DNA of 64,000 bases, from assembly GCF_018977255.1 (NCBI RefSeq), contig NW_024705135.1, forward strand, positions 1 through 64,000, read 5' to 3'. Below, one piece after another: positions 1 through 64,000 of the stretch. Source of the DNA: Callorhinchus milii. Lineage: Eukaryota. The notes under the pieces were generated by a model that had not been told where the DNA came from, did not search any database, and was given only the letters and a program-made list of their open reading frames with translations. The stretch's first letter is position 1. Every line of letters starts with the position of its first letter. The translations under genes were made by a program, and so were the position numbers.

Positions 1-5686
<5,686 letters not shown>

Positions 5687-5929
5687 AGACTAGGACTTCA
5701 CTGAGTGTCTCTCGTCATAAAACTATCCTTGTTCACTGCTTTGTTAAAGATTGTGTGTAATATAACTATACATTATATTATCTCTGTCTCTCTCACATTC
5801 TATATACATAATTAGAATTCTCCCATCACACACACACACACACTTATCACACTGTCCAGAGCTCTCAAAGCGCTTCACGGGATTTTACCAAGAGAGAGTG
5901 TCAAACAGAGACAGATAGAGAGAGAAATA

Positions 5930-6255
5930 GAGACAGTGAAGAGAGACAGAGGGAGAGACAGTGAAGAGAGACGGTGAAGAGAGTCGGTGAAGAGAGAGAC
6001 AGTGAAGAGAGAGACAGTGAAGAGAGAGACAGTGAAGAGAGTCGGTGAAGAGAGAGACAGTGAAGAGAGAGACAGTGGAGAGTCGGTGACGAGAGAGATG
6101 GTGACGAGAGAGACGGTGACGAGAGAGTCGGTGAAGAGAGAGTCGGTGAAGAGAGAGACGGTGAAGAGAGAGACGGTGAAGAGAGAGACGGTGAAGAGAG
6201 AGACGGTGAAGAGAGAGACGGTGACGAGAGAGACGGTGAAGAGAGAGTCAGTGAA
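5930..6255. repeat. GA-rich ~15-bp minisatellite (GTGAAGAGAGAGACG)n between the convergent DMPK and EML2 3' ends
   Basis: Directly visible tandem repeat. Confidence 0.9.
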
Positions 6256-6320
6256 ATCGAGTCAGAGAAAAACAACAAGACTTCCAGAACAGAACCGAAG
6301 CGAACACCTCGATATCCCGA

Positions 6321-6326
6321 TTTATT
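6321..6326 (-). terminator. Probable EML2 polyadenylation signal AATAAA
   Basis: TTTATT on + strand, ~1 kb after the EML2 stop, at the end of unique UTR-like sequence. Confidence 0.6.
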
Positions 6327-7308
6327 TCAACCACCAAAAAAACTTATACATCCACCAAACTCAAAAAGAGGCCTCAAACGCCGCCTTCATACAGTTATAT
6401 TATTATTATCATTAATACCCCGAGATTCTTTGTTCCTGGAAAACCACGGGATATAACAACACAATTTGCTTTCAGCGCTGCGTCTCACTGTCACACAACC
6501 CCCAAAATTCCATCACCCCCAAAAAACATCAACTAGGGGCAGGTTTGGGAGGGGAGGGGTGGGGGGGATGTGAGGAGGGTTGGGGAGAAGGGGGAGAGGG
6601 GAGGGGGTTGGGGATGTGCGTGGGGATGGGGTGAATGGGGGAGAGGGGTTAATCCTATCTCGACCCAATCTCCGGATCGAGATAACCGCGGATTCGGCGG
6701 GATTTCCACACGCACACATCAAAAGCTCAGCACACGCCAATGCCACGCCAACGTCACGCAACACACACAAGCGGACGCAAAAGATAATCAGAGAAGGAAA
6801 GGAAGCTTGGGGGGAACTTCCAGCCGTTCCCGTGTCAGGAACACGGCACAGAGCTTCCCGGAGATCCCAGCACCAACCAGGAAAATAGCACCAAAGGTGG
6901 GCGGGAAGGGGCAGGGGCCATGGAGGAGGGGCAAAGGGCAGAGGGAGGGGCGAGGGAGGGGTGAGGGAGGGAGGGGCGAGGGAGGGGGGAAGGAGGGGGC
7001 GTCAGAAGAACGAAAGAGAAATAGAGTGAGCGATTGAGAGAGATATAGAGTGTGTGTGTAGAGCATTGAAGAGGAAGAGATGAAGACGAGGAGGGGCTGA
7101 AGATGCGGGTCTCACCCCCAATGCACTCACCCCTCACTCACCCTCCCACCCTCCCCCCCCCCCAAAAGAGAGGGATTTCATCCACTGAAATAAACCAAGG
7201 GAGACGGAATCACGGAATCACCCATCTCCCCCCTCCCACCCGCGCTCTCTCAGCCTCATGTTGGAGGACGTGGTGGGGGGGGAGGGAGCGCGGGAGGGGG
7301 CAAAGCCC

Positions 7309-10300
7309 CTAAACGACCCCCCACTGGATGACACTGGTGTCTTTGCCGCCGATGGAGACCAGCTGGGCATCGCCGTGGAGAAAAGTCACGTTGGTGACAT
7401 GACTGCTGTGTCCACCATAACTGTGACTGGGAGCCTGGAAAAACAACAACAACAACAACAACAACAACACAAGCAATTATACAGTGTCCCTCACGCAGGG
7501 TAACGCTCCAGAGCGCTTAAACAGCACAATTATAATAATACATAATAATAATAATCCTGCCATTTGACCCGGCGCCTGATCACGTCTTCGAGACGTCCCA
7601 AAGCGCTTCACAGGAGACACTGTAAAGTGTAGTGACTGTGTGTTTTGCGGGTGAAATGCGGCAGCGAATTGCGCCCGGCGACGTCCCCCACAAACAGCCG
7701 TGGGTTGAGTGACGACATTACTATTATTCTGAAGGGATTATTACCCCCGGAAAGTGATCCCCCAATTGACTAACCAGCGGGTTCCTGGTAAACAGGCGCG
7801 TGGGGGTGTGTGTGGGGGTGTGTGTGTGTGTGTGTGGGGGGGGGGGAGGGGGGGGGGTCGGCAGTAAGGAAACTTGTCTAAGGTTTCGCTCTGATCTAAT
7901 CTGCCCGGGTGGGGGCCTCTGGCTTGCGAGGCGAGAGCTCTGACCCCTACACTACAGGACCCCACAGCTAAGTTTAAGGTGAGTGCTGAAGGTCCTGGTG
8001 TTTCTGTGGTGACACACGTACCCGAGGGTGGGAGCAGGGGAACGAGAACAGGTTGACTTTGCCAAAATCGTCGGCCGTGGCTAACAGCTGGTCATCAGCT
8101 GACCGGCAAATAGCGTTGATATCCGTGCCGTCTGCTCCCTCCGGCCACACCCCTGTGGGGAGAGAGAGAGAGAGAGAGAGAGTACATTAATCATCGTCAT
8201 GATGACAGTCCTGGCGGTTGACCCGGCGCCTCATCACATGGTTGAGACGTCTCAAAGCGCTTCACACGATACACTGTCAAGTGCAGTGACTGTGTATTTT
8301 GTGGGCGAAACACGGAAGCCCATTGCGCCCAGCGACGTCCCCACAAACAGCGGTGGGGGTTGAGTGACTGTTTTTTTAAAATTTTATTGGCCCACATTTA
8401 CACAGCGCTCTCTCTCCCCGTCCGGGAATCCAACCCGAGTCCTTCCGCTTGCGAGGCGAAGGCTCTAATGCGCTACAGGGACTGCGCAACACCCACCGGA
8501 AAGCAAGAGTTTGTTGGACAAAAGAAGAACGAGGCCCATCTGGTGCACCTCCCACCGTCCTGGCGGTCGCCTGACATGTCGTGTCCCCGACTATACAGTG
8601 AATCACCGATGATGAAGTGCTCTGGTACACGTAATCCCTTTGCTCGATGCCTGACAGGTCATCGCAACGTCTCAAACGTCTTGTGTTTGACGCCCGCGCT
8701 CCCCCCGCCCATTCCAGGGAGTGAAGTGACTGTGTAGTTTGTGTGTGTGTGGGTGGGGTGGGTGAGGGGGGTAGAAACTGTGAGTTGCCCCTGAAGTCCT
8801 GACTTACCAAACACCTGGAAGCCCAGTGCACAGGTGGAGGAGACCCATTGCACACTGCGCACCTGGTCTGCGCTGGTCACCTGCTTACAGCTCGGGGTCC
8901 CTGTGTGAGAGAGCGAGTGAGAGGGAGACCAGGAAGCCCCTCCCCCTCCCATTAGCTCCTCCCACCCACCCAAGCCCCTCCCCTACCAAGGACCACCCCC
9001 TCCCTGACCAAGCCCCTCCCCTCCCCAGCACCACCCACCCACCCACCCGAGCTCCCCCTCCCCACCCTCTACCCACGAACCTTACCCCCTCCCATTGGAA
9101 CTCCTCCCCTCCAAAGCTCCTCCCCTCCACTAAGCTCCTCCCATCCACCAAGCTCCTCCCATTCCCGCACAAGCTCCTCCCCACCCCTCCCTGTCCCCCT
9201 CCCCCCGCCCCGAGCCCCGCCCACACACTCACAGTGGAGAATCTCGTAGTCGCCCGAGTTGGTGACGAAATAGTGACTGTCGTGCGACCAGTCCAGGTGA
9301 GTGACGAAGCTCGAGTGGCCCTGAGACAGGAAACAACAACAACAACAACAGCAACTCACACACGCGGCGTCGGGAGGACGTCCCCGGGCGCTGGGCCGGA
9401 CAGTCAGGGGTTTGGACCCGAGCTGAGCGTTGGCATCAGGAAGGGGTGGAGGGCGGGGGAGGGTGACCGGAGGGTTCAGACGGGCCTTGAAGGAGGCGAG
9501 GGAGGGGCGGGGGAAGGCGGTGAGGGAGGGGCGAGGGAAGGCGGTGAGGGAGGGGCGAGGGAAGGAGGCGAGGGAGGGCCGGGGGAAGGCGGTGAGGGAG
9601 GGGCGAGGGAAGGCGGTGAGGGAGGGGCGAGGGAAGGTGGTGAGGGAGGGGCGAGGGAAGGAGGCGAGGGAGGGCCGGGGAAGGAGGCGAGGGAGGGGCG
9701 AGGGAAGGCGGTGAGGGAGGGGCGAGGGAAGGCGGTGAGGGAGGGGCGAGGGAAGGCGGTGAGGGAGGGGCGAGGGAAGGCGGTGAGGGAGGGGCGGGGG
9801 AAGGCGGTGAGGGAGGGGCGAGGGAAGGCGGTGAGGGAGGGGCGAGGGAAGGCGGTGAGGGAGGGGCGAGGCGGAGGGACTCTGGGATGGAGTTCCAGAG
9901 GGTGGGGGCAGAGAGGCTGACCGCACGCGCGACCCCCTCACTCGCTTCCCTCCCCCGAGGCTCGCGGCCCCCGCCCCCGAGGCCCCTCCCTCCCTCTCTC
10001 ATGGTCCCTCCCCCTCACGGCCCCGCCCCCGGCGCTGACTCACTGAGCACCTCCCGATCCGACTGTACTTCCTGCCGCCGTCAGACACACCGTAAACATA
10101 CACATAGTTGTCGTGGGAACCGATCGCCAAGAAATTCCCATCTGTGAAGAGAGAGAGAGAGAGAGAGAGATAAAGGAGAGAAAGAGGAGAGAAAAAAAGA
10201 AAAGGAGAAGAGGAGAGCGCGAGAGAGAGAGAGAGAGAGAGACACAGAGGTGTTGGGTCGCTCACCGGGGGAGTAAGCCATGACCGAAAATTTCTCATTG

Positions 10301-11724
10301 CCGTCGCTGCGACACGTCACCACCTCCTGCGTCTCCACGTCCAGCACCAGCCACCTGCCGAGATCACAGAGACCCCCACCCCACAGTCACTCACTCCAAC
10401 ATCAACCCCCCCCCAACACTCCCCACCCCCCCAACAACACAGCTCAGTCACTGACACCAACACCCCCCCGCCCTCCGCCCCCCCCAATAGGGAGCCAGTG
10501 GTGCTATTTCGTCTCCAACCTCCCAACACCCCGCCCCCCCCCCACCCGCCTCACTTGGCTGTCTGTAGCCCCACCGCGATGACAGATCCACTGGGATGGA
10601 ATCCCACCGCCTGGGCCGGATCCTGCCGGAAAAAAGAGGAAATTAAGGATAATAATAATAATAATCCCGGCATTTGACCCGGCGCCTCATCACGTCCTTG
10701 AGACGTCTCAAAGCGCTTCACCAGGACTTGCTGTCAAGCGTAGTGACTGTGCGTTTTGTGGGCGAAAGGCGGCAGCCAATTGCGCCCAGCGACGTCCCCA
10801 CAAACAGCAGTGGGTTGAAGTGACCGAATTATTCTTATCATTCACAGACCCACACAAATAACAAGTTGCATTTATATTAGCGCCCTTCACGGGGGTCGCG
10901 TCTCGGAACACTTACACACACACACACACCACAGCAACACACACTTACGTCCAGAGTCTGACTCCACACAGGTTGGTGGGAGCTGGAATCCCACAGGTGA
11001 AGCAGACGATCATGGCCGCACGTGGCAAACAGCCCAGTACTGGGGTGAGCAGCCAAACCCCACAGCTCGTCAGTGTGACCCTGAGACACCATCATCATCA
11101 TCATCATCATCAAAACGACTCACACAAAAGAGCGATGGAGAGAGAAAGAAAGGGAGAGCGAATGTTTGTGTGGAGTGTAGAGGGAGCAGAGAGTGAGCGA
11201 GCGGGAGGGTGAGCGAGCGGGAGGGTGAGTGAGCGAGTGAGCGAGTGTTAGTGAGTGAGGGGGCAGTGAGTGTGTGTTAGTGAGTGTGTGTTAGTGAGTG
11301 AGTGTGTGTGTTAGTGAGTGAGTGTGTTAGTGAGTGAGTGTGTGTGTTAGTGAGTGAGTGAGAGTGAGTGAGTGTGTTAGTGAGTGTGTTAATGAGAGTC
11401 AGTGTGTTAGTGAGTGTGTTAGTGAGTGTGTTAGTGAGTGAGTGTGTGTGTTAGTGAGTGAGAGTGAGTGAGTGAGTGAGTGAGTGTGTTAGTGAGTGTG
11501 TTAGTGAGTGTGTTAGTGAGTAGGCAGTCGCGGTGTTGGCTGCTCACACTGACCTGTACAATGGGGTTGTACCCATTGGCCAGGGAGCCCTGGAGGATAC
11601 AGTTGCGGGTGGTCCCCACGAACAGCTCAGCCCCCTTCCCCTCCGCAATCGTCCTCACCGGCCCAAAGGCCTCCGGCACCTGCACAAGGACACACAAAGA
11701 GTCAGCCGCTCACTATCCTTCTTA

Positions 11725-11758
<34 letters not shown>

Positions 11759-14700
11759 TGCGCGCGCACACACACACGTACACAGTCTTAACATGAGCAA
11801 TAATCACAAGTTGGGCCTCTCCGTTGCTCGCCCTCCCGCCTCCGAGTCAGTGTATGTGAGTGAATAATAATAATCCCGGGGTCCTCACGTCGTCAAAACG
11901 TCTCAAAGCACTTCACAGGATACACTGTAAAGTGTAGTGACTGTGTGTTTTGGGGGTGAAACACCGCAGCCGATTGTGCCCAGCGACGTCCCCACAAACA
12001 GCCGGGGGTTGAGTGACCGATTTATTATTATTTATTTTATTTTGAAGGGATTATTACCCCCAGAAATCGACTAACAAGCGGGTTCCTACTGACTGCTGGG
12101 AAACAGATGCGTGTTTCATCCTGACCTGACCCGCCCGGGAATCGAACCCGGGTCTCTCGTTTGCGAGACGAAGGCTCTAACCATTGAGTTACGAGGGAGA
12201 TGAGGAGGGAGGACATAGTAGTGAGGAAGGGAAGGAACGAAGCTCTCTCTAACCTCGCTCTCCTGCAGTTTACGGTATTGTTGATCCCACAGGATGAGTT
12301 TCCGATCTTTCCCTCCGCCCGACAAAAGGGTCCCATCGTTCCGCATACACACACTGAAAATCCCCCCTTCGTGAGCTCCCGCAACCACACTGCGGATCCT
12401 GTTAGTCCCTGAAACCAGCAACAACAACACATGACATTTACACGTTGCCTTTCGTGTCAGGAGGACATCCCGAGGCGCTGGACAGTCAGGGGTTTGGACC
12501 TGAGCTGAGGGTTGGGATCAGGAGGGGGTGGAGATAGGAGGGTGACCGAAGGCGCGTTGGTTGAAGAGGAGGGTCTTGACACTGGCCTTGAAGAGGGCGA
12601 GGGAGGGGGCGAGGTTGGGAGGGCGTGAGGCGGAGGGACTGTGGGATGGGATTACAAAGGTTGGGGGCACAGAGGCTGATGGTGGGGGGATGTGGAGCAG
12701 ACCAGAGCCGCTGAGCGGAGGGAGCGGACAGGTTAATTATGGAGTTGTAGGTCACAGAGGTAGGGAGGAGCGAGGCCTTGGAGGGGCTTTGACTGACAAT
12801 GCAGCTCTCTCTCTCTCTCTCCCCAGCGCTGTGTGAAGCCTGGACTGTGAGCTCAGAGTCCCTGATGTGGGGGACGGGGCTCGAACCCATAACTTCCTGA
12901 TTCGGAAGCGAGGAAGGTCGGGGAGCGGCGAGACTGACCTTTTCCCCAGATAATGAGGTTTCCACTGGAATCTCCCGAGATCACGTCTCCATTCTGTGAG
13001 AAAGTCACCGACAGAACGTACTTGGGTTTCTCCTGTTTCTGAGACACAGAAACAAACGCGCAAACAAACAGGTCAGAATAATAATATTAATAATAATAAT
13101 CCTTGCATTTTATCGTGTCTTCGAGACAACTCAAAAGCGCTTCACGGGATACGTTGTAAGTGTAGTGACAGCAGTGTCCCACAAGCAGTCATGGATTGAG
13201 TGACCAAATTATTATTATTATTACCCCCGGGAAAGTGATCCCCCAATCGACTAACATGCAGGTTCCTACTGACTGCCGGTAAACAGAGGCGTGTGTGTGT
13301 GTGCGTGTGCGTGTGCGTGTGCGTGTGTGTGGGGAGTGAGGAAACTTGCCGAAGGTTCCGGCCTGACCTGACCTGACCCGCCCAGGAATCGAACCCGGGT
13401 CCTCTGGCTTGTGAGGAGTTAGTTGTATGATGTTGTCGTGGTCTCACCTCGAAGATGCCCTGTTTCTTGGTCAGAACACTGCCCTCCAGGGTCCAGAACA
13501 GGATGTGGGATTTCCCGCAGGTGACGATCAGGTTCGCCTCCGTCGGGTGGAAACTCGCCGCCAACACAGGCTCATTAGAGCACTGACAACGAGAGAGGGA
13601 GAGAGAGAGAGAGAGAGAGAGATCGTATGACAGAGAGTGAGATTGTGTGAGAGGGAGGGAGGGAGTGTGAGAGAGTGAGGGATTGTATGAGAGGGAGCGA
13701 GGGAGTGTGAGAGAGTGAGGGAGTGTGAGAGAGGGGGGGAGGGAGTGTGAGAGAGTGAGAGGGAGTGTGAGAGAGTGCGAGGGAGTGTGAGAGAGTGTGA
13801 GGGAGTGTGAGAGAGTGTGAGAGAGTGTGAGAGAGTGTGAGAGAGTGTGAGAGAGTGTGAGGGAGTGTGAGCGAGTGTGAGGGAGTGTGAGGGAGTGTGA
13901 GCGAGTGTGAGGGAGTGAGGGATTGTGTGAGCAGGAGGGAGGGAGTGTGAGAGAGCGAGGGAGTGTGAGAGAGCGAGGGAGTGTGAGAGAGCGAGGGAGT
14001 GTGAGAGAGCGAGGGAGTGTGAGAGAGCGAGGGAGTGTGAGGGAGTGAGGGATTGTGTGAGCAGGAGGGAGGGAGTGTGAGAGAGCGAGGGAGTGTGAGA
14101 GAGCGAGGGAGTGTGAGGGAGCGAGGGAGTGTGAGGGAGTGAGGGATTGTGTGAGAGGGAGCGAGGGAGTGTGAGAGAGCGAGGGAGTGTGAGGGAGCGA
14201 GGGAGTGTGAGGGAGCGAGGGAGTGTGAGGGAGTGAGGGATTGTGTGAGAGGGAGCGAGGGAGTGTGAGAGAGGGAGGGAGTGTGTGAAAGGGAGGGAGT
14301 GTGTGAAAGGGAGGGAGTGTGTGAAAGGGAGGGAGTGTGTGAAAGGGAGGGAGTGTGTGAAAGGGAGGGAGTGTGTGAAAGGGAGGGAGGGCGTGTGAGG
14401 GTTTGTGTGAGAGAAAGAGAGTGCATGTGAGAGAGTGAGACAGAGAGCGGATGTGAGAGTGAGAGAGACAGAGTGTATGAGGGGGAGAGAGAGACTGACC
14501 TTGACCTCCGACACCCGGCTCTCTCGTGGCCAATCCCACACAGACAACATGTGTTCATTGGAGTCGTCCACAGCACAAAGATACCCTCCTCCATTCTGTA
14601 CACAACACAACACACAGCCGCCAGTATCACACCATCATTATATTTATTTTTGAGGTGAGCGCAGCAACCACTACACCACAGATTCCCTCCATCTCGCCCT

Positions 14701-17700
14701 CTCTCCACATCCCACCCTTTCACCATCCCTCTCTCCATCCTCCCTCTCTCCATCCTCCCTCTCTCCATCCTCCCTCTCTCCATCCTCCCTCTCTCCATCC
14801 CCCCCTCTCCATCCTCCCTCTCTCTCTCTCCCTCCCCTTCTCTCTCCATTCATAACATAACATGTACGAGCAGGAGTCGGCCATTCGGCCCTTCGAGCCT
14901 CTGCCCCGCCATTCATTCATGGCTGATCTTCTAATCCAACTCCAGCTAATAACCTGACGCTGCCTTATCCCCATATCCCTTAATCCCTTTGGCAATAAGA
15001 CATCTATCTCTCTCAGTCTTGAATATGTTCAAGGACTGAGCGTCAACAGCCCTTTGGGGTAGTGAGTTCCATACATTCACTGCCCTTTGAGTGAAGTCCA
15101 TCCTTCCCAAAATAAGGAACCAAAACTGCCCACAGTATTCCAGGTGTGGTCTCACAGGGCCCTATACAGTTGCAGTGAGACTTCCCGACTCTTATACTCT
15201 AATCCTTTCATAATGAACTCTAACATACCGTTCCCCTTCCTAATCGCTGCTGCACCTGCAGAATAACTTCCTGTGATGGTGTACAGGACACCCGAGTCCC
15301 TCTGGACACCAACACACCTCACCTATCTATTCCTCCCTCTCATCATTCCTCCCCCTCCCTCCCCTCTCTCCATCCCCCCCCCCTCTCCCTCCCCCTCCCC
15401 CCCCCGGTGACTCACGCTCTGGGAGAAGCTGAGGCAAGTGACCGCCCGGTCGAAGCCCCCGATGATGTGCAGAGTGTTGAGGCTGACGGAGTCCCAGACC
15501 CGGGCGTGAGGGGCCAGCGGCTGTCGGGGGGAGTGGGGGGGGAGAGAGAGGATGAGAAATCCATAGGGGGAGAGACACACAGAGAGACAGTTATAGAGAG
15601 AGAGAGTGAGAGAGAGAGAGAGTGAGAGAGATTGAGAGATACTGGGGGGAGAGTGAGTTTCACAGACAGACAGAGAGTCACAGACACACACAGACACACA
15701 CAGACAGACCGTGGCCGTACCTTTCCGTCTCTCCCGTTTCCCGCTACTTGTCCCGTTGCTATGGTGACACGATCAGGATGCACTGCCAGACTGGGGTGGG
15801 GGAGAACAGGTGTCAGGGTGTGTGTGTGGGGAGGGAGGGGCGCGGTGGGGGGTGGTGGGGGAGGGGGAGGGGGCGGTGGGGGTGGGGGTGGTGGTGGACG
15901 GGGCGGTGGGGGTGGGGGGTGGTGGTGGACGGGGCGGTGGGGTGGGGGTGGTGGTGGAGGGTGCGGTGGGCGGTGGGGGTGGTGGGGGAGAGCGGGGGGG
16001 TTGGTGTGGGAGTGGGTGGGGGGCAGGGGGGACGGGGGGCGGTGGGGGTGCGGTGGGCGGTTTTTCGGTGGGGGAGGGGGCGGTGTTTAGAGGAGAGAGC
16101 TCCAGTGCACGTGTGAAGGGCTCAGTGACACAGACAGGGAGGGAGGGAGGGAGGGGAGCCCGGGACGTCCCACTCGGTGTGAGTGAGTGAGTGTTGGTGT
16201 TAGGGCGAGAGGTTAGAGGTCAGGGTTGGTGTCGCCCCTCCTCACCACTTGACGTCGTCGCTGTGCCCCACATAGTGTCTCTGGAGCTGCTCCTCCATGT
16301 TGTAGAGAACAACCACTGAGGCCACAAAGTACACGATCTCTCCGGTCGGCAACAGGTACAGGTTAGAGCGACAATCCCTCCCCCGGTACCCATAGCTACA
16401 CCCCCGTTAAGGTCATCGGCCGTCAGTGCTGACCCCCAGCCCCCCCAACCTCCCCACCCTGCCGCCCAGCCCCCCAACCTCCCCACCCTGACCCCCAGCC
16501 CCCCCAACCGCCAACCATTACCCTCCCAACCCTGACCCCAGGCATGACCCCAACACCCCACCCGTTAACCCCCTAATCCTGTGACCACCCCTCCCAAAGG
16601 TTAAGTGTTCCGGGGGGTGGGGGGGTGGTGGAGAAGCTATGTCAGTGACACTCAGGGTAAAGGATACACCCAGTCCATCTTCAGCTTGTGGGGTGGCAGG
16701 GTAGCTGGGCTGTGCAGCTGGTAAGAGTCAGTCACCTCCTGCGGCAAGAACATGGTGACCGGTCGTCCCCGCAGAAACATCCGTACATAACCATCATCTG
16801 CCGATCACAATCAATACCCGATCAATAACCTCCATTCACCCCCACCCCGTCCCCGATCAATCACCTCTGACACACACACACGCATGGAAAGCCATCACCA
16901 TCAGCCATGGGATACGCATCTCTCACACACACACACTGCCCAGGCTTTGGAGGGGGGGGGGGGAGCCCAGAGTGTGCGTTGGGGTAACTGTTGGGGTCTA
17001 ACCAACTAAACCCACACACAGCTCAGCCATCGAGAGCGAGAGAGAGAGAGAGAGAGAGCGAGCGCTGTCTGGCCGAGCTTTCCCGCTGCGTGTCCCGCTC
17101 GGACCCCCTCCCCGTTAGTTAGTTGGGGCTTTGGCTGTGGGGTTACCAGGAGCTGAGGGGGAGGATTCCCGGCCCCCAGGGACTGGTCGGCCCTTCCAGG
17201 TCCTGCCGATGAGCCGGGCCGGGCTGTGCTGCCATCAGCAGTGAGTGCCCCGGGACCCCGCGGACCCTCCCGGCTCAGGAACAGAGTGAGAGAGACAGAG
17301 AGAGATGGGGGGGACGAAGGGAGTGTTGAGGTGAAGCTGCTCATGTTTGTGTGAGTCTGTGACCTCTATCCTTTACCTGCACTGAACACCGCCTCCTTGT
17401 GTTTGCTGTAACACAAAACAAAATTAATATTAAAATTATGTCAAAAGTTCACCTTCCCCCAAAAAACAAAGTCACCACTGTCCGCAGTTGACTGCGATTC
17501 CCAACAACAACAACAACAAGATTCCATTTATAAAGCGCCTTTCACGTCAGGAGGACGTCCCAAGGAAACATCCGGTCACAGACAGACGTGCCAGAGCTTT
17601 GGTGGGGCGGGAATTGTGGTGAGCGGGAGGGAGGGTTGTGTTTAGTGCAGGGTGGGGCTGGGCAGGGATTTAAATAGTTAGTGACATCCCGAGGCGCTGA

Positions 17701-20700
17701 CTTAATGACTCAGTCACTGCTGCCAAATGCACTCCCTCCCTCCCCACCGGGTACACATTGAGCGAGAGAGAGCGAGAGCGAGAGAGAGGAGAGAGAGAGA
17801 GCTCAGCACAGCAATAAAACTTGACTTAACAAACCGCACTATGTGCTGATAACACAACTCACTCACACGCACAGCTTTCCGCTCCCAGCCAGTGCTCGCG
17901 TGTGATTTGTCTGTGGTTGTCTGTGCAAAAATAGTGGGGGGAAGAGACAGACGCACACTGAGAGCGAGAGACACACAGTGAGAGAGATACAAACACACAC
18001 ACACATAGTGAGAGAGACACACACAGTGAGAGAGAGTCACACACACAGTGAGAGAGACACACACACAGTGAGAGAGACACACACACAGTGAGAGAGACAC
18101 ACACAGTGAGAGAGACACACACAGTGAGAGAGACACACACAGTGAGAGAGACACACACACAGTGAGACATAGTGACACACACACACACAGAGTGAGACAG
18201 AGAGTGACACACACACACACACAGAGTGAGATAGAAGCACACACATAGACAGAGAGTAAATGTGCCTCTGTGAGTGTGCCTCGCTCACACTTACACACAC
18301 ACACACACAGGTAACACTGTGTGAGACAGAGAGAGAGATACACACACACACACACACACACACGTGTTACACTGTGTGAGTCACTATTGAAATATACTGA
18401 CTGTCACCTCAGGGTGCTTTAATATATCTCAAACAGCTACGGATGTTCCAGGAGATTTGATAGTTAAGTGGTTAAGAGCAGCTTTTCTGGGTGGGCAGAG
18501 GTTCGCTTCTGATGTCCATTATCTCTCTCTCTCTGCAAACAGCCTGTGAAGGGCGGGGGCTCTCTCTGGGGCCAGGGGAGGGTGAGGCCAGAAACTCATC
18601 AAAGAAAGATGTGACTTTGGAACAGTTGGAGATGTGTAGAGGGTCAGCACTGCCCCAGTGGAATCCATATCCATTCGACTGTATCTATGTCTAGTGCACA
18701 GGGGGGAGGGAATTTATCTCCAGTAATAAGTGACCATTAAGTACAGCTTGAGTGTATGCTGTGTGATAAATATTTGAATTATATCAACAACAACAAAAGT
18801 ACATTCATGGAGCGCCATATAGATGTGTTGTATTGTTATTGTGTTGTTATATGTAGTATAATTTAATTACAGATTGTTAAACCTTTCATCTTATGCAATA
18901 AATGCTATACTCTTACCACCGCCTGTCGAATTATTAACAACACACACCCAACCAGTAATATTCACAGACAGCCCGGGGCGGACAGGCAGGTATCTGTTAG
19001 TCTGTCCCTCACTACAAACACAGTTAGTGGCCAGAAACCACATCCTGGAGTTTAAAGAAGTGAAAAACAGAATGACCTCCATGGGAGGCAGAGAGCGTGC
19101 GGGAGAGAGAGAGAGAGACAGATACGCACACGCACACACCAAGAGATAGAGAGAGAAACATATAAACACACACACAGTGAGAGAGCAAGAGAGATACACA
19201 GAGAAAGACACACACACACACACACACACAGAGTGCGAGAGAGACACACAGACATACAGAGAGAGAGAGAGAGAGAAAGAGACACACACTGTGAGACAAA
19301 CACACACAGACTGAGAGACACACACAAAGTGTGAGACAGAGAGAGAGAGACACACACACACACACACTTACATAGCTTTGCTCATCTCGGTCAGTGTGTG
19401 GGTCAGGGCTGGTCACTGGTTACCTTAACAACTCGCTAACTTTCACAGTTGGCTTCCAGTGCAGGAAACAAATTAACTGACAATCAACTTATTTAGTGAC
19501 AGATATTATTCGTCTAATTAACTACTAGTTAGTGAGCAAACTAAAGAATCGCACGCGCTTTCTTCTTTCTTACTCTTTCTCTATGTCTTTTACCTCTCTC
19601 CCTCTCTTTCTGTTTCTCTCTCTCTCTCTCTCTCTCTCACTGCTTCTCTCTCTGGCTCTCCTCTCTCACTCTCTCCGCGAGCCAAGAGCTTCCACAATCC
19701 AATCACTTATGATTTCCTTGTTCAGCATTTGGAAACGTTCCAATAAACGCAGCCCGGGGCAACAGCTCAATAATTAAACTTACTGGGTCAGCACACAGCC
19801 AGCGTGAGCGTGCGTGTGTGTGTGTGTGAGAGTGTGTGAGTGCACAAGAGTGTGAGTGTGTACAAGAGTGTGTGAGTTTCTGTACGTGCATGTGTGTGCG
19901 CACCAGTGCGTGTGTGTGTTTGTGCATGTGTGTGCGCGCATACAAGTGTGTGTGTGTGTGTGTGTGTGAGTGCGTGGTTGGTGCAATCACTTTATATCAA
20001 AGTGGTCGAGCCTTCAACCTCTCTGACCCCATCCTGTGGCTCTCCATCCCACAGTCCCTCCGTCTCTCTCCCTCCCTCCCTCGCCTCCTGCAAGGCCCGT
20101 CTCAAGACCCTCCTCTTCGACCTCCTCCCCTGGCTCGGTGTCAGGCTCCGCCAAAGTTAAACTGTCCGAGACGCCGCCACACCTCAATGCAAGTTGATAA
20201 CAATCCACGACTGTTTGTGGGGACGTCGCTGTGCGCAAGTGGCTGCCGCGTTTCGCCCACAAAACACACAGTCTCTACACTTTATGGTTACATACTGTGA
20301 AGCGCTCTCAAAGACGTGATCAGGCGCTGTATCAAATGCAAGGATTACTATTATTATTGATAATAAGGTCCGAGAAGAAACTGAACCCCATTTCCCCCCA
20401 TTGCACCTCTCCACCCCCCGCCTCGCTCCCCATCTCACCCTCTCCCGGTTGAGGTCTCTCTCCTGGTCAGGTGGGAATGTCCGGCATTTCTCCGGGTGGA
20501 TGCGGAGAGTCCATTACAGATGGCGAGGCGGCCTGGCAGGGACGACACACAGTGCGAAGCTGCCACGGAGAGAGAGAGAGATTTCATATAGAGATATAAT
20601 CGGCTGCCGCGTTTCGCCCACAAAACACACAGTCACTACACTTTACAGTGCCTCCTGTGAAGCGCTTTGAGACGTCTCGATGACGTGATCAGGCGCCGGG

Positions 20701-23700
20701 TCAGACACCAGGATTGAGATGTTGGTGACGATGGTGATAATAATAACAAGTGTGACCCAACCCCTCAGCACACAGGATACACTGTAAACAACAACAACAA
20801 GATTGCATTTATAGAGCGCCTTTCACGTCGGGATGAGGTCCCAAGGCGCTGGACAGTTGGGTCGGGACCCGAGCATTGGGGGGAAATGGTCAGGGGGAGG
20901 GAAGGGAGGGGGCGAGGAGGGGGAAATGGTCAGGGGAAGCGGAGGGAAGGGAGGGGGCGAGGAGGGGGAAGAGAGTCGAGAGGGAGCTGAAGGCACAGTC
21001 AAAAAGAAAGGTCTTGAGACCGGCCTTGAAGGAGGAAAGGGAGAAAGGGGCGAAGGCACTGGGGATAGAGTTCCACAGCCTCGGGGCTGAGAGGCTGAAG
21101 GCCACTGATGGTCGGGCGGTTGGGGCGGGGGATGTGGAGCAGACCGGAGCCAGAGGGACGGATGGTACGGGGGGGTACGTGGGGGGATAGTAGGTCAGAG
21201 AGGTAGGAGGGAGTGAGGCCGTGAATGGCCTTGTAGGTGAGGATGAGGATCTTGAACTCGATCCTCTGGGGGATGGGGAGCAGTGGAGGCGAGCGAGGGT
21301 GAGGGTGAAGGTGAGGGCGAGGGCGAGGGTGATGTGGTCGCGGTGTCTGGTGCGGGTCAGTACACGAGCTGCAGAGTTCTGGATGACCTGCAGTGTGGAG
21401 GGAGGGCCGGGAAGGCCGACGAGGAGAGCGTTCCCATAGTCCGGCCTTGAGGTGATAAAGGTGTGGACCAGAGTTTCAGCCGCGTGAGGGGTGAGGTAGT
21501 GCCGTAGTCTGCGATGTTCTGGAGGTGATGGAAGGCGGTGCCAGTTGTGGCGCAGATATGAGGGAGAAAGGGTCGAGGGGAACCCTGAGATTCCTGATGT
21601 CTTTGAGAGGTGGAGAGTGCGGCCTTGGATGCTGATGGTGTCGGCGCCTGAGGTGCGGAGACGCTGACGTGAGCCGATCAGGAGGGCCTCAGTTTTGCGC
21701 CCGTTGAGCTGAAGTTGTCTCTCTAAAGTGTAGTGACTGTGTATTTTTTTTGTGGGCAAAATACAGCAGCCAATTGCACCCAACGACGTCCCCACAAACA
21801 GTTGTGGTTTGAGCGACCAAATTATTATTTTGTTTTAAAAGGATTATTACCGGCCAAGTGCGAGGAAGTCATGGACTTCTTTTCATCTAAAATACACAAC
21901 ATCCGCCAGGCAGCCTCATCCACCTGCCTCTTGTTACCCACTACCACACCCTCTCTGTCCCCCTCACCCTCCCCATCATCTGTTCCTACCACCACCCCCA
22001 TCCTACATTCCTTCCTCCCCATCTCTCCCTCCTCCCTCTCACCCACCATCACCTCCATGAAACCCACCACCTGCCGCCTCGACCCCCTCTCACCAACTTG
22101 CTGGTCACCCAGCTCCCCCTCCTCTGCCCACTCATCAATCAGTCCCTGCCCCCCTCAAAACTGCTGTCATCACCCCCCTCCTCAAAAAACCTTCACTAGA
22201 TCCCTCAAACCCCAGCCACTGCCGTTCTATTTCAAACCTGCCCTTCCTCGCCAAAGTCCTAGACCGCGTTGTTGCCAATCAACTCCGCGCACACCTCTCC
22301 TCCCACTCCCTCTTTGAACCCCTCCAGTCCGGTTTCCGCCCACAGTACAGAGACTGCGCTTGTGAAAGTCTCAAACGACATCCTCTCTATCTGTGACCGG
22401 GGCTCCCTCTGTCTCCTTGTCCTTCTGGACCTCTCCGCCGCTTTCGACACAGTCTATCAGGCCATCCTCCTCCACCGCCTTTCCTCCGTCGTCCACCTCA
22501 GTGTGACTGCACTCGCCCGGTTCGAGTCCTACCTCACAAACCGCCAGCAGTACATCTGCACAAATGGCTTCTCCTCCCGCTCTTACCCGGTCATCTGCGG
22601 GTACCCCAAGGATCCATCCTTGGCCCCTTCCTCCTCCTCATGCTCCCTCTTGGGGATGTCATCCGCAGACATGGCGTACATTTCCACATGTATGCAGACA
22701 ACACCCAACATTTTTCCACCTCGCTTTGCACCCCCCAGTTCCTCCTCTACTCTCAACTCCACGACCACCGATGTCCTGACAGCTGCCTGTCCGACATCGA
22801 GTCCTGGACAAGAGACAACTTTCTTCAGCTCAACGTACGCAAAACTGAGGCCCTCCTGATTGGCTCACGTCAGCGCCTCCGCACCTCAGGCGCTGACACC
22901 ATCAGCATCCAAGGCTGCACTCTCCACCTCTCAAAGCCATCAGGAACCTCGGGGTTCTGTTCGACCCTGAGCTGTCCTTTCTCCCTCACATCCGCACCAC
23001 AACTGGCACCGCCTTCCATCACCTCCGGAACATCGCCAGACTACGGCATTACCTCACCCCTCACGCGGCTGAAACCCTGGTCCACGCCTTTGTCACCTCA
23101 AGGCTGGACTATGGGAACTCTCTCCTCGTCGGCCTTCCCGCCACCTCCCTCCACACTGCAGGTCATTCAGAACTCTGCAGCTCGTGTACTGTCCCGCACC
23201 AGACACCGCGCCCACATCACTCCCACCCTCACCCTCGCCCTCGCTCGCCTCCACTGGCTCCCCATCCCCCAGAGGATTGCTTTCAAGATCCTCATCCTCA
23301 CCTACAAGGCCATTCACGGCCTCGCTCCCTCCTACCTCTCCAACCTACTATCCCCCTACCTACCTGCCCGTACCCTCCGTTCCTCTGGCTCTGGTCTGCT
23401 CCACGTCCCCCGCCCCAACCACCCTACCATCGGTGGTCGGGCCTTCAGCCTCTCAGCCCCGAGGCTCTGGAACTCCATCCCCAGTGCCTTCGCCGCTTCC
23501 TCCCTTTCCTCCTTCAAGGCTGGTCTCAAAACCTTTCTCTTTGACCGTGCCTTCAGCTCCCTCTCGACTCTCTTCCCCCTCCTCGCTCCCTCCCTTCCCT
23601 CCCCTCACCCTGACCATTTCCCGCCTCCTCGCTCCCTCCCTTCCCTCCCTCACCCTGACCATTTCCCCCCTCCTCGCTCCCTCCCTTCCCTCCCCTCACC

Positions 23701-26700
23701 CTGACCATTTCCCCCCCTGCTCGGATCATGACCCAACTGTGCAGCGCCTTGGGACGTCCTCCTGACGTGAAAGGCGCTTTATAAATGGAATCTTGTTGTT
23801 GTTGTTGTTGTTGATGTTCTGCCTGTCAGACCTCAGGGGATGGATGAGCGCAAACTTCCTTCAGCTGAACGTTGACAAGACGGAAGCCATACTCTTTGGC
23901 TCTCGTCAACGTCTAAAATCTCACGGTTTCTCACCTCCTCCACCTACCCGACCTCCCCCTAAAACTCTCCGAACCTGTACGCAACCGCGGCGTCAGCTTG
24001 GACCCCCAATTATCCTTCCTCCCCCACATCCGGTCCCTCACCAGCACCGCTTTCTTCCACCTCCAATGCATCGTCCGTCTCCGACAATACCTCACTTCAA
24101 AAGCCACTGAAACCCTGGTCCAGGCCTTGTCACCTCTCAGCTGCACTACTCCAATGCCCTCCTCCTCCCCTCCACCACCATCCGTAAAATCCAAATCATT
24201 CAAAACTCTGCGCCCACATTCTCACCCGCACCAATTCCGCTCCCCGATCCCCCCAGTCCTGGCCCTCCACCCCACCCCCAAACCCCGCTCCCCCCAGTCC
24301 TGGTCAGACTGCACTGGCTCCTGTCCCAGAGAGGATCGACTTCAAGATCCTCACCTTTGTATTCAAGTCCCTGCACTCCTCTGCACCCCCCGACCTCTCT
24401 GACCTCCTCTCTCCTCGTTGCCTTTGTTCCTCCGGGTCTGGCCTCCTCCTCGTCCCCCGAGTCCTCCGCTTCACCCTCGGCGGCCATGCCTTCAGCCACT
24501 ACGCCCCGAAGCTCTGGAACTCCTTTCCCCTCGCCCCTCTCTTCCTATTTTCAGGTCTCTGCTGAAGACCTTTCTTCTCGATAGCGCCTTTGGTCACCTA
24601 ACAAGCGGGTTCCTACTTACTGAGGTGTCTGTGTGGGTGGGTGGGGGGCAGGGGTGGTGGGGGAGTAAGGAAACTTGCCTAAGGTTTCGCTCTGACCTGA
24701 CCCACCTGGGAATCGAACCCAAGTCCTCTGGCTCGCGAGGCGAGGGGTCTAACCCCTGAGCTACAGGGGCTGTGGGGTGCGAGGCGAGGGGTCTAACCCC
24801 TGAGCTACAGGGGCTGTGGGGTGTGAGGCGAGGGGTCTAACCCCTGAGCTACAGGGACTGTGGGGTGTGAGGAGGGGTCTAACCCTTGAGCTACAGGGGC
24901 TGTGGGGTGTGAGGCGAGGGGTCTAACCCCTGAGCTACAGGGGCTGTGGGGTGTGAGGAGGAGTCTAACCCCTGAGCTACAGGGGCTGTGGGGTGCGAGG
25001 GGAGGGGTCTAACCCATGAGCTACAGGGACTGTGGGGTGCGAGGGGAGGGGTCTAACCCATGAGCTTCAGGACTCCTGATGGTGATGATGATGGTGATGA
25101 TGAAGGTACCTCTGGTGGGAGTTTTCTTGCCGAGGGCGGCACACTGCTCCTCGGTGACAGTCAGACGCCTGACCACATCGGCCAGGGCGGCCCTCAGCAC
25201 CTGGATCTCGTCCTCCTGCAGGTGCAGCCGCTGCTCCAGATAAGAGATTCGGTCGTCAACATCTCCATCGGGGCTGCTGGTCAGTGACACGNNNNNNNNN
25301 NNNNNNNNNNNNNNNNNNNNNNNNNNNNNNNNNNNNNNNNNNNNNNNNNNNNNNNNNNNNNNNNNNNNNNNNNNNNNNNNNNNNNNNNNNNNNNNNNNNN
25401 NNNNNNNNNNNNNNNNNNNNNNNNNNNNNNNNNNNNNNNNNNNNNNNNNNNNNNNNNNNNNNNNNNNNNNNNNNNNNNNNNNNNNNNNNNNNNNNNNNNN
25501 NNNNATCATCACCGACACCACCATCATCATCATCACCACCACCACCACCATCATAATCATCATCACCATCATTCATCATCACCATCAACATCATTAACAT
25601 CATCATTCATCATCATCGCCACCATCATCATCATTATCATCATCATCTCCATCAGGGCTGCTGGTCAGTGACATGCTCTTTCCTGTCAATATCAAGACAC
25701 ACACACACACTGTCCTCTGTCAACAACAAGTTCAACAACAAGACACACATAACGTCACAACAACAGCGTCTCTGACAAGTGTCTCCCCCCACCCCAGCAC
25801 TGCAGAGTCAGCCTCGACTGTGAGCTCCAAGTCCTTCAAAACCCACCACTTCCTGACTTTGAGGTGAGAGGGTGAGTGACTGAGCCACGGGCTGAGACAT
25901 CAGGACAACAGGAAGGGTTAAGTGGCTCAGGGACATTCTGTCACATCAGTTGCTGATCAGTCATATAGGGGAAGATTCCCCGGGGAACTGAAACTGGCGA
26001 GGATCGATGCAGTCACAAGATCGATGAGTGAGGAGAATTGAAGGTCTGGCAATGTTCCAAGAACTCACCAGTTCCAATCAGCAGATTTATTATTTACTGT
26101 GTAAATCTTTCCTCAAATCCCAGCTTGTGGAGTCCCTGTAGCTCAGGGGTTAGACCCCTCCCCTCGCACCCCACAGCCCCTGTAGCTCAGGGGTTAGACC
26201 CCTCGCCCCCACCCCACAGCCCCTGTAGCTCAGGGGTTAGACCCCTCGCCTCACACCCCACAGCCCCTGTAGCTCAGGGGTTAGACCCCTCGCACCCCAC
26301 AGCCCCTGTAGCTTAGGGGTTAGACCCCTCGCCTCGCACCCCAGCCCCTTTAGCTCAGGGGTTAGACCCCTCGCCTCGCACCCCACAGCCCCTGTAGCTC
26401 AGGGGTTAGACCCTCGCCCCCCATCCCACAGCCCCTGTAGCTCAGGTGGTAGACCCCTCGCCTCGCACCCCACAGCCCCTGTAGCTCAGGGGTTAGACCC
26501 CTCGCCTCGCACCCCACAGCCCCTGTAGCTCAGGGGTTAGACCCCTCGCCTCACAAGCCAGAGGACCCGGGTTTGATTCCCGGGCGGGTCAGGTCAGGGC
26601 GAAACCTTAGGCAAGTTTCCTTACTCCCCCGCCGCCACACACACACACACACAGACACCTCAGTAAGTAGGAACCCGCTTGTTAGTGTATTCAGTGAAGC

Positions 26701-27966
26701 TTTGAGACATCCGTTCATGGTGATAGGACAGGACACATTGTTGACCAAAATAAATGCCCAAGGCAATCCTTGTGTACATTTTCTATTTGTCAGGTGTGTA
26801 AAGTGCTCTCTCTCTACTCCCTCCCCGGAGGGACACATCCTGTTCACCTAATTCTGGAGAGTATTGGGTGCAGTTGGCGAGAGCCAAGGCTTGCGGGGGT
26901 GGGGGAGCCCAGAGTGTGCGTTGGGGTAACTGCTGGAATCTAACCGGCTAAACCCACACACAGGTCGGCCATTGATAATAATAATCCTGGCATTTGATAC
27001 AGAGTCTTATCACGTCTTCGAGACATCTCAAAGCGCTTCACAGGATATATTGATATCACTATCTGGCAAGCTTTCCTGCTGTTTGGCCAACTAGGACAAC
27101 CTTATCATGAGGGCTTTGGCCTTACAGGATTACAGGAGCTGAGGGGGAGGATTCCCTGCCCTCAGTGACTGGTCGGCCCTTCCAGGTCCTGCCAATGAGC
27201 CGGGCCGGACTGCCATCAGCAGTGAGTGCCCCGGGACACTGCGGCCCCTCCTGGCTCAGGAACCGGGACTAGAGACCGGCACAGAGGGGGGGGCTCGATT
27301 CTGACATTCCACTGCCAGACTCGTCACCTTGGGGCCAGTTGAAAGAGAGAAATAAATTATTATTAATATCACCAAGAGCTTTCTCGATTGCTTTGATCGG
27401 TTCATTGATTGACAGGTGCCTGTCAGCGCAGGTAAAAGACTCGGGAGAGAAATTACACAAAAGCTGAAACAGCACCAATTTACCCCAGAGCATTTTAGAC
27501 AAAGTTATATAATAATCCTTGCATTTGGTACAGCGCCTTATCACATCATCGTGGACGACTCAAAGAGCTTCACAGAATATACCATAAAGCGTAGTAACTC
27601 TGTATTTGTATGGGCGAAACGCGGCAGCCAATTGCGCACAATTTTCCCACAAACAGTGGTAGATTGAGTGACCAAATTATTATTATTTTTGGTAACACAT
27701 GAACACGCCGATGCTCTCCTCCGCACTTCAAACCTCCAGGGACTGTCTGTCAAAGGTTGTATGAAATAAACAATGACATTTAAGTCATCCGTCGCATGAG
27801 AGAGAGAGAGAGAGGAGAGGGGTTTACACAGAGAGTAGACATTCCTTACGCCTCTCTCTCTCTCTTGGAACCATGAACCTTTCAAGAGCGCGTACTTACC
27901 AGTACAGAACTGCAGGAGAGAGCTGGTATCATAGAGTCCGACTAAGGCTGCCATTCTCTCAGTCAT
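7309..27966 (-). CDS. EML2: Echinoderm microtubule-associated protein-like 2, long isoform (N-terminal coiled coil, HELP motif, WD40/TAPE domain)
   Basis: Exons 5'->3': 27900-27966 ([21 protein letters not shown], resembling the EML2 long N-terminus), 25110-25291+ (5' end in gap; [21 protein letters not shown]), 20439-20559, 17377-17405, 16668-16797 (MFLRGRP..LKMDWV), 16246-16395 (YGYRGRDCR), 15721-15790, 15416-15520, 14500-14595, 13448-13582, 12939-13038, 12254-12408, 11554-11679, 10949-11080, 10555-10622, 10266-10354, 10044-10141, 9233-9320, 8808-8900, 8022-8152, 7309-7434 ([20 protein letters not shown]). Phases are consistent across all junctions that can be read. Confidence 0.92.
9490..9870. 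repeat. ~24-bp minisatellite (GAGGGAGGGGCGAGGGAAGGCGGT)n expanded inside an L2 3' fragment
   Basis: Tandem repeat flanked on both sides by L2-tail sequence. Confidence 0.85.
13590..14495. repeat. GA/GT-rich compound minisatellite filling an EML2 intron
   Basis: (GAGGGAGTGTGAGAGAGC)n variants. Confidence 0.9.
14850..15315 (-). mobile_element. CR1-type LINE 3' fragment
   Basis: [39 protein letters not shown] (CR1 ORF2 C-terminus), then the typical 3' UTR GGCCGAATGGCCGACTCCTGCTC and a short repeat tail. Confidence 0.85.
16396..16667 (-). other. U12-type (minor spliceosome) GT-AG intron in EML2
   Basis: 5' splice site GTATCCTTT; branch site ACCTTAAC (core 16406-16412) close to the terminal TAG; no polypyrimidine tract. 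Confidence 0.9.
19372..19385 (-). CDS. EML2: Putative alternative first coding exon of a short EML2 isoform (MSKAI-)
   Basis: GAG-ATG-AGC-AAA-GCT-AT|GTAAGT is a strong donor ending in phase 2, which matches the phase-2 acceptor of exon 17377-17405 (KHKEAVFS). It parallels the mammalian short EML2 first exon MSSFGAG. Inference only. Confidence 0.45.
20787..21722 (-). mobile_element. L2-clade LINE 3' fragment, inverted close copy of 22811-23816
   Basis: [43 protein letters not shown], with the same (TTG)n tail on the - strand. Confidence 0.88.
21850..23816 (+). mobile_element. L2-clade LINE, 5'-truncated and frameshifted (RT domain plus 3' tail)
   Basis: Broken frames give [59 protein letters not shown] and APRLWNSIP; ends in (TTG)n. 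Confidence 0.9.
23817..24598 (+). mobile_element. Older L2-like LINE fragment
   Basis: [42 protein letters not shown] and PKLWNS motifs in broken frames. Confidence 0.8.
24735..25070 (-). repeat. 44-bp SINE-head tandem array
   Basis: About 8 copies of the same unit, 5' of the SINE body at 24600-24735. Confidence 0.9.
25292..25504. other. Assembly gap (N run) hiding the 5' end of an EML2 exon
   Basis: Run of N. Confidence 0.99.
26130..26555 (+). repeat. 44-bp SINE-head tandem array
   Basis: About 10 copies of the same unit, followed by the SINE body to ~26686. Confidence 0.9.
26790..27340. mobile_element. Unclassified interspersed repeat family, interrupted here by a SINE tail
   Basis: The blocks CTAATTCTGGAGAGTA..GGAGCCCAGAGTGTGCGTTGGGGTAACTG..TAAACCCACAC and CCTTCCAGGTCCTGCC..GCCATCAGCAGTGAGTGC recur at ~16940-17285 and 38690-38955, and reverse-complemented at 48195-48410/48720-48990 and 58820-59200. 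Confidence 0.75.
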
Positions 27967-29923
27967 CACCCCCCCCTCTACCCCCTTTAACTCTCTGATC
28001 TTCCCAGTTTCCTCCGCAAATAAAGAGAAAAATCACACACACACACAAAAGCCTTTCGCTCTTTCCTGCACGCGCTCTCGTCCCCCCCCCACCCCCGTCT
28101 CTCTCTCTCTCTCCCTTATTTCCACTTTCTCAAGCCTCCTTTCTCCAGACTCCCGTCACCATAGCAACCCTGCTCAACCCAGCTCCTTTCCATCAGGAAT
28201 CATATGAATAGAGGTTAAAAAAAAAATGTCTTGCTCTCTCTGTCTGTGACTCTGCTCTCCCTGCAAAAAAAAAAAAAAAAATTCACGTTAGCATCGCTCT
28301 CATACCCTCTCTACTCAAAGCGATTCCCTGGGAGAGGATTCTTAATTAAATCCTACATTTTAAATGGGGGTCGGAGGGTTGGTCGGGGGAAATTCAGGAG
28401 TGGGGAAAAGCAGAATACATAAGTAATCGTTTAACGCTTGGCTCTCTCTCTCTCTCTCTTGATTACATCACACCTAAGCCATGATACAACCAATGCTGGT
28501 AGCAAAACTCAACCCTCTCTCGCTCTCTCACTCCGTCTGCAGGAACTCTGCACCTAAGGGGTAAATTTATACCAAGATTCAAACGTATTTCTTCACCCCC
28601 CCCCCCCCCCCACACATACACACACTATCTCTCCACCAATGGAACGTCTCTCTCTTTCGTTCTCTCCGCAAAGCAAAACCAACTGGCAAACTGACTGATG
28701 CGAAATCGGATTACACCCAAAAATGACCTGACTTGATATATATATTCTTGTGATAAGTTGCACCGAGCTATGCGTTTTATTGCCAACTGTTTGTGAAGGA
28801 GGGTAGATGTAGTCTTTTGCTAGGCTAACTGTTTCGAACACCCGGGTAAGTAATAATAATAATAAACCTCACATTTGATATCGCGCCTTATCACGTCGTC
28901 GAGACGTCTCAAAGCCTTCACAGGATACACTGTTAAGTGTAGTGACTGTGTGTTCTGTGGGCAAAACATGGCAGCCAATTGTACACAGCGATGTCCCTAC
29001 AGTTATGGATTGACTAACCAAATTTTTTTTTCTATTTGAAGGATTACCCCAAAAAAGCGATCCGCCAATCGACTAACTAGCGAGGTCCCACTAATTGCTC
29101 GGCAAACAGAGGTGTGTGTGTGTGTGTGGAGTAAGGAAACTTGCCGAAGGTTGATTTTCTGTGGCAATGTTGGATACCAATAACTTCCTCACTCACTCCA
29201 TCCATATTACGGAAGATGTGACACCGAACATGGTGATGGATCATTAACTGCCCTGAAAATGACGGCTCTCTCACAAATCCTCAGGACGTCTAAATACAAT
29301 TGTACTGAATACAATAAAGTCAACTTCTAACTACAATTGTCATCATTCTTCCAATTTCAGTTAATAATAATCCTTGCATTTGATATAGCACTTTTCATGT
29401 CTTCTCGACGTTTCAAAGCGCTTCACAGAATAGACTGTAAAGTGAATTGACTGTATATTTGTGGGCAAAATGCTGCAGCCAATTGCGAACAGCAGCGTCT
29501 GTCCCACAAACAGTCGTGGATTGAAGTGACCAACTTTTATTTTTTTTTTCAGGGATTACTATCAGGCATGTGGACTAACGAAACTTGCCCAATGTTTCAC
29601 ACTGCCAGGAATCGAACCCAGGTCTCTCGCTTGAAAGGCGAGTGCTCTAACCAGAGCTACAGGACTCCAGCTGTTGGGTCAGTACTGTAGAAACAAATGT
29701 GGGCGTAACAGGACCCGTATGAGTAGGGCAGAGGTGATCGTAGGCATGGTCGATGAGGAAGGTCTTCAGGTGCGACGTGAAGATAGAAGGAAGGGGGAGG
29801 GATAGAGAGGAGGGAGCATGAAGGAGAATACCAAGACAAGCCCCAAGTCTGACACTGAGCCACCGAGATGCCTCAGCGATTGAGAGGAGTAAAATCACAG
29901 TGCACAGCCGGTTACAAAAACAT

Positions 29924-29929
29924 TTTATT
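29924..29929 (-). terminator. SNRPA polyadenylation signal AATAAA
   Basis: TTTATT on + strand, immediately downstream of the PIE and followed by U/GU-rich sequence. Confidence 0.8.
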
Positions 29930-29945
29930 CTCAGATACAAAGTTG

Positions 29946-29992
29946 GAAAGCTCCAGGTGCAATGTCGGAGAGACGCTGGGTGCGTTGCTTTC
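29946..29992 (-). promoter_or_regulatory. U1A polyadenylation inhibition element (PIE) in the SNRPA 3' UTR
   Basis: RNA sense reads GAAAGC-AACGCAC-CCAG-C-GUC-ucucc-GAC-AUUGCAC-CUGG-A-GCUUUC. This gives three stems and two 7-nt asymmetric loops, 16 nt upstream of AAUAAA, the architecture of the known vertebrate U1A PIE. Confidence 0.88.
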
Positions 29993-30897
29993 TGATCAGA
30001 TTTATCCCCGATATATAAAAACCAAACTCAACAAGTCAGCCATTCACATCAGACACAACTCAATCACTCAAAACACAAACAAACTCAAGCAAAAATACAG
30101 CCATGAGCTTTCACTGTTCCCCAAATCCAGTCAGACACGTGAATCCTCTGCTCCCAACTCATGGGTGTACTCGGGAGCCAGGGGACTGGGCAGGTGAGAC
30201 GATTCACCTCCCCTCCCCCTGGGGTAAGGAGTGGGGTTGAGAAAATATACCCTGAGGTCAAAAATTCCTCCTACTCTTAGCCTCAGAGTCAGTTTTAATA
30301 ATGATAATCCTTACATTAGGTACAGCATCTTATCAAGTTGTCGAGAAGGCTCAAAGCGCTTTACAGTGTAAAGTGGAGTGAGTGTGACCAAATTATTATT
30401 ATTATTGTGAAGGGATTATTACCCCCGGAAAGCGATCCCCCAATCGACTAACAAACGGGTTCCTACTGACTTGGTAAACAGAGGCGTCTGTGTGTGTGTG
30501 TGTGTGTGTGTGGAATAAGGAAACTTGCCTAAGGTTTCGCCCTGACCTGACCCGCTTGGGAGTCGAACCCAGGTCCTCTCGCTTGTTTGTATTCCTGAAG
30601 TCTAGAGCGAGTAACTTGATGACGGAATCCAAGGAGATGGTCACACACAGTGTGGGGGTTAGCAGTTCATCTGGTGGGGAGAGGGAGGTAGGCAACAGGG
30701 AGACACAAACTTGAACACAGGTCTCCTCACCTGACACTTACCTGGAGCGTCAGAACCTCGAGAGGCAACGAATGAACGAACGAACGAGCCATTGAATCGG
30801 GACTAAAACACACGGATTGGGTTGGGAGGAGGGGGTGTAGGAAGAGCCCACTCCAAACATTGCTGTGAACAAACCAGCGATCGGGCGAGAAGGGGCT

Positions 30898-34485
<3,588 letters not shown>

Positions 34486-34679
34486 CGTTTCCTGTCAGCG
34501 CCGACCCTGCAGAGCACAACACAGACCATCAGCATCACCACCAGCGGCCTGGCGCCAACTCCGGAGCCGAGGCCCGAGGGCCACCCGCGGTCATTCTCGG
34601 CTCGAACAATAAAAACAGCGCCGATGGATGGAAATATGGGGCCTCAACGATACCCGGGATCCCGCGCTACAATACCCAC

Positions 34680-35300
34680 CAGCCGGATTGGACCGATGGC
34701 GCCGGTGTCCCGAGGATGGCGACAGATTGTCCGCAGCCTTGAGTCGCGCTTCGTCTTGACAACCAGTCTTCCCGCCACCGGAAATAGCGCGACGCCACAA
34801 GCGCTTCTCGGCCGCCGATTGGCCAACCCCGTTGTCTGTCAAACCTAGTGGACCAAATCCACGCCCCCTCCACCCCTGCTCGTCAAGCCTTCGCTCCCGC
34901 CCTTCAGCGAAGCTGATTGGAGCAAAATCTGTGACCCAGACTTGATTGGTCCATTGCAATGCCAAGCAATCACAGTGCCGCCCCAGCCCCACAAGCAGGG
35001 AGTCTGATTGGCCACCCCTGCCGTCTGTCAAACCCACGACCAAATCAGCGTGCCCTCACGCCTGCTGGTCCCGCCTTTGCTCCCGCTCCTTAGCTTGCCT
35101 GATTGGCGCAATCCAACGCGACGGACCAGACATGATTGGTCCATTGCACTGTCAATCAATAGCCGCGAGTCCCCGCCCCTTAGTGAGCCTGATTGGTGCA
35201 AATGACGACGAAAGACCAGACCTGATTGGCCACTTTTAGTGTCAATCAATCAGCCCTCCCCCACCCACTCCTTTCCAGCCGAGGGGCGGGGTGGTGGGGG
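34680..35300. promoter_or_regulatory. SNRPA/ACTMAP bidirectional promoter with multiple CCAAT boxes, GC boxes and an ETS-like site
   Basis: CpG-rich interval between divergent genes. ATTGG at 34687, 34818, 34916, 34945, 35007, 35102, 35135, 35192 and 35225; CCGGAA near 34778; several CCGCCC/GGGGCGGGG. Confidence 0.75.
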
Positions 35301-36142
35301 GGGGAAGGTATTCCTGGTTGCACCCATACACAGCAACGCTGAGGGTCATATTCCGTTGTGTGTGCAGCAGCAAACAGCTTCCCCGCCCTCCAGGCATGTT
35401 TGTGATTAACGTTTTTTTTTGCTCTGGAATTGGATGGAATTAGTAATGTGCTTCTTCTCTTGGTTCAGTTACAAGCCACAAGGTGTTTGCTTCAAAGGGG
35501 GGAGTTTGGGCCACACCTGTCCGGCAGGGTTTACGCTGCGTCTGGGGGCGCTCTTAACTAATGATTACTAATTGATAATAATCCTGACATCTGTTATTGC
35601 GCCCGATCGCGTCGTCGAGACGTCTCAAATCGCTTGCTTCGTGGGCGATGCTGTGAGGCGTTGTGACCGTAAGTTTTGTGGGAGTAACGCGGCAGCCAAT
35701 TGCACACAGCAGTGGTCCCACAAACGCCGGATTGAGTGACCACATTTTTGGGAGGGGGTGGATTATTACCCCCGGAAAGCGATCCGCCAATCGACCAACA
35801 ACAGCTCGTGTGCACGTTAACGTTTGCCATCCGGTCTCTGTGTATACGGTGATGGGTTTCCACACGTCAAGACGTCCTGCCGACCAAATAGAAAGTACAC
35901 CGTCACTACACCAATTCCCTTCTAACCATTTTGAGACATCAAAGGTGCTCTAACAAATGTAAGGATTATTAATGAGTTGGAACTAAATGGAGCCATAATT
36001 CATTCTTTTTTTTATTTTTGCTCACAGGAATGACAAACAGGAGTTGACTGAGTCAGAGAAACACAAGACAGATTGTATCTTAAGAGCCAGTGGAACAGAG
36101 GATAGAGTCGTGATTGGGTTAACCATTAAATAAATCCCTAAA

Positions 36143-39100
36143 ATGTCAGAGGTCCTTGATGAAGGTTCCGGGGAGCCGAAGGTTGGTTGCTCCAAACTGG
36201 CTCAATGTTCGTCCCTTCTAGTCACGTCTCTGATCCCACCACCCCCTCCACCATTGCCCTCATCTCCCTCTGTGCATCCAAAGAAGAAGTTGTACCAGGC
36301 TCTGGCTCAAGGTCGAGAGGCTGTGGTTGGAGACAGAGAAGAGGTGAAGATGATCCTCCAGAACAGACAAATCAGGTATAGTCTTACCCCGGGTCTAGGT
36401 CTCATGTTCCATCTCGTCTGGCCTTTGGGATAATAGTCTCGGCTGATGCTCCAGCGCAGTGCTGAGGGGTGAGGACACTGCATTGTCTCGTAGCTCGGAG
36501 TGCTGTAGCGTAGAGGTCAGCACACTCGCCTCGCAAAGTTCAATTCCCGGGCGGGTCAGGGCAAAGCTTTAGGCAAGTTTCCTTACTCCGCACGTCTGTT
36601 TACCTAGCAGTAAGTAGTAACTCGCTTATTAATCGATTGGTGGATCGCTTTCTGGGGGTAATAATCCCTCCAAAATCCACTTTTTGTGATATACTCCTGT
36701 GCTCATTTGGCTGCCGTGTTTCACCCACAACATACAGTATATTCTGTAAAGCGCTAATAGACATCTCAACGACGTGATAAGGGAATGTTTGAAATGCAAG
36801 GATTATCATTTTATTATTATTAGAATCACAAGCCTCTGACGTCCTCCTTTTCTCTCTCAGTAGCAGAAAAGGATTGAAATGGCTGCTCATCAACAAGTTC
36901 ATCCCCTCCTTGATCCAAGATGGCCCTCAGTGAGTATCAGAATTGTGCAGCTTCTGAAAATAGTCTCCTAGGCCGAGAGTAGGTGGAATTTCAGGGCTCA
37001 GGTTGCAAGAAGGAAGTGAGTGGAAGGTAACAACAGCAGCAACGCATTATTTACACATCACCTTTCACATCGGGAGGACGTCCCAAGGCGCTGGATAGTC
37101 ACAGATTTGAACCCGAGCTGGGGGTTGGGATCAGGAGGGAGTGGGGGTAGTAGGGTGACTGAAGGTGTGGTTGGTCGAAGAGGAACGATAACAACATTAC
37201 ATTTGTATAGTACCTTTCACATCGGGAGGACATCCCAAAGTGCTGAAAGGAAGGTCTTGAGACGGGCCTTGAAGGAGGCAAGGGAGGGAGCGAGGCGAGG
37301 GACTGTGGGATGGAATTCCAAAGGGTGGATGCAGAGAGGCTGAAGGCTCGATGGTGGGGTGGGTCGGGCAGGGGACATGGAACAGGCTTAGACCTCTGGG
37401 TGTGTGTTGTCAGGTGTGGGTTGGTGGCACTGAGGATGGCTGGACACTTGCTGGACCCCCACAGAGCTGTGAGTCTGGACGAGATGGTCAGTCTGGCTGT
37501 GGCCAGAGGCTACACTGTTCAAGGCGAGATGTTCTCAGGTAAATCTCAACAACAACTTGCATTTACACAGCGCATTTCACACGGGGTAGCGTCCCGAAGT
37601 GCTTAACAGTGGTGGAGTCTGACCCCAAGGCAGCGGGAGACAGAGCGGGGCGATGACCATAAGCACGATCAAAAAGCACGGTCTCTCCTGCTTCACACAC
37701 ACACACACACATGCGTCCAGCTACTCTCCATTCTGCCATTCTATAAGATCATGGCTGATCTGTACTTCAACTCTAATCACCCACCTTTGCCCCATATCCC
37801 TTGATACCCTGACCTGTCCATTCAATCTGGACAACATGAATAGTTCCAGACATAATCCACAGCCCTCTGGGGAAGCGAGGGAGAGTTCCAGATTCCACTA
37901 ACCTTTTGTGTGTGTGTATGTGTGAAAAACTGCCTCCTGTTTTCACTCCTAATTGGCCTTGCTCCAATTTTAAGATGATTTCAAGAGAAGAGTTACAGAG
38001 AGAGTTTCTCTGTATCTAACCCTATTGAATCTTTATCATATGATGTGTTTGTTCCTCTGCAGCTATTGACATGAAGAGCCTCGCTGAGGAGCTGTATCCA
38101 TGCCAGGGACACCTCCTCACTGAAGGCTTAGCGGGCAGCAACAGAACCATCATCATCAACCACCTAGTGAACGGCTATCCCGTATTGCTACCGTATCCTT
38201 GTCACGTAGAAACAGGAGGATGCCATTCAGTCCCTTGAGCCTATTCCTGTTGTTGTTCTGTTGTGTCTCTCTCCCTGTGTAATACACGTAGTCCAGTGAC
38301 TCCTTAACTGGAGGCAGATATGACGAGGATTTCAATCATGAACCTTGCCAGCGAGGTGGACACAGAGCTCACTGGGCAGCGGTTTCAGGTGGGACCTCAT
38401 TGCCTTTCCCTGGGAAACTCCATCCTACAGACCCTCCTTCTCGCTCTCCCCCCCCCCCTCCCCCCCACTTCCTTCAAGACCCTCTCTTCAACCAACCGTG
38501 ACTCATGTCACTCTCCCTGTTCTCTACCCCTCCTGATTCCAAACCCCGCTTGGGCTCAAATTCCTGACTATCCAGCGCCTTGGGACGTCCTCCCTATGTG
38601 AAAGACGCTGTGTAAATATCATTTGTTGTTGTTTTGTGTAGAGATTGTCCCGTGGAGATTTTTTTTTTGCCCCACCGGGTGTCTGAAACTCGCGGAAATC
38701 CATCACCATGCCTAAGAGTCAACAGAGAATTCCCCACATCCCACTTACACGTAGAAATTCCAGAGATAGATTGTCGGAATGGAATACGCTCTCTCACTTT
38801 CTGTCTCTCTCTCTCTCTCTCTCCCTGGAGGGACACCTCCTGCTTACCTAATTCTGGAGAGTATCAGGCGCAGGCTGGCGGGAGCCAAGACTTGTGGGGA
38901 GCCCGGAGTGTGCACTGGGGTAACTGCTGGAGTCTAACTAGCTAAACCCACAAACCATTGACCAAGTTGCTGCTGTTGTTGTCTAGGGGTGCTGCTGGGG
39001 ATGGAGAGAGAACTCAGTAAGAGCGGTTACAAGGAGGATGTTGATGTCCCCGGCCTTTTCCACCCGGACACGATCTCCGTAGAAGCTGGTTACCCCGGGG

Positions 39101-39333
39101 ACTCGGTGATCGAGACCCATCTGCTGGCAAAGCAGGGCAAGAGTCTGAGGTACCAGATGTGGGAGTATCAGAGGGTTCTCGAGAGCAACGCTCAGCTGAG
39201 GGAGTTTGACCCCAAACGAGCGACTGATGGAACTGCCTATGTGGTGCCCAAGGGTGGGGTGCAATCGGGACTGTGTGGGAATGTCCTGCTCCTGGTGCCG
39301 CTGTCCCTCCCTCACCCCCCACTCAGGACTTGA
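36143..39333 (+). CDS. ACTMAP: Actin maturation protease (C19orf54 / UPF0692)
   Basis: Exons 36143-36375, 36861-36929 (WLLINKFIPSLIQDGPQ), 37414-37538 (CGLVAL..GYTVQGEMFS, carrying the catalytic-type Cys), 38063-38192, 38318-38388 (PYDEDFNHEPCQRGGHRAHWA), 38987-39333 (KQGKSLRY..ESNAQLREF..GGVQSGLCG). Divergent from SNRPA. Confidence 0.9.
38193..38317 (+). other. U12-type GT-AG intron in ACTMAP
   Basis: 5' splice site GTATCCTTG; branch site TCCTTAAC at 38301-38308, just before the terminal CAG. Confidence 0.9.
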
Positions 39334-40163
39334 GCTCATAATCCAGGCTAACGCGCCAACACAACATGAGAACTGCTAGACGGAAGAATGTGTCAGATGT
39401 CTTGTCAGATGCCTGGTTGACCTCCCAAAAAACAAACACGGGAGCTCTCCCAATTTGCCTCAAAGCTTGTCGGTACTCAGATTTCTCCCACAAAACACAG
39501 ACACTACACTTTATAGTGTATCCTGTGAAGCGCTTTGAGAAGTCTTGACGACGTGATAAGGCGCTGTATAAAATACAAGTATTATTATTTGTAACGATTA
39601 AAGAACATTAAGAATTTTATGGACGAAAAAAGGCCAAGATCCATCCAGTTCGCCTTCCAGCATCCCGGCAGTCGCTTGCTTGCACATGTCGTGTCCCAAA
39701 CTACATACTGTATCCCTAGATATTATTTTCAAACAGAAATCTATCTTGTTTGCCTTTGAAAGAATCAACTCTTTCTGCTTCCACCGTCTATCTGTCTCCC
39801 TTGGGAGTCTGTTCCATGCATTTATGACTCGTTCACTGAAGTATATTTGTACGTGTGTGTCTGGAGTAAGGAAACTTGCCTAAGGTTCAGCTCTGACCCA
39901 TCGGGGAATCGAACCCAGGTCCTCTAGCTTGCGAGGTGAGTGCTCTAACCACCACACTACAGGACTAATACCAATACATCAATGGTCTCGCGACTCAGAC
40001 CATGAAGAATTCGAGGGGCAATGACAAAAATCCCCTTGGATGAAGAAGACCACCGCTCACCGTGCGGTCAGGCAGACAGCAAAACCCTTCACCACACACA
40101 TTGGGTGCGTATGTCTTCCGCCCATGCTTTTTAAGCATATCAAAAGCGTAACGCTTTTCACGT

Positions 40164-40169
40164 TTTATT
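40164..40169 (-). terminator. Probable YIF1B polyadenylation signal AATAAA
   Basis: TTTATT on + strand, ~200 nt after the YIF1B stop. Confidence 0.65.
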
Positions 40170-40367
40170 TGACCAACACGGTTTATAAATAGATATCAAA
40201 AAAAACATTGGAGCACAGTATATTAAACAAGTGAGCGCAGCAGCTCGCTCATCACCCTCTTTCTGCTTGAAACGTCAGCACACAGCACAGACCGTAGCCT
40301 GTGGCTAACTTGCGGTTTAGAAGCATATGGAGGCAGTGTGGAGAGTGCAGTCGGGGTCTCCCTGCGG

Positions 40368-43300
40368 CTATCTGATCAAGTGGTACGTGAGCCAGTACAT
40401 GAAGAGAGGCTGTATGGCCGCGATTGCCATGGTCAGGTACATGCGGAGTTGGTTCCTGGCACCTCGTACCAGCACCCCTTCAGCTGCCGCTTCCGACAGG
40501 ATCTTCAGCCTCAACGTTCGGATCTGAAGGGACATTTCCCCATCAATCAATCAATATTAATGCCTCAGAACAACAACTTGCATTTACACAGCGCCCTTTA
40601 TGCTAGGATAGCGTCCCACAACGCTTGACAGTAGCAGAGCACGATGCCGATCCGGGGGAGGGAGGGTGCAGGTGACTGTTGGCATGATCAAAGAGGAAGG
40701 TCTTCAGGCCTGAAGATGGGGAAGGAGGGAGGGGGCAAAGCGGAGGGATTGGGGGAAGAGAGTGACAGTAGTTTTGTGGCCTGGAGGCTGAAAGAACAGC
40801 CACCGATGGTGGAGAGGAGGGCACAAGGGACAAGCAGGAAGCCGATAGAGTGGGGGCAACGGGTGGTGGACTGGGGGAGAGACGTCAGTTTTGTTCAAAG
40901 AGTAAACGCACCATGAACACGACTATTGAGATGCAGCACCAGCCCAAAGCCACACAATATCCTGTTTTTCCAAATATCAGCCCGGCCACCACGCCCATGA
41001 TCATCCTGTGGGCGAGAAATCAGATAATAATAATCCTTGCATTTGATATAACGCCTTATCACGTCATTGAGACTCTCAAAGCGCTTCACAAAATATACTT
41101 GCTCCTTCTTACTTCTGTGACCTGCTAGCTCCATGTCGACCCGTCTATTCCCTCTACTCAGGGGCTCCGGCCTGCTCCACTTTCCTCTGCCCGGCCCACA
41201 CCACCACTGGTGGTCAGACCTTCAGCCTCTCTGCCACCACCCTTTGGAACTCCATCCCACAGTCCCTTCGCCTCTTTCAAGGCCCATCTCAAGACCCTCC
41301 TCCACGCCTTTGACCACCCTCCTACCCCCACCCTCCACCCATCCTGATCCTTGTACCATAAAGTGTAGTGACTGTGTATTTTGTGGATGAAACTATGTAA
41401 CAAATTACACTCATGTAGCACCCTTCACGTTGAAAAGATGTCCCAGGGTCATAGAGAGTCGGGGGTTTTGGGAGTTGAGCTGGGAGTTGGTTAGAGGATA
41501 CGCTGCACCCGTACCTACCCGACGTATTTGTAACCGGCAAACGCCACCAGGTCGATGGTGGTCAGATCGGTGTTGACGGTGACGAGGTAGAGGCTGAGCA
41601 GGACGGCCAACACCTCCATCACCAGCCAGACCAGGGCCGAGCTCGCCTGGATCCCCAGCACCTCCGGGGAGAACCTGGGGGGAGAAAAGAAATGGACATT
41701 GTGGAGTCCTACAGCAAAGTGGTTAGACCTCTCGCCTCCCAAAGCCAGAGGAACCGGGTTCGATTCCCGGGGAGGTCAGGTCAGGGCGAAACCTTAGGCA
41801 AGTTTCCTTATTACACACACACACACACTCTGTTTACCAGCAGTCAGTAGGGACACGTGTGTTAGTCGATTGCGGATCGCTTTCCGGGGTGGTAATCCTT
41901 TCAAAATAACAATAATAATGTCACTCAATCCACAACTGTGGGACTCTGCTGTGCAAAATTGGCTACTGCTTTTCACCCACAAAATATAAAATACTACACC
42001 TTACAGTATATTCTGTGAAGTGTTTTGAGGCGTCTTCACTTTTTTTTAAAAAAAGGCACGCTAACCACTGCGCTCCAGGACTGCAGTTATAATAAAAATA
42101 AATAATAACCCTTGCATTTGATATAGCGCTTTTCACGTCTTCTCGACATCTCAAAGCGCTTCACAGAATAGACTGTAAAGTGAATTGATGTATATTTGTG
42201 GGAGAAAAGCGGCGGCCAATTGCGCACAGCAGCGTCCCACAAACAGTCGTGGGTTGAAGTGACCAAATTATTATTATTAGTTTTTTTTCTTGAAGGATTA
42301 TTATCAGCACTTGGAGTGAAGAAACTTGCCCAAGGTTTTGCCCTGTCGGGAATCGAACCCAGGTCTCTTCACTTGCAAGGCGAGTGCTCTAACCACTGAG
42401 CTACAGGACTCCACGACTCCAGTTAATGGGGAAGGAACTAGGCCCACATTCCTGCCATCAGACGCTTTGCAGGGAGAATCTCACCTGCTCTGCGTCCCGA
42501 GGGCAAGGCCGGCGACCAATAAATATGTGATGAACGCCATCGCTGGAAGAGACGAGAGAAGGAAACAGAGAGAAGAGTCACAAGAAATGAACCCTGAGAC
42601 TTAGCAGTCATATTGCACAACCAGTGACGTCACCACGAAGGCATAAAGAAACGTCGTGTAGGGACTGAAAATATACTGGTACATTTTACAGGCAGTGCAC
42701 AACTTCAGGCTGTACTTATTATTGACAGCCAATTCACTTTACAGTATATTCTGTGAAGCGCTTTGAGACATCTAGAAGACATGAAAAGTGCTATTTCAAA
42801 TGCAAGGATTATTATTATCTCGAAGACATGATAAGGCGCTGTATTAAATGCAAGGATTATTATTATCATATACAAGCAACCGTGTTGGGCTAGTCTCGCC
42901 TCAGACGGTTATGGGTTGAACACCCCACGGCTTAAGATCGCAGTCTAAACCAACACCAAATGGTGTGATATCAAATGGGTAAAGTGGACGGGTAAAAAAA
43001 AATTGGTCACTCAATCCACGACTGTTTGTGAGACTGCTGTGAGCAATTGGCTGCCGCGTTTCGCCCACAAAATATACAGTCACTACACTTTACACTGTAT
43101 CCTGTGACATCTCGAAGGCGTGACAGGGTGCTATATCAAATGCAAGGAATATTATTTACCTGGAATATATAGATCTGGGGCGTTGACTTCAACTCGCGGG
43201 GCCACAGGGGTGTCTTGTTGATACCGTACCTCCCAGTTCTGGCAGCAACGAGATTAATGAATAGGTCAGTCTCTGCGCTGTCAGGCTCAGCCACAAGCAA

Positions 43301-45364
43301 CAACAAAAATAACATGACAGTTACACACACAGTACCTTTCATATCAGGAGGAGGATGTCCCAAAGTGTTGGACAGTCAGGGATTTGGACCCGAGCTGGGC
43401 TGGGGGTTGGGATTGGCTGGATCAGGAGGGGTGGAGGGCAGGGAGGGTGGGAGTTAATTGCAGGGAAAGCAATTAACTTTCTAATTAGGCACCAGAATTC
43501 CACCGGTGACCAGCTTAAGAGCTTGCAGGATAGTGGAGACTGGTTCCGAGGGAGTGTACTTTACACTGCACTGCTGCAGGCTAACCTAAAACTGGGGCAG
43601 CTTTACTCTTGGATTCTACAGCGCTGAGATGACGTGAGGATTCTTATACCCCAATCGCTGGCCATTGATCCCAGAGGTGGAATTGGTCGTTCCATCCGTG
43701 GTGGTTTGTGGGATGTTGCTTTGCACGCAAATTGGCTGCTCTTATGGTCACCAGACCTACAGACCAGAGAGAGAGAGATCTGCTGCTCAGGTAAACTCAC
43801 TTAATAATATTAATCCTTGTATTTGATACCGCGCCTTATCACGTCGTCAAGACGACTCAAAGCGCTTCACATGATGCAATGTAAACTGCAGTGCTGTGTG
43901 AAACGCCAATTGCTCACAGCAGTGTCCTACAAACAGTCGTGGATTGAGTGACCACATTTTTTTGTTTATAGGGATTATCACCCCGGAAAGGAATCCGCCA
44001 AGGGTGTTCCTATTTAGTGCTAGGTAAACAGAGGCGTGTGGAATAAGGAAACGGGGGAAATGGAGGGAAAGGAATCAATTGTGAAGGGCTTTATGAGTGG
44101 TAGTGTTATTCCTGAATTCCTTACCTGATGCATATAAGGAAACAAGAGGAGTCCCAGTTTCTTACCAACGTACACCGTATCCACAGCAAAATAATACTTC
44201 AGTCTGCTCACAGGAATAATGCGATCAATCTGTGGGAGTCAGGGAGGAGTAAAGTTATTCTAACCCCTTCAGTAATAATAATAATCCTTGCCTTTGATAT
44301 AGCGCCTTATCACGTCTTCAAATGCAAGGATTATTATCAGTGTCACCACCAGGATTTCCTGCAGTGCCTCTGGGTGAGACGTGTCTAACTCGCGACACCG
44401 GCTTTGCAGATCACACTTACGTTTTTATCCACAATGTCCTTCCCCTGATTAGCCAGGCTGGTGCCGTAGACCATGGCCAGGTTAGACATGGTGGGGTCAC
44501 TGAGGAAGCCTTGGCCAGGAACACTGAAGCTGGCCGGTGAAGGGGCTGCGCCCCCACTGGTGTCTTCGAAGAGATGGTTGGGGTCTCCCATGGTCTGTGT
44601 CGGGATCCTGGTTCTCAACTTGGCAGCTGGAATTCAGATTAAAAAGTGAGCCAGCGACTGCGACACGTAGTGTAGGGGTCAGAGCCCTCGCCCCGCGAGC
44701 CGGAGGACCCGAGTTCACTTCCCGGGCGGGTCAGTTCAGGCGAAACCTTCGGCAAGTTTCCTTACCCCCCCTTACCCCCACACACACACAGTCAGAAACA
44801 GACAGACAGACAGACACACACACACAGACAGACACAGACAGACAGACACACACACACAGACACACACAGACACACACACACAGACAGGCACACACACGCC
44901 TGTGTTTACCAGCAGTCAGTAGGAACCCGGTCGTTAGTCGATTCGGGGATCACTTTCCGGTGGGTAATAATAAACCCTCCAATAAATGATGATAATAATA
45001 ATAATAATAAAATGGTCACTCAACCCCCGGCTGTTTGTGGGGACGTCGCTGGGGCACAATCGGCTGCCGCGCTTCACCCACAAGACACACAGTCACTACA
45101 CTTTGCAGCGGCGTGTCCCGTGAAGCGCTTTGAGACGACGCGATCAGGCGCCGGGTCCGACCCCGGGGATTGTTAGTGTTATAATCACACGGTGACTCAG
45201 AGCCAGAGAGACAGTGCGGGCGCGCTGTGTGGGGCGGGGGGCGCTGTAAAGTGGGGCGCGCTATAAGAGGGTGGGGGGGTGCGCTGTAAAGTGGGGGTGC
45301 GCTATAAGAGGGTGGGGGTGCGCTGTAGTGGGGGTGCGCTATAAGAGGGTGGGGGGGGGGGGGT

Positions 45365-45396
<32 letters not shown>

Positions 45397-45883
45397 CGCT
45401 GTAAAGTGGGGCGTGCTATAAGGGGGGGGTGCGCTGTAAAGTGGGGGCGCGCTATAAGAGGTGGGGGGTGCGCTGTAAAGTGGGGCGCGCTATAAGTGGG
45501 GGGTGCGCTGTAAAGTGGGGGTGCGCTATAAGAGGGTGGGGGGGTGCGCTGTAAAGTGGGGGTGCGCTATACGGGGGTGTGCTATACGTGGGGTGTGGGG
45601 GATGCTATGGGGGGGATCGCTATATGGGTGTGGTGGGGGGGGTGCGCGTTGTAAAGGGGGATCACTATAAGGGGGGGCGCTGTAAGCGGGGATTGTTGTT
45701 ATAAGGGGAGGGGGGACGGGTCGCGCTGTAACGGGGGTCGGTGACGTCAGTCAAGGAGGGGGCGCGGGAGGGCGCGGCTTCTTATTGGCTGTAAATCAAC
45801 AACAGAAGAGGGAGAGGAGAGGGAAATGGCCACGTACGTGACTTACGGTGTCTGAAGGCGGAGGAGGGGTCGCTGTAGTCCAT
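40368..45883 (-). CDS. YIF1B: Yip1-interacting factor homolog B (ER-Golgi membrane trafficking protein)
   Basis: Exons 45847-45883, 44421-44626 ([12 protein letters not shown]), 44125-44229 ([16 protein letters not shown]), 43160-43238 (NAPDLYIP), 42485-42542, 41519-41674 ([15 protein letters not shown]), 40912-41005, 40368-40523 ([26 protein letters not shown]). Motifs and synteny fit YIF1B rather than YIF1A. Confidence 0.92.
45220..45735. repeat. G-rich ~40-bp minisatellite with a poly-G tract in YIF1B intron 1
   Basis: (GCGCTGTAAAGTGGGGGTGCGCTATAAGAGGGTGGGGGGT)n. Confidence 0.9.
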
Positions 45884-46120
45884 GATGGCGGCGGCGGCGG
45901 CGGGTGGGGGGCGACTGAGGCGATGGCGCTCGCGCTCGGGCGGACGAAACTCTTCCCGCCCGTCCCGACGTGACGCAACCGAACCTGACTGACGCACGCG
46001 CCGGCCAATCAATCAGCCACGCGCTGCGGCCGCGGTCTGGGAGTCACGACCAATCAGAAGGAGAGGAGTGGGTGAAGAGGGCGGGAGCTCAGCCACAGCC
46101 CCGCCCCCCCCCCAGCAGCA
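45740..46120 (-). promoter_or_regulatory. YIF1B CpG-island promoter / first-exon region
   Basis: CpG-rich; CCAAT at ~46005 and ~46050; CRE palindrome TGACGTCA at 45742-45749; GCCGCCATC just upstream of the ATG. Confidence 0.6.
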
Positions 46121-46885
46121 GCAGCACGTTTGGTTGGTTTGGTTTGGTTGAGCGGCACAGTGTGTTGGGCTGATTTGGGCGGTTTTCACGCCCAATTGGG
46201 CTTTTTTTTATGGTGTTATGTATGGGGAGGCTTCGAGACGTCTCAAAGCGCTTCACAGGATACAGTGTAAAGTGAGAGACCTGAGTTTATTTCCAGGCAG
46301 GTCAGGGCGAAACCTCGGGCAAGTTTCCTTACTCCACACAGAGCCTAATAATAATCCTCCAAATCCAAAAACAATAATAAATTGGTCATTTTCAATCTAC
46401 GACTGTTTGTGGGACATTGCTGTGCGCAATTGGCTGCCGCGTTCGCCCACAAATATACAGTCAATTCACTTTACAGTGTGTTCTGTGAAGCGCTTTGGGA
46501 AGTCCTCCTGACGTGAAAAGCGCTATATCAAATGCAAGGATTATTATTATTATTATATTATTATTATTAATTGTGTATTTTGTGAGCGAAACACAGGAGT
46601 CAACTGCGCACAGCGACGTCCCACAAACAGCCGTGGATTGATGTGTTCCCTCAAACGCACCTCTCAGCGATCTCAGCGTCTCCTGTCCTTCACCTAACTG
46701 TTTACCTTTGTCTTTCCCATCCTCTTTTACCATTTGTCCTTATCAACTGTTCCCTCCAACATCCCCCAGTTCAGCCAAAAGGTCATGGACCTGGAACGTT
46801 AATCCACTTTCCTCTCTTCATAGATGCTGCCTGACCTGCTGAGTGTTCCCAGTGAGTTCTGTTTTTTTTTACTCAATATCCAAAC

Positions 46886-46891
46886 TTTATT
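46886..46891 (-). terminator. Probable GEMIN7 polyadenylation signal AATAAA
   Basis: TTTATT on + strand, ~500 nt after the restored GEMIN7 stop. Confidence 0.55.
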
Positions 46892-47391
46892 AGGTTTTTA
46901 CAAATGTTAAGTCGTCAAAAGAAACACACTTAAAAACACATATAACAACAACATGCATTCACGCGGGATAGCGCCCCGGAGCGCGTGAATACACATATTA
47001 AAGTTCATTTAAACAAAAACAGCAATTCCTGAGGCAGTCGGTTCGCAGACCGGAAGTGCCAGTCAATCACAGCCGAGACAAACGGAAAGCGAAGGAAAAA
47101 CAAAAAGAAATGCTGACACCCTGGCACTTAAACAGACTCTCCTGAACACGATCTCCTGTCTTGTGGGATTCCTGTATCCCTCACCCCAATAGGGATACAA
47201 TATATAGTTTGGGATACGACATGTCAACTGCTGCCAGGATGATGGAAGGCAAACTGGATGGACTTTGGCGAGCGAATTCTTATGCTCTTCTTTGCTCAAA
47301 TACTTTGACCTGAAGACTCTTGGTTTGAGGCTCAATGAAACCTGGTCTGGTGGGAGTACAGTCAGTTTCCGAGGTGGGGGTGCGTCAAAGA

Positions 47392-47774
47392 TTAAAGCTC
47401 AAAGGTATACGAGATGATGTCAGAGCACCTCAGCAGCGCTTCTTTCTGAACCCCTAATGGCGTTGCAGGTTGGAGACTTGGAAGTTCAGGATGTCTATGT
47501 CCGAGGCTCCGAATGTGGCGTTGACTTTGACTCGCTCGTACATGGTGAGGTGGAGCGGCCTCCCCACTGCCCCCAGTAGGCTCCGCAGGAAGCCCTCCCT
47601 CAGCGCCGAGCGAGTGCTCTGCTCCCGTTCCAATTGCCAGCCGGAGTTGCCGACGTCAGAGGCCTGGATGGAGGAGGGCGAGAGCGCGAGAAACCGGGGA
47701 GAATTGGGGTCAAAACCTCGGCTGTGCCCGTCCGGTCCCCGGGGAAGCCGCAAAACCGCCACCGTGGACGTCAT
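47392..47774 (-). CDS. GEMIN7: Gem-associated protein 7 (SMN complex), single coding exon; 1-bp frameshift at ~47463 as assembled
   Basis: Acceptor ttctccacag precedes ATG at 47774. It reads MTSTVAVLRLPRGPDG..RSALREGFLRSL..FGASDIDILNFQVSNLQ, and the conserved end TPLGVQKEALLRCSDIISYTFEL* follows in another frame. Adding one A (CAAACG) restores a 127-aa protein. Confidence 0.88.
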
Positions 47775-47869
47775 CACTGTGGAGAAGAGAGTGAGCACTA
47801 AAACTGCATCAAACATCCTTTGCAAACCATCCACATTCTTCCCACTCGGCTCCTGTTAACCAGAGATCC

Positions 47870-48190
47870 TGGAGTCCTGTAGTTCAGTGATTAGAGCACT
47901 CGCTTTGCAAGTGAGAGACCCGAGTTCAATTCCAGGCAGAGGGCCAAACCTCGGGCAAGTTTCCTTACTCCACACAGAGCCTAATAATAATCCCTCCAAA
48001 ACCAAAAACAATAAATTGGTCATTTTCAATCTACGACTGTTTGTGGGACATTGCTGTGCGCAATTGGCTGCCGCGTTCGCTCACAAATATACAGTCAATT
48101 CACTTTACGGTGTGTTCTGTGAAGCGCTTTGGGACGTCCTCCCGACGTGAAAAGCGCTATATCAAATGCAAGGATTATTATTATTATTAT
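47870..48190 (+). mobile_element. tRNA-Ala-like SINE, short subfamily lacking the central core
   Basis: Head GGAGTCCTGTAGTTCAGTG.TTAGAGCACTCGC.TTGCAAG with an Ala(TGC)-like anticodon loop. Closely related copies at ~46285-46565(+), 48405-48720(+), 42095-42410(-) and 29365-29665(-). Confidence 0.8.
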
Positions 48191-49532
48191 CTCCTCGGAG
48201 CTGAACTGGCCCCAAGGTGACGAGTTTTGGGAACGGAATGTCAGAATCGAGCCACCCCCTCTGTGACGGTCTCTGGTCCCCGGTTCCTGAGCCAAGAGGG
48301 GCCGCAATATCCCGGTGCACTCACTGCTGATGACAGCACAGCCCATCGGCAGGACCTGGAAAGGCCGATCAGTCACTGGGGGCAGGGAATCCTCCCCCTC
48401 AGCTCCTGGAGCTCAGTGGTTAGAGCACTCGCCTTGCAAGCGAGACACCTGGGTTCAATTCCAGGCAGAGGGCGAAACCTTGGGCAAGTTTCCTTACTCC
48501 ACACACCTAATAATAATTCCTCCAAAATAAAACAGTAATAAATGGTTCATTTTCAATCTACGGCTGTTTGTGGGACAGGCATTGCTGTGCGCAATCGCCC
48601 GCTGCGTTTTGCCCACAATTATACAGTCAATTCACTTTACAGTCTATTCTGTGAAGCGCTTTGAGACATCGAGAAGACATGAAAAGCGCTATATCAAATG
48701 CAACGATTGTTATTATTAACCCTACAGCCCACTCACCAACTAACGGGGAGGGGGTCCGAGCGGGACACGCAGCGGGAAAGCTCGGCCAGACAGCGCTCGC
48801 TCTCTCTCTCTCTCTCTCTCTCGATGGCTGAGCTGTGTGTGGGGTTAGTTGGTCAGACCCCAACAGTTACCCCCCAACACACACTCTGCCCCCCACGCCC
48901 CCCAAGCCTTGGCTCTCCCCATCCTGCGCCTAATACTGTCCGGAATTAGGTAAACAGGGGACGTCCCTCCAGGGAGAGAGAGAGAGAGTAAATAAAATGA
49001 ATTAATATAAGTGTAAAAGCTAAAATAAGAGGAACTGAATGAATTTAAAGGAACAAATAAACTGAGAAACTCCACACTCACCTCAGCCTCTGTAGGTCCC
49101 TCACTAACACCTTCCCCCACGCCGCTCAGTGTCCCGCACACAAATGCTTCCCCGTCAACCACCAAGTCCCCCAACATTAGTTCCTAGGCCCTCAGTTTAT
49201 ACAGTATTTGTGGGGACGTCGCCGGGCGCAGCGTTTCACCCACAAAACACACAGTCACCACACTTTACAGTGTATCCTATGAAGCGCTTTGAGCCGTGAT
49301 TGACAAGGCGATGTATCAAATGCCAGTATTATTATTATTATGGTAACTTGACTTTATATATTGCATAAACATAGTTGTTTTTAAGTTAAGGCTTGGTTGT
49401 TTTATGTGCTGTTGCACTCTATGATTCTGTTGGGGGGGGAGAAGGCGATGGATCAGCTCCTACTGTCCCCTGGTCAGACAATGGCAAGTGTGGGTCAATC
49501 AATGATAAAGTTGCCCATTCCACAGCCCGGAG

Positions 49533-49895
49533 GATGCTGGGAATTGTAGTTCACGTGTTCCACAAGGTTATGCCTACATTTCCCATGGTGCACAGCGAGG
49601 CGGGGAGGCTTCACCCACTCGCACACCCAAAAGTCAAGCAAGCACTACAATTCCCGTGGTACCTCACGACTGCGCAGGCTCAGTGAGGACTAACGACTAC
49701 ATCTCCCGTGATGCACAGGAAGGGCGGGGTGGCTTCACGCACGCGCACGCAGTACACACTGCAATTCCCATGGTGCACCGTGCCTGCACAGGCGTAGCGA
49801 GGGAGACACGACTACGTTTCCCATGATGCATAGCGGAGTCTGGCTAAACGCAAGTGCATGACGTCAAGTCAACACTACGTTTCCCAGGGTGCCTC
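49533..49895. promoter_or_regulatory. GEMIN7/SYMPK bidirectional promoter with a cluster of ZNF143(Staf)/THAP11-type ACTACAnnTCCCA motifs
   Basis: Seven motif copies starting at 49533 (- strand), 49573, 49644, 49696, 49758, 49811 and 49874, just upstream of the SYMPK ATG. A candidate GEMIN7 5' UTR donor (GAG|GTGAGT) lies at ~49081 on the - strand. Confidence 0.75.
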
Positions 49896-49973
49896 GGGGG
49901 GGCAGGGCATGCGCAGTGGTTCCCTCACCCAGAGACCGGCTCGCGCCCAGGCCTCACAGCCGCCAACCGGGAC

Positions 49974-64000
<14,027 letters not shown>

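What the first reader, a model, noticed from the sequence alone, without database searches (positions are those of the whole stretch)
29924..29992. Intact U1A PIE fold with a non-canonical first box (AACGCAC)
Seen: about 900 nt after the SNRPA stop the transcript can form the stems GAAAGC/GCUUUC, CCAG/CUGG and GUC/GAC. Two 7-nt loops each face a single unpaired base, and AAUAAA follows 16 nt later. Box 2 (29957-29963) is the canonical AUUGCAC, but box 1 (29980-29986) is AACGCAC. Established: the mammalian PIE binds two U1A molecules through AUUG(U/C)AC boxes, and the dimer inhibits poly(A) polymerase. Inference: the autoregulatory loop is ancient, and this lineage either relies on cooperativity to fill a much weaker box 1 or has a different set-point.
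Basis: partly seen in the sequence, partly recalled or inferred. Interest (0 to 1): 0.7.

Follow-up and report, generated by a model that had tools for sequence, protein, structure and literature searches.

The report
U1A self-brake with one weakened site
The mRNA tail of this vertebrate's gene for the splicing protein U1A keeps the RNA element with which the mammalian protein limits its own production, but one of its two docking sites is changed at two of seven letters, so the second U1A likely loads only at high protein levels and the brake likely leans on a nearby U1 snRNP site.

Summary
Observation confirmed on the minus strand. The element is the genome's best Rfam U1A_PIE match (43.0 bits, below the cut-off of 50; E 1.3e-5). 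It lies 905 nt after the SNRPA stop and 16 nt before AAUAAA. Box 1 AACGCAC is no assembly error: contigs from 2 of 2 same-species studies laid show it unchanged. A second species keeps box 2, the 3' stem arms and AAUAAA. U1 snRNA and the protein's PAP-inhibitory motif are ordinary, so box 1 is most likely simply weaker (about 200- to 700,000-fold if published single-base costs add up), though it keeps the three essential purines.

That site can also pair with the PIE's 3' half over 15 bp (7 of 5000 controls as strong).

Best reading: a PIE variant with a raised threshold, helped by U1 snRNP. No binding or repression was tested. By its unreviewed notes, the scan already met degenerate box 1 elements in other cartilaginous fishes. 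Verdict: real, a variant of a known system, modest interest.

The parts
30898..34485 (-). SNRPA (U1A) coding region, six exons with GT-AG introns, 276 aa
   Evidence: Exon assembly and translation. Exons 1 and 3 match human U1A best in PDB, ahead of U2B''. A separate U2B''-like last exon lies on contig C5.
30730..30754 (-). Predicted 9-bp hairpin (U1-STEM-like) whose 3' arm holds the last 4 of 10 nt of the U1 site
   Evidence: Core pair probability 0.97-1.0 in 36-111 nt contexts, 0.9 in 298 nt, 0.28 in the whole UTR
30736..30744 (-). Perfect U1 snRNP site CAGGUAAGU in the terminal exon, not used for splicing in the contigs seen
   Evidence: Only MAGGTAAGT match in the 64-kb window; pairs with this genome's U1 5' end at -14.0 kcal/mol; spliced contigs of X2 and X4 run through it
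30248..30637 (-). tRNA-derived SINE-like repeat inside the 3' UTR, between U1 site and PIE (limits approximate, from depth bins)
   Evidence: High multi-copy depth; tRNA-like heads of the same repeat type nearby
29987..29992 (-). PIE outer stem, 5' arm GAAAGC
29980..29986 (-). Box 1 AACGCAC: U2A and U3C against AUUGCAC; keeps A1, G4, C5, A6, C7
   Evidence: unchanged in contigs of X2 and X4
29964..29979 (-). Middle-stem 5' arm CCAG, single C, apical stem-loop GUC-UCUCC-GAC
29957..29963 (-). Box 2 AUUGCAC, canonical U1A site
   Evidence: Identical to the first 7 nt of this genome's U1 stem-loop II loop; no difference listed in organism D
29946..29956 (-). 3' arms CUGG, single A, GCUUUC
   Evidence: no difference listed in organism D
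29924..29929 (-). AAUAAA poly(A) signal, first AAUAAA after the stop, 27 nt after box 2
   Evidence: no difference listed in organism D
29885..29907 (-). Likely cleavage region near 29907 followed by a GU/U-rich stretch
   Evidence: The X4 contig stops matching at 29907, 17 nt after AAUAAA, with 2 unmatched letters; the X2 contig runs on. Weak hint only.

Best explanation
[quoted passage not shown] Free U1A would bind box 2 first and thereby pull the RNA into the two-loop fold. A second U1A would load on the weak box 1 only through contact with the first protein, when U1A is in large excess. The pair would then inhibit poly(A) polymerase at the AAUAAA 27 nt downstream. U1 snRNP bound at the upstream CAGGUAAGU site likely adds repression, as reported for the mammalian gene. 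Shown here: sequence, position, homology, presence in spliced RNA contigs, conservation of box 2 in a second species, canonical U1 snRNA, and a kept PAP-inhibitory motif. Inferred: all binding and all repression.
For: Rfam match with all stems pairable. In organism D (run X20) a contig matches 29888-29997 with 8 other letters in 110 and none listed in box 2, the 3' arms or AAUAAA; another matches 30693-30835 with no change listed in CAGGUAAGU. Box 1 keeps its 7-nt length, the closing C-G pair, the opposing single A and 5 of 7 letters (chance for a random 7-mer 0.013). These include A1, G4 and A6, whose loss costs 5.0-6.8 kcal/mol, while pyrimidine changes cost 1.6-4 (PMC2203988). The Rfam consensus box 1 is itself imperfect (AUUGuAC). 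Helix C and the PAP-inhibitory segment are kept: [21 protein letters not shown] against human [21 protein letters not shown], unlike U2B''; the motif is U1A 103-119, and one U1A alone is not enough for efficient inhibition (PMC5071671). The U1 site fits the MAGGUAAGU rule, lies in the terminal exon, is half-trapped in a stem like the human site, and such sites act up to 1190 nt from the poly(A) signal in reporters (PMC2367729 sections 3 and 21).
Against: If additive, two pyrimidine changes weaken box 1 by 220- to 720,000-fold; the upper part of that range is beyond what cooperativity could plausibly repay. A2 and C3 also create a competing hairpin ACGC/GCGU (probability 0.31-0.90) that costs the PIE fold a further 1.0-1.2 kcal/mol against UU. 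That both changes fall on pyrimidines is not significant (6 of 21 position pairs). The energy model does not favour the PIE fold without protein. The poly(A) signal is 27 nt from box 2 against 19 in the Rfam consensus. Box 1 of organism D could not be read: 4 of its 8 differences were not listed. Organism D has G to C at 30735, which breaks one pair of the U1 hairpin (-10.6 to -5.1 kcal/mol). Unreviewed notes of this scan report box 1 changed at essential bases in other cartilaginous fishes, which, if true, would favour the one-site rival.
Confidence: 0.47

Rival explanations
1. One-site element: box 1 no longer binds U1A. One U1A on box 2 works with U1 snRNP at the upstream U1 site, whose U1-70K supplies the further PAP-inhibitory motifs. 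The outer stem is kept only to hold the fold.
For: The upper range of the estimated loss and the competing hairpin. The U1 site is perfect, unspliced and unchanged in organism D. U1-70K carries four inhibitory motifs (PMC5071671). Human U1 site and PIE act together (PMC3157836).
Against: Box 1 keeps exact length, geometry and the essential purines. The U1 site is 744 nt from the PIE, with a repeat in between.
Confidence: 0.25
2. Mutual-hiding switch: the U1 site and the PIE's 3' half pair with each other over about 15 bp and hide both box 2 and the U1 site. U1A binding frees the U1 site, or U1 snRNP binding frees box 2, so U1A-U1 snRNP cooperativity replaces U1A-U1A cooperativity.
For: GCUCCAGGU 30748-30740 is the exact complement of ACCUGGAGC 29958-29950, and AGUGUC 30738-30733 pairs with GACAUU 29966-29961. 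Duplex -30.9 kcal/mol against -10.6 and -11.9 for the two local folds. With the U1 core fixed, 1 of 5000 random flanks was as strong; with the hairpin also kept, 7 of 5000. It is the best of all 33-nt windows of the last exon. With organism D's listed changes the duplex keeps its margin (-26.7 against -18.0).
Against: 8 of the 15 pairs are forced by the two motifs. Its probability is 0.03, 0.49 or 1.0 depending on the stretch folded. The local hairpin forms about 750 nt earlier in transcription. Organism D breaks one pair and shows no compensatory change.
Confidence: 0.12
3. A relic or repurposed element: no U1A negative feedback remains, and the sequence is kept as poly(A)-signal context or as a single U1A site that stabilises the mRNA.
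For: Below the Rfam cut-off. Single U1A sites in 3' UTRs can raise expression (PMC9136276, passages).
Against: Every stem still pairs although the outer stem differs from the consensus, and both known repressive elements are present together.
Confidence: 0.12
4. The CAG/GUAAGU is a real donor of a 3' UTR intron 156 nt after the stop, which would route part of the mRNA to nonsense-mediated decay, and the PIE is secondary.
For: Perfect donor consensus; a pyrimidine-rich AG lies near 30220.
Against: In 2 of 2 same-species runs laid, exon 5-exon 6 spliced contigs run through the site. Contigs drop rare forms and 132 joints were not shown, so a minor isoform is not excluded.
Confidence: 0.04

Closest known systems
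U1A polyadenylation inhibition element (PIE), Rfam RF00460; human U1A-PIE complex (PDB 1DZ5)
   Same: Host gene and position before the poly(A) signal; CCAG/CUGG and GUC/GAC stems; two 7x1 internal loops; canonical box 2; cognate protein with helix C and the 103-119 motif.
   Different: Box 1 is AACGCAC instead of AUUG(U/C)AC; 43.0 bits against a cut-off of 50; 27 against 19 nt from box 2 to the signal; AAUAAA instead of the consensus AUUAAA; a competing hairpin over box 1 is predicted.
Bipartite U1 site of the human SNRPA 3' UTR (Guan et al. 2007; seen only as cited in PMC2367729, PMC3157836, PMC3694450)
   Same: Consensus U1 site in the terminal exon, upstream of the PIE, partly trapped in a stem.
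   Different: 4 of 10 nt trapped here (predicted) against 5 of 10 reported; 744 nt from the PIE with a SINE-like insert; additional predicted 15-bp pairing with the PIE itself.
U1 snRNA stem-loop II
   Same: Box 2 equals the first 7 nt of the loop in this genome's U1 genes (6 of 6 loci read).
   Different: Internal loop in an mRNA rather than a hairpin loop; box 1 departs at positions 2 and 3.

Membership tests
U1A PIE (RF00460) | [quoted passage not shown] | tested here: met
U1A PIE (RF00460) | Three stems enclosing two asymmetric 7x1 internal loops | tested here: met
   All 13 pairs are Watson-Crick and align to the model; not the lowest-energy fold without protein
U1A PIE (RF00460) | Two AUUG(C/U)AC boxes | tested here: not met
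   Box 2 canonical; box 1 AACGCAC, unchanged in contigs of 2 studies
U1A PIE (RF00460) | Score at or above the Rfam gathering cut-off (50 bits) | tested here: not met
   43.0 bits
U1A PIE (RF00460) | Cognate U1A keeps the helix C region and the PAP-inhibitory motif 103-119 | tested here: met
   Residues 83-112 differ from human at three places (T89G, F101Y, R108K); more changes after 112
U1A PIE (RF00460) | Binds two U1A molecules cooperatively and inhibits poly(A) polymerase | not testable with these tools
   Needs binding and polyadenylation assays
Bipartite U1 site of SNRPA | MAGGUAAGU in the terminal exon, not spliced | tested here: met
Bipartite U1 site of SNRPA | Site partly trapped in a conserved stem | tested here: inconclusive
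   9-bp hairpin predicted; organism D breaks one pair; no covariation data
Bipartite U1 site of SNRPA | Synergy with the PIE in repressing polyadenylation | not testable with these tools
   Needs reporter assays

The most novel reading that the evidence does not exclude
In this lineage the two-U1A brake has been rewired into a U1A plus U1 snRNP switch. The U1 site and the PIE's 3' half hide each other in a 15-bp long-range duplex across 750 nt. Binding of either factor exposes the site of the other, which makes box 1 dispensable and lets the gene sense free U1A against U1 snRNP.
Probability: 0.12. Interest if true: 0.68.

Novelty: new variant of a known kind. Interest (0 to 1): 0.36.

Why it matters
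The PIE is the textbook case in which two RNA-bound copies of a protein are needed to inhibit poly(A) polymerase. A natural element that keeps the scaffold but has a much weaker first box tests how strict that rule is. It also gives a ready substrate for asking how the U1 site and the PIE cooperate. If the long-range pairing is real, it would offer a structural route to that cooperation. If not, this is an old, known feedback element with a drifted second site.

Tried and rejected
Second PIE-model hit L002 (G000:C16, 30.4 bits, E 0.07): its box 2 lacks G4, and no U1A-like coding sequence lies in the 26 kb around it (best E 2.6); treated as chance. SNRPB2-like gene L007 (C5): no PIE match and no U1 site in the 1.5 kb read after its stop. 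Decayed SNRPA copy L008 (C3): hoped for an old box 1, but it holds only part of exon 6 and the first part of the UTR; no PIE in 33 kb. A DNA search with the distal UTR found only the gene itself. Metagenome scans for orthologous elements: 0 hits with the strict pattern; 13 with the loose one, of which 0 of 13 matched RF00460 or exon 6, so all were dropped as chance. Run listing: no RNA holder on record; X2 and X4 are guessed RNA and show a spliced exon 5-6 joint. I laid 4 of 24 listed runs; X17 gave no cover of the element. No cover of 30014-30247 in X20 is no proof of divergence, and contig depths (119 against 37 in X2; 33 against 39 in X4) cannot rank UTR parts. Look-ups of earlier findings by sequence and place gave nothing. 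The bacterial promoter/terminator scan is irrelevant to this eukaryotic locus. No structure or complex prediction was run: the dimer depends on RNA and is already solved. Papers not held: Guan 2007, van Gelder 1993, Workman 2014, Guan 2003; the supplement of PMC3157836 with the PIE alignment could not be read.

Full report
1. Observation. Rfam RF00460 matches 29924-29995 with 43.0 bits, E 8.4e-7 in 15 kb and E 1.3e-5 in the 992-Mb genome, where it is the best of 2 matches. The score is under the cut-off of 50. Folding alone does not single it out: z 0.09, middle stem at most 0.006. The fold is therefore inferred from homology and would need protein to be populated.

2. The gene. Six exons from 34485 to 30898 give a 276-aa protein. 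Exons 1 and 3 match human U1A ahead of U2B'', and a distinct U2B''-like last exon lies on contig C5, so this is SNRPA. Residues 83-112 differ from human at T89G, F101Y and R108K only. The region named as PAP-inhibitory (103-119; PMC5071671, passages) is U1A-like in its first ten residues and diverges after. This genome's U1 snRNA has the usual 5' end and the loop AUUGCACUUC in 6 of 6 loci read out of 20 matches. So the protein must still read AUUGCAC, and a shifted specificity is unlikely.

3. Is box 1 real and transcribed? I laid 4 of 24 listed runs on 29780-32100. Contigs of X2 and X4, same species label, different studies, span the element with one other letter each, both outside it. Both runs hold an exon 5-exon 6 spliced contig, so they contain RNA. 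The X4 contig stops matching at 29907, 17 nt after AAUAAA, with two unmatched letters; the X2 contig runs on. This is a weak hint for the poly(A) site, with read-through or DNA in X2. In organism D (X20) a contig matches 29888-29997 with 8 other letters. Four are listed (29903, 29931, 29935 and the apical loop base 29967); none lies in box 2, the 3' arms or AAUAAA. The other four are not listed, so its box 1 is unread. The only T>A change counted in that run is elsewhere, a faint hint that it too lacks U at position 2. X17 did not cover the element.

4. How weak is box 1? In stem-loop II, losing A1, G4 or A6 costs 5.0-6.8 kcal/mol and pyrimidine changes cost 1.6-4 (PMC2203988, first part of the text and passages). 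Box 1 keeps all three purines plus C5 and C7 and changes U2 and U3. If additive, that is 220- to 720,000-fold; the consensus box 1, AUUGuAC, has one such change (15- to 850-fold). The two new bases also allow a hairpin ACGC/GCGU with probability 0.31-0.90, costing the PIE fold 1.0-1.2 kcal/mol more than UU would (AC ranks 7th or 8th of 16 dinucleotides, so it is not extreme). A match of 5 of 7 has a chance of 0.013 for a random 7-mer, so the box is not randomised; that both changes hit pyrimidines is not significant. The range covers both 'filled by cooperativity at high U1A' and 'empty'.

5. CAGGUAAGU at 30744-30736, 156 nt after the stop, is the only MAGGTAAGT in the window. Shuffles give 0.70 per window, so it is not rare window-wide; its weight comes from its position in this exon (about 0.005 per kb of one strand). 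It pairs with the U1 5' end at -14.0 kcal/mol, is read through unspliced in both RNA-like runs, and has no listed change in organism D. It sits half in a predicted 9-bp hairpin. The human gene has such a site, trapped by pairing over 5 of 10 nt and acting with the PIE; U1 sites act up to 1190 nt from the signal in reporters (PMC2367729 sections 3 and 21; PMC3157836, passages; PMC3694450, passages). Against strict conservation, organism D has G to C at 30735, which weakens the hairpin from -10.6 to -5.1 kcal/mol. I noted this site before opening earlier findings.

6. Long-range pairing. Tested here: 30748-30740 is the exact complement of 29958-29950, and 30738-30733 pairs with 29966-29961; duplex -30.9 kcal/mol against -22.5 for the two local folds together. 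Controls: 1 of 5000 with random flanks around a fixed core, 7 of 5000 with the hairpin also kept; best of all 33-nt windows of the last exon. Against it: 8 of 15 pairs follow from the motifs themselves, whole-UTR probability swings from 0.03 to 1.0 with the stretch folded, the local hairpin is made first, and there is no compensatory change. I rate it 0.12.

7. Mechanism. Most likely (0.47): U1A binds box 2, a second U1A loads on box 1 only at large excess through the dimer contact, the pair inhibits poly(A) polymerase, and U1 snRNP at the upstream site adds to it. Rivals: one U1A plus U1 snRNP (0.25), the mutual-hiding switch (0.12), relic or positive element (0.12), NMD intron (0.04). All binding and repression steps are inferred from the mammalian system (PMC2874999, PMC9977717, PMC10251633, PMC1903381, passages).

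8. Comparison and novelty. It works like a PIE but fails two membership tests (two canonical boxes; Rfam cut-off), so I file it as a variant. An old origin is expected: the U1A/U2B'' split dates to a jawed-vertebrate ancestor (PMC4114683, passages and part 3 of 6; no mention of PIE or shark), and a PIE is annotated in a teleost (PMC5584509, passages). Nine literature searches (listings only) showed no paper on a degenerate box 1 in fishes. The primary papers were not held and one supplement could not be read, so it may be in print there. PMC9136276 and PMC1635273 were seen as passages. Three unreviewed notes of this scan describe one-box elements in other cartilaginous fishes; I could not check their sequences and do not count them as support.

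9. Verdict. Real, correctly described, a variant of a known system. Interest 0.36.

Noticed in passing
L008:1500-2085 (G000:C3, from about 92923755): Decayed copy of SNRPA exon 6 and the first part of the 3' UTR (68% over 644 nt, E 2e-63). Its U1 site is broken (CAGTTAAG), and a similar SINE-like repeat starts at about the same place as in the gene, hinting that the insert between U1 site and PIE is old. No PIE follows.
   Followed up: yes
L002:1501-1604 (G000:C16:12222724-12222827): Weak PIE-like skeleton (GC-ACAGCAC-CCAG ... AUUCCAC-CUGG-A-GC, then AUUAAA), 30.4 bits, E 0.07; no U1A-like gene within 26 kb; host gene not identified.
   Followed up: partly
L007 (G000:C5:48605408-48605563, minus): SNRPB2 (U2B'')-like last exon, 87% identical to SNRPA exon 6 in protein; no PIE or U1 site in the 1.5 kb read after the stop.
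   Followed up: partly
window 30299-30294, minus: An AUUAAA at the end of the SINE-like repeat could give a shorter 3' UTR that skips the PIE; no evidence of use was obtained.
   Followed up: no
window about 9000-16100 (minus) and 47457-47855 (minus): Exons of an EML-type beta-propeller gene downstream and a GEMIN7 exon upstream of SNRPA (35 selected ORFs scanned). Human EML2, GEMIN7 and SNRPA all lie on 19q13 (recalled).
   Followed up: no
window 22397-23701, plus: Fragment with weak reverse-transcriptase similarity (PF00078, E 1e-5), probably a LINE remnant.
   Followed up: no
L009-L014 (G000:C24): At least 11 U1 snRNA genes with the same top score in two tandem clusters, about 2.2 kb apart.
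   Followed up: no
SNRPA exon 3, window 33140-33110: T89G at the beta4-helix C junction, where U1A contacts the 3' part of the loop (C5-A6-C7 region per PMC4114683); both human U1A and U2B'' have T. Effect on binding unknown.
   Followed up: no
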